From an uncultured bacterium (lineage in GTDB: Bacteria > Chlamydiota > Chlamydiia > Chlamydiales > SM23-39), in contig OY970323.1 of the NCBI GenBank assembly GCA_963716985.1, positions 992,001 through 1,056,000 on the forward strand: 64,000 nucleotides of DNA, read 5' to 3'. Both the position numbers and the translations under genes were made by a program. Every line of letters starts with the position of its first letter. The first letter of the stretch is position 1. This document shows positions 1-64,000 of this stretch, piece after piece. Below the pieces are notes generated by a model. That model saw nothing but the letters and a program-made list of their open reading frames with translations. It did not search any database and was not told where the DNA came from.

Positions 1-1
1 A

Positions 2-1213
2 AAAGCGGCCGATGTCAAAGATGCTTCTTTGACGGCCCCCCCGGGCACTGAGGGCGTGGTCATGGATGTGAAGGTTTTTTCGAGAAGAGATCGCCTTTCG
101 AAGACCGATGACGAGCTGGTGGAAGAAGCAAGCCGCATCAAAGATATTCACAAAGATTATAAGGCCAAAGAGGCGGAGTTGCAGTTGGAGCTGCACGAGC
201 GCTTAGGCGCTCTTCTTCTCGGAGAAGAGCTGCCCTCTCCTTTGATGCATCGAAAAACCGGAGAGATCCTTTTGCCTCAAAACGAGAAAGTGACGCAGGA
301 GATGCTGGAAGACCTCGAATCCTATCCCGTGGAAGATCTCTTGATGCCGAAAGAGGATATCTTTGACGAGATGAAAAACATTCTTCGGGACCATGAAAGG
401 GCGCTTCAGGCGCTGCAAGAAAAACATCAATCGGAAGTGGAATATTTACGCAAAGGAGATATCGAGCTTGATCCGGGAGTGATCCGTCAGGTCAAGGTCT
501 ATATTGCCACAAAGAGAAAACTGCAGGTGGGCGACAAAATGGCAGGTCGCCATGGAAACAAGGGCGTTGTTGCAAAAATTGTTCCTGTTGCCGACATGCC
601 CTATATGGATGATGGACGGACGTTAGAGCTTATCTTGAACCCGCTCGGCGTCCCTTCGCGAATGAATATGGGACAGCTTTTGGAAACTCACTTGGGGATT
701 GCGGCAAAGAAAGCGGGCATCTATATCAAAGCCCCCGTATTTGAAGGCTTTCCCGAGTCCAAAATTTGGGAAATGATGGAGCAGGGGGGCATGCCTTCTA
801 CAGGAAAGTTTGTCCTTTATGACGGAAGAACCGGAGAGCGGTTTGACAACCGCATTGTTGTAGGATACATCTATATGATGAAGTTGAGCCATCTCGTTGC
901 CGATAAGATCCATGCGCGCTCGATTGGTCCCTACTCGCTCGTTACGCAGCAGCCTCTTGGAGGTAAAGCGCAAATGGGAGGACAGAGATTTGGAGAGATG
1001 GAAGTTTGGGCGCTGGAAGCTTACGGTGCGGCTCATCTTTTACAAGAGATGCTCACGGTCAAATCCGACGACGTGGCCGGCCGTACGAATATTTATGAGT
1101 CCATTGTTAAAGGGGCAAATACATTGACAGCAGGAACGCCCGAATCCTTTAACGTGCTGATTAAAGAAATGCAGGGACTTTGTCTCGATATAAGAACTGA
1201 GTTTGTTGAATAG
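2..1213 (+). CDS. rpoB: DNA-directed RNA polymerase beta subunit (C-terminal part; 5' end outside window)
   Basis: Motifs [42 protein letters not shown]; immediately upstream of rpoC. Confidence 0.99.
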
Positions 1214-1236
1214 TCAAGAATTTTGGGGAGATATTC

Positions 1237-4200
1237 ATGCAAGAAGAAGGGGAATACAAAGGTTCTCAATTTGATAAACTCACGATTAAAATTGCTTCCG
1301 ATGAAGTGATCCGCGGCGACTGGTCGCGTGGGGAGATCAAGAAGCCGGAAACGATCAACTATCGAACGTTTAAGCCGGAGAAGGGCGGCCTTTTTTGCGA
1401 AAAGATTTTCGGCCCTACTCGCGATTGGGAATGTGCTTGCGGAAAATATAAGAAAATCAAGCACAAGGGAATCGTTTGCGATCGCTGCGGTGTTGAGGTC
1501 ACTCTTTCTAAAGTGCGCAGGGTACGCATGGCGCATATCGAGCTTGCCGTTCCTGTTGTACATATCTGGTATTTCAAAACCATGCCTTCCCGCATCGGGA
1601 ATATTTTGGGCCTTTCGACCAATGAATTGGAACGCGTTATCTACTATGAAGAATATATCGTTACCGACCCCGGAAAAACGGAGCTGCTGCGCAAACAACT
1701 TTTGAATGATAACGAATATCGAGAAGCAATCGAAAAGTGGGGTACGGGTTCTTTTGAAGCGAAAATGGGCGGCGATGCCATTCAGGATTTGCTGAAAAAA
1801 GAAGATCTGGCCGGCCTCGTTGTCGAACTCAAGGAAAAGCTTAGGAAGACTAAATCGATGCAAGCGCGTATGAAGCTTGCCAAGCGTTTAAAAATTGTCG
1901 AAAGCTTAGCATCCTCTCCCAATCGTCCTGAGTGGATGGTCCTCTCCTGCGTTCCCGTGATTCCGCCCGATTTGCGTCCTTTAGTTCCTTTGGATGGAGG
2001 CCGTTTTGCCACATCGGATTTGAACGACTTATATCGTCGCGTCATCAATCGCAACAATCGTCTCAAGTCGATTCTCAAACTCAAGACGCCTGATGTGATC
2101 ATCCGCAATGAAAAACGAATGCTCCAGGAAGCTGTCGACGCGCTCTTCGATAATGGACGCCATGGCCATCCTGTCATGGGAGCCGGCAACCGCCCTCTAA
2201 AATCTCTGGCTGAAATGTTAAAGGGAAAACAGGGACGGTTCCGTCAGAACCTTCTTGGAAAGCGCGTGGATTATTCGGGACGTTCGGTCATTGTTGTAGG
2301 ACCTGAGCTCAAATTCAATCAATGCGGAATCCCTAAGCAGATGGCATTGGAGCTTTTTGAGCCTTTTATCGTCAAGCGATTGAAAGACCTTGGCTATGTC
2401 TACACCATCCGTTCAGCAAAGAAGATGATTCAAAAGCAGACTCCCGAGGTTTGGGACGTTCTGGAAGAGATCATCAAAGGCCATCCTGTTCTTCTCAACC
2501 GCGCGCCCACTCTTCATCGACTGGGAATTCAAGCATTTGAACCCGTGCTCATCGAAGGAAAAGCCCTTCGGATCCATCCGCTCGTCACCACTGCGTTCAA
2601 CGCGGACTTTGACGGGGACCAGATGGCCGTTCATATTCCCCTGTCCATCGAAGCACAGCTGGAAGCAAAACTGTTGATGATGGCTCCCGACAATATCTTC
2701 CTGCCATCGTCCGGCAAGCCGGTTGCTGTGCCCACGCAGGATATGATTTTAGGACTCTATTACTTGATGCATGATCCTACCTATCTGCCTGAAAAAGAGG
2801 GGAAGAAGACCAAAATATTCTCATGTCCAGAAGAGGTTCTCCTCGCGCTGGGAAGCGGCAACTCTTTCCATTGGAAACCCGTAGAAAAAGAAGTCACCAC
2901 GAGAAAAGATGATTTTGGCCGCGGGCTTTTTCTTCATGAGAAGATCAAAGTACAAATTGATAGCGGCATTATTGAAACGACGCCGGGCCGCGTGGTCTTT
3001 AATACGATTGTTCCTAAAGAATTGGGCTTTCAAAACTATGCGCTCCGAAAGAAAAAACTTTCCGAGCTTGTTTTGGAATGCTACAAAAAAGTGGGCCTTG
3101 AAGCCACGGTTTGCTTTCTCGATAACATGAAAGCGCTGGGATTTAAGGAAGCGACAAAAGCGGCCCTTTCCATGGGCATGCAAGACGTTCGCGTTCCTGA
3201 GAAGAAGGCGCGTGTTTTGGACGCGGCTGCCAAACGTGTGGCCAAGGTCAAGCAGCAGTATGAAGACGGCGTGATCACCGATGGGGAGAGACACTCGAAA
3301 ATCATTAGCATCTGGACCGAAGTATCGGATCTGCTTTCAGAAGAGCTATTCAAGCTCTTGGGAGAGGTGCGCGACTACTCTTTGAATCCTCTCTATCTAA
3401 TGATGGATTCCGGTGCTAGAGGAAACAAGTCGCAGGTGAAGCAGCTCGGGGCCCTGCGTGGTTTGATGGCGAAGCCTTCGGGAGAGATTATCGAATCACC
3501 CATCACCGCCAATTTCCGCGAAGGTCTTTCCGTCGTTGAATACTTCATTTCTACGCACGGAGCAAGAAAGGGATTGGCCGATACGGCTCTCAAGACTGCC
3601 GACTCCGGCTACTTGACCCGCCGGCTTGTCGACGTGGCGCAAGATCTCATCATCACGGAAATCGATTGCGGCACCCTGAATGGCATTGAAGTGATGGCAA
3701 TCAAACAGGGACAAGAAGAGTTGATCGCATTGAAGGACCGCATCTATGGCCGTACGGTTTGCGACGATATTTGCCAGCCGGGCGATAGCACCAAGATTTT
3801 GGCCCATGCAGGCGATATCCTGACCGTCAAACAGGCGGAAATGATCGATGATGCGGGTATTGAAGTGGTACGCCTACGCTCCTCTCTTACTTGCGAATGC
3901 CATCGCGGCCTGTGTGCCAAATGCTATGGTATGAACCTGGCGACGGGAAACCTCGTCGGATTTGGGGAAGCGATCGGAATCATTGCCGCCCAGTCGATTG
4001 GGGAACCCGGAACGCAGCTGACGATGAGGACCTTCCACATCGGAGGTATTGCTTCTGCCGGACTATCGCCTCAGTTGATTGCGGAGAAAGACGGGATTCT
4101 TATTTACAAGGATCTCCGAGTGGTTCAGAACGAAGAAGGACATTTCCTTGTATTGAACAAGAATGGCACTTTGAATCTCGTCCGCGACGAGGGACGTACG

Positions 4201-5445
4201 TTAGAAGAATATAAGAAACTGCTGGGCACCAAGTCGATTGAGCCGTTGCAGATTTTCAATCTGGAGCTGGGCACGAAAATTCTCTTCAAAGAGGGAGAAA
4301 AAATCGCCAAAGGCACAAAGATTGCCGAATGGGAGCAGCATAGCAGCCCGATTATTTGCGAACGTCCGGGATATGTCAAATATGAGGATCTCGTCGAAGG
4401 CATTTCGATGCAAAAAGAGCTCAATAAGCAAACGGGACAGGTCGAATATATCGTCAAGCAGCATCGAGGAGAGCTCCATCCCCAAATTTCGATTTATACC
4501 GATGCCGAATACAATGAGCTCGTTGGTACTTATGCCATTCCGTCGGGAGCGGTGATTACCGTTCGCGAAGGGCAAAAAGTGGCTGCCGGTATCATTCTTG
4601 CCAAACTGCCACGAGGTTCGATCAAAACGAAGGACATCACGGGCGGTCTTCCTCGTGTGGCCGAACTTTGTGAAGCAAGACGGCCCAAGGATGCAGCTGA
4701 AATTGCCAAGATCGATGGAGTTGTCGACTTCAAAGGCGTACAGAAAAACAAGCGCATTGTTGTGGTCCGCAACGAGATTAGCGGTATGGAAGAGGAGCAT
4801 CTCATTCCTCTGACAAAACACCTGATCGTCCAAAAGGGAGATGTGGTCGTGAAGGGACAGCAGCTGACCGATGGTCTTGTCGTTCCTCAAGAAATTTTAG
4901 AGATCTGCGGCGTGCGCGAGCTTCAAAAATACCTTGTCAACCAGGTGCAAGAGGTCTATCGGCTTCAGGGGGTTGAAATCAACGATAAGCATATCGAAAT
5001 CATCGTTCGTCAAATGCTCCAAAAAGTGCGGGTGATCGACCCCGGCGATACCACATTCCTCTATGGAGAAGACGTGGACAAAAGAACATTCCATCGCAAG
5101 AACAAGAAGACGATCGAAGAGGGTGGAAAGCCTGCGCAGGCGATGCCTGTTCTCTTAGGCATTACCAAAGCATCGCTATCGACCGAATCCTTTATCTCAG
5201 CCGCATCTTTCCAAGAGATGACGCGCGTCCTGACCGACGCATCCGTTGAAGGAAAGACCGACAATCTTCTTGATTTCAAGGCCAATTTGATTATGGGGCA
5301 CATGATTCCCGGAGGCACCGGCTTTGAATATCATAAGAAGTCGAAGAAATTCGTCGATCAGGAGAAGGTAGAAAAACTGGAATTTCTTTTTGAGGATGAG
5401 CCCAGATCTGCGATAGATGAGGCGAGACCCGTACTTCCGCTCTGA
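1237..5445 (+). CDS. rpoC: DNA-directed RNA polymerase beta' subunit
   Basis: KPETINYRT, Zn finger CACGKY..CDRCG, catalytic [32 protein letters not shown]. Confidence 0.99.
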
Positions 5446-5465
5446 GAATTTTCTCTTCATGAAAA

Positions 5466-5504
5466 CTGCTAGGAGGGGCTTAACTTTCCTAGCAGCGGCT
5501 TTTT
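5466..5504 (+). terminator. Rho-independent terminator after rpoC
   Basis: Inverted repeat CTGCTAGGA...TCCTAGCAG followed shortly by TTTTT. Confidence 0.7.
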
Positions 5505-5691
5505 CAGGCTGTGATTGTGATTACCAAAATAAATAGGAAAAATCTCTCTTGATCGGGCCTGCGTACTTGAGCGGGTCGGGTAGTTCATAGAAGCTGTATT
5601 CGCGCCGCAGACATCTCATGGCGGCTTTGCCTCCTTCGGATTCTTCAAATCTTTTTTGCGTCTCTGGAAACGTTAGGATGATTAAAACTCT

Positions 5692-6366
5692 TCAGAAATT
5701 TTCTTGGACCCACTTGTAAATGCGAATAAATTGTTCCCTTTCTTCCTTTTCAGGGACTAATGAACGAATCTTTCTTCTCAAGTTTTGAAGCATTCTATTT
5801 TTGTCTATGGACTGACCTGCCAATAGCTGCACTATGACAGTGACATTAATAGGAAAACGAGGAGAGGAGGAAATGCACAGATCAACGAGTGCAACTCTTT
5901 TTTCTATCGAAATAGGGGTTACCGGCAAAAGGAGTACTAACAAAAAAGAAAAACCATGTGTTGCAGCAGTTTCCACAGCTGTGATTAGCGAGTCTTTAGC
6001 AATATCAAATTCTAGTAGTTTTTTAACCATGTCGGGATGATAGTGCTCAACCGCCTTCCAGAGGGCCCTTTGAACAACATCTGACCGGGGAGAATAGTTT
6101 TCGATCAATATCTTAAAACATGCGCTCAGTTTATTATCTACGTCCGCATCATAGGTCTCTGTCAGATATTCTGCCAAAAGCAAAAGTGCCTGATCTCGAT
6201 CCCGAATGGGAAGATTTCTTCGGATGAGTATTTTCTCGAGCCGAGCGGGGGCTGTCTTTTGGTTCCCGAGAAAAATAACGCGCATAATCTTGTCAGATGT
6301 TATTTCTCGAGGAGGTGCAACTGGCTTGCTCTTTCTAACAGTAGTAGTAACGGCATTGGTAGTCAT
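5692..6366 (-). CDS. Hypothetical protein with degenerate ankyrin-like repeats, Thr-rich N-terminus (effector-like)
   Basis: 224 aa; ALWKAVEHYHPDMVKKLL and AVETAATHGFSFLLVLLL resemble ankyrin repeats; GGAG RBS upstream. Confidence 0.55.
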   Translation of the reverse strand: MTTNAVTTTVRKSKPVAPPREITSDKIMRVIFLGNQKTAPARLEKILIRRNLPIRDRDQALLLLAEYLTETYDADVDNKLSACFKILIENYSPRSDVVQRALWKAVEHYHPDMVKKLLEFDIAKDSLITAVETAATHGFSFLLVLLLPVTPISIEKRVALVDLCISSSPRFPINVTVIVQLLAGQSIDKNRMLQNLRRKIRSLVPEKEEREQFIRIYKWVQENF

Positions 6367-6663
6367 TATTATGATCTCCTAATTAAATTTGAACGCAAAA
6401 ATTGTGAACTTTTCCTCGATTTTTCCCCATAAAATTTTTAAAAGTTTGAAAAAGAAAATGGAGCAAAGAGAGCCTTCATCCTTTTCTGAAACTTTGATAT
6501 CCTAAGGAAGAAAAGAAGGGAGGATGTTGCAGAGGGCTTTTTTGAAAAATCTTCTTCAAAAAAGAGGTGCATGCTGGTGGAGCATTTGAGGTGATAGGAA
6601 AGGTTTCAAAATGTTTTCGCATTTTTCCGACGATTCTTTTGAAAGGTTGTAAAAGAAAAACCT

Positions 6664-7611
6664 TTAAAGCTTTGACTGAAGCAAGCTTTCCAGCAGGATC
6701 ATGTCTTTGTTAAAGTTTTGGATTCCCTCGTGCAGCTTCTCTTTTGCCATTGCATCCTGTTCGATCGAGCGCAAGAATTTTTCCTTGTCCAGAGTGATTT
6801 TTTCGATAGTCAGTTCCTGGCTGATCTTGGGATCGAGCTTTCGCAAAACCTTTTCTTTGGATCCTTGCAGCTCTTTTAAGAATTTGGGAGCGATGGTAAG
6901 CAGATCGCATCCTGCAAGTTCTAATATTTCTTCTTTGTTGCGGAAGCTAGCTCCCATGATCTGGGTCTTGTAGCCAAACTTCTTATAATAATGGTAGATA
7001 GTAGTGACGGAGAGCACGCCGGGATCTAGATGGGGGGGATAGGAATCTTTTCCCTCTTTTTTCTTATACCAGTCCAAGATCCTTCCGACAAAAGGAGAAA
7101 TCAGGGTTGCCTTTGCCTCTGCGGCAGCCACTGCTTGAGGAAGAGAGAAAAGAAGGGTCATGTTGCAATGAATTTTTTTCTTTTCGAGCTCCTTTGCGGC
7201 TATGATGCTATCCCAGGTTGATGCAAGTTTGATCAGAATCCTTTCTCGGTCGATGCCCTCCTTTTCGAAAAGAGCAATCAGATACTCTGCTTTTTCCTGG
7301 CTTTTTTTTGCATCAAAGGAGAGACGAGAGTCCACTTCAATGGAGACCCTTCCCGGGATGATATCCAGTATCTCTCTTCCGAAGTTGATGAATACTCGAT
7401 CAAGAGCGGCAGTGAGGGCATTGGGGCTTTTTTTTCCATAGTAGATGGCTTCGTCGATGAGAGAGGCATATTCTTGTTGTCCAGCTGCGCTTTGAATGAG
7501 CGAGGGGTTGGTGGTGGCGTCTTGGGGGGTGAATGTGCTGATGGAGGCAAAATCGCCGCTATCGGCAACAACCGTTGTAAATTCTTTGAGCGCTTCTAGC
7601 TGGTTTTTCAT
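6664..7611 (-). CDS. tal: Transaldolase
   Basis: TTVVADSGD, DATTNPSLI, GRVSIEVD, LIKLASTW, ISPFVGRILDW motifs. Confidence 0.97.
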   Translation of the reverse strand: MKNQLEALKEFTTVVADSGDFASISTFTPQDATTNPSLIQSAAGQQEYASLIDEAIYYGKKSPNALTAALDRVFINFGREILDIIPGRVSIEVDSRLSFDAKKSQEKAEYLIALFEKEGIDRERILIKLASTWDSIIAAKELEKKKIHCNMTLLFSLPQAVAAAEAKATLISPFVGRILDWYKKKEGKDSYPPHLDPGVLSVTTIYHYYKKFGYKTQIMGASFRNKEEILELAGCDLLTIAPKFLKELQGSKEKVLRKLDPKISQELTIEKITLDKEKFLRSIEQDAMAKEKLHEGIQNFNKDMILLESLLQSKL

Positions 7612-7618
7612 GAAGATC

Positions 7619-8119
7619 CTATAAGTGGCGAAAATGGGAAGAGAGGTCCCAAGAGTTTTTTTTGTTGCGAAGTTTTGTGAAATTTTTTGAAAAAGATTCT
7701 GGGGAAATGAGCGTTTTATATCCGCCGATTTCCATTTCGATCATATGCCCGTTTTGCAGCGCTTGGATGAGAAGATCGGTGGTCTCTCTGTTTAAGCCAA
7801 GACGCTGATCTCCCTCATAAAGAGCCGCAGTCTTTTCATAGGTTTGATGATTGATCCGAAGAGTGATGGCGGCGTTTGTCCCGGAAGAGGAGTTGATTCT
7901 GGTTTCAGAAAAGGTGACAAAGCAAGCCATTTCCCCGCGAAGAGGAAGAATTTCCAGAATGATTTTTGGGAAGGCATTCGAACGGAAGCTAAGTCTTGAA
8001 TAGGGGGAGGATCCGATCGATTCCAGCTCCCAAGCTTTTTGCGACTCCGAACAGCTGCCCAAAAGAAAAAAAAGAGGGCAAATCCACCAGATACGTTTAA
8101 TTATTATGATGCGGAGCAT
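7619..8119 (-). CDS. Hypothetical (lipo)protein
   Basis: 166-aa ORF with lipobox-like LLGSC; co-oriented with tal; start uncertain. Confidence 0.65.
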   Translation of the reverse strand: MLRIIIIKRIWWICPLFFLLGSCSESQKAWELESIGSSPYSRLSFRSNAFPKIILEILPLRGEMACFVTFSETRINSSSGTNAAITLRINHQTYEKTAALYEGDQRLGLNRETTDLLIQALQNGHMIEMEIGGYKTLISPESFSKNFTKLRNKKNSWDLSSHFRHL

Positions 8120-8384
8120 GTCCCGAGTCTCTCAAAAGAAGCAGTGCGGCAATAGCAATGGCTACGCTTGTTCCGGCAAACAGCCAGTTTTGCCAATCTC
8201 TTCTTTTTGCTGCCCTCACTCCTTCGTTGGATGCTTTTCCCACCTCTTTGGGCGCGGCTTTTACTTCTTTTGGTTCAGAAGGTGTTTGTACGAGCTCTGT
8301 TGCTTGCTCGGGCTCGGTGGCGGCGAGAGTAGAAGAAGTAGAGAGAAAAGCGAGCAGAACCAAAAGAGAGAAAAACTTTTTCAT
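8097..8384 (-). CDS. Small membrane protein (signal peptide, C-terminal TM helix, His-rich tail)
   Basis: MKKFFSLLVLLAFL signal peptide after GAGGAG RBS; WLFAGTSVAIAIAALLLL TM helix; GHAPHHNN tail. Confidence 0.7.
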   Translation of the reverse strand: MKKFFSLLVLLAFLSTSSTLAATEPEQATELVQTPSEPKEVKAAPKEVGKASNEGVRAAKRRDWQNWLFAGTSVAIAIAALLLLRDSGHAPHHNN

Positions 8385-8727
8385 AATAGCTCCTCGAAAG
8401 GCTAAGAATTTTTTCAGCAAAAAATTATCCTATAACAATCCATGGTTTTGGACAATCTTTGGTTTTTATAGGCGTGTCATTAAAAGTATTCGGTGGTCCA
8501 ATTTCTTTTCCTCTTCACCTACCTGATTCCAAGCATTTTGTGCTTTTTCCTCTTGAGAAATTTCTTTTGCGGCTACATAATGTCCTTGTTCATTTATTGC
8601 ATGCATTGATAATTAAAATCTTAAAAAACGAATATGATTAAAAAAAATGGTATAAAAAATACTTTAATTATTGATATTTATAATCTTTTTTTATATAATA
8701 AAAAATTCTATAATAAGGAGGTTTGTA

Positions 8728-9738
8728 ATGTCGGTCGAACTGAGCGGCTCTTGCTTGAGTCGAAAAATTTTTGACACAAGAATGCCGCCTGCCGGGGAGC
8801 AATGGCGTCTTTTTATCGACTTAAGGCGGCAGCAGAAAAATGACCCCTATGTTTTTGACCATAAAAACGAAGGAGATATCAGTCCGCCGGAACGAGGATA
8901 TTTCCAAGCGATGAGCCGTGTTTTCGGGAGAATGAGAGAGGAGTTGGGAAAACGTTATGATGTACAGAATTTTATTGACTTGCATGATCGATGTGTGGAT
9001 AGAGTTTTCCGTGGCGAAGATGAGGAGGAATCTCCTTTAGTGAAAGGAGCCGTTAATTGTGCTTATTACAGAATGATATACGCAATTACCGAAAGCGCGA
9101 GAAGAGAATGGAAAGAAGAACAGTTGATGGGCGATTTTTCCGACCCCGAAACGCAGCAACGATATGATAAACATCAATCTTCCCCCCCTTATGTATGTTT
9201 TTTTACAAATGGTCAGTTCGTCCAAAAACCATTCTGGTGGAGCCAACGTATCTCAACCGATGAGCTTGAGGAACACGCAGACGAAAAACTAACGCAATAT
9301 TACCGGGAAATTTCTAGAGCGACCACTGCTGATGAAAAGCTATCTGCCATTGTTCGCGTTTGCCGGGCACTTGAAGTCACTCATATTTTTTCGGATGGCA
9401 ATCAAAGAACAATCGCATTTGCATTGCTCACAAAGCTTTTGTTGGAAAATGGATTTTCTCCAGCTATTTTAAATGACCCTTATATGTTTGATGGTTATTT
9501 GGGGATAAAAGAAATGGTTGCTGAAGTCAAAAGGGGTTTTGCAAATTTTTATAGAATTTTTCCAGGGATTCCTCATCCGCAAGTGGAAGTGCAAACGCTC
9601 TGTTATCCAAGAGAGGCTTTCCGTCCTCCTGTTTTTTGTGCGCGGCGTTTTGTGAAGTCTGCTTGTTCATATCTCCTATGGTTCGTTGCCGGATGCGCCT
9701 TGGCGGCGGGAGGGGAGTTGTTGTTACATGCATCGTGA
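8728..9738 (+). CDS. Fic-domain protein with C-terminal hydrophobic anchor
   Basis: Fic motif HIFSDGNQRT (HxFxDGNxR) followed by LLTKLLLENG...ILNDP; AAGGAGG RBS before ATG 8728. Confidence 0.85.
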   Translation: MSVELSGSCLSRKIFDTRMPPAGEQWRLFIDLRRQQKNDPYVFDHKNEGDISPPERGYFQAMSRVFGRMREELGKRYDVQNFIDLHDRCVDRVFRGEDEEESPLVKGAVNCAYYRMIYAITESARREWKEEQLMGDFSDPETQQRYDKHQSSPPYVCFFTNGQFVQKPFWWSQRISTDELEEHADEKLTQYYREISRATTADEKLSAIVRVCRALEVTHIFSDGNQRTIAFALLTKLLLENGFSPAILNDPYMFDGYLGIKEMVAEVKRGFANFYRIFPGIPHPQVEVQTLCYPREAFRPPVFCARRFVKSACSYLLWFVAGCALAAGGELLLHAS

Positions 9739-9832
9739 GCCCACACGTTAAGCTAAGAGAGCGTCTTTAGAGAAGAGAGATGGAGGAACCTCATCGCCGA
9801 GAGGGCCTTTTATTGCACCATCGAGGAGTATT

Positions 9833-10552
9833 TCACTGTTGTTTTTTTGTTTCAAAAGAGATCTCTTCATGGGTTTTTTTCAGCATGAGTATTTGCCAAT
9901 AAGCCCCTTGTTCCTTGAAGGCTTGGGCAATGAAATGGTCAAAGCTTTCTCGCGCTTTCTTTTGTTCCTTTTTTGCGCATTTTTTCAACCCTTGTACCTT
10001 CTCCTCCAATAGAATTTTTTCCTCTTTTGAGAGAGGCGAGATGAGATCCTCCACCACACACAAAGAGTGAAAACTTTTGAGAAGATCAGAGTAAAAAGAT
10101 ACCGATTCCTCTTTGAGCAGCGCTCCCGTTAAGACATAGGCTTTTTTTTGGTAGAGGCAGATAAATTGTAGGATGCGCACCTCGCCGTAGGGGGTTTTGG
10201 AGGTGAGCTCGAGCAGGTGCGAGGGCCCCATCTTGCAGGAAGAGCTTCCCAGATCTCTGATTTGCAAAAGAGGGTCTGTTTGATGGAGTTTTTTCACCGC
10301 CTGCACGTACTCTTTAAGCGAAAGGTCCACTTCTTCGGAGGCAAGATTGAGGGAGGGGCGGAAATAGGGATTTTTTCCGGACCCGAGAAAGCCGATGCAA
10401 ACCGAACTGGAGAGATCTTTTGAAGGGGCGGCGCATTCCCATTTGGGAGGCGGAGAAAAAAGAGCGATCTCTTCCGAAAAAAGAAGGGCCGATAAAAGGG
10501 TGAAAGAGAAACAAAGAAAGCGTGTAGACAAAAGCCTTTTAATCGTCGTCAT
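9833..10552 (-). CDS. Conserved chlamydial hypothetical exported protein
   Basis: ORF with N-terminal hydrophobic segment; lies between tal and the V-ATPase operon; start uncertain. Confidence 0.65.
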   Translation of the reverse strand: MTTIKRLLSTRFLCFSFTLLSALLFSEEIALFSPPPKWECAAPSKDLSSSVCIGFLGSGKNPYFRPSLNLASEEVDLSLKEYVQAVKKLHQTDPLLQIRDLGSSSCKMGPSHLLELTSKTPYGEVRILQFICLYQKKAYVLTGALLKEESVSFYSDLLKSFHSLCVVEDLISPLSKEEKILLEEKVQGLKKCAKKEQKKARESFDHFIAQAFKEQGAYWQILMLKKTHEEISFETKKQQ

Positions 10553-10778
10553 CGCTGTCATGCGCATGGGCTCCGGTGCTAAATTCCAACAGAGCGCAGA
10601 GAAGCCCAATTCCAACAGCTAGGCCAAGGCCCCAGGAGGCCATGGAGAAGGCAAGAGAGTCATAAACACTGCTGTGGGCTGCATGGCCTTTGAGAGGCCT
10701 GTGCGAGGGTTCTTGTGCCCATAACGGGCCTTTCAAACACAAAAGCAGAGCAATTAGCAAAAAAAGACTTTTTTTCAT
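10539..10778 (-). CDS. Small membrane protein (signal peptide, TM helix, His/Asp tail)
   Basis: MKKSLFLLIALLLC signal peptide; WGLGLAVGIGLLCALL TM helix; same layout as 8097..8384. Confidence 0.6.
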   Translation of the reverse strand: MKKSLFLLIALLLCLKGPLWAQEPSHRPLKGHAAHSSVYDSLAFSMASWGLGLAVGIGLLCALLEFSTGAHAHDSDDDD

Positions 10779-11263
10779 CGGATTGACAGCGTGGAAACCC
10801 ATTCCTTTAAAGATGGGAGGAACCGCCGCTCCTTTTGTTTTTAAGTTATCAAAACGGGGGAGTTCTTCCCCATCGCAGTTACCTGCACTCACAGATAAAC
10901 TGCAGGCCTGATCGCTCACGCCTCTTCCTTATCTGGAAGGAGTAGTTGACAATTCACTGCTTGCGCAACTAATTTTCATGGTACACATTAGAAGTTTTTA
11001 TGGAAAGAGGCTATTTTCAGGTCCAAAACCGGTGCAAGAATATCACCGTCGCTTTTGGCGCAAGGAAAAGGGACCTCGTTTGATAAACGGAATTATTTTT
11101 TCAGAATATCTCTTATTTGTTAGACGATTTAGGGCGTTAAATTAAAATTTTTGGTTTCTTTAAGCATTTTTTTAAATCATTTGTAATTCTTTGGCGATAA
11201 GAGACTTGCGCAACTTTGAGAAAAATTTTGCGAAAAAAAAGATGTGTTTTGAAAAGACATGTG

Positions 11264-11272
11264 TGTTATAAA
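11264..11272 (+). promoter_or_regulatory. Putative extended -10 promoter of the V-ATPase operon
   Basis: TGTTATAAA (TGn+TATAAA) about 25 nt upstream of the orphaned RBS AAGGTG and the element junction. Confidence 0.4.
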
Positions 11273-11297
11273 AGCCGTGACGATCTCAAGGTGAAAT

Positions 11298-11555
11298 GTC
11301 ACCACCCCTCCCTGAAGGGAGAGGCCTGAGAGATCAAGCCTGAAGTTGACCAGCCTTAAGTCTTAAGGCAACTTGGGACTATGTTAGGAGCGAATATAAA
11401 TAGGTACCTTGGAATGCCGCCTCAGTTCTAAGCTTTGCGGTTAGCAGTTAAACCAAGCGTATGGGTTAAACCAGTACTGTTAACATGGTAAACCGCTCCA
11501 TAACTTTGGCGAGGGGAACGTTACCCGGGAAACCGGAGATTGCAGGTAACTGCTA
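11298..11555 (+). ncRNA. HEARO / omega-RNA scaffold
   Basis: Hallmark blocks GTTGACCAGCCTTAAG, GACTATGTT, ATAGGTACCTTGGAATGCCGCCTCAGTTC, GTTAAAC, AAACC..CATAACTTTGGCGAGGGGAACGTTACC; 3' boundary approximate. Confidence 0.8.
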
Positions 11556-11648
11556 GGGGGGAGCAATTCCCCGCTTTTAAGTTTAACAATGAAGGAGCAG
11601 CACCTCCTCCCACCCCTAAAGGGATGGGTTTCCGTGCTGTCAAATAAG
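11298..11648 (+). mobile_element. Non-autonomous IS200/IS605 (IscB-type) element carrying only a HEARO/omega-RNA
   Basis: Starts GTCACCACCCCTCCCTGAAGGGAG (end hairpin); second end hairpin CCCACCCCTAAAGGGATGGG at about 11609-11628; flanked 3' by ATGAA; no IscB or TnpA ORF. Confidence 0.8.
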
Positions 11649-12275
11649 ATGAAAGAAATCGAAACGGGAAAAGAGAAGATCCAGAAAATTTGTGACCTTT
11701 TGCGAAAAGAGACGCTTGATCCTGCCAAGCAAGAAGCGCGAGAGATCGTTGAAAATGCCGAAATGCAAGCGAAGCAAATATTGGAAAAGGCCAAAGAAGA
11801 CGCGACCGAACAGCTTCACATAGCCCGAATGGGAATCGAGAAAAAGAAGAAGATGTTTGAGGATTCGCTGCAGTTTTCCGTAAGGCAGTCTCTAGAAGAG
11901 TTGAAACAATCGATTGAAAAGAAATTTTTCCGGGAAAATCTTCAGAAGCTCATTCAAGAAAAGATGGCAGGCCCTAATGTGATTGCCGACCTCATTTCCG
12001 CTATCGTCGAGGCGGTCCGCAAGGAAGGGATCGAAAGCAATCTTTTGGCCTATGTTTCGAAAAAGATAGCTCCGGAAAAAATCATAGCTTTTTTGGGATC
12101 GAATATTATCGACCAGTTGAAGAATAAAGAGCTCGTCTTAGGGGATTTTGAAGGCGGCGTTAGGATTCGTTTGGAGGGGCGCAATATAACGATTGACCTC
12201 ACCGATGAAACTCTTCGAGATCTGCTAGTGGATTATATTCGCGAGGATTTTCGTCATTTGTTCTTTCAGAAGTAG
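11649..12275 (+). CDS. atpE: V-type ATP synthase subunit E
   Basis: MKEIETGKEKIQKICDLLRKETLDPAK, typical chlamydial subunit E; first gene of operon. The ORF-track start at 11589 lies inside the inserted element. Confidence 0.9.
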   Translation: MKEIETGKEKIQKICDLLRKETLDPAKQEAREIVENAEMQAKQILEKAKEDATEQLHIARMGIEKKKKMFEDSLQFSVRQSLEELKQSIEKKFFRENLQKLIQEKMAGPNVIADLISAIVEAVRKEGIESNLLAYVSKKIAPEKIIAFLGSNIIDQLKNKELVLGDFEGGVRIRLEGRNITIDLTDETLRDLLVDYIREDFRHLFFQK

Positions 12276-12284
12276 GTTTCTACA

Positions 12285-13052
12285 ATGGTTGGATATTACT
12301 TTCTTATCACAGCGCTCCCTCCATTAAAATTTGGAATAAAGCCTGAAATTTCTTACGAAGAGGTGGAGGAGCTTGTCGACCAGAATGTCCGCACTTCCGA
12401 CCGAGAAATAGTAGTGGGTTTTAAACAATATATCGATGTGAAAAATTTACGCCTTTTGTGGATGGATCTGCCGATTGATCCAAGGGGGAACCTGAATAAA
12501 AAGGAATTGGAGGCCGCTCTCCTCGTTCGCGATTCCTTCCCTTCCTTCGTGTTTGATTTTATCCAAACGTATGAAGATTCTTCGCACCGGCTTGCCAACT
12601 TCCTTTTTCTCATTGCGAAATTTTTACAATATCAGATCGAAAACCAAGAGGGTTTTTTGAGAGTTTTTTTTCGCTTTGAAAGAGAATTTCGTATCATTTT
12701 AACCGCTTTGCGTGCAAAAGATGAAAAAAAAGATCTTTCCGTTGAATTACAATATGAGGATCCAAAAGATTTTTTGATTCGCGACATATTATCGCAAAAA
12801 GATAGCTCTAGCTACGAGCCGCCCGGGGAGTATAAAGAGTTGAAAAATATCTATGTTGCCAACAGGGAAAATCCCAAAAATCTTTTTTTTTCTACTTCCG
12901 AATATTGTTTTCATAAGATCGGAGAGATGAAGAGAATCGACCCCTTTTCTATCGATTCTGTTTTGGCCTATATGGCCCGTTTGATTCTTGTTGAGGATTG
13001 GGATCTGCTTGACGAAGAAAAGGGAAGGGCGATCGTTACGTCACTACTGTAG
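12285..13052 (+). CDS. V-type ATPase subunit C-like (DUF2764 family)
   Basis: YYFLITALPPL N-terminus and PFSIDSVLAY C-terminus; located between subunits E and A. Confidence 0.85.
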   Translation: MVGYYFLITALPPLKFGIKPEISYEEVEELVDQNVRTSDREIVVGFKQYIDVKNLRLLWMDLPIDPRGNLNKKELEAALLVRDSFPSFVFDFIQTYEDSSHRLANFLFLIAKFLQYQIENQEGFLRVFFRFEREFRIILTALRAKDEKKDLSVELQYEDPKDFLIRDILSQKDSSSYEPPGEYKELKNIYVANRENPKNLFFSTSEYCFHKIGEMKRIDPFSIDSVLAYMARLILVEDWDLLDEEKGRAIVTSLL

Positions 13053-13060
13053 GATAAGCA

Positions 13061-14836
13061 ATGAATGAGACAATAAACGAAGTTGCAGCAACGGGAAAGG
13101 TCGTAAAAGCCTATGGCAACCTTCTCCACGTGGAATTTGAAGGCGAGATACGCCAGGGAGAGCTTTGCGCCATTCGGCTGGGAGATCTTTTTCTTTCCGC
13201 CGAAGTGGTGGAGATTGTCGACCGCATCGCAAAGGTGCAGGTATTTGAGGATACCAGAGGCATTACGCTTGACGGCCCTGTGAAATTTTTAGGAAGGTTG
13301 TTAGAGGCAGAGCTTGGGCCCGGACTCTTAACGTCTATTTTTGATGGCCTGCAAAATCCCTTGGAAAAGGTGGCTGAAAAATCGGGCCTTTTCCTTAAAC
13401 GAGGGATTTCCCTGCCGGCGCTCGATCGGAACATGAAATGGGATTTTGTCCCTTTTGCCAAGGTGGGCGATCTCGTAGTGAGAGGAGATGAAATAGGAGA
13501 GGTCAAAGAGCAGTTTTTTTCTCATAAAATTATGGTTCCCTTTTCTCTTCGGGGGCGCTTGCGCATCACCTGGATCGCTCCCGCCGGATCCTACAGGATC
13601 GAAGAGTTGATTGCCAAGGCGGCAGATGAGACGGGCAAAGAGATGGATATTTGCATGCTTCAGAAATGGCCTGTCAAGATTGCCCTGCAGCAAGGCAAAA
13701 AGGTCAAGCCCGAGCAGATGATGGGAACGGGCCTGAGAATCATCGATACCCAGTTTCCTCTTTTGAAAGGGGGTGCTTTTTGCACTCCGGGCCCTTTTGG
13801 CGCGGGAAAGACCGTGCTGCAACACCATCTTTCCAAGTTTTCCTCTGTGGATATCGTGATCATAGCGGCGTGTGGAGAGAGAGCGGGCGAGGTAGTGGAG
13901 CTTTTGCGGGAATTTCCCCATCTGGTGGACAGCAAAACGAACGAGCCTTTGATGCATCGAACCGTGATCATTTGCAATACTTCTTCCATGCCGGTTTCTG
14001 CAAGAGAAGCCTCTGTTTATATGGCCGTAACGATTGGAGAATATTATCGACAGATGGGGCTTGACGTCCTTGTCCTTGCAGACTCGACCTCTAGATGGGC
14101 GCAGGCAATGCGGGAGATGTCGGGCAGATTGGAAGAAATTCCCGGGGAAGAGGCCTTCCCGGCTTACCTTTCCTCGCGTATTGCAGCTTTCTACGAGAGG
14201 TCGGGTGTGCTGCTTTTAAAAGACCAAAAGGAAGGATCTTTGACCATTGGAGGCAGTGTTTCTCCGGCAGGAGGCAATTTTGAAGAGCCGGTGACGCAGG
14301 CAACTCTTGCAGTGGTGGGTGCTTTCTTGGGGCTTTCTCGCGAGAGGTCCGATGCGAGGCGCTATCCTGCTATCGATCCTTTGATCTCATGGACAAAATA
14401 TCTCTCCCGTGTGGGCGCTCTTTTTGAAAAAAAGAATCCGGGATGGACAAGGAAAATTACCGAGGCCTGGAAGCTTTTGAAGCTAGGAAAAGAGATAGAG
14501 AAGAGGATGGAAGTGGTGGGAGAAGAGGGAATTCCTATAGAAGATATGGTGGTCTATCTAAAGGCAGAGCTCTATGACATTGCCTACCTGCAGCAAAATG
14601 CTTTTGATAAAGAAGATCAATTCTGCCCGATCGAGCGGCAAGTAGACCTTTTTCATCTCATGGATGATATCTTCTCCCGGCCTTTTACATTTGACAGAAA
14701 TGATGAGGCAAGAAGTTATTTTCTTTCGTTGCAAAATGATATTCGTAATATGAATTTTCTTCCTATGCATAGCCCGGAATATGAAAAGACTCTTGCGACG
14801 ATTCGAGAAAAAGTTCGGAAAAGGAAAGAGAAATGA
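13061..14836 (+). CDS. atpA: V-type ATP synthase subunit A
   Basis: P-loop [37 protein letters not shown]. Confidence 0.97.
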
Positions 14837-16134
14837 AAAAGATCTATGATCGCATCCTGGAGATGCGCGGAAATCTCATTACGGTATCTGCCGGGGGCGT
14901 TGCTCTTGGCGAGCTTGCGATGATCCATAAGAAAGATGGACAAAAGACCTTCGCTTCCGTTTTGCGATTTGAGAATGATCTTGCGACCCTGCAAGTATTT
15001 GAAAACACCCGAGGAATTTCTACCGGAGACCAGGTGACCTTTCTCAACCGAGAAATGCAGGCCACATTTTCGGAAAATCTCCTGGGCCGCTGTTTGAGCG
15101 GCACGGGAAGGCCCATTGATCAGGGACCGGAGATGATCGGAGAAAAGGTGGACCTTGCGATGCCCTCTTTCAATCCCACGCAGCGTATCGTCCCGAGAAA
15201 ATTGGTGCGCACCAATATCCCCATGATCGATGTCTTCAACTGTCTTGTCAAATCGCAGAAGATCCCCATCTTTTCGATTGCAGGGGAGCCCTACAATGCT
15301 CTTTTGATGCGCATTGCAAATCAGACAGATGCCGATGTTGTAATTATCGGGGGAATGGGGCTTCGTTTCGACGATTACCTGGCCTTTATTGAAAATGCGG
15401 AAAAATCCGGCTCGATGAATAAGACTGTGATGTTCATCCATCAGGCGACCGATCCCCAAGTAGAATGTCTTCTCGTGCCCGACATGGCGCTTGCATGCGC
15501 TGAGCGTTTTGCGATGGAGGGAAGGGCGGTCTTAGTTCTTTTGACCGACATGACGGCTTTTGCGGACTCCATAAAGGAAATCGCAATTACGATGGACCAG
15601 GTTCCTTCCAATCGCGGCTATCCCGGCTCCCTTTATTCCGATCTTGCTTCCCGCTATGAAAAAGCGGTCGACATTGAAAAAGGCGGCTCTATTACGATTG
15701 TTTCTGTGACGACAATGCCCGGAGGGGATGTGACCCATCCGGTCCCCGATAACACCGGCTATATCACCGAGGGTCAGTTTTATCTGCACGACGGCAGGAT
15801 CGATCCATTCGGCTCTCTTTCTCGTTTGAAGCAGAATGTGATCGGCAAGGTGACGCGTGAGGATCATGGAGAACTTGCCAATACGATGATCCGGCTTTAC
15901 GCAGATGCGAAAAAAGCAAGGGATCGCGGCGCTATGGGATTCAAGGTGTCCAAGTGGGATGAAAAATTGATTCGATATGCGCTGCTTTTTGAAGAAAAAC
16001 TCATGTCTCTTGAGGTCAATATTCCATTGGAAAAGGCGTTGGATTTGGGATGGATGATCCTAGCGGAGTGTTTTTTACCTGAAGAGGCGGGCATCAAGAA
16101 ACAGCTGCTAGAAAAATATTGGCCCCGCCAGTAG
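14833..16134 (+). CDS. atpB: V-type ATP synthase subunit B
   Basis: [39 protein letters not shown]. Confidence 0.97.
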
Positions 16135-16142
16135 GGAAAATT

Positions 16143-16748
16143 ATGGCAGATCTCAAGCTTACAAAAATGGGCCTACGCGATGAGCAGTCAAAGCTCAAGC
16201 AGTTGGAAATCTATTTGCCGACCCTGCGCTTGAAAAAGTTTATGCTGCAAGTAGAAATCAATCATGCAATGCAAGAGGTTGCGCAGTGCAAAAAGAAAAG
16301 AGAAAAGGCCAAAGAAGAGGTGGATAGTTTTTCGAATCTTCTCGATGAGCGATACGAGAGATCTGCGCTGATTTTTTGCCAAGTCCAGCACGTGGAAAAA
16401 TCCTACGAGAACATTGCTGGCGTGGAGCTGCCCATTTTTGAAAAGGTGACTTTTCGCAACCAGCCCTTTTTCCTTTTTGATACGCCCGGCTGGATCGATG
16501 TGGCGACGCAAAGAGTTCGCTCTCTCATTATTCTTCGGGAAATGCTGGCGATATTTGAAGAGAAGAGGCGTGCGCTTGAAAAAGAACTGCTCGATGTTTC
16601 TATTCGGGTGAATCTGTTTGAAAAAATTCTCATTCCGCGCTGTCGAGAGAACATCAAAAAAATTAAAATTTTCCTTGGCGATCAAGAGCTTGCGTCGATT
16701 TCTCGGGCGAAAGTAGCCAAGAAGAAGATCGAGGGGGCGAAAAGATGA
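16143..16748 (+). CDS. atpD: V-type ATP synthase subunit D
   Basis: YLPTLRLKK, RVNLFEKILIP; ATG at 16143 preferred. Confidence 0.93.
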   Translation: MADLKLTKMGLRDEQSKLKQLEIYLPTLRLKKFMLQVEINHAMQEVAQCKKKREKAKEEVDSFSNLLDERYERSALIFCQVQHVEKSYENIAGVELPIFEKVTFRNQPFFLFDTPGWIDVATQRVRSLIILREMLAIFEEKRRALEKELLDVSIRVNLFEKILIPRCRENIKKIKIFLGDQELASISRAKVAKKKIEGAKR

Positions 16749-18661
16749 TTATTCCCGTCAAAAAGATTTTGATTTATGGAATGAAGAATCAGGTCGATCT
16801 GTTTTTTAAAAAAGCGCAAGAAATCGGCTGTTTGGAGTTTCTTAAGAGCTCTTCAAAAAAAGCAAGCGAGCTGCCATCGGAAATTCAAGAGCTTATCGCA
16901 GCCATTAAAATTCTACGCCACGTCCCCCAAAACTCTCTTCCGACGCAAGAGGCATTTACCTCTTTGCAGGAGGCAGCGCTCAGGGTATGCTTTCTCAACG
17001 AGCAGATCACGCATCTTGAAGAGGAAGAGAGAGAGCTGCGCGCAGAGGTGTCCCGTGTGGCGCCCTTTGGTCATTTTTCTTGGGAAGAATTCATTTCGGT
17101 GCAGAAAGAAGCAAGGCGTTATTTGCAATTTTTTGAAATTCCCGCGAGCCGAAGGGCGGGAAGAGAAATCCCGAGAGATCTTATTTACATTGGCACCGAA
17201 TACGATCTCGATTATTTCGTGTCGATTTCCAAAGAGAAGAGGAGAATTCAAGAAATGACCGAGGTGGTCATTGAAAAACCCCTCGGATCGCTTGAAGATG
17301 AATTACAACAGATGCTCTGGAAGATCAATCAATTTTCTCAAGAATTAGAATCTCTTGCTTCCTATTTCAAACACTTTCAACGGGTTTTAATAGAAAAACT
17401 CAATGAGTATCACCTCAAATCGGCAAAAGAGGGCAGTGTCGCCATTTTGGAAGAGAGGCTTTTCATGGTCGAGGCATGGCTGCCGGAGAGCAAAAGGGAG
17501 ATTTTTCTTTCTCTTGTTCGCGCGTTTGCCGTCGACTGGGAAGAAATTTCGATCGCAAAAGAAGAATCCGTACCGACCTATCTTGAGAACAAAAGAGGCG
17601 GAAAGCTTGGAGAAGATCTTGTAAAAATCTACGATATTCCTTCGACGCTAGATCAGGACCCTTCTCCCTGGGTTTTTTGGTTTTTTATCCTTTTCTTTGC
17701 CATGATCATCTCCGACGCCGGTTATGGGCTCGTCTATTTAGCGATTGCTCTTTTTTTAAAGTTCAAGGGAATGGATAAAGAGGGGTTTGCCAAGCGATTC
17801 AATCAGACCCTATTCATCATTTCCTTTGCCTGTATTGGCTGGGGCATATTGAGCGCATCCTTTTTGGGAATTGAGATTCCGCCCACCTCTCCCTTGAGTT
17901 CCTATCTTGTTGTGGACCGCATCGCGGCAAGAAAAGCTTCCTACCATATGAAAATGAAGGACGATGTCTATCAGTCTTGGGTTTTCAAATGTCCGAATGT
18001 TGCAAAAGCTGAAAATGGCAGAGAGTTTTTGATTGAGGCTGTTGAAAAGGACAAGCAAGGCTCTTTACACTACACTGCTTTCGAGACTTTTAAGAAAAAC
18101 GTTCTCTTGGAGATTTCTCTTTTGGTCGGGGCCCTCCATATTTCTATTTCCCTCTTGCGCTATCTTTTCCGCAACTGGCCTGCGGTCGGCTGGGTCTCCT
18201 TCATCATTGGAGGATATCTTTATTTTCCCTCTATCCTTCATGCGACCTCGATCTTTGCCTTTATGGGATGGATCTCGAAGGGAGCCGCTTATTCCATCGG
18301 GCCGGTTTTTGTTTATGGGGGACTTGGTTTTGCGGCGATTCTGGCTTTGATCGAAAAAAAATTGTCGGGGTGGGATGAGCTTACGAAATCTGTGCAAATT
18401 CTCTCGGACATACTCTCTTATTTGCGTCTTTATGCCTTTGGCCTCTCCTCTGCCATGCTGGCGGTTACTTTTAACATGCTCGGGATGGGTTTGCCTTTAT
18501 ATGTCGGATGGATTGTGATCCTTATGGGCCATTTGATCAATTTCCAGCTTGGGATCATGGGAGGCGTCATCCATGGCTTGCGTCTCAATTTTATCGAGTC
18601 CTATCATTATAGCTTTATTGGAGACGGAAAGCTTTTCCAGCCATTAAAATTGTTGAAATAG
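16745..18661 (+). CDS. atpI: V-type ATP synthase subunit I
   Basis: Multi-TM C-terminus; FAMIISDAGYG, SDILSYLRLYA, IHGLRLNFIE. Confidence 0.95.
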   Translation: MIIPVKKILIYGMKNQVDLFFKKAQEIGCLEFLKSSSKKASELPSEIQELIAAIKILRHVPQNSLPTQEAFTSLQEAALRVCFLNEQITHLEEEERELRAEVSRVAPFGHFSWEEFISVQKEARRYLQFFEIPASRRAGREIPRDLIYIGTEYDLDYFVSISKEKRRIQEMTEVVIEKPLGSLEDELQQMLWKINQFSQELESLASYFKHFQRVLIEKLNEYHLKSAKEGSVAILEERLFMVEAWLPESKREIFLSLVRAFAVDWEEISIAKEESVPTYLENKRGGKLGEDLVKIYDIPSTLDQDPSPWVFWFFILFFAMIISDAGYGLVYLAIALFLKFKGMDKEGFAKRFNQTLFIISFACIGWGILSASFLGIEIPPTSPLSSYLVVDRIAARKASYHMKMKDDVYQSWVFKCPNVAKAENGREFLIEAVEKDKQGSLHYTAFETFKKNVLLEISLLVGALHISISLLRYLFRNWPAVGWVSFIIGGYLYFPSILHATSIFAFMGWISKGAAYSIGPVFVYGGLGFAAILALIEKKLSGWDELTKSVQILSDILSYLRLYAFGLSSAMLAVTFNMLGMGLPLYVGWIVILMGHLINFQLGIMGGVIHGLRLNFIESYHYSFIGDGKLFQPLKLLK

Positions 18662-18676
18662 AAAAAGGAGAATATC

Positions 18677-19102
18677 ATGGATTTCAATATGATCGGCCCG
18701 GCCATTGTTTTAGGGCTTGGTTGTTTCGGAAGCTGCGTTGGGTGCGGGATTGCGGGAATGGCATCTCATGGAGCGATGACTCATGTAGAAGAAGGTCATG
18801 GAAAATTTATTGGTTTAACGACCCTTCCGGCCTCGCAGTCTATTTATGCGATGGTGCTCATGGTCTTTATGAGCAATAGCATCAAGGCGGGGGGGCTCTC
18901 TCCTCTATCGGGCATGGGAATCGGATTCTTTGTGGGCCTTGCTTTTATGGCCAGTTCCATTTATCAGGGAAAGGTCATTTCGACGGCGATTCAAGCATCG
19001 GCAAAACAGCCGGCGATCTTTGGAAAATGCGCGGTGGCTGCCGGTATTATCGAATCTTTTGCAATCTTTGCTTTCGTCTTTGCGCTGCTCTTAATTGGGT
19101 AG
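18677..19102 (+). CDS. atpK: V-type ATP synthase subunit K (proteolipid)
   Basis: Four-TM proteolipid, PASQSIY, GIIESFAIF with conserved Glu. Confidence 0.93.
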   Translation: MDFNMIGPAIVLGLGCFGSCVGCGIAGMASHGAMTHVEEGHGKFIGLTTLPASQSIYAMVLMVFMSNSIKAGGLSPLSGMGIGFFVGLAFMASSIYQGKVISTAIQASAKQPAIFGKCAVAAGIIESFAIFAFVFALLLIG

Positions 19103-19223
19103 TAGAAAAATGTGCAAAGAAGGGATCGTCTCTTGCGGCTAAAGCCAATATTTGCAAAATCCCTTTGGAGTTTGCAAAGCCCTATGCTATGTTCCTACAA
19201 AGCGAGCGAGTGAGCCTGAGCCC

Positions 19224-19880
19224 ATGAATAAAAAGAGCCTGGACCTATGTCCGATGATTGAACACGCCCTTCTTCGGGCCGATGCAACGGCGGAAGATGT
19301 TTTGAAGGCTTGCCAGGAGGCCATTCGTTTTGGCTTCAAGGCGGTTTGTCTGAACTTGGCCCACGTTGCCTATGCTGCTGAAATGTTAGAAGGGAAAAAG
19401 CCCTTTGTCGTCGCTGTTGTGGGGTTTCCTTTGGGAGCTAGCCAATCCTCGATCAAGGCGTTTGAAGCAAAAGAAGCTGTCAACAGCGGCGCCAAAGAAA
19501 TCGACATGGTGCTGCATTTGGGAGCATTGAAATCCAAGAACTATGCGTCTGTTTTCCAAGACATTCGAGAGGTGGTTGAGGCTGTGCGGCCGGTGCCGGT
19601 GAAGGTCATATTAGAAACGTGTTTCTTGAGCGATGATGAAAAAAAGATTGCCTGCGCTCTTGCAAAAGCTGCGGGTGCTCTGTTTGTCAAGACCAGCACG
19701 GGTTTTGGAAAAGCAGGTGCGACAGTTGCCGATGTTGCTTTAATGCGGGCAGTGGTCGGCAAGGAAATAGGAATCAAAGCAAGCGGGGGCATTCGCACAA
19801 AGAGCGATGCTCTGAAAATGATCGAGGCGGGAGCCGATCGCATTGGCACCTCCTCATCTGTTCTCATGATGGAGGAATAA
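19224..19880 (+). CDS. deoC: Deoxyribose-phosphate aldolase
   Basis: VVGFPLG, EIDMV, KVILET, FVKTSTGF, KASGGIR, RIGTSS. Confidence 0.95.
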   Translation: MNKKSLDLCPMIEHALLRADATAEDVLKACQEAIRFGFKAVCLNLAHVAYAAEMLEGKKPFVVAVVGFPLGASQSSIKAFEAKEAVNSGAKEIDMVLHLGALKSKNYASVFQDIREVVEAVRPVPVKVILETCFLSDDEKKIACALAKAAGALFVKTSTGFGKAGATVADVALMRAVVGKEIGIKASGGIRTKSDALKMIEAGADRIGTSSSVLMMEE

Positions 19881-19881
19881 C

Positions 19882-21111
19882 ATGAATGCTACGTGGAAAG
19901 GATGGTTCATTTCGCTCACCGGAGCGCTCTTTTTCTTTTACGCCTTTTTTCAGGTCAATTTGATGGCTCCTTTAAGCCGGCATCTTCTTACTGATTTGCA
20001 CATTACCTCATCGCAGCTAGGTCTTTTGTCGGCCTGTTATTTTTATGGAAACGTTCTCTTTCTTTTGCCGGCCGGCCTTCTCTTAGATCGATTTTCTACG
20101 AAAAATCTCCTGTTGATCAATATGGCGCTGGCCATGGGCGGAACTCTGCTTTTTGCGCTCTCTTCCTCTTTTCTTTTTGCTGCTCTGGGCCGTTTTTTGT
20201 GCGGGGTGATGATGTCTTTTGGACTCATCATTTGTTTGAAACTTGCCTCGATGTGGCTGCCGGGACAAAAGATGGCGCTTGCAAGCGCTCTCATCGTGAT
20301 GGTCGGAATGTTTGGAGCCGTTGCAGCGCAAACGCCCCTTTCCTTGGCGATTCTCTCCTTTGGATGGAGGCAGGCTCTTTTCGGAGTGGTCTTGCTCGGC
20401 CTTCTTATTAGCTTGATTCTTTTCTTGGCCATCCCTTTTTCTCCGGTAAAAAAACAAGAAAATGCCCAGGGGCAATCGGTCATAAAAAGCTTGAAGAAAG
20501 TATTTGCCGTTTCTCAGAATTGGTATGGTGGCCTCTTCATCTCTCTTTTGAATCTGCCCATCGCTATTTTGGGCGCTCTTTTTGGTATAACTTTTCTTAC
20601 AAAGAGCTACGCTCTTTCCGATTTGACGGCGTCGTCGATTGTTTCGATGCTCTTTTTGGGAATGATCGCCGGATCTCCTTTTTTTGGATGGCTCTCCGAT
20701 CGCATGCAAAAAAGAAAGCCGGCCATGCTGCTCGGATCGGTTTTCTGCCTTCTTTTCATGCTGCTTTTGCAATATGTCAATGTATGGAACATTCCCTCGC
20801 TTTATCTGCTCTTTTTTTTCTTAGGGTTCATGAGTGCATCGCAAGTGGTGGGCTATCCTGTCATTGCAGAGAGCAATGATCCGGAAAGCTCGGGCACTGC
20901 GCTGAGCTTGGCTACGATTATTATCATGGGGGGCGGATATGGCCTTGGTCTTCCCTTTGTCGGGTGGCTCATCGAAAAGAGTTCCCTGTCGAGTGCCATG
21001 ATGGCAATACCATTGGGGATTGTTTTGAGTAGTTTCATGGTCCTTTTGATGAAGGAGAGCTACCCAAAGGCGGAAAAGAACCAAGAGACGACCTCTGAAA
21101 GCGCTAATTAG
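19882..21111 (+). CDS. MFS transporter
   Basis: About 12 TM helices; motif A GLLLDRFSTK and GWLSDRMQKRK. Confidence 0.9.
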   Translation: MNATWKGWFISLTGALFFFYAFFQVNLMAPLSRHLLTDLHITSSQLGLLSACYFYGNVLFLLPAGLLLDRFSTKNLLLINMALAMGGTLLFALSSSFLFAALGRFLCGVMMSFGLIICLKLASMWLPGQKMALASALIVMVGMFGAVAAQTPLSLAILSFGWRQALFGVVLLGLLISLILFLAIPFSPVKKQENAQGQSVIKSLKKVFAVSQNWYGGLFISLLNLPIAILGALFGITFLTKSYALSDLTASSIVSMLFLGMIAGSPFFGWLSDRMQKRKPAMLLGSVFCLLFMLLLQYVNVWNIPSLYLLFFFLGFMSASQVVGYPVIAESNDPESSGTALSLATIIIMGGGYGLGLPFVGWLIEKSSLSSAMMAIPLGIVLSSFMVLLMKESYPKAEKNQETTSESAN

Positions 21112-21159
21112 AAGGTTTTCTTTGCTTATCGTTAGTTCTAATAGAGAAAAGGAGTTCGT

Positions 21160-21789
21160 TTGCAAGAAGGGTTAAATTTTTTTGACGGACTGCTTTATAT
21201 CAATCTCGAGCAGCGCTTGGATCGAAAAAAACGCATTCTCTTAGAGCTCAAAAGGCTTTGCGTCCAACCTTCGAAAATCCATCGCATCGATGCTTTTTAC
21301 GATCCTTTCAACGGACACCGAGGATGTGCATTCAGCCACCGAAAAGCTCTCGATTTTGCCATCGAACAAAAATGGAAGAATGTGCTGATTTTAGAGGACG
21401 ATTGCGTCTTTTCTGAAGGAAGAAGCGTGGGCCGAGCGGTGCAATCTTTGCAAAGATTAAACGATGATTGGGACGGATTTCTTTTCGGCGCTGACCTTGC
21501 TTTGACGGCTACATGGCCCTCAACAGGGATTGTTCGCGTTTTACAAGCGCTCAGAACCCATGCATATGCGGTAAATGGCCCCTATTTTCCTATCTTGCGA
21601 AGCTGCTTTGAAGATGCCTGTCAAAGCATGAAAAACATTCTTTTTTTCTTTGATGCAGAGATTTTTGCAATTGATCGCCGGTGGCAGCTATTGCAACGAG
21701 ACGATCGATGGTATGCGCCGACAAACCTGGTTGCTGTTCAGGGACAATCTTTTAGCGATATTTGTCATATGGATCTCATGGAGCGCTAA
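21160..21789 (+). CDS. Glycosyltransferase family 25-like (copy 1)
   Basis: YINLEQRLDR, GC..SH, LILEDD, THAYAV; TTG start after AAGGAG. Confidence 0.85.
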   Translation: MQEGLNFFDGLLYINLEQRLDRKKRILLELKRLCVQPSKIHRIDAFYDPFNGHRGCAFSHRKALDFAIEQKWKNVLILEDDCVFSEGRSVGRAVQSLQRLNDDWDGFLFGADLALTATWPSTGIVRVLQALRTHAYAVNGPYFPILRSCFEDACQSMKNILFFFDAEIFAIDRRWQLLQRDDRWYAPTNLVAVQGQSFSDICHMDLMER

Positions 21790-21881
21790 CGGCTCGTTTC
21801 AGAAATGCTAGTGCGCGTTTTTTTTCTTTACCGATTTTTTTCTCTAGATTATATCTGCTTTCAGGCGCAAGAGCTGGAGAA

Positions 21882-22520
21882 ATGGGTCCTTTGCAAGAAG
21901 ATTTGAATTTTTTTGACGGCATTCTCTATATCAACCTTCCACATCGCCAAGATCGGAAAAAACGCATTCTCCAAGAGCTTCAAAAGCTCTGCGTCCAATC
22001 TTCGAAAATCCATCGTATCGACGCTTTTTACGATCCATTCAACGGACACCGAGGATGTGCAAAGAGCCACCGAAAAGCTCTCGATTTTGCCATCGAACAA
22101 AGGTGGAAGAATGTGCTGATTTTAGAGGACGATTGCGTCTTTTCTGAAGGGAAAAGCGTGAAGTGCGCGGTGGAAGCTTTAAAAAGCCTCAAAAGCGATT
22201 GGGATGCGTTTCTTTTTGGAGGAAATTTTTACGTAGCGAAAGAATGCTCTTCGCCTGCGCTTTTGCGCGTGTACGATGCGCAAAGAGCGCATGCCTATGC
22301 TGTGCAAGGCCCCTATTTTCCCATATTGCGCAACTGCTATGAAGAGGCGATAACAGGCATGAAAAACATTCTTTTTTTCTTCGACACGCTCCAGTGGTGC
22401 CTCGATCAGCGATGGAAGCTTTTGCAAGCCTCTGATCGCTGGTATACTCCTAAACAATCCGTCGCCTTTCAAGGCGAGTCGTTTAGCGATATTTGCTATA
22501 TGGATCTGATGGAGCGATAG
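21882..22520 (+). CDS. Glycosyltransferase family 25-like (copy 2)
   Basis: YINLPHRQDR, GCAKSH, LILEDD; tandem paralogue of copy 1. Confidence 0.85.
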   Translation: MGPLQEDLNFFDGILYINLPHRQDRKKRILQELQKLCVQSSKIHRIDAFYDPFNGHRGCAKSHRKALDFAIEQRWKNVLILEDDCVFSEGKSVKCAVEALKSLKSDWDAFLFGGNFYVAKECSSPALLRVYDAQRAHAYAVQGPYFPILRNCYEEAITGMKNILFFFDTLQWCLDQRWKLLQASDRWYTPKQSVAFQGESFSDICYMDLMER

Positions 22521-22524
22521 TTTT

Positions 22525-22848
22525 TTACATTGCGCGAAGCTCTTTAAAGATGAAGGGATGGTCGGTTTTAGAAAAGTGTTTCCATAAATGGTATGCTTTG
22601 ACCGACGATCGCAAGATATCATATTGCGTGATTTCCGCACGCTCCGATCCTAGATCGAGAAACACTTGCACGATCTGCTTTTTCTTTTTTATTTGAAAGG
22701 AAAAGGAGCTTAGCTCCGGATGGAGAAGGTAGCAGAAGGTTTCCCTAGTCTTTGGATGGTAAACGGAGAGCTCGTTCTCCTTTGCTTCAAAAGCAAAAAG
22801 GGCCGGGGCTTTATCAGAAAAAACTGAAATGTGATCTTCCATCTTCAT
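22525..22848 (-). CDS. Hypothetical protein
   Basis: 107-aa ORF with AGGA RBS. Confidence 0.5.
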   Translation of the reverse strand: MKMEDHISVFSDKAPALFAFEAKENELSVYHPKTRETFCYLLHPELSSFSFQIKKKKQIVQVFLDLGSERAEITQYDILRSSVKAYHLWKHFSKTDHPFIFKELRAM

Positions 22849-22960
22849 TTTCCTATTTATTCTTTTGAATAATAGAAAGAAAATAAATAGTAAATAATAT
22901 TTTAAACTTTGAAAACGAAATTCTTATATGTCGGCAATTTTTTTTTGAAAAAGAGGCGAA

Positions 22961-23202
22961 ATCTGACAATTAATGATTTTTGCTGCAGGCGACAGGGTAG
23001 TTGTGAGGAGGAGCATGAAAGGAACATAGACGGAGGAACTCAAGATCTTTCATCAACCAATCGGGAAATTGTTTTCCATGGGATACATATCTGCCGCTTT
23101 AACCAGGAAGGTAAAATTATCGAGTCATGGGCCATGAGGGATCGCTTAGGGGAAATCGAACAAATTGCCGATATTACTATAGCTGCAAAATCTTCAAAAT
23201 AG
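22961..23202 (+). pseudogene. Ester cyclase / SnoaL-like protein remnant
   Basis: AAGDRVVVRRSMKGT* in one frame and TNREIVFHGIHICRFNQEGKIIESWAMRD in another; frameshift and stop; no N-terminus. Confidence 0.6.
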
Positions 23203-23208
23203 GCGGGC

Positions 23209-23532
23209 TTATATTTTCTTGATAATCTGCTTTTGGTTTGGGCGTTGTTTCCGTAGGCGTTGTGGTGTCTTCAATTTTATTGCGGTGTAAGAAACTTGAC
23301 TGTTCTTAATGATAATCTCAATTCGATCGCGATCGAATTCAAGAATCTGGTGGTCGTTATCTGATTGCACTTCATCAAAAATCACAGCGAGCAAATCTCC
23401 GTTTTCAGAAAAAAAACCAACTCCGGAACCCTTTTTTGCCTCGATAGCGTCTCCCTTGGGTCCTGAACTCCAAGAAATAGTCAAAGCTCCTGTGCCTTCG
23501 ATTGGGTGAAAAAATACTTTTCCGTTTTTCAT
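23209..23532 (-). CDS. Putative antitoxin (DUF2283-like)
   Basis: GVGFFSENGDLLAVIFD; ATGA overlap with the upstream ORF. Confidence 0.45.
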   Translation of the reverse strand: MKNGKVFFHPIEGTGALTISWSSGPKGDAIEAKKGSGVGFFSENGDLLAVIFDEVQSDNDHQILEFDRDRIEIIIKNSQVSYTAIKLKTPQRLRKQRPNQKQIIKKI

Positions 23533-23861
23533 AACTTTATTTCTTTTAAGTCTTTGTGACTATTTCGAATGAAATTTCCAGTGCTGTACATAGATGAGAA
23601 ATAATTTCCTGTATCAGCTTTCTTTACTATTACAACTAAGTATTTGCCATTGTCAAGCCTATAAAAAAGATGATATTGATGGAGCTTTTTCTGCTCGAAG
23701 ACCTTTGTGGGATCTTTCAAAATTCTTTCGATCAGTTCAAGAAGAATGTCTGTTGGAAGTATTGAGAAATGTTCTTCCTTTGCATGGTTGAGTTCGGCCT
23801 CCCCGATGATAATCCGATCTCCCGTGATTGCAGTAATGACGGTGACAATTTTCCTGCTCAC
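23529..23861 (-). CDS. Putative RelE/PBECR-fold nuclease toxin
   Basis: ILKDPTKVFEQ...LFYR..GKYLVVIVK...FSSMY pattern; 110 aa. Confidence 0.5.
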   Translation of the reverse strand: MSRKIVTVITAITGDRIIIGEAELNHAKEEHFSILPTDILLELIERILKDPTKVFEQKKLHQYHLFYRLDNGKYLVVIVKKADTGNYFSSMYSTGNFIRNSHKDLKEIKL

Positions 23862-24395
23862 AAATAGTTCCCTTATGGAGGAGCAATTATTACATACTTA
23901 TCTGTCTCGAGTAAAGAGCCCATTTTCATCATTTCGTCATTTTACCGATCAGGCCACGAAAGAGAGTTGCTTTGTTGAGCCCGAAAGAATCGAAAAACCA
24001 AGTCGCTTGATACCGCAAAGGGGAATTATGAAAATGGTCGAAAAATTCTATTGAATTTCTGCCGCGTCGCTGAATGCTCCCCAAAGTGCAGTTGCATCTG
24101 CTCCTCGGATAGTGACAATATTTCCCGCCAAAATTCGCCCCTCCGTTAATGTCTTTGTTCTATATCGCCATTTTCATAAAGGCATCTCATGCACTGCTTA
24201 AGCTACGCACCATTTGGGAATGCGCCCGAAAAAATATTGAGTAATTTGCAGCACATATAGCTGCAAGATGAATCTAATGGGCGAGTTTTCTTCCGCCAGC
24301 ACAAGGCTGGCGGCGTTCTCGCCCGTCCTCATAAATTAGAGGGAAGCAGAAAAAGAAAGTCGAACACAGAAAATTGTTTATACCGCTCTATTTTC

Positions 24396-24421
24396 TGTCC
24401 AAATTTGTGTGGACAGGTTCA
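24396..24421. mobile_element. Possible IS3-family terminal inverted repeat remnant
   Basis: Reverse complement reads TGAACCTGTCCACACAAATTTGGACA (TG..GGACA pattern); strong GC hairpin at about 24279-24324. Confidence 0.3.
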
Positions 24422-24428
24422 ATCTTTC

Positions 24429-25157
24429 TCAAGAAACGTTGCCGCTAGCACGCAACAGGCGGCTGGCCTCTTGATGTCCATTAGAAGTTGCATAGTCCAG
24501 AGCGCTGGTTAGATCTTCATCAGAAATGAGGCCTCTGGCAAGCAATAGTTGGACGATCTCCGAATATCCATATGCAGCTGCATGTAGCAGGGCACGGCCT
24601 CGATCTTCCTTAGAAATGGAACCACTGCTAAGCAGTGGTTCGGCAACGGCACGATGTCCTTTTGAAGCTGCATATACCAAAGCCAAGCCTTGATCTTTCT
24701 CAGAAATGGACCCGCTCGCAAGCAGTTCTGTGACAACGGAAAGGTTTCCAGATCTAGCTGCAGAATCCAGAGCATTACTTAGATCTTCATCAGAAATGAG
24801 GCCGGTGTTAAGCAGTCGACTGGCGATCTCTGGCTTTCTTGCTTGGTCGAGAGCCTGTACTAGGACTTTACTAGAAAAGGTCGCAATTTTAAGGAGTTGA
24901 TTGATTGCAGACAAATTGCCACATTCGGCTTCAGTAAATAGTTGCGTTTGTAATGACTTGTTAGCTGAAGGGAGTGTGATAACAGTCACTTCTCTATTAC
25001 AAAGTGGGCATTTATGTTGTGTTGTCGATTGTGTAATGCACTTTTGATGAAACTGGTGCACTTTTTGATCAACACACGTTGTTGAGCAAGTTACGGCTTC
25101 AGCGTCTGAAATGGTTTTTTGACATATGGTGCAGGTGGTGATTTGACTTGTTGTCAT
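24429..25157 (-). CDS. RING-H2 finger plus ankyrin repeat protein (candidate E3 ligase effector)
   Basis: CTIC...C...HQFHQKC...CPLC followed by about five ankyrin repeats (ALDSAARSGN, ALVYAASKGH, ALLHAAAYGY, ALDYATSNGH). Confidence 0.85.
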   Translation of the reverse strand: MTTSQITTCTICQKTISDAEAVTCSTTCVDQKVHQFHQKCITQSTTQHKCPLCNREVTVITLPSANKSLQTQLFTEAECGNLSAINQLLKIATFSSKVLVQALDQARKPEIASRLLNTGLISDEDLSNALDSAARSGNLSVVTELLASGSISEKDQGLALVYAASKGHRAVAEPLLSSGSISKEDRGRALLHAAAYGYSEIVQLLLARGLISDEDLTSALDYATSNGHQEASRLLRASGNVS

Positions 25158-25256
25158 CTTATTCTCCTTTTTTGTTGTTTATGTATATAATTATTCTGTT
25201 TTTGTTTATATAATTATAAAAAATTTAAATATAAAAGTCAATTTAATATTTGCAAC

Positions 25257-26836
25257 TATTAGCGTTTTTTTAAAATGTCCGCTTTCCGTTTTTTAGAAAT
25301 GTCCTCTTTCTGGTAATCACAAGTTGTTGATTACCAATGAGGAGGCGATCAAATGGAGGAGCGTATGTCAATGAGTTTCAGGGAATTAACGAGATTAGAA
25401 GTTTTTACAGCTGTCAAAGAAGGCCGGTTAAAGCAATCAAAAGGCGCCCGGAGTTTAGGAATAAGTCCCAGGCAGTTTAGGCGTTTATTGAAGAGATTGA
25501 GGGTTGAAGGCCCAAAAGGGATCGTTTCCAGGAAAGTGGGAGTTCCAGGCAATCGCCGGCTTTCTCAAGAAAAAAAGGCTCAAATTTTAGAGTTCTTCAA
25601 GCAGGAAGACCATCGCGATTTTGGTCCCACCCTGGCCCATGAGTATTTGATTGAAAGCGGAGCGGCGAAATTTTCGGTTAGCGCAGTGCGTAGAGTGATG
25701 ATCGAAAATGGCCTGTGGCATCCAAATGAAATCCGGGAATTGAAAGTACATCCATTGAGACAGAGACGATCAAAAATGGGCGAGCTCATTCAGCTCGACG
25801 GCTCGGAGCACGACTGGTTCGAAGGCCGGGGACCGCGATGCACTCTCCTGGTATTCATCGATGATGCAACGAGTAAGACAATGCATTTGAAATTTGTGAA
25901 ATCTGAAAATACATTTGACTACTTCCAGGCAACCCGAGAATACATTGAAAAGCATGGTAGACCAGAGGCGCTTTAACTGGAGATGGAAGAACTCAATTCG
26001 GCAGAGCCATGGAAGAGCTGGACATAACACTGATCTGCGCCAATTCACCACAGGCAAAAGGGCGCGTTGAAAGGCGCAATCGGGACTTTCAGAATCGATT
26101 GATCAAAGCGATGCGTATAGCCAAGATCTGCGACATCGAGGCTGCAAATGCATTTTTACCATCATTTCTACTCAAGTTTAATCAAAAATTCGCCAAAGCA
26201 CCGAAAGATCCGAGCAACGCGCATAAACCCTTATTACCCTCATACAGCCTAGACAAGATATTTTGCCTCAAGGCCAATCGCAGATTGTCCAAAAATCTAA
26301 CTCTACAATACGACAATGTGATTTATCAAGTGATAGCACCTTGTCACGAATACATTCTGAGAAATGCCGAGGTTACCGTTTTGGAGACAAAAGACGGAGT
26401 TGTTTCCATCGAATATCGAGGTAAACAACTCACAGCAGTACCACACCACAAAATGCAAGCACAAACAGAAGTGGTTAGTGCAAAAGAATTGATAGTGAAG
26501 TTGGCTGAACGAAAAGAGCGCTGCCGTTATCGCCCAAGTCGTCGACATCCTTGGAAGCGAGGACCCAGAGGCTTTTCAAATAAACATAAGCTCGCTTGCT
26601 AAAAGAGTCCCTCAGTTTGAATAAGGGAGGAGGGGCAATTGCCGAGCACCTTTGCTCCCGCCCTTCGGTTGGGCTCTAGATAATCATTTAAAGAGGGAGG
26701 CGAGAGGGAAACCCTCTCGCGCTCTCCCTTTGAAAAGACCTGGATTTTTTAATAAATAAATGTTAAAATTATTCTTATAAAGAAGTAACAATGTCGCTAT
26801 TCCTCTAAATGCGGACATTTCAATAAAACGCTAACA
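25257..26836 (+). mobile_element. IS1202-like (ISNCY) insertion sequence, defective
   Basis: IRL TATTAGCGTTTTTTTAAAATGTCCGC vs IRR reverse complement TGTTAGCGTTTTATTGAAATGTCCGC; GC hairpins at 26630-26730. Confidence 0.8.
25353..26602 (+). pseudogene. IS1202/ISNCY transposase broken by internal deletion and frameshift
   Basis: GELIQLDGSEHDWFEGRGPRCTLLVFIDDATS; stop after HGRPEAL, resumes TQFGRAMEELDI...ANSPQAKGRVER; the segment with the second catalytic Asp is missing. Confidence 0.85.
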
Positions 26837-26921
26837 TAAAAAAACTTTGTTTTAAACTTTTCTATAATCTGTTAAAAATGGCGGGGGTTGAAAAAAACAG
26901 ATGTTCTGTTTTGGTCGAGAA

Positions 26922-27518
26922 TTAAGTGTGTGTTGCCATATAGGTTTTTTTTGAAGAGATGGCTTTGATCCAAAAAAGGGAAGGGGAGTGAGGGCGGTTG
27001 ATCCATTGATGATAGGAGACTTGCCATAAGTGTGGATTTAACGATGTAAGCTCTTGAAGCAAAAGGTTTTGCTCTTTTTTTCCTTCTTCGTGGCCCGGAT
27101 AGCACATCAGGCTCACTGCTCCTTGGGTATGTTCAATGAGCGCAAGCGCTTGAAAAACACTCCTGTGGGTTGATAGGGCAAGGGTCGTAATTTTTTTGTC
27201 ACCTCCCGGGAGGTAGCCCAGATTGTAAACGATCAGACGGATATTTTTGGAAGGGACAAGGAAGAGGTTTTCGTGAGAGGCGTGAAAAAAAGCGACCCTC
27301 TCTTCCATTTGATGACTCTTGATCAGAGCGCGGGCGTTTTGAAGAGCGGTTTGTTGAATGTCAAAAGCAAACACTTGCCCTTTAAGAACTTTTTTAGCTA
27401 AAAAAAGAGTATCATGGCCATTGCCGCAGGTAGCATCAATAACCAGGTCGTCTTCCTGTAAGAAATCATTCCAATAACTGTGCGCAAGAAGCAGATGGGA
27501 AGAAAATTTTTGAGCCAT
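26922..27518 (-). CDS. SAM-dependent RNA methyltransferase (YtqB/MnmM-like)
   Basis: VIDATCGNGHDT, FDIQ, YNLGYLPGGDK, YPGHEEG. Confidence 0.85.
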   Translation of the reverse strand: MAQKFSSHLLLAHSYWNDFLQEDDLVIDATCGNGHDTLFLAKKVLKGQVFAFDIQQTALQNARALIKSHQMEERVAFFHASHENLFLVPSKNIRLIVYNLGYLPGGDKKITTLALSTHRSVFQALALIEHTQGAVSLMCYPGHEEGKKEQNLLLQELTSLNPHLWQVSYHQWINRPHSPSLFWIKAISSKKTYMATHT

Positions 27519-27625
27519 TTTTTTCTCTTGTGAAAGGAAGGGTATTTTTATCCCATTTTTGTGATTTTCTCAACGTTTCGTTGCACCTATTCGGGTTTTT
27601 GAGTAGTATTTTAAACCAAACTTTA

Positions 27626-27699
27626 GGGGTATTAGCTCAGTTGGTTAGAGCGCCACGTTGACATCGTGGAGGTCGGCTGTTCGAGCCAGCCATATCCCA
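27626..27699 (+). tRNA. tRNA-Val(GAC)
   Basis: Acceptor GGGGTAT/ATATCCC, anticodon arm CCACG-TTGACAT-CGTGG, T-loop GTTCGAG; CCA not encoded. Confidence 0.95.
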
Positions 27700-27718
27700 A
27701 TTTTACCCCCGTTTTTTA

Positions 27719-28966
27719 TTGAACGCTGATCTCTCTACTCTTCGAAGAAGCGCATCTCGCCTTCTTGCATCGGCTCTAGTTGCAATGGATCCCGAGCTTC
27801 TCCTGGTTGAAGGAGGAGAGCTGATGGTGGGCTTTTACTATGATTTCATCCCCTCCCGCGAAATATCTCTTCCCTTTCTGCATCTTGTGGAAGAAAGAAT
27901 ACGGAAATGTGTCAAAGAAAACATAGCCGTCGAAATGATGGAGATGGGCGTCAAAAATGGAGCGGAATATCTGCACCACTTGGGCCACCATTATTCTCCT
28001 GAGGAAGCAGCCGAAAAGGGAAAGGGGACGCTCACTCTCATTCGCATAGGGGATTTTGCGGATGTTCTTTCGCCCCCCTTCGTAAAAAACACGAAAGAGC
28101 TGTGCCACTTGCGCCTGCTTTCCCTTGAAAAGATTGGCAAGAATCGATTCCGTATTTTCGGCAGCGTCCATGGATCGGACGAAGGGGTGAAGGAAGAGGG
28201 CAGGCTCTTTGCCAAGTATCAGAAAAAAAACCATCTGATCGATGGGCAAAAAGAGGGGTTTTTTCATTGGGAAGAAAAGGGATTCTTTTGGCATGCCAAG
28301 GGACTCGCTCTAAAGGAGATGTGCGCTGCGTTGTGGAAAGAATCGGTGCGAAAGCAAAATTTTCGCCTCATCGAAACCCCTCTTTCGGGGAATCGAGAAG
28401 AGAAAATTTGCATGCATCGCTCTTTTTTTGAAAAGGGAAAAAAAGAGCTTCCCTTTCGGTCCGCGGAGCTTTTTTGGGAAGAAAACATCTTGGGAAAAGA
28501 GATCCTTTTCGAGGGGCTCTTAAACCCCCATTGGGGAGAGCGAACGTTAGAGCTGAGTTTTGTCTCTCAAAAAGAGCTTTTCAACGAGTGCATTTCTTCC
28601 TTGCAATTCATTGACAAAATTCTTAATATGGTCCAATTTAGAAAACATGTTGGTTGGGTTTTTTCTTCTTGTAAAAGAGCGAAAATGTTTGCAGAAGAAG
28701 GGGTTTTGATCAGAGCCCTTGAGAAGTTAGGTATACGCTTCCTCCGAGAAGAAAGAGCGGGGAAGGGGGTTGTAGTCAAGGCGAGAATCAGAGATCGTTT
28801 GGGAAGAGAATGGACGGGTCCCTATCTTGCCGTGCGTAAGGAAAAAGAGGATGTGGCCCTGGTGGAGCGTTCGTCATTGGGCCTTTTGGAACGATGGGTT
28901 GCGTTTTTGTTGGAGATAGCCCCCGAGCAGATTTCTCGGTTTTTGAAGGAAAAAGGTCCGCATTAG
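27719..28966 (+). CDS. Degenerate threonyl-tRNA synthetase-like protein
   Basis: ThrRS layout (GFYYDF, FFWHAKG, IRDRLGREW, RSSLGLLERWVAFLLE) but only 415 aa, no anticodon-binding domain; occupies the thrS position before infC. Confidence 0.7.
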   Translation: MNADLSTLRRSASRLLASALVAMDPELLLVEGGELMVGFYYDFIPSREISLPFLHLVEERIRKCVKENIAVEMMEMGVKNGAEYLHHLGHHYSPEEAAEKGKGTLTLIRIGDFADVLSPPFVKNTKELCHLRLLSLEKIGKNRFRIFGSVHGSDEGVKEEGRLFAKYQKKNHLIDGQKEGFFHWEEKGFFWHAKGLALKEMCAALWKESVRKQNFRLIETPLSGNREEKICMHRSFFEKGKKELPFRSAELFWEENILGKEILFEGLLNPHWGERTLELSFVSQKELFNECISSLQFIDKILNMVQFRKHVGWVFSSCKRAKMFAEEGVLIRALEKLGIRFLREERAGKGVVVKARIRDRLGREWTGPYLAVRKEKEDVALVERSSLGLLERWVAFLLEIAPEQISRFLKEKGPH

Positions 28967-28995
28967 AATCTTTATTTAGCTGAAAGGAAAATACT

Positions 28996-29544
28996 TTGAG
29001 GATCAATAGAGAGATACGAGCAGAAAGAGTTCGTGTTATTACGGAAGATGGCGAGCAGCTGGGCATTATGACCCTAAGAGATGCTCTGATGAAAGCAGAG
29101 AGCTTCGGGGTGGATTTGATTGAAATTGCTCCTAATGCAGACCCTCCGGTCTGCAAGATGATCGATTACGGAAAGTTTCGCTATCATCAAACCAAAAAGG
29201 AAAAAGAAAGCAAGAAGGCTTCGCATCAAGTCAAGGTAAAAGAGGTCAAATTCAAGCCGAACATTGACGAACATGATTTGCAGACGAAGATCAAGCACAT
29301 ACGTGAATTCTTGCAAAAAGGCAACAAAGTACGAATTACCTGCACGTTCCGCGGAAGAGAGATGTTGTACCTCGCAAAGGGGGAAAAGCTTCTAGAGCGT
29401 GTTTTTGAGGAGACAAAAGATTTAGCTGTCATCGAATCGCCGATTAAAACGCTCGGCCGCACGATGAGCTTAAGTTTGGCTCCGCAGGGTGGAAAAAAAA
29501 TGAAAGCAGAAAAAGGAGAGGCCAGTGGCAAAGATGAAGACTAA
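28996..29544 (+). CDS. infC: Translation initiation factor IF-3
   Basis: RINREIRA..VRVI, PPVCKMIDYGKFRY, KEVKFKPNID; non-AUG (TTG) start. Confidence 0.97.
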   Translation: MRINREIRAERVRVITEDGEQLGIMTLRDALMKAESFGVDLIEIAPNADPPVCKMIDYGKFRYHQTKKEKESKKASHQVKVKEVKFKPNIDEHDLQTKIKHIREFLQKGNKVRITCTFRGREMLYLAKGEKLLERVFEETKDLAVIESPIKTLGRTMSLSLAPQGGKKMKAEKGEASGKDED

Positions 29545-29719
29545 TAAAGCGGTCAAAGCCCGCTTTAAATTGACACGAAAAGGAAAACTGGTGTGCAGCA
29601 AACCTGGGCGCCGTCATCTTTTGGAAAAGAAAACTTCAAAGCGCAAACGTAAAATGCGGAAAAAATCCGTTCTCGCTAAGAAGATTACACAAAATTATAT
29701 GAGAACATTAGCAATGTAA
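29525..29719 (+). CDS. rpmI: 50S ribosomal protein L35
   Basis: KMKTNKAVKARFK, GRRHLLEKK. Confidence 0.95.
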   Translation: MAKMKTNKAVKARFKLTRKGKLVCSKPGRRHLLEKKTSKRKRKMRKKSVLAKKITQNYMRTLAM

Positions 29720-29731
29720 GGAGCAAGGGCG

Positions 29732-30094
29732 ATGACTCGAGCAACAAGTGCGGTCGCAAGACTTCGAAAAAAGAAAAGACTGTTCAAAAAAGCAAAGGGA
29801 TTCGTAGGGGATCGAAAGAATCATATTCGCTTGACCAAAGATGCGATTATGCAAGCTTTGGCTTATAATTATGAGCATCGCAAGGATCGCAAGAATTTCA
29901 TGAGAAGTATTTGGATCCTTCGTCTGAATGCAGCGGCCAAGTCCAATGGGATTTCCTATAGCCGGCTCATCAACGGTTTGAAAAAAGCAGGATCACTTTT
30001 AGATCGCAAGCAGCTTTCGGAGCTTGCCATCCATGATCCTAAGGCTTTTGCTGAGGTGGTTGTAGCGGCAAAGAAAGCGCTAGCGCCGGTCTAA
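29732..30094 (+). CDS. rplT: 50S ribosomal protein L20
   Basis: KKAKGFVG, RSIWILRLNAA, SYSRLINGLKKAG..LDRK. Confidence 0.97.
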   Translation: MTRATSAVARLRKKKRLFKKAKGFVGDRKNHIRLTKDAIMQALAYNYEHRKDRKNFMRSIWILRLNAAAKSNGISYSRLINGLKKAGSLLDRKQLSELAIHDPKAFAEVVVAAKKALAPV

Positions 30095-30119
30095 ATTTTC
30101 CCTTTTCTTAAGGAAAAAT

Positions 30120-31160
30120 ATGAATGCCTTTGAGTCGGAAATAGCAAAGATCCGCGAGAGTTTTCTTCGAGATTTGAAGGAAGTGCTTCGATCGAAAGAT
30201 GTGGAAGATCTGCGCATCAAATACCTTGGAAAGAAGGGTTTTCTTTCGGCATTCATGAGAAATTTGAAGGATGCGCAAGAAGAAGATCGTCCTCTTCTCG
30301 GCAAACTCATCAATGATCTGAAAGAAGAAATTACTTCCCATGTCGAAAACAGCTTAAAAAGGCTCTCTCTTTCCGAACAAGAGAGACTGTTTGCCAAAGA
30401 AACGATCGATGTGGGTCTTCCCGGGCGAGTGGCTTTTTTGGGAAAGAACCATCCGGTGACGATGATGATCGACGAGCTGCTCGGTATTTTTTCTTCTATG
30501 GGATTTTCGGTGCAGTATGGTCCCGATTTAGAATCTGATTTTTATAACTTTGAAGGATTGAACTTTCCGAAAGACCACCCGGCAAGGGATATGCAGGATT
30601 CTTTTTACGTATCCCCTTCCATGCTGCTCAGAACACACACAAGCAATGTGCAGGTGCGCGTCATGCAAACCCACACGCCTCCGATACGCATCGTGGCACC
30701 CGGCCGTTGTTTCCGAAATGAAAATATTTCCGCTCGCTCCCACGTGATGTTTCACCAGATCGAAGCAGTATATATTGACAAGGGAGTCTCTTTTTCCGAT
30801 CTGATGGTGACGACCGAAGAGTTTCTTGTTAAATTCTTCAAAAAAGAGGTTAAAACCCGATTTCGGCCCAGCTATTTTCCCTTTGTTGAGCCTGGGATGG
30901 AAGTGGATATTCGCTGTACGCAATGTGCGGGCCAAGGGTGCCGTCTTTGCAAGCATTCCGGCTGGCTTGAGATCTTAGGATCGGGAATGATTCATCCCAA
31001 TGTTTTGAAATCTGGGGGAGTGGATCCCGAAATTTACTCCGGCTATGCCTGGGGGCTTGGCATTGAACGCATGGCGCTTTTGCGCTATGAGATCCCAGAT
31101 ATACGTCTATTAACAGAAAATGATATGCGGTTTTTGGAGCAGTTCAGAGAAGAAGCATAA
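30120..31160 (+). CDS. pheS: Phenylalanine-tRNA ligase alpha subunit
   Basis: HPARDMQDSFY, LRTHTS, FHQIE, RFRPSYFPFVEP, GLGIER. Confidence 0.98.
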   Translation: MNAFESEIAKIRESFLRDLKEVLRSKDVEDLRIKYLGKKGFLSAFMRNLKDAQEEDRPLLGKLINDLKEEITSHVENSLKRLSLSEQERLFAKETIDVGLPGRVAFLGKNHPVTMMIDELLGIFSSMGFSVQYGPDLESDFYNFEGLNFPKDHPARDMQDSFYVSPSMLLRTHTSNVQVRVMQTHTPPIRIVAPGRCFRNENISARSHVMFHQIEAVYIDKGVSFSDLMVTTEEFLVKFFKKEVKTRFRPSYFPFVEPGMEVDIRCTQCAGQGCRLCKHSGWLEILGSGMIHPNVLKSGGVDPEIYSGYAWGLGIERMALLRYEIPDIRLLTENDMRFLEQFREEA

Positions 31161-31171
31161 AAGTTTATTAC

Positions 31172-31258
31172 GGAAGAGTGGCAGAGCGGCCGAATGCGTC
31201 TGTCTTGAAAACAGATGGCCTCGTGAGGGGTCCGGGGGTTCGAATCCCTCCTCTTCCG
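31172..31258 (+). tRNA. tRNA-Ser(TGA)
   Basis: Acceptor GGAAGAG/CTCTTCC, anticodon arm TCTGT-CTTGAAA-ACAGA, long variable arm, GGTTCGAATCC. Confidence 0.95.
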
Positions 31259-31288
31259 TTTTTTTCCTACGGCTTCTTCCTTTTTTCT

Positions 31289-31378
31289 GGAAGAGTGGCA
31301 GAGTGGCCGAATGCGTCTGTTTCGAAAACAGATAACCTCGCAAGGGGTTCGGGGGTTCGAATCCCTCCTCTTCCGCCA
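31289..31378 (+). tRNA. tRNA-Ser(CGA)
   Basis: Near-duplicate of the preceding tRNA; anticodon loop TTCGAAA; encoded CCA. Confidence 0.95.
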
Positions 31379-31769
31379 ATCTATTCCATGCGAACCTTTA
31401 TTCTCCTGATCCAAAAGCGCAAGGGTTTTGACGTTGGAATAAGCTGTGTAAAATCGTTTTTTAAAACTTTCGGTTCTGTGCTTGGGTGTTCTTTGCCTCA
31501 ATTTCGAATCTACTATAATGTCCTCAAGCTACAATTGCGCCTTAGCAAGGCGCTTACTATTAGAATGTTATAAAAAATGCAACCTATCTTGCAATTTTTG
31601 AACCAAATTTGCTACCTAAGGGATCCAAGGTGTTCGAAAATTCCTGCTTCCTCTGAGACGGCGGAAAAAAAAGAAAGAGGCGTTGTGTTGCATTGTTTTT
31701 AAAAAGTTTCTTGATGAAAAATTTCGCTTTGCCGTCTTAGTATGAAACAATTTCGAAAAAACCTCGCGA

Positions 31770-32750
31770 GTGGTGTTTTTTATGAATCTTTTTTATCCAA
31801 TTGAGTTATTTGCTACTTGGTTGATTGACGGGGTCTTTCACCTGGACAAAGGAACTCTTCTTGCAGAAGCGGCGCAGTTCTTTATTGTCGATGTGATCAA
31901 GATATTGATTTTGCTCCTTTTGATTACTTTTTTGGTCTCCCTGGCGCGCTCTTTTTTGCCGCCGCATAAGATCCACCAGATTTTAGAGAAAAAGAAAGGA
32001 TGGTTTGGGCGAATATTGGCGGCTTTGTTTGGAATTATCACTCCATTTTGCTCCTGCAGCGCGGTCCCTCTTTTTTTGGGATTTGTAGAGGCGGGCGTTC
32101 CATTGGGGATTACCTTCACATTTCTTATCGCATCTCCCATGATCAATGAAGTAGCTTTGGTTTTGCTTTTCGGGCTTTTTGGGATGAAGGTGGCCCTTAT
32201 CTATGTTGTGAGCGGACTTCTCATTGCGATTTTTTCGGGATTTTTGATCGAAAAGATCAAGGTGGAAAATCTGATCGAGAGCTATGTCTACGATAAAAAA
32301 CAGGAACGAGTAAAGCATGGACTTTCCATGAGCTGGAGGGAGAGGATCGCTTACGCGAGACACTACACGGGAATGATTGTTCAAAAAGTCTGGTTTTTTG
32401 TCGTCATAGGTATTGGCATCGGCGCTTGGATCCATGGATATGTTCCGATCGATTTTCTGGCCAGATATGCGGGTGCGGACAAATGGTATGCAATTCCTTT
32501 GGCAACGCTGATTGGCATTCCTCTTTATTCCAATGCGGCGGGAGTCATTCCTTTGGTGAACGCTCTGACTGAAAAGGGTGTGTCAATGGGAACCGCTCTT
32601 GCTTTTATGATGGCGGTCACGGCACTTTCTTTTCCCGAGTTTGTTATATTAAAAAAAGTGATGAAGGCAAAATTGATTGCGATTTTTGCTGGCATCGTGG
32701 GGGTTGGTATTATGATTGTGGGATATCTCTTCAATTGGCTTTTGGGATAG
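31770..32750 (+). CDS. Permease (ArsP/DUF318 family)
   Basis: TPFCSCSAVPLF, FLIASPMINE, GIPLYSNAAG, ALSFPE. Confidence 0.88.
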   Translation: MVFFMNLFYPIELFATWLIDGVFHLDKGTLLAEAAQFFIVDVIKILILLLLITFLVSLARSFLPPHKIHQILEKKKGWFGRILAALFGIITPFCSCSAVPLFLGFVEAGVPLGITFTFLIASPMINEVALVLLFGLFGMKVALIYVVSGLLIAIFSGFLIEKIKVENLIESYVYDKKQERVKHGLSMSWRERIAYARHYTGMIVQKVWFFVVIGIGIGAWIHGYVPIDFLARYAGADKWYAIPLATLIGIPLYSNAAGVIPLVNALTEKGVSMGTALAFMMAVTALSFPEFVILKKVMKAKLIAIFAGIVGVGIMIVGYLFNWLLG

Positions 32751-32768
32751 TTCTTGTGCCGCAATTTT

Positions 32769-32803
32769 GAAAAGTTCAGCCAAGAGAGATGACTGAACTT
32801 TTC
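32769..32803. terminator. Putative bidirectional terminator
   Basis: GAAAAGTTCAG...CTGAACTTTTC inverted repeat between convergent genes. Confidence 0.6.
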
Positions 32804-32810
32804 CTATCTC

Positions 32811-33212
32811 TTATTTCACTTTGATTTGAATCTTTTTTCCCTTCGTCCCTTTGGATTTTTTGAACGTGACTTTGAGAACGCCGTCTTTTGCCGATGCCTC
32901 GGGAGATGCTTTATCATCGACTGTGGCGGGCAGAGGAACGCGATAAGAAAAGGACCTGGATGAATGGAGGTGAACCTTCATCTCCTTTTTCTCTTCTTTG
33001 ACCTCTCCTTTGATCCAGAGGATGTGGTCTTCGTAGGCAATCTCTATATCTTTTGAGGGGATGCCGGGAAGGGCCGCCTCGACGTAGATATTGTTTGCGT
33101 CTTCATAGACCGAGAGCCCCGAATCTTTTTTAAAGGGTAGGGCTTCGAAATGGGCTATCAGATCGCGAAGATCATTTTCTTCTCCAAATAGGGAAGGGAG
33201 CCAATATTTCAT
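32811..33212 (-). CDS. Small heat-shock protein (Hsp20/alpha-crystallin)
   Basis: VYED...VEAALPG, FSYRVPLP, ASAKDGVLKVTF. Confidence 0.92.
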   Translation of the reverse strand: MKYWLPSLFGEENDLRDLIAHFEALPFKKDSGLSVYEDANNIYVEAALPGIPSKDIEIAYEDHILWIKGEVKEEKKEMKVHLHSSRSFSYRVPLPATVDDKASPEASAKDGVLKVTFKKSKGTKGKKIQIKVK

Positions 33213-33237
33213 AAAAAATACCTCCTAGGTTTTTCAT

Positions 33238-33789
33238 TCACGAAAGGAAGTGTAATTCTTTTTTTATTTTTTTAAAATCCCTCTTCAATCGCGATAGGAT
33301 CTGCCGGCTTCTTCTAGCAGCTGCGGGATGATAAAGTGCAATCAATAAGAGATCTCCCCAAGAAGAAGAAAGGTGAAAGACCTTGCCATGGAGATCTTTC
33401 ATCGTGGTGAAAGGAAGGTGAAACTTTTGGAAAAGAGCTTGGGAGGACAGACGGCCAAGACAGATAAGCGCGCGGGGTTTTAATCTAGCAATTTCTTGCC
33501 AAAGGTCCTCTCTCCAATAGAGCATCTGTTGGGCCGAGGGAGTTTTTTTTCTTAAAGGGCATTTGAAGAGGTTGGTAATGTAGAGTTTTTCTCGCAAAAG
33601 ATGCGTGGAAGAGAGAAGAGCGTTTAACAGTTTTCCCGATCTGCCCACAAAGGGCCTTTTTTTATGAACCTCTTCTTTGCCCGGAGATTCGCCGATTAGG
33701 CAGATGGTTGGATTTTTAGGGCCCTCTCCAAAGACGAGCGGCGTGCACTTTTTTTTCGGTTTTTTTTTGAACGAGGACTTCATGGACAA
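33238..33789 (-). CDS. Uracil-DNA glycosylase family 4
   Basis: IGESPGKEE, PFVGRSGKLL, YITNLFKC, YHPAA. Confidence 0.9.
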   Translation of the reverse strand: MSMKSSFKKKPKKKCTPLVFGEGPKNPTICLIGESPGKEEVHKKRPFVGRSGKLLNALLSSTHLLREKLYITNLFKCPLRKKTPSAQQMLYWREDLWQEIARLKPRALICLGRLSSQALFQKFHLPFTTMKDLHGKVFHLSSSWGDLLLIALYHPAAARRSRQILSRLKRDFKKIKKELHFLS

Positions 33790-33849
33790 TCTTTCAGGGG
33801 ATTCTTTTTGCTTTATAAGCGAAAGGAGAGTGGAAAAACAAGAAAAACA

Positions 33850-35190
33850 TCAAACCCGGATGGCCGAAAGGGGAGCTTTCTTTCTTGTTATTTGTAAAAA
33901 GATCTTCTTGACCGGGGGCGGGATGGATTTTTCGAAATCTACATGCCAGCCGGATTCATCAAGGACGCTTTTTTCGAAGACGTATCTGCCCATGCCGATG
34001 AGGGCGGTAATGACCATCAAAAGAGTAGCGGCGATGCCGCCTCCGGGAGTGCAGAACAGAAGAACCACTCCAATCAATGTGAGGATGACGACAGTCATTC
34101 CGAGCGCATGAAGACAGGCTTTTTTGATCGCTTGTGTTTGCAGCGAAAAGACCAGATTTTCTGCAAGAGCCAATGAAGTGTCGCTTTTTGCCGCAAGATC
34201 TTTCAGTAGGCCCGGAAGCTTGTTTTTGAGAATATTTTGAACAAACGTATGTCCGAGGTTTTTGGAGAGAGAAATTTGGGCGATGCGCACCCGATTTTTA
34301 AGCCGATTTTCCCTCTTCGAAAGGAAAGAGATGAGCTCTTGGGCGGCAGGCGCTTGCTTGTTAAAAAAGAGGCGTCTTTTTGGTTGGTATTTTTGAAAGA
34401 TTTCTCTGATGGCGGAGTTTTGTGCAATCGCATGAGGCGAGCTTTTATACTTCGTTAACAGTGCAATTTGTTTTTGGAGCTTTGCTAGTTTTTTTTCTTT
34501 CTTTAGAGAGAGGGTAAAATTTTTCCTATAGAAATAGGATAGGTGAAAGGTCAAAACAGACCGTTTCATCTTTTGAAATGCACTATTTGAAGCGCAAATA
34601 GGGGCTGAAGAAGTTGTAAATTTTTTACAATCGTCCAGGAATGTTTGAACGGTTTTTTTTCCCAAAAAATTTTCGAATTTTTTTCGATTTTTTTCTATTT
34701 GCAAAAGATAATTTTTCAAGGAATCTATTGGATTTTTAGATGAGGGCAGTGAAAGAAATTTTGTGAGGTGAAAAAATGGTTTTTTTAAAAAAAGAATCGG
34801 CCGGCTTAGGCTGATTGCCTCGACCCCTCCCTCTACTGAGCAGAGGACGAGGGCCGTAATGTTGCAAGAGAGGGCAAGGGCGATGAATCCGCAGGTGGGC
34901 GAGAGTTGAAAAAAAGTAAAGAGTTTCTGCAAGCAGGAGATGATCGCTTGGCCAAAAGAAAGAAGCGCAGAGGCGATGCGAACGAGGGCCCTATTTCTTG
35001 TGGAGACATCTCCTATTTGAATGCTTCTCTTCAAAGCAATAGAGGTATCTTTAATGTCGAGTGGCGCGCCCAGCACATTCGTGATGCCCGGAAGAAGGGG
35101 CGTCGGTTGAAAAATTGTGACCTCATGAGAAGAATCGTGTTGAAAATAGGAAATAATAGATTGTATCTTTGTAGTAATTGAATGTGTCAT
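33850..35190 (-). CDS. Hypothetical basic membrane protein (Inc/effector-like)
   Basis: 446 aa; paired hydrophobic hairpins near both termini; Thr/Ser-rich N-terminus. Confidence 0.6.
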   Translation of the reverse strand: MTHSITTKIQSIISYFQHDSSHEVTIFQPTPLLPGITNVLGAPLDIKDTSIALKRSIQIGDVSTRNRALVRIASALLSFGQAIISCLQKLFTFFQLSPTCGFIALALSCNITALVLCSVEGGVEAISLSRPILFLKKPFFHLTKFLSLPSSKNPIDSLKNYLLQIEKNRKKFENFLGKKTVQTFLDDCKKFTTSSAPICASNSAFQKMKRSVLTFHLSYFYRKNFTLSLKKEKKLAKLQKQIALLTKYKSSPHAIAQNSAIREIFQKYQPKRRLFFNKQAPAAQELISFLSKRENRLKNRVRIAQISLSKNLGHTFVQNILKNKLPGLLKDLAAKSDTSLALAENLVFSLQTQAIKKACLHALGMTVVILTLIGVVLLFCTPGGGIAATLLMVITALIGMGRYVFEKSVLDESGWHVDFEKSIPPPVKKIFLQITRKKAPLSAIRV

Positions 35191-35438
35191 TGAATTTTCT
35201 TTTTTTGTTCGTCATTGTAGCTTTTGCCATCCTTTAAATCAAGCACTAAAATCATTGCTAGTCAATGAGTTATATAATACAATCTTTATGAATATGTGAA
35301 AAAAACTTATCTTGATCATGCAAAAAAATAAAGGATTTCCGACTTTGTTTTTTTGTATGACTTAATGAAAATTTTCCAGAGATGCGGTTAAAATTTTCAC
35401 TCAAACAAAGATGTTTTTAGAAAAAGGCGAAAACTACT

Positions 35439-35873
35439 TTAGACGATTTCTAAAAGATGGATGTCAAAAGTAATATCTTTTCCTGCCAGTGGGTGGTTGG
35501 CATCGAAAGTGACAAAGTCTTCCGAAAGATCCACAATTTTTGCGATGAAAACAGTTCCGTCGGGCTGCTGAATCTGGAGGTTCTGTCCTAAAGAGAGTTT
35601 TAATTCGCCGGGCAAGTCTTTCCTGTGAACAGTAGTAATCAGTTCTTTGAGATAGGGCCCAAAAGCTTCATCCGACACTAAGGTAATGGATTTTTTTTCT
35701 CCCCTTTTCATGCCCACCAGTGCTTTTTCGAACGCAGGAATGACTTGATTGTGCCCGATCGTTACGAGAAGAGGTTCTGCAAGTGTGGCAGAATCAAAGA
35801 TGATGCCCTCTTGAGAGGAGGCTTTATAATGAACTTTTACAGTATCGCCTTGTTTGGCTTTTGATAACGACAT
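35439..35873 (-). CDS. FKBP-type peptidyl-prolyl isomerase (SlyD/FkpB-like)
   Basis: GDTVKVHY, VIPAFEKALVGM, DANHPLAGKDITFDI. Confidence 0.92.
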   Translation of the reverse strand: MSLSKAKQGDTVKVHYKASSQEGIIFDSATLAEPLLVTIGHNQVIPAFEKALVGMKRGEKKSITLVSDEAFGPYLKELITTVHRKDLPGELKLSLGQNLQIQQPDGTVFIAKIVDLSEDFVTFDANHPLAGKDITFDIHLLEIV

Positions 35874-36042
35874 TGTTTTTCCCCTTGTGTTGATCTTAGG
35901 ATCTTTTTCCCGCATTAAAAAGAATCTCTCGTTTCCTTCTCTTTAGAGGGTCGATGCTATTTCGTCAATAGGTTAAAGAAAAAAACTTTACTCGTAGAGG
36001 ATTTTTTCTTATGTTCTTAAGAGGTGGCCAAAGAATCGGGGA

Positions 36043-36426
36043 ATGATGGAGTTTGTGGATTTTCTAACGGTTGTTATTTGCGCTTTTCTTTATTTTTTTT
36101 TGGATGGCTTTTTTCACTCCAAATATTTTTTTGCAACTTCCCTCGCGGCCCTGAGACGGAAAAAAAAGGGGAGATGGCTCCATTGGTGCAGCAGAGCTGT
36201 TGCCAGCTTTCTTGTCGTTTTCTTTGTGGCTTTTTTTGAAAATTACTTGCAGGTGGTTCATTTTTGGGACGGGGTCATCGCGGGGGCAATCATCGCCTTT
36301 GGCTTCATCATTCCTTCTCATTTTTTCTTATTTTTGCGGGGAGTTGAAAGCCGCACGCTTTTTTTTCTAGAAAGCGGCGTGGCTCTTTTTAATTTACTGT
36401 TGGTCGGTGGCATTTTAGCTGGTTAA
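36043..36426 (+). CDS. Small four-TM membrane protein (DUF1761-like)
   Basis: Hydrophobic 127-aa ORF ending LLLVGGILAG. Confidence 0.6.
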   Translation: MMEFVDFLTVVICAFLYFFLDGFFHSKYFFATSLAALRRKKKGRWLHWCSRAVASFLVVFFVAFFENYLQVVHFWDGVIAGAIIAFGFIIPSHFFLFLRGVESRTLFFLESGVALFNLLLVGGILAG

Positions 36427-36439
36427 AAGAGGAGTTCTC

Positions 36440-37741
36440 ATGAAGCCAAAAAAACAGAAAACCCTGTTGATCATTACTTCTTCCGGCGGAGGGGGGCTCA
36501 TTCAGGCAGCAATTGCTAAAGAACAAGAGGCAAAGGCAAATGATGCCAATGTCCGGGTGGTTGTCAAGGACATCATGCAGGAGTGGGTATGGAAGGGATT
36601 TGGCCGCTTTGGTGTTTTTGCTTATAACTGGACCCAAAAAGGGGGGAGAATTTTTCTCCAAACCCTTTTAGTCAACTGTCAGCGGGCTGCCGAAGTTCTT
36701 TTTTGGCCGCGGATATTTTTCAAACTGCTTCGTCTGCTGCAAGAAGAAAAGGTGGACCGAGTCATTGATACGCAGCCGCTCGGGACAAAGGCGATTGTAA
36801 AAGCCCTTCGGATTTATCATAAAAGGAGCGGAAAAAAAATCCTGCTCGAAAAAATTGCAGTCGATTTGCCGACGCCCTCGTGCCAGCATTTTTTTCGCGG
36901 GGTCAAGTCTCTTTCTGAAGAGGACAAGAAATATCTTTCTTTTGTGTCGATCGAGCCCCTCTTGGAGCCCAATCAGAGCGAGGCAGACTTTTGGCAAAAA
37001 CATTGCGGCCTGCCCCTTTCTCAGGTGGTATATGAAAAATATCCCATTCGCCAGAGTTTTAAACAAATCATGAAAAAATCTTCCTCTTTCTCCGTCAAGG
37101 AGATCTTTGTGCGCGCATCCAGTGAAGAGGAGAGTAGCTGCCAGCGCAAGATTTTTGAAAGAGGTTCCATCTCATTTTCTCCGACCTTTCAAGGGCATCT
37201 CTTTGCGATTCCGCCAGAAGACCGCGTGATGGTTGTTCTTCTTGGCACCAACCCATCGGAAAATGCAGCTTTTCGCTATATTGTTGAAACGTTGCGAGCC
37301 GCGCAAAAGAGCGGATATGCAAAAAAGATCCACCTGTTTGTTTTTTGCGGAAAATTTAAAGGAGCTCTCTATCAAGAGGCCCTGCGTTTTCTGCAAGGCT
37401 ATGAGAACTATCCTAAAAACGTCACCGTGGTCCCCATGTCATTTCAAGCGGATGATGTCATTGCTCCTCTTTTTTTCAGAAGCAACCTTTTGATTACAAA
37501 ATCAGGCGGGCATACGGCAATGGAGCTCTTGGGAGTTGCAAAGGGATCTGTGTGGATTCATTCGGAAGCGAAAAAAAAGGACTCCTCTCCATGGACTTTG
37601 CAAGAACTTTTGAGAGGCATTGCTTCCTGGGAAGCGGGAAATGCGCATTATTTGAAGGAGAAAATGGGGGCCGAAATTGTGACCCCCGAGCGGTTTGTCT
37701 CTCTTTTTGAGGAGAAATTAAGCAAGGATTTTAGTGGCTGA
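36440..37741 (+). CDS. GT-B glycosyltransferase (MGDG synthase/GT28-like)
   Basis: ITSSGGGG, IDTQP, VFCGK, ITKSGGHTAME. Confidence 0.7.
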   Translation: MKPKKQKTLLIITSSGGGGLIQAAIAKEQEAKANDANVRVVVKDIMQEWVWKGFGRFGVFAYNWTQKGGRIFLQTLLVNCQRAAEVLFWPRIFFKLLRLLQEEKVDRVIDTQPLGTKAIVKALRIYHKRSGKKILLEKIAVDLPTPSCQHFFRGVKSLSEEDKKYLSFVSIEPLLEPNQSEADFWQKHCGLPLSQVVYEKYPIRQSFKQIMKKSSSFSVKEIFVRASSEEESSCQRKIFERGSISFSPTFQGHLFAIPPEDRVMVVLLGTNPSENAAFRYIVETLRAAQKSGYAKKIHLFVFCGKFKGALYQEALRFLQGYENYPKNVTVVPMSFQADDVIAPLFFRSNLLITKSGGHTAMELLGVAKGSVWIHSEAKKKDSSPWTLQELLRGIASWEAGNAHYLKEKMGAEIVTPERFVSLFEEKLSKDFSG

Positions 37742-38300
37742 TTAGATAATCGACAAATCCTTCCCAATCCTTCTTATTACCGTTTTTGTAAAAGGAACGA
37801 AGGTCGTCTGCCGAGACGTTGAGCTGGGCTGAAAAATCTTCGATAAATCTATCCACTTTCCCTTTCTTAAATTCCACGTTGATCCTCTTAGACAGTCCAT
37901 GGACAAAGTTGGTCCACTTAAAATAGTCGCCTCGAATGTTATTCATGTAGTTTTTCAGATTCGGGTTGGAGAAAATAACGGCAAGAAATTTTAAAGGATG
38001 CACTTTTGCATTGATTTCGTCGCCCATTCTCTCAAGACGCGTTTTATGGTTCATCAGCAAGTCGAGTTTTCCTTTCGTCCCTATCGTTGTGATGAGATCG
38101 AAGATTTTGTTTCGATCCTCCTCGCTACAAGGGAGCTCGGAATAGGCTTGATAGTCTTCCTGTGGAGAGAGATTGATGATTCCTGCAAAAGGAATCGAAT
38201 AAGAGTGGGAAAAGGGGGTAAAGGACAAGAACCGGTTAGAGAAAAAGACAATCTCTTGTTTTATGGGACTTTCTTGAAAATCGATTGGCAAATCAAACAT
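37731..38300 (-). CDS. Conserved chlamydial hypothetical protein
   Basis: 189 aa with VHPLKFL motif; GGAGGAG RBS. Confidence 0.7.
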   Translation of the reverse strand: MFDLPIDFQESPIKQEIVFFSNRFLSFTPFSHSYSIPFAGIINLSPQEDYQAYSELPCSEEDRNKIFDLITTIGTKGKLDLLMNHKTRLERMGDEINAKVHPLKFLAVIFSNPNLKNYMNNIRGDYFKWTNFVHGLSKRINVEFKKGKVDRFIEDFSAQLNVSADDLRSFYKNGNKKDWEGFVDYLISH

Positions 38301-38483
38301 AAAGCTCCTCCGCTTTTATTTACTAAAATATTTTAATCAGAGAAAAAGATAAAAGAACAATCTTTTTTTGAGGGAAAAATTTCCTGTCGGGGAAAAGAGC
38401 GGCTACAAGCTTTTGGAAGAAAAAAAACCTTCCACGCAATATAGTTATCTTTTTTCGGGCCAGATCAAGAGGTTTTGGGTAGT

Positions 38484-39353
38484 ATGGGTAGAAAAATATT
38501 CCTTTTTTTCCTCCTGCTTTTTTCTCTTTTTGTTTTTGCCAGGGCCCTCAGGGAAACGGGAGGCGGTTTTCGTATGGGCAAGATCTTTCTGGAAAAAGAT
38601 CTTCAACTTCCCGCAAAAGAGCCCTCCTCGGAGCTGCTTGCCCTCTTGGATCAGCCCTTTTTTTATCTGGACCAGGGATGTCAAACCTATGTTTTCTTAA
38701 GTCAAGATCAGAAGAGCGTTCTCAAGATCATCCGCACAGAGCGTTTTCGCCCCCCTTTCTGGGCCCGTTGGATTTTGCTTCCAAAACGCGTAGGGGAAAA
38801 GCTCACAAAAGGCCGCACGGCCAATCTTCAACATGCCATGGCAAGCTATCGGATAGCCTATGCTTTTTTGCCCAATGAAACAAAAATTTCTTATGTCCAT
38901 TTAGGGCAGACGAAGGGATTGCCAAAAGTGCAGTTAAAAAATCGGTTTTTTCAGACCTTTGAAGTGGACTTGAACCGGGTAGGATTTTTGATTCAAAAGA
39001 GGGCAGAGCCGATGAAAAAAGCGCTACTGGAAAAGAAGGGAGATCTTCTATATGCCCAAAAGATCATTGCATCTTTTGTTTCCCTTGCCTCTTCGATGCA
39101 GGAGAAGAATATTCGCAATCGCGATTACAATTGCGTCAAAAATGCCGGCGTGGAGGGAGAGTCCGCGCTTTTTTTGGATGCGGGAAGCTTTGCTTTTGAA
39201 GAAAAGACGCTTTCATTTCCGGAATATGAGGCGAGGATGCGCCAATTTTTGAAGCATTTTTACCGTTTTGCCAAAAAAAGCTATCCCGAGCTTTTGCCCA
39301 TTTTGGATGAGGAGATTGCAAACCATTTAGAAACCAGAAAAAATCGCCTATGA
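38484..39353 (+). CDS. Membrane-anchored kinase-like protein, paralogue 1
   Basis: N-terminal TM; YLDQGCQTYVF, VLK, RD...N, LDAG. Confidence 0.65.
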   Translation: MGRKIFLFFLLLFSLFVFARALRETGGGFRMGKIFLEKDLQLPAKEPSSELLALLDQPFFYLDQGCQTYVFLSQDQKSVLKIIRTERFRPPFWARWILLPKRVGEKLTKGRTANLQHAMASYRIAYAFLPNETKISYVHLGQTKGLPKVQLKNRFFQTFEVDLNRVGFLIQKRAEPMKKALLEKKGDLLYAQKIIASFVSLASSMQEKNIRNRDYNCVKNAGVEGESALFLDAGSFAFEEKTLSFPEYEARMRQFLKHFYRFAKKSYPELLPILDEEIANHLETRKNRL

Positions 39354-40216
39354 AAAACCATTGGAAAGGGAGTTTGGTTTTTTTAAGCGCGCTTGTTTTT
39401 GTTTGCGCGCTTTTCACCATCAAATATCTGGGCACCGGCGGATTTCGGGCGGAAAAAATTCATTCTCATTGTCTAACATCCGCCTCTTTTGATTTTTCCT
39501 CTTCCGGCTTTTCGGAAAAAATGCTGGATCAGCCCTTTTACTATTTAGGAAAGGGACGGCAGGCCTATGTTTTTAGCAGCCAAGATGGAAAGTATGTGAT
39601 CAAATTTCTTCGCGATCAAAAATACCGCCCCTCTCTTTGGATGAGAGCTTCGATTTTTTTTCACGCTCTTTCTTCTTCTCAGAAAAAGGTTTTAAGAGAG
39701 CAGAGCGAGCGTTTAGAAAGAGCTCTTTTGAGCTATCAACTAGCCTCTTTGAAGCTCTCTTCGGAAACGGAGATTTTGAGAACCCATATCGGGCAAGGGC
39801 CTTTGTCAAAAAACATTCTTCTTGTCGATGGGTTTTCAAGAAAGTTTGCAATCGATTTGGGAACAACCTCATTTCTTTTACAAAGGAAGGGCGAAAATTT
39901 GGGCCGATTTCTTTTGCGATGCCATCAAAAAAATGACGTAAAATTACTGCAAAGCGCAATTTGCGGTTTTTTTGAAACGATCAAACGGCGGGTGGGAGAA
40001 AACATTCTTGTGCGCGACGCCCACTGCACGCTGCAAAACACGGCCCTTTGCCGGGGGCGGGTGATCGAGATTGACGTGGGGAGTTTTTACGAGGATGCTC
40101 AGTGCGATAGAGCCTATGAGATCAAGCGATCGGCCGGGCCTCTTCGAGAATTTATCGAGAAAAACATTCCCGAGGTGCTCTCTTTTTTTGATGAAGAATG
40201 GAAGCGAGCTTTATGA
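39350..40216 (+). CDS. Membrane-anchored kinase-like protein, paralogue 2
   Basis: N-terminal TM; YLGKGRQAYVF, VIKF, RD...N, IDVG; ATGA overlap. Confidence 0.65.
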   Translation: MKNHWKGSLVFLSALVFVCALFTIKYLGTGGFRAEKIHSHCLTSASFDFSSSGFSEKMLDQPFYYLGKGRQAYVFSSQDGKYVIKFLRDQKYRPSLWMRASIFFHALSSSQKKVLREQSERLERALLSYQLASLKLSSETEILRTHIGQGPLSKNILLVDGFSRKFAIDLGTTSFLLQRKGENLGRFLLRCHQKNDVKLLQSAICGFFETIKRRVGENILVRDAHCTLQNTALCRGRVIEIDVGSFYEDAQCDRAYEIKRSAGPLREFIEKNIPEVLSFFDEEWKRAL

Positions 40217-41091
40217 AAAATTTTAGGATTTTTCTTCTTCCCTTCACGGTGGCCGTCTTGCTTTTTTTCTTAAGTCTTGCGCGAACGGATCTTTTTGAGG
40301 AGGGAAAAATTGATGGAAGAGGTGTTTTTCAAGATTGTAGAAATTCCCCTCAAAGCTCTTCGACAGCAGAGGGCCTGCTCTCCCGGCCATTCTATTATCT
40401 GGGCCATGGACGGCAGTGTTATGCATTTGAGAGCCAAGATGGACAATACGTAGTTAAGTTTTTCAACTTTTCTTCCAACCACAAGCCCTCCTTTCTCGAG
40501 CGCTTCAAGCTCCCTTCTTTTTTAGAGAAGATCTTTTTGCGCAAGGAGAAGAGGGGAAAAGCTTTTTTCCGGGGGTATTTCCTTGACGATCTTTTAAAAG
40601 ACACGTCTCCCAAAATGACCGCAACTCTTCTTGTCCAACTGGGACGGGGATCCTCTCACAAAGACTTGGCGCTCTATGACAAATGGCATCAGATGCATCA
40701 TGTCCATTTGGATGAGACGGCCTTTGTTTTGCAGCGGAAGGTTTACCCCTTTTTTTCTTGGTTACAAGAGTCTCTTTTTCAAGAAGATCTTTTTAGAGAA
40801 CGGATCGCTGCCTACGTAGATCTCATTTTTTCTCGTCTGGAGAGAGGAATTTTTGATCCTGACGGACGGTTGTTGGAACATATAGGCCTGGTCGATGGTT
40901 CTTTGGTTTTTTTTGATCAGGGCAGGATTTTTTTTGAAAAAAAATTGGAAGAGCCCTCTTTTAGGGTGCAAAAAATGAAAAAAGAGACTCAATTGCTCAG
41001 AAAGTTCCTTTTAAAGGAGCATCCTGAAAAGCTCAAAATCTTGGAAGAGGAGATCGCAAAAAGGCAGGGAGGTCACGGAAGAGAGCGCTGA
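40213..41091 (+). CDS. Membrane-anchored kinase-like protein, paralogue 3
   Basis: N-terminal TM; YLGHGRQCYAF, VVKF, FDQG; ATGA overlap. Confidence 0.65.
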   Translation: MKNFRIFLLPFTVAVLLFFLSLARTDLFEEGKIDGRGVFQDCRNSPQSSSTAEGLLSRPFYYLGHGRQCYAFESQDGQYVVKFFNFSSNHKPSFLERFKLPSFLEKIFLRKEKRGKAFFRGYFLDDLLKDTSPKMTATLLVQLGRGSSHKDLALYDKWHQMHHVHLDETAFVLQRKVYPFFSWLQESLFQEDLFRERIAAYVDLIFSRLERGIFDPDGRLLEHIGLVDGSLVFFDQGRIFFEKKLEEPSFRVQKMKKETQLLRKFLLKEHPEKLKILEEEIAKRQGGHGRER

Positions 41092-41717
41092 TGTAAAATT
41101 CCCACCACTTCTGCGTCGCTTGTTTGGTCAAAAAAATCGTAAAAATCGCTGACGCTGAAGAAATTTTCCACGATAAGGGGGCAGATGAGGGCGTCGACGC
41201 TTTTTTGGATTTTGAGAGATGTCTCTCGAGGCGCCACGGGAATGGCCACGACAATTTTTTTCACCCTTTGTTTTTTTAAGAAGAGAATGGAGGCCTCCAT
41301 TGTGGCGCCCGTTGCAATGCCGTCATCGATGAGAAGAATGGTTTTGTTTTTGCACTCGAGTTTTTTTCTTCCCTTTCGGAAAAGATCGACGCGGCGGCGC
41401 GCTTCTTCTCTCTGCTTTTGAATCTCTTCTTCTAAATAACTACTCGATACCTGTAGCTCTCGTATGACATCGTTGTGGAGTAAAACCTCTTCTCCGGCAA
41501 TGGCTCCGATGGCAAGCTCGGAATTGTTAGGAGCGCTTAGCTTTCTCGGGACGATCACATCGAGGGGAAGGTGGAGAAGATCGGCAACGGCCGCAGCCAC
41601 GACGACGCCCCCTCTTGGCAGGCCAAGGATGAGGGTGTCTTTCTTTTCTTTATAGGAAAGCAGGAGAGACGCTAGCTTCTCTCCTGCCTCTTTTCGATCT
41701 CTGTAGGCGCTCATCAT
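41073..41717 (-). CDS. Phosphoribosyltransferase family protein
   Basis: YRDRKEAG, LPRGGV, ELAIGA, LLIDDGIATGAT. Confidence 0.9.
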   Translation of the reverse strand: MMSAYRDRKEAGEKLASLLLSYKEKKDTLILGLPRGGVVVAAAVADLLHLPLDVIVPRKLSAPNNSELAIGAIAGEEVLLHNDVIRELQVSSSYLEEEIQKQREEARRRVDLFRKGRKKLECKNKTILLIDDGIATGATMEASILFLKKQRVKKIVVAIPVAPRETSLKIQKSVDALICPLIVENFFSVSDFYDFFDQTSDAEVVGILHQRSLP

Positions 41718-41760
41718 TTTTCTTTAGCAAAAATCTTTGTTTAAAAAAAGGGGTCTTGTG

Positions 41761-42549
41761 TCAAAGTTTTGCGAAAATTTCATCGATCAAGGAATCTGCA
41801 ATCATATTCAGGATCGGCTCGGCCACGCACTCGGGAAGGAAGGGCACTTCTACTTTACTGATGATCAGGCTGATGAGATTTTTTGTGATATCTGCTCTTT
41901 CAGCGCTCGTCAAACTTTCGAATTGATTGCCGAATTTGACGCCCATTTCCACCAGGTAAGCGACATATTTCCAATGAAACCCTCCTTTAAAATCTTGGAT
42001 GATTGCGTCGACGGCTTTTGTGATCGCCGCATGGTCGGGCGCACCTTCGGTTGTTTGCGGCGGTAGATAGATGTCCATGGAGTCGGGAACGAGTATGTTG
42101 ATCAGATGTTCGGCCAGAGTTTTGTAAATGGGATGGGAGAAAGATTTAGGAAGAAGGTGGTCTTCCATCTTGTCGATGGCTCTGTCGAGAATTTGCGTTG
42201 AGTAGCATCGTTTCTGTTCCACGGTCAGTTCGAAAAACTGATCTAAAAACTCAAGCTCGATTCTGATCATCGCCGGAATATCTGCCCACTGAAATCCCGC
42301 TGCGAAAATCCTTTTGATTTCGCCGACATATTTTTGGATGTCCTGATCTGAGGGAAGAAGAGGTGCTTTGATAGCAGAAGAATCGGTTGATCGAAGGACA
42401 TAGGCGGGTGTGTTTTCTTCTGCAGCACTCTGGCAAGCGCAGAGGATGTAAGCTGGGCGTTTTTCTTCTATGGCGGGAAATGCCGCTTCATGGGGAACAA
42501 AATCAACCATGGGATCCTTCTTGGTAAGGAAATGTTTTAAACGGCCCAT
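41761..42549 (-). CDS. Hypothetical protein with internal duplication of about 90 aa
   Basis: GFQWAD...LT.EQK...LP...PI vs GFHWKY...LT.AER...LP...PI; start uncertain. Confidence 0.65.
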   Translation of the reverse strand: MGRLKHFLTKKDPMVDFVPHEAAFPAIEEKRPAYILCACQSAAEENTPAYVLRSTDSSAIKAPLLPSDQDIQKYVGEIKRIFAAGFQWADIPAMIRIELEFLDQFFELTVEQKRCYSTQILDRAIDKMEDHLLPKSFSHPIYKTLAEHLINILVPDSMDIYLPPQTTEGAPDHAAITKAVDAIIQDFKGGFHWKYVAYLVEMGVKFGNQFESLTSAERADITKNLISLIISKVEVPFLPECVAEPILNMIADSLIDEIFAKL

Positions 42550-42779
42550 AGGATAAGTTTTTTTTCTTCTAATTGGCAAGCAAGAATGGTCCGAGTGCTT
42601 CAAAAAGGAAAAAAGATATTCTCTTGATCCTGAATGCACCCTTAAGACGCTTTTGGATTGCCGCGGAACGGAAGAAGATTTCCCTCTATCAAAAGGAGCT
42701 GCAAAGTGAGAAAACGAGTCTTTTTCTTGAGGAAAAGTGAAATTTCCGACAAAATAAACGAGTTAACATTTGTATTTCG

Positions 42780-43487
42780 ATGAACAAGGGTCTTTTTATT
42801 TCTAAGGTTGGTGGAATCGTTAAGGAAGGGCTGTCCTTTCCTTTGACCTATTTTTTGTCCCTTTTCCCGTACGAGCTTTCCTGGCAAGGAAAGGGAACGC
42901 CTCTTTTACTGATTCATGGATATCTGAATTCGAGCCTTGTCTGGTTTTACCATGGCAGACGTTTTCAGAAAAATGGACTCGGCCCCGTCTATACGGTCTT
43001 GCTCGGCAAGCCCTTTTCATCGATTCGGGAATATGCCAAGAAGGTAGAGGAAAAAGTAGCGCACATCCAAAATGCGACCGGGAAAAATGACCTGATTTTG
43101 GTCGGACATTCTATGGGCGGGATTGTCGCGGCCTATTATGCTTTGAAACTGGCCAAAAAGACCAATGTCAAAGCGGTCCTTACCATGGGCTCTCCCTTTC
43201 ATGGGACAAAAGTGGCAAAGATTGCTTTTGGCGAATGTGCTCATGAAATGGCCCCCTCATCGATTCTGTTAAATGAAATTGCAGAAGAGAGGAGAAGAAA
43301 GCCCAACATTCCCTTCTATTGCATTGCCACTTCGCTCGATCATATCGTTGTGCCTCCCTCCTCTGCGCTGATGGGAGAAGATCCTCATAATGAAATTGTT
43401 CTAGACTCTTGCGGCCATTCTTCTCTGCTTTTTTCTAAAGAGGCGAATAAAAAAATGGTCGAGTGGTCCTCTATGTACAAGGATTAA
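42780..43487 (+). CDS. Alpha/beta hydrolase (lipase-like)
   Basis: LIHGY, GHSMGG nucleophile elbow, GSPFHGT, D..V.P, GH. Confidence 0.9.
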   Translation: MNKGLFISKVGGIVKEGLSFPLTYFLSLFPYELSWQGKGTPLLLIHGYLNSSLVWFYHGRRFQKNGLGPVYTVLLGKPFSSIREYAKKVEEKVAHIQNATGKNDLILVGHSMGGIVAAYYALKLAKKTNVKAVLTMGSPFHGTKVAKIAFGECAHEMAPSSILLNEIAEERRRKPNIPFYCIATSLDHIVVPPSSALMGEDPHNEIVLDSCGHSSLLFSKEANKKMVEWSSMYKD

Positions 43488-43491
43488 TCCG

Positions 43492-43965
43492 TCACTGGTT
43501 CTCGTTTTGCATGAATAGCTGATCTCCTTTGATGAGGAGATAGACGCCAATTTCATTGGCCGTTATCGTGACGGTTTTTTCCCGGCGATTGGCGGCAGGA
43601 TATTCGGCACGGGGATCTTGGATCTGCCATTGAAGGGAATAATCCCCCGGAGTGAGCCGCAAAAAGGTCGATCCTCTTCTTCCTGTCGGGTCCACGGGCT
43701 TTAAGGGAATGGTTTGCCCGGCAAAGGAGACCGATACAACGTGGCCATTTTCCTTTGTCACGTCATCCATCACCTCGATTTCGATACGTACTGCCGAGGA
43801 AAAATGTGCTTGCGGGGTCTCCAGGTAGGCCGCATTTTCGAGGATAAAAGGCTGCGAGGACTCCTTTTTCTTCCACCTCACGCCTCCGGCTAAAAATCCG
43901 CTATAAACTATAAAGAGGGAGATAAAAAAAACCCAAAGGGTTTTAAGCACATAACTTTTTTTCAT
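43492..43965 (-). CDS. Hypothetical membrane-anchored protein
   Basis: N-terminal TM, beta-rich C-terminus. Confidence 0.6.
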   Translation of the reverse strand: MKKSYVLKTLWVFFISLFIVYSGFLAGGVRWKKKESSQPFILENAAYLETPQAHFSSAVRIEIEVMDDVTKENGHVVSVSFAGQTIPLKPVDPTGRRGSTFLRLTPGDYSLQWQIQDPRAEYPAANRREKTVTITANEIGVYLLIKGDQLFMQNENQ

Positions 43966-44069
43966 ACAGGGGGACCGTTTTCTCCACAAATACTAAAGAG
44001 ATCGTTTTTTTCAAATAAAAATAAAAAAAAAATAAAAAAGAGCGGTTTAGCAAACCCAAGACAACATTC

Positions 44070-46232
44070 TTAAATAGAAGAGGACCATTGATTTAGGGAG
44101 CGTTCAAGGATGTTGAAGATTTTTTCTCTATCTTCCCTGTTTTTGGTTTTATAGATATAGCCCAGAGAAAAGGTATCGCTCACGTCAAGAGAGAAAGGGG
44201 TCAGGTCGATCGAGGGGACCTTCATGGAGGATATGGCAGAGGCAACAAACGCCTTAAAGGAGCTGTTGGAAGATGCGAGGCAGACAAGAAAATGGCATGT
44301 AAGATTTTTTGTCCGGATGGCAAAGATTCCTTCTTTTTCTTGGGTTGTTCGCAAAAGGAGAAGAAAGGTCTCTTTGAGGACAGATGCGGGAAGAATGCTT
44401 TGCATAATCGCAGGCTTGATGGAGTAGAAAAAGTTTTCCAAGAGAAACGAGCTTTTCTTTTCCCCATCTTCAAGAGAGGATTTTAACTCTTCCAGCGCTT
44501 GATTTTGCCTTAGGATCATGCCTCCGTTGAAATCGCGGAAGTTCCCGAGTACTTTCGAGAGTTTTTGCGTGACATACAAACGGGCCTTTTGGAGGTCGAG
44601 ACTATTGTCCTTTCGGAAAAAAGGCTCTTTGGACAGGGATATGCGAAAGATGTTTGCCTCCTTGGTATGCCTTTTCTTCAGCATGCCCACTTTTTTGATC
44701 TCCTCATGATCAAAATGCAGAAGGGTGTCGCAATAATGGAACAATTCTTTAATCGCCAGCGAGTCCTCTTTCAGCAGGCGGACGAGGATGACGACGAAGG
44801 AGAGATGGGCCTTGGTCTGTTTATCATAGGAAATGATCACTTGCGGGATATCGTTGACATATTTCAATTGTTTGCTCAAGAGAACGATATTGCGCAGGAT
44901 TTCTTCTTCATTTTGGGGCATGAAGATGGGGCTCATGATATTTTCAATGCGTTCCTTGCACTCGAAGGGGAGCTCCTTTTTGAGTTTTTTGAGCTCGTCG
45001 AGAGAAAAAGGCTTCTTGTTTTGTTTTTCGATTTCCAAATAGCAAAAGAGAAGAGAGTCTTCTCGGCGATCGATGATGAAGGAGTCTTTGACATATTGGG
45101 CCTCTTCCAGCAAGAAGCGCAGGGCCTGCAAAAAATGCTTTTTTTCAAAACGTTCGGTCTCATGGGAAAGGTTTAAGAGCAGCAGTATGCCCAAAACAGG
45201 CAAGGGCGTTTCTTTGCCAAGCTGTGTTTTGAGGATTTTTATGAAGATGTAGCGTTCATTTGGGTCCTTTTGTACATTCTTTTGTAAAATCTTCTGAAAG
45301 AGATATTGAAAACTGATGATGCGGCTGACGTGTTTCGGATCGCGGATCAAGGTGAATTTATCGCGAAAGAGTTGGCTTGCTCGATGGATAGCTTCAAAAA
45401 TACCCTCGTCGAAGGTTTTGGGCCTTTTGTCCATTAAATGGGAGAGGTTTTCCTTGATTTCGGAGAGTTTTTTTTCGGCAGAAAGGTGGACGAGAAAATG
45501 TTGCAGATGGTCAATAGAATCTTCTTTGTGGGGAAGCTGTTCGAGCAGAGAAGAGATGTTTTCCTGAATCAGGAATGAGGACTCTTCAAAGGAGAGCCGG
45601 CTCGAGGAAAGAATTTCTCCGGCCTGGTAGGCCGAGAGGATATTGAGTTTGAGCTCAGCCAAGAAATGGGGGAGTTTTTTCTGTACGAGCGCTCTCTCTT
45701 TTTCATCGCCAATCTGAATAAAGTATTCCTGCAAGAAAAAATCCTTATCTTCAAAGGGCAGAAAACGAAAGCGAAGCGAGCGATTGCCGCCAAGAGAGAT
45801 CTGCTTTCCGGGAATGAGCCATTTTGTGATCATTTCGGGCATGAATTTATTCAAGCTTTCCAGGTGTTTTCCAAAAGAGAGCAGCGCAAGAGAAAAGCAG
45901 CAGGGCGCTTTTGCGATCGGAGACGGCAGCAGAACGGGCAGATCCTCAAAAAACTTCAAAAGGCCCTCTTTTTGCGTATATTCGGCTGTCTTTTCGAAAA
46001 GCTCTTTGGGAAGCATGGTTTCCAAGAGGGCTTCCATGGACCGAATATATCCTTCCATCTGATGAGCCATTTGCGGCAGCGGCAGCAGGGGATGAATCTT
46101 CAGCCAGGAGTTTCTAAGAGAGGGAAATGTAGGGAGCATCATAAGAATTTTTCTTTGTGAATCTTTCTTATTTAGCCACTTTAACAATTTCTTTAAAGAA
46201 AATTGTGCGCGCTGGCCGAGATGCGAATCCAT
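44070..46232 (-). CDS. Conserved chlamydial hypothetical protein (720 aa)
   Basis: Long ORF with NEEEILRNIVLLSKQLKY and FRDFNGGMI motifs. Confidence 0.75.
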   Translation of the reverse strand: MDSHLGQRAQFSLKKLLKWLNKKDSQRKILMMLPTFPSLRNSWLKIHPLLPLPQMAHQMEGYIRSMEALLETMLPKELFEKTAEYTQKEGLLKFFEDLPVLLPSPIAKAPCCFSLALLSFGKHLESLNKFMPEMITKWLIPGKQISLGGNRSLRFRFLPFEDKDFFLQEYFIQIGDEKERALVQKKLPHFLAELKLNILSAYQAGEILSSSRLSFEESSFLIQENISSLLEQLPHKEDSIDHLQHFLVHLSAEKKLSEIKENLSHLMDKRPKTFDEGIFEAIHRASQLFRDKFTLIRDPKHVSRIISFQYLFQKILQKNVQKDPNERYIFIKILKTQLGKETPLPVLGILLLLNLSHETERFEKKHFLQALRFLLEEAQYVKDSFIIDRREDSLLFCYLEIEKQNKKPFSLDELKKLKKELPFECKERIENIMSPIFMPQNEEEILRNIVLLSKQLKYVNDIPQVIISYDKQTKAHLSFVVILVRLLKEDSLAIKELFHYCDTLLHFDHEEIKKVGMLKKRHTKEANIFRISLSKEPFFRKDNSLDLQKARLYVTQKLSKVLGNFRDFNGGMILRQNQALEELKSSLEDGEKKSSFLLENFFYSIKPAIMQSILPASVLKETFLLLLRTTQEKEGIFAIRTKNLTCHFLVCLASSNSSFKAFVASAISSMKVPSIDLTPFSLDVSDTFSLGYIYKTKNREDREKIFNILERSLNQWSSSI

Positions 46233-46241
46233 TCCTTTTGC

Positions 46242-46260
46242 GGGGGGGGGGGGGGGGGGG
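46242..46260. repeat. G19 homopolymer in divergent intergenic region
   Basis: 19 consecutive G. Confidence 0.9.
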
Positions 46261-46324
46261 CCGCGCTTTGTTCTTAGAAAAAAAATCCTCTCGTGCTATA
46301 AGCAAAAAAAGCAAGGGGAGTGTT

Positions 46325-46741
46325 ATGACCTATTTCAAGAGCCTTTTTTTCAATTTTCTAGCGATTTTCTTCGTCAACCACATGATTCCCGGGATCGATA
46401 TCTTGCATCCCACCAAGCTTCCGAATATTCAAGGAGATCTGATCTTTGCCTTTTCTTTGGGCCTTTTGCTCTCTCTCATCTTTCCTTTTTTCAAACTTTT
46501 CCGTCTCCATCCCGATCTGCTCAAGATTGGAGTTGCCAGTTTTTGCATCAGCTTTGTCTCTTACGCCGTGCTCAATTTTCTGCCGGTCGAGATCAAGGTG
46601 CAATCTTTTTCCGGCTATTTTTGGGGCGCATTCGTGGTTTTTTCCAGCAGTTTCCTGACCAACTTTCTTGAATGCAAACGATGTGCTTGTAAAGATGTTC
46701 CAAAGGATATTCCGGAAGAAAAAGATCCCTTTCAAAAATAG
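46325..46741 (+). CDS. Four-TM membrane protein (phage holin superfamily-like)
   Basis: Hydrophobic; IPGIDI and KVQSFSGYFWGAFV; GGGGAG RBS. Confidence 0.6.
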   Translation: MTYFKSLFFNFLAIFFVNHMIPGIDILHPTKLPNIQGDLIFAFSLGLLLSLIFPFFKLFRLHPDLLKIGVASFCISFVSYAVLNFLPVEIKVQSFSGYFWGAFVVFSSSFLTNFLECKRCACKDVPKDIPEEKDPFQK

Positions 46742-46956
46742 AATTTTTCCAGACCGGCAAAAAGCGCGCACTGCGTGAAGACAATTGGGGTGTGATGGTT
46801 TTTTTTCCTACGATCTTGAGGAGACATTCAGGATGCTTTGAAAGATATCGAGCGTACCTTGCCAAAGAAAAAAAATCTGCTCTTGTTGGCAAGCAATCTC
46901 TCAGCTCCCGCAACAGATGTTTCCACCAATACACAGCTCTTGAATAGACGGACACT

Positions 46957-48476
46957 TTAAATTTTTTCGGGCACGCCTTGCTGCGCAGTGAATTTTGCCA
47001 AAAGAACTTCGAAAGCCTGCGGCGTGCGCTCGACTTGTTTATAGTGGTCATTGCCATCATAAAAAATTAAAGTGCATTTAGACATTTCGAGTTTTTGATC
47101 AACCGGCCAGGTCATCGAAATGTTATAGCCTGTCCCATGCTTCTTTTCGTCATCTCTTGTCACAAGTGCGATCTGAATATCGGGGAAGATCCTTGCAACA
47201 ATATCGAAGAAAGGCTTGTCCAGCCAAATGCCCAACCTTTGGATATGGTCAGCATACCAAAGAATAAGATTCGCTTTTTCATCGGGATCAAAGCCAGCTT
47301 TCTTTTTGAGAACATCTTGGAGTTTATAGGAAATAACCCTAGGAGTTTCTCGAGCAACTATCCTGATCGCGTGCTCAACCCCGTCCATAAAATTGGAATC
47401 TTGAATAAGATCTTGGACGTGACTTAGCATGAAATCTACCACTTGGCGGCGTAGATCTTGTTGTGTTATTTGAATTCCAAGAGCATCCATCTGTCCAGAT
47501 ACTGCCCAAGCAGCGCAATTCCCGTCATGAGGCACATCTACGAGGTGAACTTTTTCTTGAAACTCCTCAAGGGGTTTTCCTGCAGCGGCATCAGGCAAAG
47601 GAGCTGGCGGCGCCGGGGCAGGAGAAGAATCGACGCTCATTGCTACAGGCGCTGCAGCCGCAGGGACGGGGACAACTGGAGGGGCGACAGGGACAGAGGT
47701 GCTTGGAGAAGAAGGGGGAAGATCTCTCCGGCTCTGCTGCCCAGAGAAAGCTTTAATACGTCGAAGCTTTTCCAATGCAACATCAACAGTGGGGCGTTTC
47801 GTATAATCCAGATTGAGCATTTCCATGATGAGAGTTGCAAGCATCTCGGCTGTCTCCTTTGAATCGTTCCTGAAGTACGCAGCGTCCATGATTGATCGGT
47901 ATACCGAGGATTGCTTTATAGTTTCCGCTTCATCTGGTATTGAAGAAGATGGGCCACCGGCTTTTTCGGGGTTCAATTCGCATGTAAAAGAAGGTTCAAT
48001 TTGCGACCAATTCTTTGAGTTTTTGAGGAAATCTCGGTCGAAAGGTGTGCCTACTATTTTTTGCATCCAAGCAAGCTGGGCGCCATCGATTTGTTCTCGC
48101 GTTTCCGATGATTTTCCCTCACCGAACTTCAATAATCTGTCTATAAAACTAGAATAAAAGTCCCTTCGTGTATAAAGTTGAACAAAATTTAGGGCAAGAG
48201 ACCAAATATCAATCGCAGGTGTAATTTCATCAATTGGTTTCTGTGGTATAGTGTCGGGATTTCCCCATAAAATAACTTCGGGAGCTCGATCGAATCTACA
48301 CTGAATCTGTTCATTGACGGGAGGAGTGCCCTTCTTAATTACTCCGCCATAATCAATCAAATGAACCTTTAAAACGACCTTTCCGCTCTCTTTTATCACC
48401 TTTTGTTTTATCGTAGCATTGGGCAGACGAACATCGGTGTGAGTGTACCCATGATGATGAATCTGTGCCAAAGCAG
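46957..48476 (-). pseudogene. Ser/Thr kinase C-lobe plus Pro-rich linker plus OTU deubiquitinase, 5'-truncated by an IS
   Basis: HTDVRLPN, LIDYG, RAPEV, IDIWSL; then VPHDGNCAAWAV...YDGNDHY (OTU Cys and His); N-lobe absent, IS end abuts at 48477. Confidence 0.8.
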
Positions 48477-49590
48477 CTGATCCTTATACACAAGTCAACA
48501 TCCACAACCTAAAAGCGCTCCCATTAACATGTCTTGCAATCGTTTATAACCCTTCCAAATTGTTTGCCACCCAGGCTCCCCATCTGATTTGCGCCCTATA
48601 AAACCCCCCATACGAGCCAGAGAACGCCAGAAATCTTTCACCGTTTTCAATTTCACCATCAGATGCCTTTCTATGAGCGTAATCCAAGGCTTGGGCACCT
48701 TTTCCTCGACCGGTGTTTCCGGAGACAACCGACATCGTTCTCTCATCGCTAAAAGTTGCGTTGCTATCACCCCAATCATTCCAAATAGTGCAAGAATTCG
48801 GCTCGCCTGTTTAAGCTGATTATCTTCGATTCGAAAGCCCGTTTTGACCGCCTTATGATAATCCTCTATAAGCCAGCGTCGGCGGTAGATTCTGACGATT
48901 CTTAGGGAGTCTTCTTGATTGTTGACAGGAAGATTCGTAACCAATAGCCATTCTAACCTGGGCCTATCGGGACACCACACTCGAATATACGTCACTTCTT
49001 CACCTGCTGAACCACCATTTCCTGGAGGAAACAATTTCGCTTTGACCCAAGTTATTTCCAGTGTCACTTCACCACCAAATTCTTCGCCTTTTGCTTTCAC
49101 ATACAGCGTGGATGTACACTTGGCTGTTTGTTGACGAATCCATGAAAAAAGACGTGTCTTCTCGCCATCAATCTCGACTTTGCGATCATGTCGCGCCCGC
49201 ACTACACATTTCCACCCCAGCCTATTTGCATTATTCAAAAAATCATAAATATCATTGGCGCGATCGCCAACGCTCACCCAGTTCTCCTGGGGACGTCCCA
49301 TTTTCTCTAACGTCCTCAGCCACACCTCAGATTCTTTCGAATCACTCGCCGATTTTTCTTCGGGACGCACCCAAGCCTCCTGGTAACCAAGTCCCAAAAT
49401 TTCGGTTTCTTCAGATTCATGATATTTGGCGACCAGGCATGAGTGAAACATGAGTCCATTTCCGTTACTGTCCGCGGTTGGTCCAAGTCCATGTGTCCAT
49501 GGATGGGAATTGAACAAAAGCTCTGAACCATCTTGAATAAATAGAACAAGCTGTTCCGACCAGCGCGCCTTTTCTAAGACTTGATCGTAT
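48477..49590 (-). mobile_element. IS4-family (IS50/Tn5-like) element, left end deleted
   Basis: End CTGATCCTTATACACAAGT (48477-48495) matches IS50 OE at 17 of 19 positions; transposase motifs LFIQDGSEL, VGDRANDI, YRRRWLIEDYHKAVKTG, ARMGGFIGRKSDGEPG; N-terminus missing. Confidence 0.9.
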
Positions 49591-51298
49591 GCAATGCTTC
49601 ATCAGCAGTGATGCGGGTTCGATAATCCACATCAAGCATTCTCTCGATAAGAGTTGCAAACGAGGCAGCTAGATCTGGTGGATCGGATTTTTCGCGGGCG
49701 ATATCCACGATTGATTGCCTTACAGTTCTCTGTTCATGGGGTGTTGGAGAAGGAACGGAACAACTTGGTGCAGGTGAAGCGGACTGCCCAGCTTGAGAAA
49801 ATGAAGCGCGATCTTCTTTGGGTTTCAAGTGAGGGGTAAAAAATTGTGCAATTCGCGACCAATTCTTCGATGTTATGAGAAAACTTTGATCGAAAGACTT
49901 TCCGACCATTTTTTGCATTTCAGCAAGCTGGTCGCTATCTATTTGTTCCCGACTTGGCGGTGAGTGATCTTGTTTTGCACTTAGCTGTTGGTACTTCAAA
50001 AATGATTTTAAGTTCTTCAAAAAATCTGCTGAATAAAATGGCAATGAATAAAGTTCAGCAAGATTTTGGCCAAGAGACCAAATATCAATTGCTGTTGTAA
50101 TTTCAGGAATTGGTTCCTTTGAATCAACGTAGGCGTTTCCCCATAAAATGACTTCGGGGGCTCGCTCGAACATGCGTTGCACCTCGCTAATGACCGGAGC
50201 TGTTCCCTCTTTAAATGAAATACTCCAATCAATTAGATGAACCCTTAGGACTTTCTGGCCTTTTTTTTGTTTTATCATAAGATTGGAATCACGAACATCG
50301 GCATGAACTATCCCAAGCCTATGAATCACAGACAAAGCATTTAAGCATTGTTTTGTAATTTCAAAAAAATCTTTGAGAGGAAGTATTTGCCTAGAACGAG
50401 CCAATTTTAAAATATGCTCTATTAAGGAAACTCCATAATAGGGAGATACATAACCGATAACCGATGACTCTGGTTTATACACTCCTAGAAGTTTTGGTAA
50501 CCCATGCTTTCGATACTCTTTTGTTATTTGCATGCGTGATATTTCTTCTGCAGCCACATTAGGACGGCTAAGGATTTTGACTACAACGTCTTTGAGTTTT
50601 CCTTTTTGTTCAAGCTGTATTTTGTAAACCCTGCCGTCCGATCCACATCCAATAGGTGGTTCTGTAAGCTCAAGTTTCGTAAAAACGGGGATCTCTCTTT
50701 TTTGGACCTCTTCCACACTCACTTCCATTGAATCGTCAGTTTTCTCTGAGGGAGGCAAGTTTTCAACTTTTCTGGTTGGTGTGGAATTTATGAAAATGGC
50801 CCTTCTTTGATAACGGATGAAGCAGCAAGCGGAGATCGAAAGCATGCTAAAGGAAAAAAATGTTATGCATTCAATTGTTTTCAGGTGAGATAAGAAATTT
50901 CTTACAATGCGATTATAGAAGGCCCATAGGTTCGGAACATTTGGGGGTATTGGGGGTATAGGAGGGTCGGGTGGTTGCGGTATACCTTTCCATAAATAAA
51001 TTCCTGCTACAACCACCGACACAGCAAAAATAAGCCAGGGCAATTTTGGGGCGGATTCCGATTTTTGAGGAGATGTTCGAGTGGCAAATTGATTTGGGTC
51101 GGAAATTTTTCTAAGTCCTATTGCAACACTGGCAACGCACAGAACAATGATAAAAGGTACAAAAATAGCAATACGATAAGCAAGAAGGGACCAGGAAGAG
51201 AGTTTTTTGGGGGACCAGATAGAATTTTTTGTTCGTTGAAGGTAGCTCTCTCTTGCATGGTAATGTGATGGACTGAATCGAGGCGATATTCTCATCAT
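49574..51298 (-). CDS. Membrane-anchored Ser/Thr protein kinase (C-terminus truncated at the IS junction)
   Basis: Three hydrophobic segments and a Pro-rich stretch; IGCGSDGRVY, VVVK, HADVRDSN, IDW, RAPEV, IDIWSLG, RITADEAL. Confidence 0.85.
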   Translation of the reverse strand: MMRISPRFSPSHYHARESYLQRTKNSIWSPKKLSSWSLLAYRIAIFVPFIIVLCVASVAIGLRKISDPNQFATRTSPQKSESAPKLPWLIFAVSVVVAGIYLWKGIPQPPDPPIPPIPPNVPNLWAFYNRIVRNFLSHLKTIECITFFSFSMLSISACCFIRYQRRAIFINSTPTRKVENLPPSEKTDDSMEVSVEEVQKREIPVFTKLELTEPPIGCGSDGRVYKIQLEQKGKLKDVVVKILSRPNVAAEEISRMQITKEYRKHGLPKLLGVYKPESSVIGYVSPYYGVSLIEHILKLARSRQILPLKDFFEITKQCLNALSVIHRLGIVHADVRDSNLMIKQKKGQKVLRVHLIDWSISFKEGTAPVISEVQRMFERAPEVILWGNAYVDSKEPIPEITTAIDIWSLGQNLAELYSLPFYSADFLKNLKSFLKYQQLSAKQDHSPPSREQIDSDQLAEMQKMVGKSFDQSFLITSKNWSRIAQFFTPHLKPKEDRASFSQAGQSASPAPSCSVPSPTPHEQRTVRQSIVDIAREKSDPPDLAASFATLIERMLDVDYRTRITADEALHTIKS

Positions 51299-51597
51299 TT
51301 TTTCTTTAACTTCCTTAGCTTAGAGCAAAAAATGCTGCTTAACTCCTGACTTCGGCTGATGCGGCGATAGCCTAAGTTTTTTTAATTTTAAACTAATTCA
51401 TTTCTATTTTTCCCATTGCAAGTTCTACCGGCGAATCTTTCAAGAAATTTTATCACGGAAGACAATTGCATGAAAGCTAAAAAAGCTTATGCAAAGATTA
51501 AAATAATTCAGCTTTGACGTAAGCAATGCTTTAAACCTATGCCTTTAAAGGAGAAAATTTTACACCCACCAAATAAAAATCATAATTCCTTCAAAAA

Positions 51598-51630
51598 ATT
51601 CCTCGAAGAGTTTTTCTCTCTTCGAGGAAT
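51598..51630 (-). terminator. Rho-independent terminator
   Basis: ATTCCTCGAAGAG...CTCTTCGAGGAAT 13-bp inverted repeat, T-run downstream on the minus strand. Confidence 0.7.
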
Positions 51631-51668
51631 CTGCGTGCTTTTAAAGAACCATCAACGTTCATTGCAAA

Positions 51669-52777
51669 CTAAGAAGAAGTTACCCAATCAAGAATCGAAG
51701 AAAACGTAGACTTTTTAGGTTCTGGTTTGGGTGCACCACAACATTTTGCAAACAAAGCAACAATGAGCGCAGGCACGCCAACAAAGGTGCCGAGCAAAGC
51801 GATGATGGAAGGACCGGGGGGAGGGGGGGAGGATCTGTGTGGGTAATGACGGGGATAACAACGGGTTTTTGCGTTGAATTTTGAACAGGCGTTACAAAAA
51901 AGGAACTCCAGGGAATAGCGAACGTTACTATGGTAGAAAGTGCAACTGCACTAATAATAACGACCCAGGTCGGTGTAGAGGCTAGGTTCCCGATTTGAGA
52001 AATTCTACCCCAAAGAGACGAAGAAGTTTTCTTGGGCTCTTCTGGCTTGAGATCTGCGGGCTTGGGCTTTGCGGACGTGGAGGCCTTTGGATCTGCGGAC
52101 ATAGGGGGGGTGGAACTTTCGGGCTTGGGCTTTGCAGAAACGGCACTTTGAAATTGAACAGCATCCGCGTATCGAGCTGCTAATAGGTCTGCAGTCATCA
52201 CAGCAATCTTTTGAGGTGTTGATGCGGATGATTGTTCTTCTGTTATAAGAGAGCTTTGATGAAATTGCCCCAGTACTCTACCGGCATAAATTTTTAATTG
52301 AGATAAGACCTTCTCGTCATCAGAACATGCATTATAAACCCCATGACCACTTTCTGCAAAAGAGGCATGAAATTTGTCTGGATTCAAAATAATATTTCTT
52401 GCGACTTCTCCAATTTTGACCGAAATCGTTACTTCGGGTGGTGTGGCAGGAGTTGGTGTGGGAGGAGTTGGTGTGGGAGGAGTTGGTGTGGGAGGAATAA
52501 GAACCCAATATCCATTAGAAGGCCGTATCACAAAGATGTGATCCCTTTGTAGAAAACCTACCATCTTTTCATTTGCGGGAATGTTTTTTGGGCTTCCAAA
52601 GGCTTCATAATACTCTTGCGAGGGAAACTCAATTCGTAATAATTTTGCACCTTCGAATTGGTCGTAAGTGCATGGAGAATAGCTTGCGCCGTATGCTTGT
52701 TTGTTTTCTGGGACAGGGCTGCTAGCTGCAGGTGCAGATGCGCCGGGGGATGGGACTGTACTTGTAGACGTTGTCAT
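51669..52777 (-). CDS. Effector-like paralogue 1 (long form with TM/Pro-rich C-terminus; apparent 1-nt frameshift at about 51825)
   Basis: MTTSTSTVPSPGASAPAA N-terminus, PTPTP repeats, AAGGAG RBS; N-terminal half nearly identical to 58836..59369. Confidence 0.7.
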
Positions 52778-53622
52778 AAACAACTCCTTGTTAATTGTTT
52801 AAAGATAAAAAACAGGATTGGTCAATTACTTTTTTTGGACATTGACCGAAGAAGAAAAATTTCTGAGGACAGATCGTCATGTTCAATGTTCTCAATAAAT
52901 TTTGTTGCAAAAATGTAGAACGTTTAGACTTAAATGTAAAAAGGTTTTTTTAAGAATATAAAAATTTTTTTTAAAGGATTGGGGAGGGTTTTTTATGTCA
53001 TTAAATATAAGTATCTTGCAGGCGTCCTTGCATGCAGTTGTCTCAAAAAGTATTTTTGATTTTCCTAAAATTAACACTCGGTGAATCAGCTCTCCTCCTT
53101 TCCGGGCCAATCATTTGCCTTCGCTGCATTCTTTGTTGAGTTGACCGGCAACGGGGATTCTTCTTTCAATGACCCTCCGAATCAACCAGCCCAATGCTTG
53201 AAACTTCATTGGGCGTTTCTGATAGCATTCTCAGGAATCTAAACGAGAAAAAAGTTCTCCACTTAACGGCTTGTCTCAAGATCTGCACTCTCACCGCCTT
53301 TCCGGAGCAATACATCTTGCGGGATCCTTCTTGCCGTTTCTTCCCAATGGTGTCTGTCGAAGCCATTCCGATGAAAATGCTCTTTTGTAGGTGAAAGTGG
53401 GTTTTTGATCGTAAGCTATTGAAATTGAGTCGTTAGTTTTTATTGCATGAGGAATATGCCGGGAAAATCGAAATGCCTCGAGATCTCTTTGCGGTTCTTT
53501 TTTTATAAGACTATGGTTTTTATTGTGTTAATTTAAATTTATAATTAAATTGAATAAAAACTTTATAAACATGATAATTAGCTTAGAATAATAAAGTGCT
53601 GTTTATTGCATGTGGAGGAGCC

Positions 53623-55782
53623 TTGAAACCAAAGACCAAGGTGCAGATCATAACGACCAATGAGGCAATCGATAATCTAACAACGATTGCCGAAACGGAC
53701 TTTAATGCAAATACGCTGCTCGGCGTTGTGGATCAGGCGCGCTTTGTCTTGTCCGATCAAGACTATACGATGGGATCCATACAATGGCTGGCTCCTGAAA
53801 ATGCATCGGAAATTTTGGAGGTCATGAGAGTGACCTACCGAGCGCTCTTTCAATACCTCTGTGATCTTTATGAAAATATGCTCACCGATTGGGAAGATCT
53901 CAAATTGAAAAAGTCGCTCCAGGAGATGATGGAGATTGCCGGAGAGGCGGCGAGTGGGTTGGATCGCTATCTGGCGCTTTTCCCCGGCGTGATGGAGCGC
54001 GCATCGGAACTTGCGGAATACAAAGAGGTTCGTGCCTACTTTCTCGAAAGAATTGTTCCTAAATTCGACGGAGGCGTCGAAGGAGATCAAGAGTGGGCGC
54101 GCGAGTGGGTGGAAAACGAAGAGGCGTTAAATTTCGATCTGGAAAGAAGAGGGCTGAAAGATTTCGAAACGGTCCGAAGAGATCGCGAATATGAGCTTTT
54201 TTATGTCCGCGATGAAAATGACCGGCCTTTTTTTACTCCCGAGCTTTTGCGCAACATCAAACTCGTCTGCGATTTTGATGCAGCTGCCGGAGAGGAGTTG
54301 ACTGAAGACCCTCTGTTGAAAATTCAGGATTTTCAAGATCGCGATCATCATGCTGCAGCTTTGCAAATTCTGCATCTTGTCGACCCCTACATGCGCGATT
54401 TCTACAAAAGCCGCATCAACCATAAGGAACACGAGCTGGCCGCGCTTCTTCACAAGGCGCTTTTCGCCTTGATGCTTGCGGCAAATGAGAGGCATTTGAT
54501 GGCCAGAACCGGCAATAAACATTGCCTGCTCTATTTCGAGGATTTTCAGACGTTTTTACGAGAGGCGCTGACTTGCGACGAATACCAGAAGATTTTGGCT
54601 TATGAAGAGTCTGAGGTCACCTCCGCATCCCATGTGCTTTTGCGTTTGACCCACCATCTTTGCAAGGCGTTTTATTTGCGCACATCCGGCATAAAAGAAG
54701 AGATGATTGGGTTCATTTATCATCTGATCCATAAGGGAAAAGATAGAAAGGCAAAAAAAACAAAAGAGCCCGAGAGCGTTTTAGCAAAGATCGTTGAGAA
54801 TGACGATTCGATGCGCTTTTTCTTACGCTTTTTTCCCAATGGGGCCATCTTTAAGGACCTCGACGTGGTGAGGAGCAAAGAGGTCGTGGGGTTTGATCCT
54901 ATTTTGCAGAGAAATGATCCCGCAAAGCTCTATTCGGCCCATATCGATGGGCGTGTAGTGCAAATCGTTAAAATTCCCTCTCCCACAAGACAAGAGATCA
55001 TCACAAAAGCCAAGGTCGTTCCGGAATTTTTAGGATTTTTGCGTGCTGACGTTCGCGAAAAGCATCCCAAAAAACATCTCATGGTCCAGCTGCAAGATAA
55101 AACGTCATGGAAAGAGTTTGCCAGGGTCAAGGTATTGGAAGATTTGCAAAGAGAGGCCGAATGGAAGGGAAATCTTGTGGTTTTGACCCTAACGAAGGAT
55201 ACCGATTTTTATTTTCAAAACGGAGAGTATCTTTCTTTGGATCTTGCAAAGGATTTCATCGAGAACTTTTTCCAGCAGATCGAGAGCGCCGAGTGCGGAT
55301 ATTATCTTCCGCCGCTTGTGCAGACGGAAACGATGAAAAAAACGATCCTAGACCTTCTTTTTTGGGTTCATGAGAATTTCTTTGAAAGCAAAGAGCTTCT
55401 CAATCGAAAGGAGCGGTTGGATTTCATCGAGATTTTTTACCATTTCTTCATTTTGCGCTTGATCAAAGAAATCAAGCCGGACAGCATCAGCTTTACTTGC
55501 AAGGATGCGGTGGATGTCGGCGGGTCTTTGAGCGCATCTTTTTATGCTTTTATCAAGATTCTTTCCCAGCAAGTGCTCATCAAGCAGGATGAGGATTTTT
55601 TATTCTATCTTTTTTATGCCTGCCCGCTTCTAGTGCGCGAAAGGGCCATCGACCCTCAAAGGTTGCATCGTCTCCTATCTGCCCTCTCTCAGATCGAGAG
55701 CGGTTTGAAACGACGGGGAAAAGAGATCGTAAAAGAGGTAAGTTCTCTTTATGGATCAGATTTGGGAGCCGCTTCCTTTTGA
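53623..55782 (+). CDS. Conserved chlamydial hypothetical protein (about 720 aa)
   Basis: Long acidic ORF; TTG start after GGAGGAG; SFTCKDAVD near the C-terminus. Confidence 0.8.
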   Translation: MKPKTKVQIITTNEAIDNLTTIAETDFNANTLLGVVDQARFVLSDQDYTMGSIQWLAPENASEILEVMRVTYRALFQYLCDLYENMLTDWEDLKLKKSLQEMMEIAGEAASGLDRYLALFPGVMERASELAEYKEVRAYFLERIVPKFDGGVEGDQEWAREWVENEEALNFDLERRGLKDFETVRRDREYELFYVRDENDRPFFTPELLRNIKLVCDFDAAAGEELTEDPLLKIQDFQDRDHHAAALQILHLVDPYMRDFYKSRINHKEHELAALLHKALFALMLAANERHLMARTGNKHCLLYFEDFQTFLREALTCDEYQKILAYEESEVTSASHVLLRLTHHLCKAFYLRTSGIKEEMIGFIYHLIHKGKDRKAKKTKEPESVLAKIVENDDSMRFFLRFFPNGAIFKDLDVVRSKEVVGFDPILQRNDPAKLYSAHIDGRVVQIVKIPSPTRQEIITKAKVVPEFLGFLRADVREKHPKKHLMVQLQDKTSWKEFARVKVLEDLQREAEWKGNLVVLTLTKDTDFYFQNGEYLSLDLAKDFIENFFQQIESAECGYYLPPLVQTETMKKTILDLLFWVHENFFESKELLNRKERLDFIEIFYHFFILRLIKEIKPDSISFTCKDAVDVGGSLSASFYAFIKILSQQVLIKQDEDFLFYLFYACPLLVRERAIDPQRLHRLLSALSQIESGLKRRGKEIVKEVSSLYGSDLGAASF

Positions 55783-55792
55783 TGCTCGATGA
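55475..55792 (+). repeat. Direct repeat copy A (3' end of the 720-aa gene)
   Basis: Near-identical to 58455..58770. Confidence 0.9.
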
Positions 55793-55817
55793 GTTCTCAT
55801 ATTTCTCTTTCTTTTTT

Positions 55818-57203
55818 CTATTTTTTTATAGGATAAACGAAAATGGTTTTGAGAAAAGCTTCATTGTTTAGAGAATCTAAGAAAGAAAGAGTATAGGTAA
55901 AAACTTCATTTTTTTTACAGTTATGGTCGTAAAATTCTAATGGGCCGTCCGAGAGGACGACTCCAATAGGAAGAGTCAAATTCCCATTGCGATAGATGGC
56001 ATAGCTTGTCGCATTGCTAACAGGTGTCCATGAAAGTTTATTAACCAGTTCACTTACTGTAGCAAAAGAATTATTGATCTGGTCTCCCTTAAAACTAGAA
56101 TAAGGATAAGCGGGCGAAGCGATAGAATTGATGGCCAAAGCAATATAGATAGGCCCTTCTCCTACTGCAATTGTTTTTATGACGGTATTCGTTGATGTTT
56201 GTAAAAGGCTAACGCTATTATTTCCTTGATTGCAAACATACCCATAAGATTCATCAGGGGTGATTGTTATACTCAGTGGCCTCAACCCTACGGGAATAGT
56301 TGTAATAACCGTGTCACTAGATGTTTGGATCGCGCTGATCGTATTATCGGCACTATTGCACACGTAAACTTTCGACCCACTTGGAGTAATCGTTGAGAAC
56401 ACCGGGTGGTTTCCTACTGAAATAGAATCAATCACCGTGTTAGTAGATGTTTGAATGACACTGACTCTGTTGCTTACAAAATTACAAACATAAGCTTTGG
56501 TTCCATCTGGGGTAATCTTTATATCAATCGGGTTCGTTGCCACAACAATTGTTGCAATGGGCATATTGTCCGATGTTCGAATGGCGGTGACAATGCCACC
56601 GCTAAAAGTACAGACATAAACTTTTGATCCGTCGGGGGTAATGGCGATAGAATTGGGTTCAACTCCTAAAGGAATCGTTGCGGTGACGGTGTTATCGGAT
56701 GTGCGGATGACGCTAATGCTGTCACTTTGAGAATTAGAAACATAAACATGAGATCCATCAGGAGATATGACTACTCTAGAGGGAAAGGAACCTACAGTAA
56801 CAGTCGTGACAGTATTATCTGATGTTCGAATGACACTGACAGTGCCGCTCTGAAGATTGCAAACATAAACTTGCGTTCCATCAGGAGTGATTGCTATTGC
56901 TTCCGGATAGGTTCCCACAGAAATTGTTGCAGCGATTGTGTTGTCGGATGTTTGAATGACGCTGACAGAATCACTGAGAATATTGCAAATATAAGCTTTC
57001 GTTCCATCGGGAGATATCGCCACAGGAGTGATCTCTATAGACTCCGGGTCCAATCCTACGGGAATTGTTGCAACGATTGTGTTATCAGACAATCGAATCG
57101 CACTAACAGTGCTACCAACTGAATTCGTAACAAAAGCTGTTTGTTCTGTAGCAAATAAAGAAATGCTCATAAGAAAGCTTAGAAAAAACAACTTTTTCTT
57201 CAC
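55818..57203 (-). CDS. YVTN/YncE-type beta-propeller repeat surface protein
   Basis: Signal peptide; about eight 42-aa repeats of the form ITPDGTKAYVCN..S..VSVIQTSDNTV.ATI.VG..P. Confidence 0.9.
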   Translation of the reverse strand: MKKKLFFLSFLMSISLFATEQTAFVTNSVGSTVSAIRLSDNTIVATIPVGLDPESIEITPVAISPDGTKAYICNILSDSVSVIQTSDNTIAATISVGTYPEAIAITPDGTQVYVCNLQSGTVSVIRTSDNTVTTVTVGSFPSRVVISPDGSHVYVSNSQSDSISVIRTSDNTVTATIPLGVEPNSIAITPDGSKVYVCTFSGGIVTAIRTSDNMPIATIVVATNPIDIKITPDGTKAYVCNFVSNRVSVIQTSTNTVIDSISVGNHPVFSTITPSGSKVYVCNSADNTISAIQTSSDTVITTIPVGLRPLSITITPDESYGYVCNQGNNSVSLLQTSTNTVIKTIAVGEGPIYIALAINSIASPAYPYSSFKGDQINNSFATVSELVNKLSWTPVSNATSYAIYRNGNLTLPIGVVLSDGPLEFYDHNCKKNEVFTYTLSFLDSLNNEAFLKTIFVYPIKK

Positions 57204-57285
57204 ACATCTTCTCCATTCAGCATGACAGTTTTAATTCGAGCGACCATGCGTTTGTCTCTCTCTTTTTTTGTTGCAATCTCAACTG

Positions 57286-57421
57286 AGCTTAAGAACTGAG
57301 GCGGCATTCCAAGGTGCCCATATATTCGCTCCTAACATAGTCTCTAAATGCGCAAGAGACTTAAGGCTGGTCAACCTCAGGCTTGATCTCTCAAGCATCT
57401 CCCTTGGGAGGGGTGGTTGAC
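57286..57421 (-). ncRNA. Truncated second HEARO/omega-RNA element copy
   Basis: Reverse complement GTCAACCACCCCTCCC..GAGAGATCAAGCCTGAGGTTGACCAGCCTTAAGTC..GACTATGTTAGGAGCGAATATA..ACCTTGGAATGCCGCCTCAGTTCT aligns to 11298-11434. Confidence 0.8.
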
Positions 57422-57840
57422 AATTCCGCTTCAGGAATTTTATTATTGAAAAATAGTACATAAACAAAAAAATTCAGTCAAATTTTTTTTTGAATGCTTT
57501 ATCTCGCAGGGCTTTTATGAGATTTTTCCTGACGTCGCCTCGCTCTATGAAATGTACAACCTTCACGATTTAGCGCAGCACATTTTGAACGCTGTTGCAG
57601 ACCACGTCAACTTGTACGTTTTGTCTATGAGCAGGCAAGGTCAAGAATCTCTAGAAAAAGTCCTGTTTATCTTGGCTCTGCCATAAAAATTTGAAAAAAA
57701 TTACACAATCTGTTGATTACAACGCGAGTTAATGAAATACTTGACAAAGGTCAACATTATGCTGAGCCATATGTTCTCGTCACCCTTGAGGAAGAGGTAA
57801 TGTTTTTCGCAATTTCATCCACAGTGAAAAGAGAATTGCA

Positions 57841-58455
57841 ATGAAGGTAAAATTTTTTACATTTGTTTTCTGTTTTCTTCCACTGTTCGGTTCGGCAAGT
57901 TCACAGGTTTCTTCCCCTTCCAACCTGGAAGTAAAAACTGGCTATTTCTTTTTCACATCATCGCGTATGCAATGCGTGTATGATGAAGGGGGGCTCGACG
58001 TGCAGCTTTCTGGAACCTTAGGTTTTTGGCACTGGATGCGTCTTTATGGAAGCATGGAATATTTGCAAAAATCGGGCCACTCTCTCAATATCCACCAGCC
58101 CACTTCGATCTGGGAGCTTCCTTTAAGCTTTGGCCTGCAGACCTGGATACCGGTTTTTACCTCTTCAGACGATCACAAAAAAGTAGCCTTTTATCTGACA
58201 TTGGGACCGAGATATTCCTTCGTTTTTGTCCGAAACCATTCCAAATACGTCGATAACAAAATGAAGGAGAATGGAATCGGCGGTTTTGCCAATCTGGGAC
58301 TATTTGCTTCGATCAATCCCCATTTAAACTTTGATTTCTTTGGCGAATATTCCTATGCAAGACTACACTTCCATAGCTCGCACTTCGAAACCCAAGGCCA
58401 TACCGTTCAGATAGGCGGTCTTGCCTTCGGCGCTGCCGTAGGATATGCGTTTTGA
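57841..58455 (+). CDS. Outer-membrane beta-barrel protein
   Basis: Signal peptide, alternating aromatic strands, C-terminal GYAF (BAM signal). Confidence 0.75.
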   Translation: MKVKFFTFVFCFLPLFGSASSQVSSPSNLEVKTGYFFFTSSRMQCVYDEGGLDVQLSGTLGFWHWMRLYGSMEYLQKSGHSLNIHQPTSIWELPLSFGLQTWIPVFTSSDDHKKVAFYLTLGPRYSFVFVRNHSKYVDNKMKENGIGGFANLGLFASINPHLNFDFFGEYSYARLHFHSSHFETQGHTVQIGGLAFGAAVGYAF

Positions 58456-58801
58456 GCCAGTCGGCATCAGCTTTACTTGCAAGGATGCGGTGGGTGTCGG
58501 CGGGGCTTTGAGCGCATCTTTTTATGCTTTTATCAAGATTCTTTCCCAGCAAGTGCTCATCAAGCAGGATGAGGATTTTTTATTCTATCTTTTATGCCTG
58601 CCCGCTTTTAGTGCGCAAAAGGGCCATCGATCCTCAAAGGTTGCATCGTCTCCTATCTGCCCTCTCTCAGATCGAGAGCGGTTTGAAACGACGGGGAAAA
58701 GAGATCGTAAAAGAGGTAAGTTCTCTTTATGGATCAGATTTGGGAGCCGCTTCCTTTTGATGCTCGATGATATCTTCATTGTAGAGCTTTAAAGAATCCA
58801 T
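58455..58801 (+). pseudogene. Direct repeat copy B: frameshifted 3' end of the 720-aa gene running into a copy of the mlaD 3' end
   Basis: Matches 55475..55792 with a 2-nt deletion, then TGCTCGATGATATCTTCATTGTAGAGCTTTAAAGAATCCAT identical to 60407-60447. Confidence 0.85.
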
Positions 58802-58835
58802 CGAGCAGGTTTCTTGGAGTTTTCTCACGAGGGAG

Positions 58836-59369
58836 CTACGTTAGGGTGTCCTGAAGGGAGTCTTTATAAAGCTGTCTCATTACCTTACCGGCATAAATTT
58901 TTAATTGAGATAAGACCTTCTCGTCATCAGAACATGCATCATAAACCCCATGACCACTTTCTGCAAAAGAGGCATGAAATTTGTGTGGATTCAAAATAAT
59001 ATTTCTTGCGACTTCTCCAATTTTGACCGAAATCGTTACTTCGGGTGGTGTGGCAGGAGTTGGTGTGGGAGGAGTTGGTGTGGGAGGAATAAGAACCCAA
59101 TATCCATTAGAAGGCCGTATCACAAAGATGTGATCCCTTTGTAGAAAACCTACCATCTTTTCATTTGCGGGAATGTTTTTTGGGCTTCCAAAGGCTTCAT
59201 AATACTCTTGCGAGGGAAACTCAATTCGTAATAATTTTGCACCTTCGAATTGGTCGTAAGTGCATGGAGAATAGCTTGCGCCGTATGCTTGTTTGTTTTC
59301 TGGGACAGGGCTGCTAGCTGCAGGTGCAGATGCGCCGAGGGATGGGACTGTACTTGTAGACGTTGTCAT
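58836..59369 (-). CDS. Effector-like paralogue 2 (short form)
   Basis: Near-identical to paralogue 1 up to LKIYAG, with one fewer 15-bp PTPTP unit. Confidence 0.75.
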   Translation of the reverse strand: MTTSTSTVPSLGASAPAASSPVPENKQAYGASYSPCTYDQFEGAKLLRIEFPSQEYYEAFGSPKNIPANEKMVGFLQRDHIFVIRPSNGYWVLIPPTPTPPTPTPATPPEVTISVKIGEVARNIILNPHKFHASFAESGHGVYDACSDDEKVLSQLKIYAGKVMRQLYKDSLQDTLT

Positions 59370-59551
59370 AAACAACTCCTTGTTAATTGTTTAAAGATAA
59401 AAAACAGGATTGGTCAACTGCTTTTTTAAGACATTGTCCGAAGAGCAGACACTCCTGTGTTTGGATCTTCATTTTCAAAGATCGCAATAAATTTCTTCGC
59501 GAAAGCATAGAGCGTTTAGGCTTAAATGTAAAGTCGAGAGTGGGTGGAATC

Positions 59552-59643
59552 CGAGGAGAAAAGAGATCGTGAAAGAAGTAAGTTCTCTTTACGGATCAGA
59601 TTTGGGAGCTGCTTGCTTTTGATGCTCTATACAAGTAGAGCTT
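59552..59643 (+). repeat. Direct repeat copy C of the convergent-gene junction
   Basis: GAAAAGAGATCGTGAAAGAAGTAAGTTCTCTTTACGGATCAGATTTGGGAGCTGCTTGCTTTTGATGCTC, a diverged copy of 55718-55787. Confidence 0.8.
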
Positions 59644-59698
59644 CCTTTTGCTTTTGCGCAAAGAAGAGCGGGTTTCTCGGAATTTTCTGGAGCGGGAG

Positions 59699-60181
59699 CT
59701 ACTTTACGATCCTCTGAAGGGATTGTCGATAAAGTTGACTCATTACCTTACCGGCATAATCTTTTAATTGACGCAAGACCCGGCTGTCGTCAGCACTATT
59801 AACATCCACTGCATCCCGACGTGAAGAAGAGCTGCAGAATTGGGTTAGATTCAAGGTAACATATCTTGCGACATCTCCCATTTCGATCGCAATCGTTAAT
59901 TCTTTTTGGGATGTCGTGCCGGGAACTGGGGATGCTGTAAGGGGAACACAAGTCCAATACCCGGTCCTAGCGTGCACCACAAAGCAAAGTTCGTTAAGCG
60001 CCAAACCTACCATCTTTTCATTATATGTTTGCTCGGAAAGCTCAAAGCGTAATAATTTTGCGCCTGCGAATGGGTCGTGGATGGGAGGGTGTTTCTCGTC
60101 CCATGTTTGTGATTTTTGCCGGATGGGACTGCCGGCTGCAGGTGCTGATGCTCCAATGCTTGAAACTCCGACTGTAGACAT
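59699..60181 (-). CDS. Effector-like paralogue 3 (diverged)
   Basis: GASAPAA, FAGAKLLR, NEKMVG, GYW, IEMGDVAR, QLKDYAGKVMSQLY shared with paralogues 1 and 2. Confidence 0.75.
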   Translation of the reverse strand: MSTVGVSSIGASAPAAGSPIRQKSQTWDEKHPPIHDPFAGAKLLRFELSEQTYNEKMVGLALNELCFVVHARTGYWTCVPLTASPVPGTTSQKELTIAIEMGDVARYVTLNLTQFCSSSSRRDAVDVNSADDSRVLRQLKDYAGKVMSQLYRQSLQRIVK

Positions 60182-60372
60182 GAACAACCCCTTGTTAATT
60201 GTTTAAAGGCATTTCCTGAAAAAACAAGATAGAGCAACTGCTTTTTTAAGACATTGTCCGAAGAGGAAAAACTTCTGAGGACGGATCTTCATTTTTAACG
60301 TTGTCAATAATTTTTTTTTCGTAAAAATGTAGAGCTTTGAGGCTTAAAAGTAAAGTCGAAAGCATGTGGAAT

Positions 60373-61626
60373 CTATGGATCGCACTTAGGAGGCGATTCC
60401 TGTTGGTGCTCGATGATATCTTCATTGTAGAGCTTTAAAGAATCCATGAGTCCATCGACTTTTTGGAGCAGGTCCGCAAAATCTTTTTTAAAAGAGGGGC
60501 TTTGGAGTATTTCTGTTTTGTTTTTTCTCTGCTCTGCTCTTTCAAGAAGCATCGAGAGTCGTTCGATGCCCACGTTGATTCCGTCGATCTCCCCTTCATA
60601 AAATTGACGAAATTCCTTCGGCGTTTGAAGTGCTTGGAGCAGGTTGGCCCTTTTCGTGCGTATGCGCTGCCAGTGTTTGTCATATTGGAAGAGCAGGCCA
60701 TAATGGTTGATGTCGTTCATGAGCGTATCGACTTTGCTCATGATATTGGTGAATCGAAGATAGAAATCCTCATCTGAAATGAGTTTTCCGAGTGTTCCTT
60801 TTCCATTGGCGATGTCTTTTGTGAATTTATTGATATTCGCCAGCATTTCGCCTCCATCGGTTTTGATGGATTTGCTGGCATCGACGAAGTTGGTGAGTAT
60901 TTCATCGAATTTGGAGACCATTTCATTTTGGTGCATCTCTTGCAGGGCATCGCGTATCAACTTCATATTGTCGGTAAAGACATCGACGGCATCTTTGACG
61001 GATGAGACCATGTCCTTTTCGTTAAAACTTTTTAGGGTGACATGCGCTTCTCCCATAGCGTTGGCAAAGGATTGGATCGCCTCTGAAAGCTCTTCTTTGT
61101 TTTCCATGAACCATTGTTCGAAATTGCCCACGGCGCTGTCCAGTTTTTCCGCGACGGAAGAGACCTCGTGAAAGGCCTGCTCGAGAGGTTCTGTGGAATC
61201 GGCATAGAGGATCTGGTCGGTGACTAGCTTGGCCTCTTCTCCTTTTCCCGGAGCCATGGGGATAATGGCAATGGACTTTTCTCCTAAAAGGCCGGTGGTC
61301 CGAATGGCGAGCTGATCGGTATTGTAGATCTCAACGCTGGAATCTACGCGAAGGGTCAATTCATAAAAGTAGATCCTGCCCAAAGCATCCACTTGATCTT
61401 CTCTAGCCGTTTTCACCTCTTTGATGGCGGCTACTTCTCCGACGGGCTTTCCCGCGAGGGTCACTCTTGTGCCAATCGAAATGCCGGCAACGTTGGAAAA
61501 ACGTACGTGCAGGATTTTTTTTCCATCTCCGATGGAGGGTTTGAAAAAGAGAATAGCCCAGGCAACTGCGAACATGGCGGCGACGATAAAAAGTCCAATG
61601 AGGAGATTTTTCATTTGTTCAGACAT
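60373..61626 (-). CDS. mlaD: MCE/MlaD family protein
   Basis: N-terminal TM, F.NVAGISIGTRVTLAG..VGEV, TTGLLGEKSI, coiled coil, GKGTLGKLI. Confidence 0.85.
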   Translation of the reverse strand: MSEQMKNLLIGLFIVAAMFAVAWAILFFKPSIGDGKKILHVRFSNVAGISIGTRVTLAGKPVGEVAAIKEVKTAREDQVDALGRIYFYELTLRVDSSVEIYNTDQLAIRTTGLLGEKSIAIIPMAPGKGEEAKLVTDQILYADSTEPLEQAFHEVSSVAEKLDSAVGNFEQWFMENKEELSEAIQSFANAMGEAHVTLKSFNEKDMVSSVKDAVDVFTDNMKLIRDALQEMHQNEMVSKFDEILTNFVDASKSIKTDGGEMLANINKFTKDIANGKGTLGKLISDEDFYLRFTNIMSKVDTLMNDINHYGLLFQYDKHWQRIRTKRANLLQALQTPKEFRQFYEGEIDGINVGIERLSMLLERAEQRKNKTEILQSPSFKKDFADLLQKVDGLMDSLKLYNEDIIEHQQESPPKCDP

Positions 61627-62407
61627 TTTTTCTCTCCTTTCTGACACGGGGATGATTTTCTAAGGTATCTTTTAAGAATTTAATGATCGGATCATCGATC
61701 TGCATAAAGCTATCGGGATCGGCAATATAAAGAATTTTTCCGTCTTTTAAAAGAGCGATGCGGTCGGCGACAAAAAGGGCCGAGTGGATGTCATGCGTGA
61801 CGATGATGCTGGTCCCTTTGAGCTCATTTTGCGTTTTGATGATGAGCTCATTGATGGTTTGAACGGTAAGAGGATCTAAGCCCGTAGTGGGTTCATCATA
61901 AAGAAGAATGCTGGGACGATAGGCAATGAGGCGGGCAAGGGCGGCCCGTTTTTTCATGCCTCCGGAAAGATCGGAGGGCATTTTCTTTTCCGTGTTTTCG
62001 AGCCCTACCATAGAAAGAGATTCTCTGACGCGTGCTTTGATTTCTTCTTTTGAGAAAAATTTCCCCGAATGGGGGTCGGGATTATGCTTTAAGTAAAAGC
62101 CCGTATTTTCTTCGATGTTGAGAGAGTCGAAAAGGGCGGACCCTTGAAAGAGCATTCCCATGTTTTTCACGGCGTCTGCATACTCTTTTTTCTTTAATGC
62201 CGAAATGTTCACGCCGTCGATTTCTACGCATCCCTTGTCCGGTTTTTCAAGGCCGAGAATCTGGCGAAGGAGCACGCTTTTCCCAATGCCGGACCGTCCT
62301 AATATAACGATGATTTCCCCTTGCAGGATCTCCAAAGAAAGACCTTGCAAAACCGGGTTTTTCTCATATTTTTTCCAAAGATCTTTGATCTGGATCATTG
62401 TGCCCAA
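61619..62407 (-). CDS. mlaF: ABC transporter ATP-binding protein MlaF
   Basis: GRSGIGKS, MGMLFQGSALFDS, LSGGMKKR, LYDEPTTGLDP. Confidence 0.9.
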   Translation of the reverse strand: MGTMIQIKDLWKKYEKNPVLQGLSLEILQGEIIVILGRSGIGKSVLLRQILGLEKPDKGCVEIDGVNISALKKKEYADAVKNMGMLFQGSALFDSLNIEENTGFYLKHNPDPHSGKFFSKEEIKARVRESLSMVGLENTEKKMPSDLSGGMKKRAALARLIAYRPSILLYDEPTTGLDPLTVQTINELIIKTQNELKGTSIIVTHDIHSALFVADRIALLKDGKILYIADPDSFMQIDDPIIKFLKDTLENHPRVRKERKNV

Positions 62408-63207
62408 TTGTTGAGAATGCTCGTATGAATCGAGTTTAACGCCATCGTCAGGAAAAAGTCGAAGACCAGGATCGTCACATAACTGATGACAACGCTTGTC
62501 GTGGTGGCCCTCCCGACCCCGGCAGCGCCTCCCTTTGTTTTCATGCCCTTATAACAACAAATGGTCACTAAAAGAATTCCAAAGATAAAAGATTTTGTCA
62601 CTCCCATGGTGATGTCAAAGGCGGAAATCTGAATTTTCATGGGATCGAAATAGCTCGAGGGGGTCATGCCGAAGAAATCGCAGGCGATGAGGTAGCCGCC
62701 AAAAATTCCTAAGATCATGCTGAATATGGTAAGCAGGGGGACCATGAGAAATCCCGCAAGAAAACGAGGGGCGATGAGATAGCGATTGGGGTCCACGGCC
62801 ATCGATCGAAGCGCATCGACCTGCTCGGTGACTTTCATCGTACCGAGCTCGGCTGCCATCGAAGAGCCCACCCTGCCGGTGACCATCAAAGCTGTCAAAA
62901 CGGGGCCCAGTTCCGTGATCATTGCTTTTGCTACCATGATGCCCGTGACTCCGGCCAAGCCCTTTTCGCTGAGCTGGTAGAAAGATTGTGCTGCCAGAAT
63001 GGTCCCGGTGGAAATGCCGGTAAACGAGACAACGTTCAATGAGGTAACGCCGATTTGGTAGAGCTGTTCGCGCAATATGGCCCAGGAGGGCGGTCGTTTA
63101 AAAATGGTGATGAATACGTCGATAATCAGCGATAGATACTCTCCAAAGGCAGAAAAGATCTGCACTGCCTTTTCTTTGAACGTTTGAAAGAATCCCTCGC
63201 TTTCCAT
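62395..63207 (-). CDS. mlaE: ABC transporter permease MlaE
   Basis: ELGPVLTALMVTGRVGSSMAAELGTMKVTEQVDAL, GVGRATT. Confidence 0.92.
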   Translation of the reverse strand: MESEGFFQTFKEKAVQIFSAFGEYLSLIIDVFITIFKRPPSWAILREQLYQIGVTSLNVVSFTGISTGTILAAQSFYQLSEKGLAGVTGIMVAKAMITELGPVLTALMVTGRVGSSMAAELGTMKVTEQVDALRSMAVDPNRYLIAPRFLAGFLMVPLLTIFSMILGIFGGYLIACDFFGMTPSSYFDPMKIQISAFDITMGVTKSFIFGILLVTICCYKGMKTKGGAAGVGRATTTSVVISYVTILVFDFFLTMALNSIHTSILNNWAQ

Positions 63208-63520
63208 AAAAAGTCCCTTAAAATCGCATTGTACGTAAAGCATCTTTTCAAAGCAAAACAATCTATAGTGAATGATTCGCATGAGAAAACTCATGGCGAA
63301 ATGAGAAGTTTTTTTCCGATTTTTTGCAGATCAAAGATGGTTTTTAGAGGAGGAAAAAATCTGCCCCTCCGGAAGGAAGGGAGGGGAGATAGCAAACAGT
63401 ATCAAAACCCACAATCCTTCAACCTGAAGTCCCAAAGATTTGGCTACTTCCAATATCGGAACAGTGCTCTACGTTATGATCGGGCCTCTCATGGAGCAGA
63501 TGCTTTATGGGCAATTCTAA

Positions 63521-63832
63521 CTATACGGCCCTTCTGAAATTTGGAATGAGATCTAATCCGCGAATTAGAGTCATGAAAGTCTTGAGTTCAGGATTGCCAT
63601 CCGAAGACAAAGTATGGTAAATCTGTTCTCGTCTTAAATGGGTTTTTTTCGCTAAATTACTTTTGCCACCTTGAGCTTCAGCAACATTGCGAAGAGCAAG
63701 CAGGAAAAGATGTTGCGACTCTTCCTCTCCCTTAAGACATTCTTCCCATGCGGCATTTAGATAAGCAACAGCCTCTTCCTCGTCTTTCAAGGATTCGATA
63801 AGTTCATCTTGATATTTTCTGCTTCTTTTCAC
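63521..63832 (-). CDS. Addiction-module antidote (HTH XRE antitoxin)
   Basis: AYLNAA, FLLALRNVAEAQGG, LAKKT.LRRE.IY.TLS..GNPELKTF. Confidence 0.85.
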   Translation of the reverse strand: MKRSRKYQDELIESLKDEEEAVAYLNAAWEECLKGEEESQHLFLLALRNVAEAQGGKSNLAKKTHLRREQIYHTLSSDGNPELKTFMTLIRGLDLIPNFRRAV

Positions 63833-63881
63833 CCGAAACCTCCTTATAATCTTTTAAATAGCCATAAGCTAACTCTACTTC

Positions 63882-64000
63882 AGAATAAACCAGTTTCTGA
63901 GAGGGCATTACACCTACTATGGCTTAGGAGGCAATCTCAAAGCCCTGAGCAAGATCTATCGCCATGCAGAAAAGTCATGGAGGACAGCGCTCAGCAAGCG
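63882..64000 (+). pseudogene. Group II intron reverse transcriptase/maturase domain-X fragment (5'-truncated, runs off window)
   Basis: Translates RINQFLRGHYTYYGLGGNLKALSKIYRHAEKSWRTALSK; in-frame stop at 63870 just upstream. Confidence 0.7.

Follow-up and report, generated by a model that had tools for sequence, protein, structure and literature searches.

The segment at positions 11298 to 11648 of the window (the whole 64,000-nucleotide stretch of DNA analysed here, from genome G000) belongs, as a non-autonomous element, to the ISC branch of the IS200/IS605 superfamily and sits directly in front of the start codon of atpE. Taken as a whole, the results are best explained by a non-autonomous ISC/omegaRNA element whose transcript would serve as a guide for an IscB supplied in trans and which brings a Shine-Dalgarno (SD) box of its own to the host gene, and we regard this explanation as likely. 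The features of the region are as follows.

11264..11272, + strand: candidate host promoter, extended -10 TGTTATAAA; read from the sequence, putative function
11279..11297, + strand: host 5' leader and predicted guide of about 19 nt, with the original SD box AAGGTGA (11288-11294); homologous to the G001 leader
11298..11648, + strand: IscB-less ISC/HEARO mini-element (copy c1003), 351 bp; from the alignment of copies within the genome and the empty site in G001
11298..11524, + strand: omegaRNA scaffold (Rfam HEARO), including the near-end hairpin CCCTGAAGGG at 11310-11319; 103.6 bits
11525..11555, + strand: 3' part of the scaffold past the Rfam model, with two small hairpins, CCGGGAAACCGG and GCAGGTAACTGC; kept in mini and full-length copies, folded
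11556..11582, + strand: terminator-like hairpin GGGGGGAGCAATTCCCC, then GCTTTTAAGT; terminator scan
11592..11597, + strand: element-borne SD box AAGGAG; GGAG/GAGG conserved
11597..11640, + strand: bipartite end hairpin, outer stem G-CAGCAC/GTGCTG-T, inner stem CCCACCCC-TAAA-GGGATGGG; RNAalifold, 19 copies
11641..11648, + strand: terminal spacer CAAATAAG between hairpin and host ATG; consensus of the other copies CAAATAGG
11649..12275, + strand: atpE (V-type ATPase subunit E, 208 aa); weak Pfam HrpE / V-ATPase E match
10779..10950, - strand: x1002, internally deleted mini-element, 172 bp; motif search, sequence, and alignment to c1003
10539..10778, - strand: 79-aa ORF (MKKSLFLLIALLLCL..., signal-peptide-like) whose ATGAAA abuts x1002

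Identity and boundaries of the element

The initial annotation had recognized HEARO/omega-RNA hallmarks in this segment, and a covariance search bore this out, since the Rfam model RF02033 matched the plus strand at 11298-11524 with 103.6 bits, above the gathering score of 83 (E = 3.1e-20), and the match is full length, spanning model positions 1 to 211 of 211. According to the accessible text of Meers et al. (10.1101/2023.03.14.532601), RF02033 does not cover the downstream structural elements of the scaffold. The c1003 scaffold is 94.3% and 91.6% identical to the scaffolds adjoining the two iscB genes of the genome. In the terminal stem, 3 of the 8 pairs are noncanonical, and a 1-nt deletion is present in the terminal stem and cleavage motif (GTCACC for GTCAAC). 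The HEARO score of c1003 is the lowest among the nine above-cut-off copies of the genome; together with the deletion, this could impair guide function and excision.

Alignment of the genome's copies fixed the ends of the element, which runs from GTCA (11298) to AAATAAG (11648) and is followed by the ATG at 11649. The two similar hairpins that had been claimed for the ends are both in place (CCCTGAAGGG at 11310-11319 and CCCTAAAGGG at 11614-11623), and they belong to subterminal hairpins at 11310-11319 and 11609-11628; neither terminal inverted repeats nor a target-site duplication were found. Those ORFs of 40 aa or more that overlap the element are the 5' part of 11589-12275, an in-frame extension of atpE, and minus-strand ORFs of 40 to 104 aa. 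None of them is iscB or tnpA, and the genome-wide Pfam search puts RRXRR and Y1_Tnp elsewhere, in agreement with the earlier reading of the segment as protein free. Directly downstream of the c1003 scaffold, no IscB (RRXRR-RuvC-HNH) ORF was found either.

Insertion between the SD box and the start codon of atpE

An empty atpE site had been predicted from the sequence, and we found it in G001, the one same-genus genome compared. The G001 site reads ...gatgtggtataaatggcagtgttcttaagaggaaat|ATGAAAGAAATCGAAAC (core ...AAGAGGAAAT|ATGAAAGAAATC), and the filled site in G000 reads ...catgtgtgttataaaagccgtgacgatctcaaggtgaaat|[351 bp]|ATGAAAGAAATCGAAAC. The G001 leader (...cttaagaggaaat), which is homologous to 11279..11297, sits directly before the ATG, and its SD box lies immediately upstream of ATGAAA, which upholds the proposal that the insertion lies exactly between the ribosome-binding site (RBS) and the start codon. 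To judge from this comparison, the insertion of c1003 split the operon's SD box from its start codon. The idea that ATGAAA itself is part of the element was rejected, since the empty sites retain ATGAAA.

Comparison with relatives points to the ATG at 11649 as the true start of atpE. The N terminus lies at this ATG in 23 of the 29 relatives' loci listed (mostly MKGLETGKDKIQ-like), and the product is 72% identical to the G001 orthologue over residues 1 to 208. An alternative start at ATG 11589 was rejected, because the N termini of the relatives disagree with it and the other copies read TAAAGG where c1003 has TGAAGG; for annotation, this means that the 228-aa ORF from 11589 is probably a false extension of atpE. 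DUF2764, atpA-like, and atpB-like genes follow downstream.

The candidate extended -10 element TGTTATAAA has a conserved counterpart, TGGTATAAA, at the corresponding position of the atpE upstream region of G001; it was not called by the promoter scan, because the scan needs a -35 box. The leader start at 11279, 7 nt after the -10 element, is a guess. Another copy, c35, has a TTGATT-17-TATAAT promoter whose end lies 22 nt upstream of the element, which predicts a leader of about 16 nt. A crude consensus scan of three elements found no sigma-70-like promoter inside them, and an internal promoter driving atpE was rejected on the same scan.

The initial annotation had assumed that the guide is the flank 5' of the omegaRNA and the TAM the opposite flank. 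The same geometry is given in the accessible text of Meers et al. (10.1101/2023.03.14.532601), where the sequence flanking the scaffold on its 5' side serves as the guide, the scaffold-side transposon end is RE, and transcription must start outside the element. Furthermore, ISC elements that begin with 5'-GTCA are described as targeting N|ATGA (Kapitonov 2016, PMC4810608, in the part available to us), and ATGAAA fits the pattern NWRRNA, which an abstract gives as the TAM of OgeuIscB. At atpE, ATGAAA is both the start codon and the transposon target and, by analogy with the systems of Meers et al., it would also be the TAM of the resident IscB.

Copies in the genome and their targets

Further copies with a bias toward ATGAA and start codons had been anticipated, and both the copies and the bias were found. 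Eleven HEARO matches occur in the genome, nine above the cut-off, and HEARO is present in 7 of the 41 genomes searched, G000 included. All 13 ATGA-proximal ends in the genome abut ATGA, with ATGAAA at 10 of them. Eleven of the 13 abut an ORF of 79 to 742 aa, including S6, FliH/SctL, and adenylate kinase; the remaining two lie at tRNA-Glu and at a 28-aa ORF. When ends from several genomes were combined, 30 of 32 were followed by ATGA (the exceptions being AAGA and ATAA), and 25 of 32 abutted an ORF of 79 aa or more. Landing on start codons is not universal: two other genomes have several copies ahead of ORFs of 3 to 45 aa.

The genome contains 7252 ATGAA sites, 18% of which open an ORF of at least 115 aa, and such an ORF is opened at 8 of the 9 first-found copies (binomial P ~8e-6 versus all ATGAA sites). 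The association with start codons is therefore far beyond chance, and it persists when only the ATGAA sites outside called genes, 23% of them starts, serve as the background (P ~6e-5). According to first-ATG calls, 372 of the 1697 called genes begin with ATGAA. From their N-terminal sequences, we take the genes behind such insertions to include rpsF-, nusA-, rpsR-, and rpoC-like ones, and all frames are intact.

Empty sites were present in G001 at all three loci tested (atpE, rpsF, and a methyltransferase gene), each with a host SD box directly before ATGAAA and with flanks joined without duplicated bases. The mini copies are 83 to 93% identical to each other, which argues against a recent burst. 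A replication-strand bias was considered and rejected: 9 of 13 insertions are in head-on genes (the lagging-strand-template direction) against 50% in the genome (P = 0.13). A scan of a public collection of 596 Gb with a 17-nt end motif gave 118 stretches, 80 of which were examined. Only 20 of the 80 had an upstream stem or hairpin, and four of these 20 repeat loci already in the set; we estimate that most matches to the 17-nt motif are due to chance, about 70 being expected in 596 Gb.

IscB and TnpA genes elsewhere in the genome

The search that had been proposed for an iscB and a Y1 tnpA elsewhere in the genome found both genes. Two intact 442-aa IscB ORFs, without stops, match the RRXRR family of Pfam at 237 and 234 bits and the sequences of IscB structures in the PDB at E values from 5e-39 to 6e-25; inspection by eye revealed what we take to be the IDPG, HNH (EIDH), and HWIDA motifs. 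The full-length copies that carry them are 1628 and 1632 bp long, and IscB follows the Rfam match by 45 to 46 nt in both.

For Y1 tnpA, there are two identical matches at 113.8 bits and one frameshifted copy. Both intact ORFs follow a group-II-intron-type RT ORF within a longer repeat, in which no group II intron was matched in Rfam at gathering level, and both lack an in-frame ATG ahead of the conserved N-terminal motif. The end hairpins of the HEARO elements were not seen in the flanks of the resident tnpA genes. Present-day mobility of the element is doubtful.

Terminator-like hairpin, SD box, and end hairpin

The initial annotation had noted neither the terminator-like hairpin and SD box of the element nor the second mini-element, x1002. 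Hairpins like that at 11556..11582, with other stem sequences and a T-run after each, are present in c35, c1669, x1002, and the mini-elements of relatives, and in 4 of the 4 mini-elements scanned the hairpin separates the host promoter from the host gene. Past this hairpin, GGAG or GAGG stands just 5' of the outer stem in 29 of the 32 ATGA-proximal ends. At the three ends that lack the motif, no gene follows the copy (Fisher P = 0.007; one genome contributes two of these three). Most copies read AAAGGAG, which is complementary to the 3' end of the 16S rRNA (...CACCTCCTTT). The outer stem, 7 bp, shows compensatory pairs among the 19 copies aligned with RNAalifold, and in one relative it is spelled CGAGGC/GCCTCG and is still complementary. 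In the centroid fold, the end hairpin is formed while the SD box and the AUG are unpaired; since 8 nt separate the hairpin from the AUG, the folded distance between SD box and AUG is about 8 to 9 nt. In phage T4 genes 38 and 25, a hairpin brings a distant SD box next to the AUG, forming a split RBS. The element end has the same arrangement of AAGGAG, a stable hairpin of about 43 nt, 8 to 9 nt, and AUG, a resemblance known here from sequence, and the attributes of a split RBS, namely, an SD box complementary to 16S rRNA, a stable hairpin, and a short spacer, are all present. The intact frames of the downstream genes, and the loss of the motif only where no gene follows, are indirect evidence that translation of the host gene may depend on the element-borne SD box and hairpin.

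Hairpin and covariation alone do not prove an RNA function, because both are expected for a transposon end bound by TnpA. In addition, an SD core is found upstream of 33% of the called genes versus 10.6% of random positions, so the organism may not need one. In the full-length copies AAGGAG falls within the IscB reading frame, the stop of which differs between genomes: it is at a TAA in the hairpin loop in G000 and at a TGA overlapping the host ATGA in the G013 copies, and GGAG is kept in both.

Relics with only the terminator, SD box, and hairpin stand before ORFs in G000 (x558, x748, and x1002), and G001, which has no HEARO match, has a degenerate relic before an ORF. One of these, x1002, lies within the window, where it abuts the start codon of the divergent neighbour of the atpE operon, the 79-aa ORF, which matched no Pfam family. 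It retains the 5' scaffold stem, the 3' scaffold end, a terminator-like hairpin at 10871-10857, AAGGAG, and the hairpin of the ATGA-proximal end.

Proposed mechanism and alternative explanations

We propose the following scheme. An element that keeps the two transposon ends and a complete omegaRNA gene, without a nuclease or transposase gene, inserted 5' of ATGAAA without duplication; the family target, N|ATGA (TTCAT on the other strand), coincides here with the Met-Lys start of atpE. A host promoter about 20 to 25 nt upstream would transcribe the leader and the scaffold, yielding an omegaRNA whose 5' guide would be the atpE leader, and the terminator-like hairpin would end part of these transcripts. 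Either resident IscB could load the c1003 RNA in trans and, after excision by TnpA, cut the empty allele (leader plus ATGAAA as TAM), upon which recombination with a sister copy could restore the element, as shown for other IscB/TnpB elements. Transcripts that read through would reach AAGGAG, held by the hairpin about 8 to 9 nt from the AUG, so that atpE could still be translated. In this scheme, the start of transcription, the guide use, the TAM, the read-through of the terminator, and translation from the element's SD box are all inferred.

It is unlikely, though worth weighing, that c1003 is a fixed relic serving only as a leader, without mobility or guide competence, with atpE translation depending on the element's SD box and hairpin while the omegaRNA decays. 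The lowest above-cut-off HEARO score of the nine copies and the 1-nt deletion in the terminal stem and cleavage motif fit such a state, as do tnpA genes that look compromised and lack the element's ends, the persistence before ORFs of relics with only terminator, SD box, and hairpin, and the divergence of the mini-elements, which speaks against a recent burst. However, the scaffold still matches the whole model above the gathering score and shares 94% identity with a scaffold linked to IscB, neither IscB gene is disrupted, and the terminator hairpin, useful only for a discrete RNA, is kept across genera with different stems. We consider it quite improbable that c1003 is a tolerated, mildly harmful polar insertion, for which ATGAAA would be a mere target, the terminator and the displaced SD box would lower V-ATPase expression, and AAGGAG and the hairpin would be transposon-end and IscB C-terminal coding sequence. 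The target rule alone would put many insertions at Met-Lys starts, given the 372 of 1697 genes that start with ATGAA; AAGGAG does lie inside the IscB frame of full-length copies, an SD core precedes only a third of genes, and some copies in other genomes are away from gene starts. What argues against this explanation is that starts are overrepresented even among nongenic ATGAA sites (8 of 9 copies versus 23%, P ~6e-5), that insertions precede rpsF and nusA-, rpsR-, and rpoC-like genes with intact frames, that the GGAG motif stays while the IscB frames differ between genera, and that loss of the motif is confined to copies that no gene follows.

The position of the terminator-like hairpin between host promoter and host gene in all four mini-elements scanned, without an internal promoter in those scans, could also point to a regulator. 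Passage through the terminator would then be set by IscB bound to the leader-omegaRNA as it emerges, or by the folding of the scaffold itself, and this would tie the expression of atpE and other host genes to the element. The host genes are of unrelated functions, however, and the need to end a guide RNA fully explains the layout; hence, we regard regulation as extremely unlikely. The guide-and-SD-box explanation preferred here can be broadened, and we put the broader form forward tentatively. An IscB/HEARO lineage of environmental chlamydiae and some other bacteria would have specialised in start codons, its target and TAM ATGA(A) coinciding with Met-Lys/Asn starts; its mini-elements would be guide-RNA genes with their own terminator, its end a portable, hairpin-bridged RBS, and one transcript would be both guide and mRNA. 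The relics would be leaders domesticated even without IscB, kept because the host gene depends on the element's SD box.

Relation to known systems

The class of ISC elements, the N|ATGA target, standalone omegaRNAs, and the dependence on host transcription have all been published. Less ordinary are compact omegaRNA mini-elements with their own terminator-like hairpin, followed by AAGGAG and a covarying hairpin before the host ATG. The same goes for the truncated relics that persist ahead of genes with this part alone, and for the second mini-element, x1002, at the start codon of the divergent neighbour. The available text of Kapitonov, Makarova and Koonin (2016, PMC4810608) describes ISC1-1_MA of Microcystis aeruginosa with the same 5'-GTCA terminus, insertion 5' of ATGA without duplication, and subterminal hairpins; the ISC transposons treated there encode IscB, like the full-length copies here, and mobilisation by a Y1 enzyme in trans was predicted for them. 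Unlike them, c1003 has lost iscB and measures 351 bp. The phrase "start codon" is absent from this text, which describes no gene-start bias, element-borne SD box, or terminator. Standalone omegaRNAs working with IscB in trans are an accepted form in the portion of Hirano et al. (2022, PMC9581776, citing Altae-Tran 2021) at hand. Those HEARO/omegaRNAs, standalone ones included, share with c1003 the full-length match, the predicted guide position 5' outside the element, and an IscB elsewhere in the genome, whereas c1003 carries a terminator-like hairpin of its own where the 5' region of iscB would be and lies between both transposon ends in the 5' untranslated region of a host operon.

The systems of Meers et al. 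(10.1101/2023.03.14.532601), as far as the accessible text goes, have in common with c1003 a scaffold from the transposon RE and, as predicted for c1003, a guide outside the boundary, a need for transcription that starts in host DNA, and a TAM that equals the TnpA target. The PATEs of that work are protein free and share the ends of coding elements, as c1003 does, and are described there only as gene free and sharing ends; an orientation bias relative to upstream genes is reported, but neither start-codon landing nor replacement of a host RBS. IStrons (IS605/IS607 elements with group I introns), in the part available of a 2026 review (PMC13565253), follow the same logic, since the element limits its cost in an expressed gene and still gives a guide RNA. 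They spare the host gene by splicing; no splicing is involved here, where read-through and the carried SD box would do so. Our literature search, which covered neither supplements nor Altae-Tran 2021 and Weinberg 2009 (the two may bear on the point), returned no paper on start-codon landing or a carried SD box for IscB/HEARO elements.

If the proposed scheme is true, an RNA-guided transposon meets two demands, namely, transcription from host DNA for its guide and not killing the host gene, and parking at start codons together with a replacement RBS would do both. Natural operon leaders, such as those of the V-ATPase, ribosomal proteins, and nusA, would then double as guide RNAs, and transposon ends would have a route by which to become host translation signals. 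As compact omegaRNA genes that would terminate themselves and have two IscB nucleases as natural partners, the mini-elements may offer a ready system for omegaRNAs acting in trans.

Results

The Rfam HEARO model (RF02033), which describes the omegaRNA of IscB nucleases, matches 11298-11524 (+) over the entire model with a score of 103.6 bits (gathering cut-off, 83 bits). The two end-hairpin loop motifs that the initial annotation had picked out are both present (CCCTGAAGGG at 11310-11319 and CCCTAAAGGG at 11614-11623), and, as it had also stated, no iscB- or tnpA-like coding sequence was found within 11298-11648 by ORF listing and whole-genome Pfam searches. When the HEARO copies of the analysed genome (G000) were aligned with their flanks, similarity started at GTCA(A)C and stopped at ...GCGCTGTCAAATAGG, directly 5′ of ATGA, which sets the limits of this copy, c1003, at 11298-11648 (351 bp). 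c1003 is a non-autonomous ISC element bearing a complete omegaRNA gene.

Features of the divergent intergenic region upstream of atpE
10539-10778, minus strand: 79-aa ORF resembling a signal-peptide protein, divergent from atpE
10779-10950, minus strand: x1002, an internally deleted mini-element of 172 bp adjoining the ATGAAA of the 79-aa ORF
11264-11272, plus strand: candidate extended −10, TGTTATAAA, proposed in the initial annotation (equivalent in G001, TGGTATAAA)
11288-11294, plus strand: host Shine-Dalgarno box AAGGTGA, from sequence and comparison with G001
11298-11648, plus strand: c1003

The insertion point was defined by comparison with G001, the sole same-genus genome compared, in which the atpE orthologue shares 72% identity over residues 1-208. 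The sequence upstream of atpE reads ...gatgtggtataaatggcagtgttcttaagaggaaat/ATGAAAGAAATCGAAAC in G001 (slash, junction), with no element and with the flanks joined as had been predicted, and ...catgtgtgttataaaagccgtgacgatctcaaggtgaaat/(351 bp)/ATGAAAGAAATCGAAAC in G000. Thus, c1003 was inserted at N/ATGAAA, exactly between the host Shine-Dalgarno box and the atpE start codon, with no target duplication. The rpsF and methyltransferase gene loci are also empty in G001, and at all three empty sites a host Shine-Dalgarno box stands immediately 5′ of ATGAAA. The candidate extended −10 was not called by a simple promoter scan, which requires a −35 box.

Judged from the aligned N terminus, which opens with ATG at this point in 23 of 29 relatives' loci, the true atpE start is ATG 11649. 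ATG 11589 was rejected as the start, for its 228-aa ORF stems from a copy-specific change (TGAAGG versus TAAAGG in other copies). In 11589-11648 (+), this substitution, unique to c1003, makes an ATG in frame with atpE, and an annotation pipeline could wrongly choose the 228-aa ORF over the conserved 208-aa product. The V-type ATPase operon 3′ of c1003 comprises subunit-E-like, DUF2764, A-like (591 aa) and B-like (433 aa) genes.

G000, a single-contig genome of 2.07 Mb in which the window spans C1:992001-1056000, yielded 11 HEARO matches, 9 of which are above the cut-off. Two copies have intact 442-aa IscB genes behind them (elements of 1,628 and 1,632 bp), and both proteins have sequence matches among solved IscB structures (E 5e-39 to 6e-25). 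Seven copies of 346-429 bp are IscB-less minis with both ends, and two fragments (C1:21236 and C1:1049235) lack the ATGA-proximal end, the one facing the host ATGA. The latter fragment (window 57235-57421, minus strand) is a degenerate HEARO 5′ scaffold of 38 bits, below the cut-off, that begins GTCAACCACCCC; no ATGA-proximal end could be recognised in it. A motif search revealed four further ATGA-proximal ends at which no scaffold match was detected, one of them, that of x1002, in the window. One divergent intergenic region carries two elements, c1003 and x1002, each on the start codon of its own gene. The c1003 scaffold shares 94.3% and 91.6% identity with those linked to the two iscB genes, and IscB is encoded elsewhere in the genome, as the initial annotation had envisaged. 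The minis c35 and c389 form a subfamily with only 55-65% identity to other copies, for which no cognate iscB was found in the G000 genome.

Three copies of a Y1 transposase gene (tnpA) were also found, two of them identical and the third frameshifted. Both intact copies have a group-II-intron-type reverse-transcriptase ORF upstream and no in-frame ATG before the conserved N-terminal motif, and the element end hairpins were not found at their flanks; the status of the G000 tnpA genes is doubtful. These IS200-type copies lie in L012 (G000:C1:755916-759272) and L013 (G000:C1:1968577-1971933), directly 3′ of the reverse-transcriptase/maturase ORF, where tnpA may be interrupted by an intron; no group II intron matched at these loci at the Rfam gathering level. 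A tmRNA gene (L012 2464-2829, minus strand, 153.6 bits) lies ~560 bp 3′ of one of the tnpA copies. The omegaRNA-side terminus (GTCAAT...CCTAAAG...) was matched twice more without HEARO, at G000:C1:650840-650868 (−) and 235585-235613 (−), which may be ends of other elements sharing that terminus.

The bias of the flanks towards ATGAA and start codons, expected from the initial annotation, was borne out by tabulation: in G000, ATGA directly follows 13/13 ATGA-proximal ends, ATGAAA follows 10 of the 13, and an ORF-opening ATG adjoins 11 (ORFs of 79-742 aa). Genes behind these ends include those for ribosomal protein S6, a FliH/SctL-type protein, adenylate kinase (start uncertain, since the conserved core begins 23 codons further in), a YbbR-like protein and a methyltransferase. 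Of the remaining two ends, one lies ~4 nt before tRNA-Glu and the other before only a 28-aa ORF. Of the 7,252 ATGAA sites in the genome, 18% are starts of ORFs of 115 aa or longer, and 23% of those outside rough gene calls are called starts, the calls being a home-made longest-ORF set rather than the output of a gene finder. In comparison, 8/9 first-found copies stand at the start of an ORF of 115 aa or longer (P ~8e-6 for the 18% null and ~6e-5 for the 23% null).

HEARO is present in 7/41 genomes searched, G000 included. Relatives' copies with a readable far end number 11, with L077 left out as its boundary is not placeable. A start codon directly adjoins seven of them, the genes behind including ones that we take, from their N-terminal sequences, to be nusA-, SdhB- and Pit-like. 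Another three are separated by 7-25 nt from the start downstream, two of them being members of an ATAAA-flanked subfamily, and for one the distance is ~110 nt. This second subfamily (L076 in G018 and L078 in G023) is flanked by GG/ATAAA instead of ATGA, 9-25 nt upstream of starts; one copy precedes an S18-like gene and one ends in purine-rich AGAGAGG. A wider scan of one genome per species with a 17-nt end motif yielded 20 genuine ends, 16 of them new. Eight of the 15 judgeable new ends adjoin ORFs of 145 aa or more, presumably including DXS- and RpoC-like genes, as named from their N termini; six adjoin ORFs of 3-45 aa, all from two many-copy genomes, and one has ATAA at its flank. The combined table holds 32 ends, three with the upstream part lost at a contig end having been left out; ATGA follows 30 of the 32, and 25 adjoin an ORF of 79 aa or more. 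These data indicated that the start-codon rule is strong but not absolute.

The minis share a common anatomy. Two small hairpins, shared with full-length copies, follow the Rfam-modelled scaffold 3′, and next comes a GC-rich hairpin with a T-run, called in 4/4 minis scanned for terminators; its stem is spelled differently in other genera and still pairs, and full-length copies have the 5′ end of iscB in its place. Then follow AACAA-AAGGAG, a bipartite hairpin, 8-9 nt and the host ATG. The sequence AAAGGAG complements the 3′ end of 16S rRNA (...CACCTCCTTT), and the 7-bp outer stem of the bipartite hairpin shows compensatory changes among 19 copies, one relative's CGAGGC/GCCTCG having a different spelling with pairing intact. 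The centroid structure computed for the leader contains this hairpin and leaves both the Shine-Dalgarno box and the AUG unpaired. GGAG or GAGG is retained in 29/32 ends of the combined table, and the three without it have no gene behind (Fisher's P 0.007, but two are from one genome, and the cases are not independent).

In full-length G000 copies, the IscB frame passes through AAGGAG and stops at a TAA in the hairpin loop, whereas G013 copies use a different frame whose stop is the TGA of the host ATGA; the motif is thus not conserved as protein sequence. In the full-length L070 and L074 (G013), the IscB stop in the host ATGA makes a classic four-base stop/start overlap, through which translation of the host gene could be coupled to that of iscB. 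Relics reduced to the terminator, Shine-Dalgarno box and hairpin stand before ORFs in G000. HEARO has no match in G001, where a degenerate relic before an ATGTTC-starting ORF (L088, G001:C7:12452-15535; contig positions 13952-14035) retains the 3′ scaffold end, terminator-like hairpin, AAGGAG and end hairpin.

Discussion

The initial annotation's observation of an omegaRNA mini-transposon between the ribosome-binding site and start codon of atpE is confirmed, and the sequence data, to the extent that they can, support its interpretation. Transcription from the host promoter would yield an RNA of leader plus scaffold, as in the published mechanism, so that the guide would be the atpE leader, with predicted lengths of ~19 nt at c1003 and ~16 nt at c35, where a TTGATT-17-TATAAT promoter match ends 22 nt before the element. 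The sole target would be the empty allele, leader plus ATGAAA, because the occupied allele has GTCACC after the leader. ATGAAA, the putative TAM, is compatible with NWRRNA, the TAM quoted for OgeuIscB. Translation of read-through transcripts would rely on the Shine-Dalgarno box that the element itself carries, with the bipartite hairpin placing it near the AUG.

Expression of rpsF, nusA and atpE would need enough transcription past the terminator-like hairpin, and no promoter was found inside the elements scanned. Weak points of this working are the 1-nt deletion in the terminal stem of c1003, the presence of a Shine-Dalgarno core upstream of only a third of genes, and the need of TnpA for the end hairpin in any case.

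Much of the framework is in print: the ISC class and its N/ATGA target, both of which c1003 shares (Kapitonov 2016, PMC4810608), standalone omegaRNAs acting with IscB (PMC9581776, citing Altae-Tran 2021), and PATEs, a host-transcription requirement and orientation bias (Meers et al., 10.1101/2023.03.14.532601). The guide geometry proposed for c1003 derives from the mechanism described by Meers et al. and Kapitonov 2016. Neither start-codon landing nor a carried ribosome-binding site was described in the passages retrieved by full-text literature searches, and "start codon" and "ATGA" are absent from a 2026 review (PMC13565253). To this, the atpE locus adds an apparently self-terminated, IscB-less omegaRNA mini sited in the leader of an operon, a divergent intergenic region with two such elements in back-to-back arrangement, and a conserved Shine-Dalgarno box and hairpin, together with relics.
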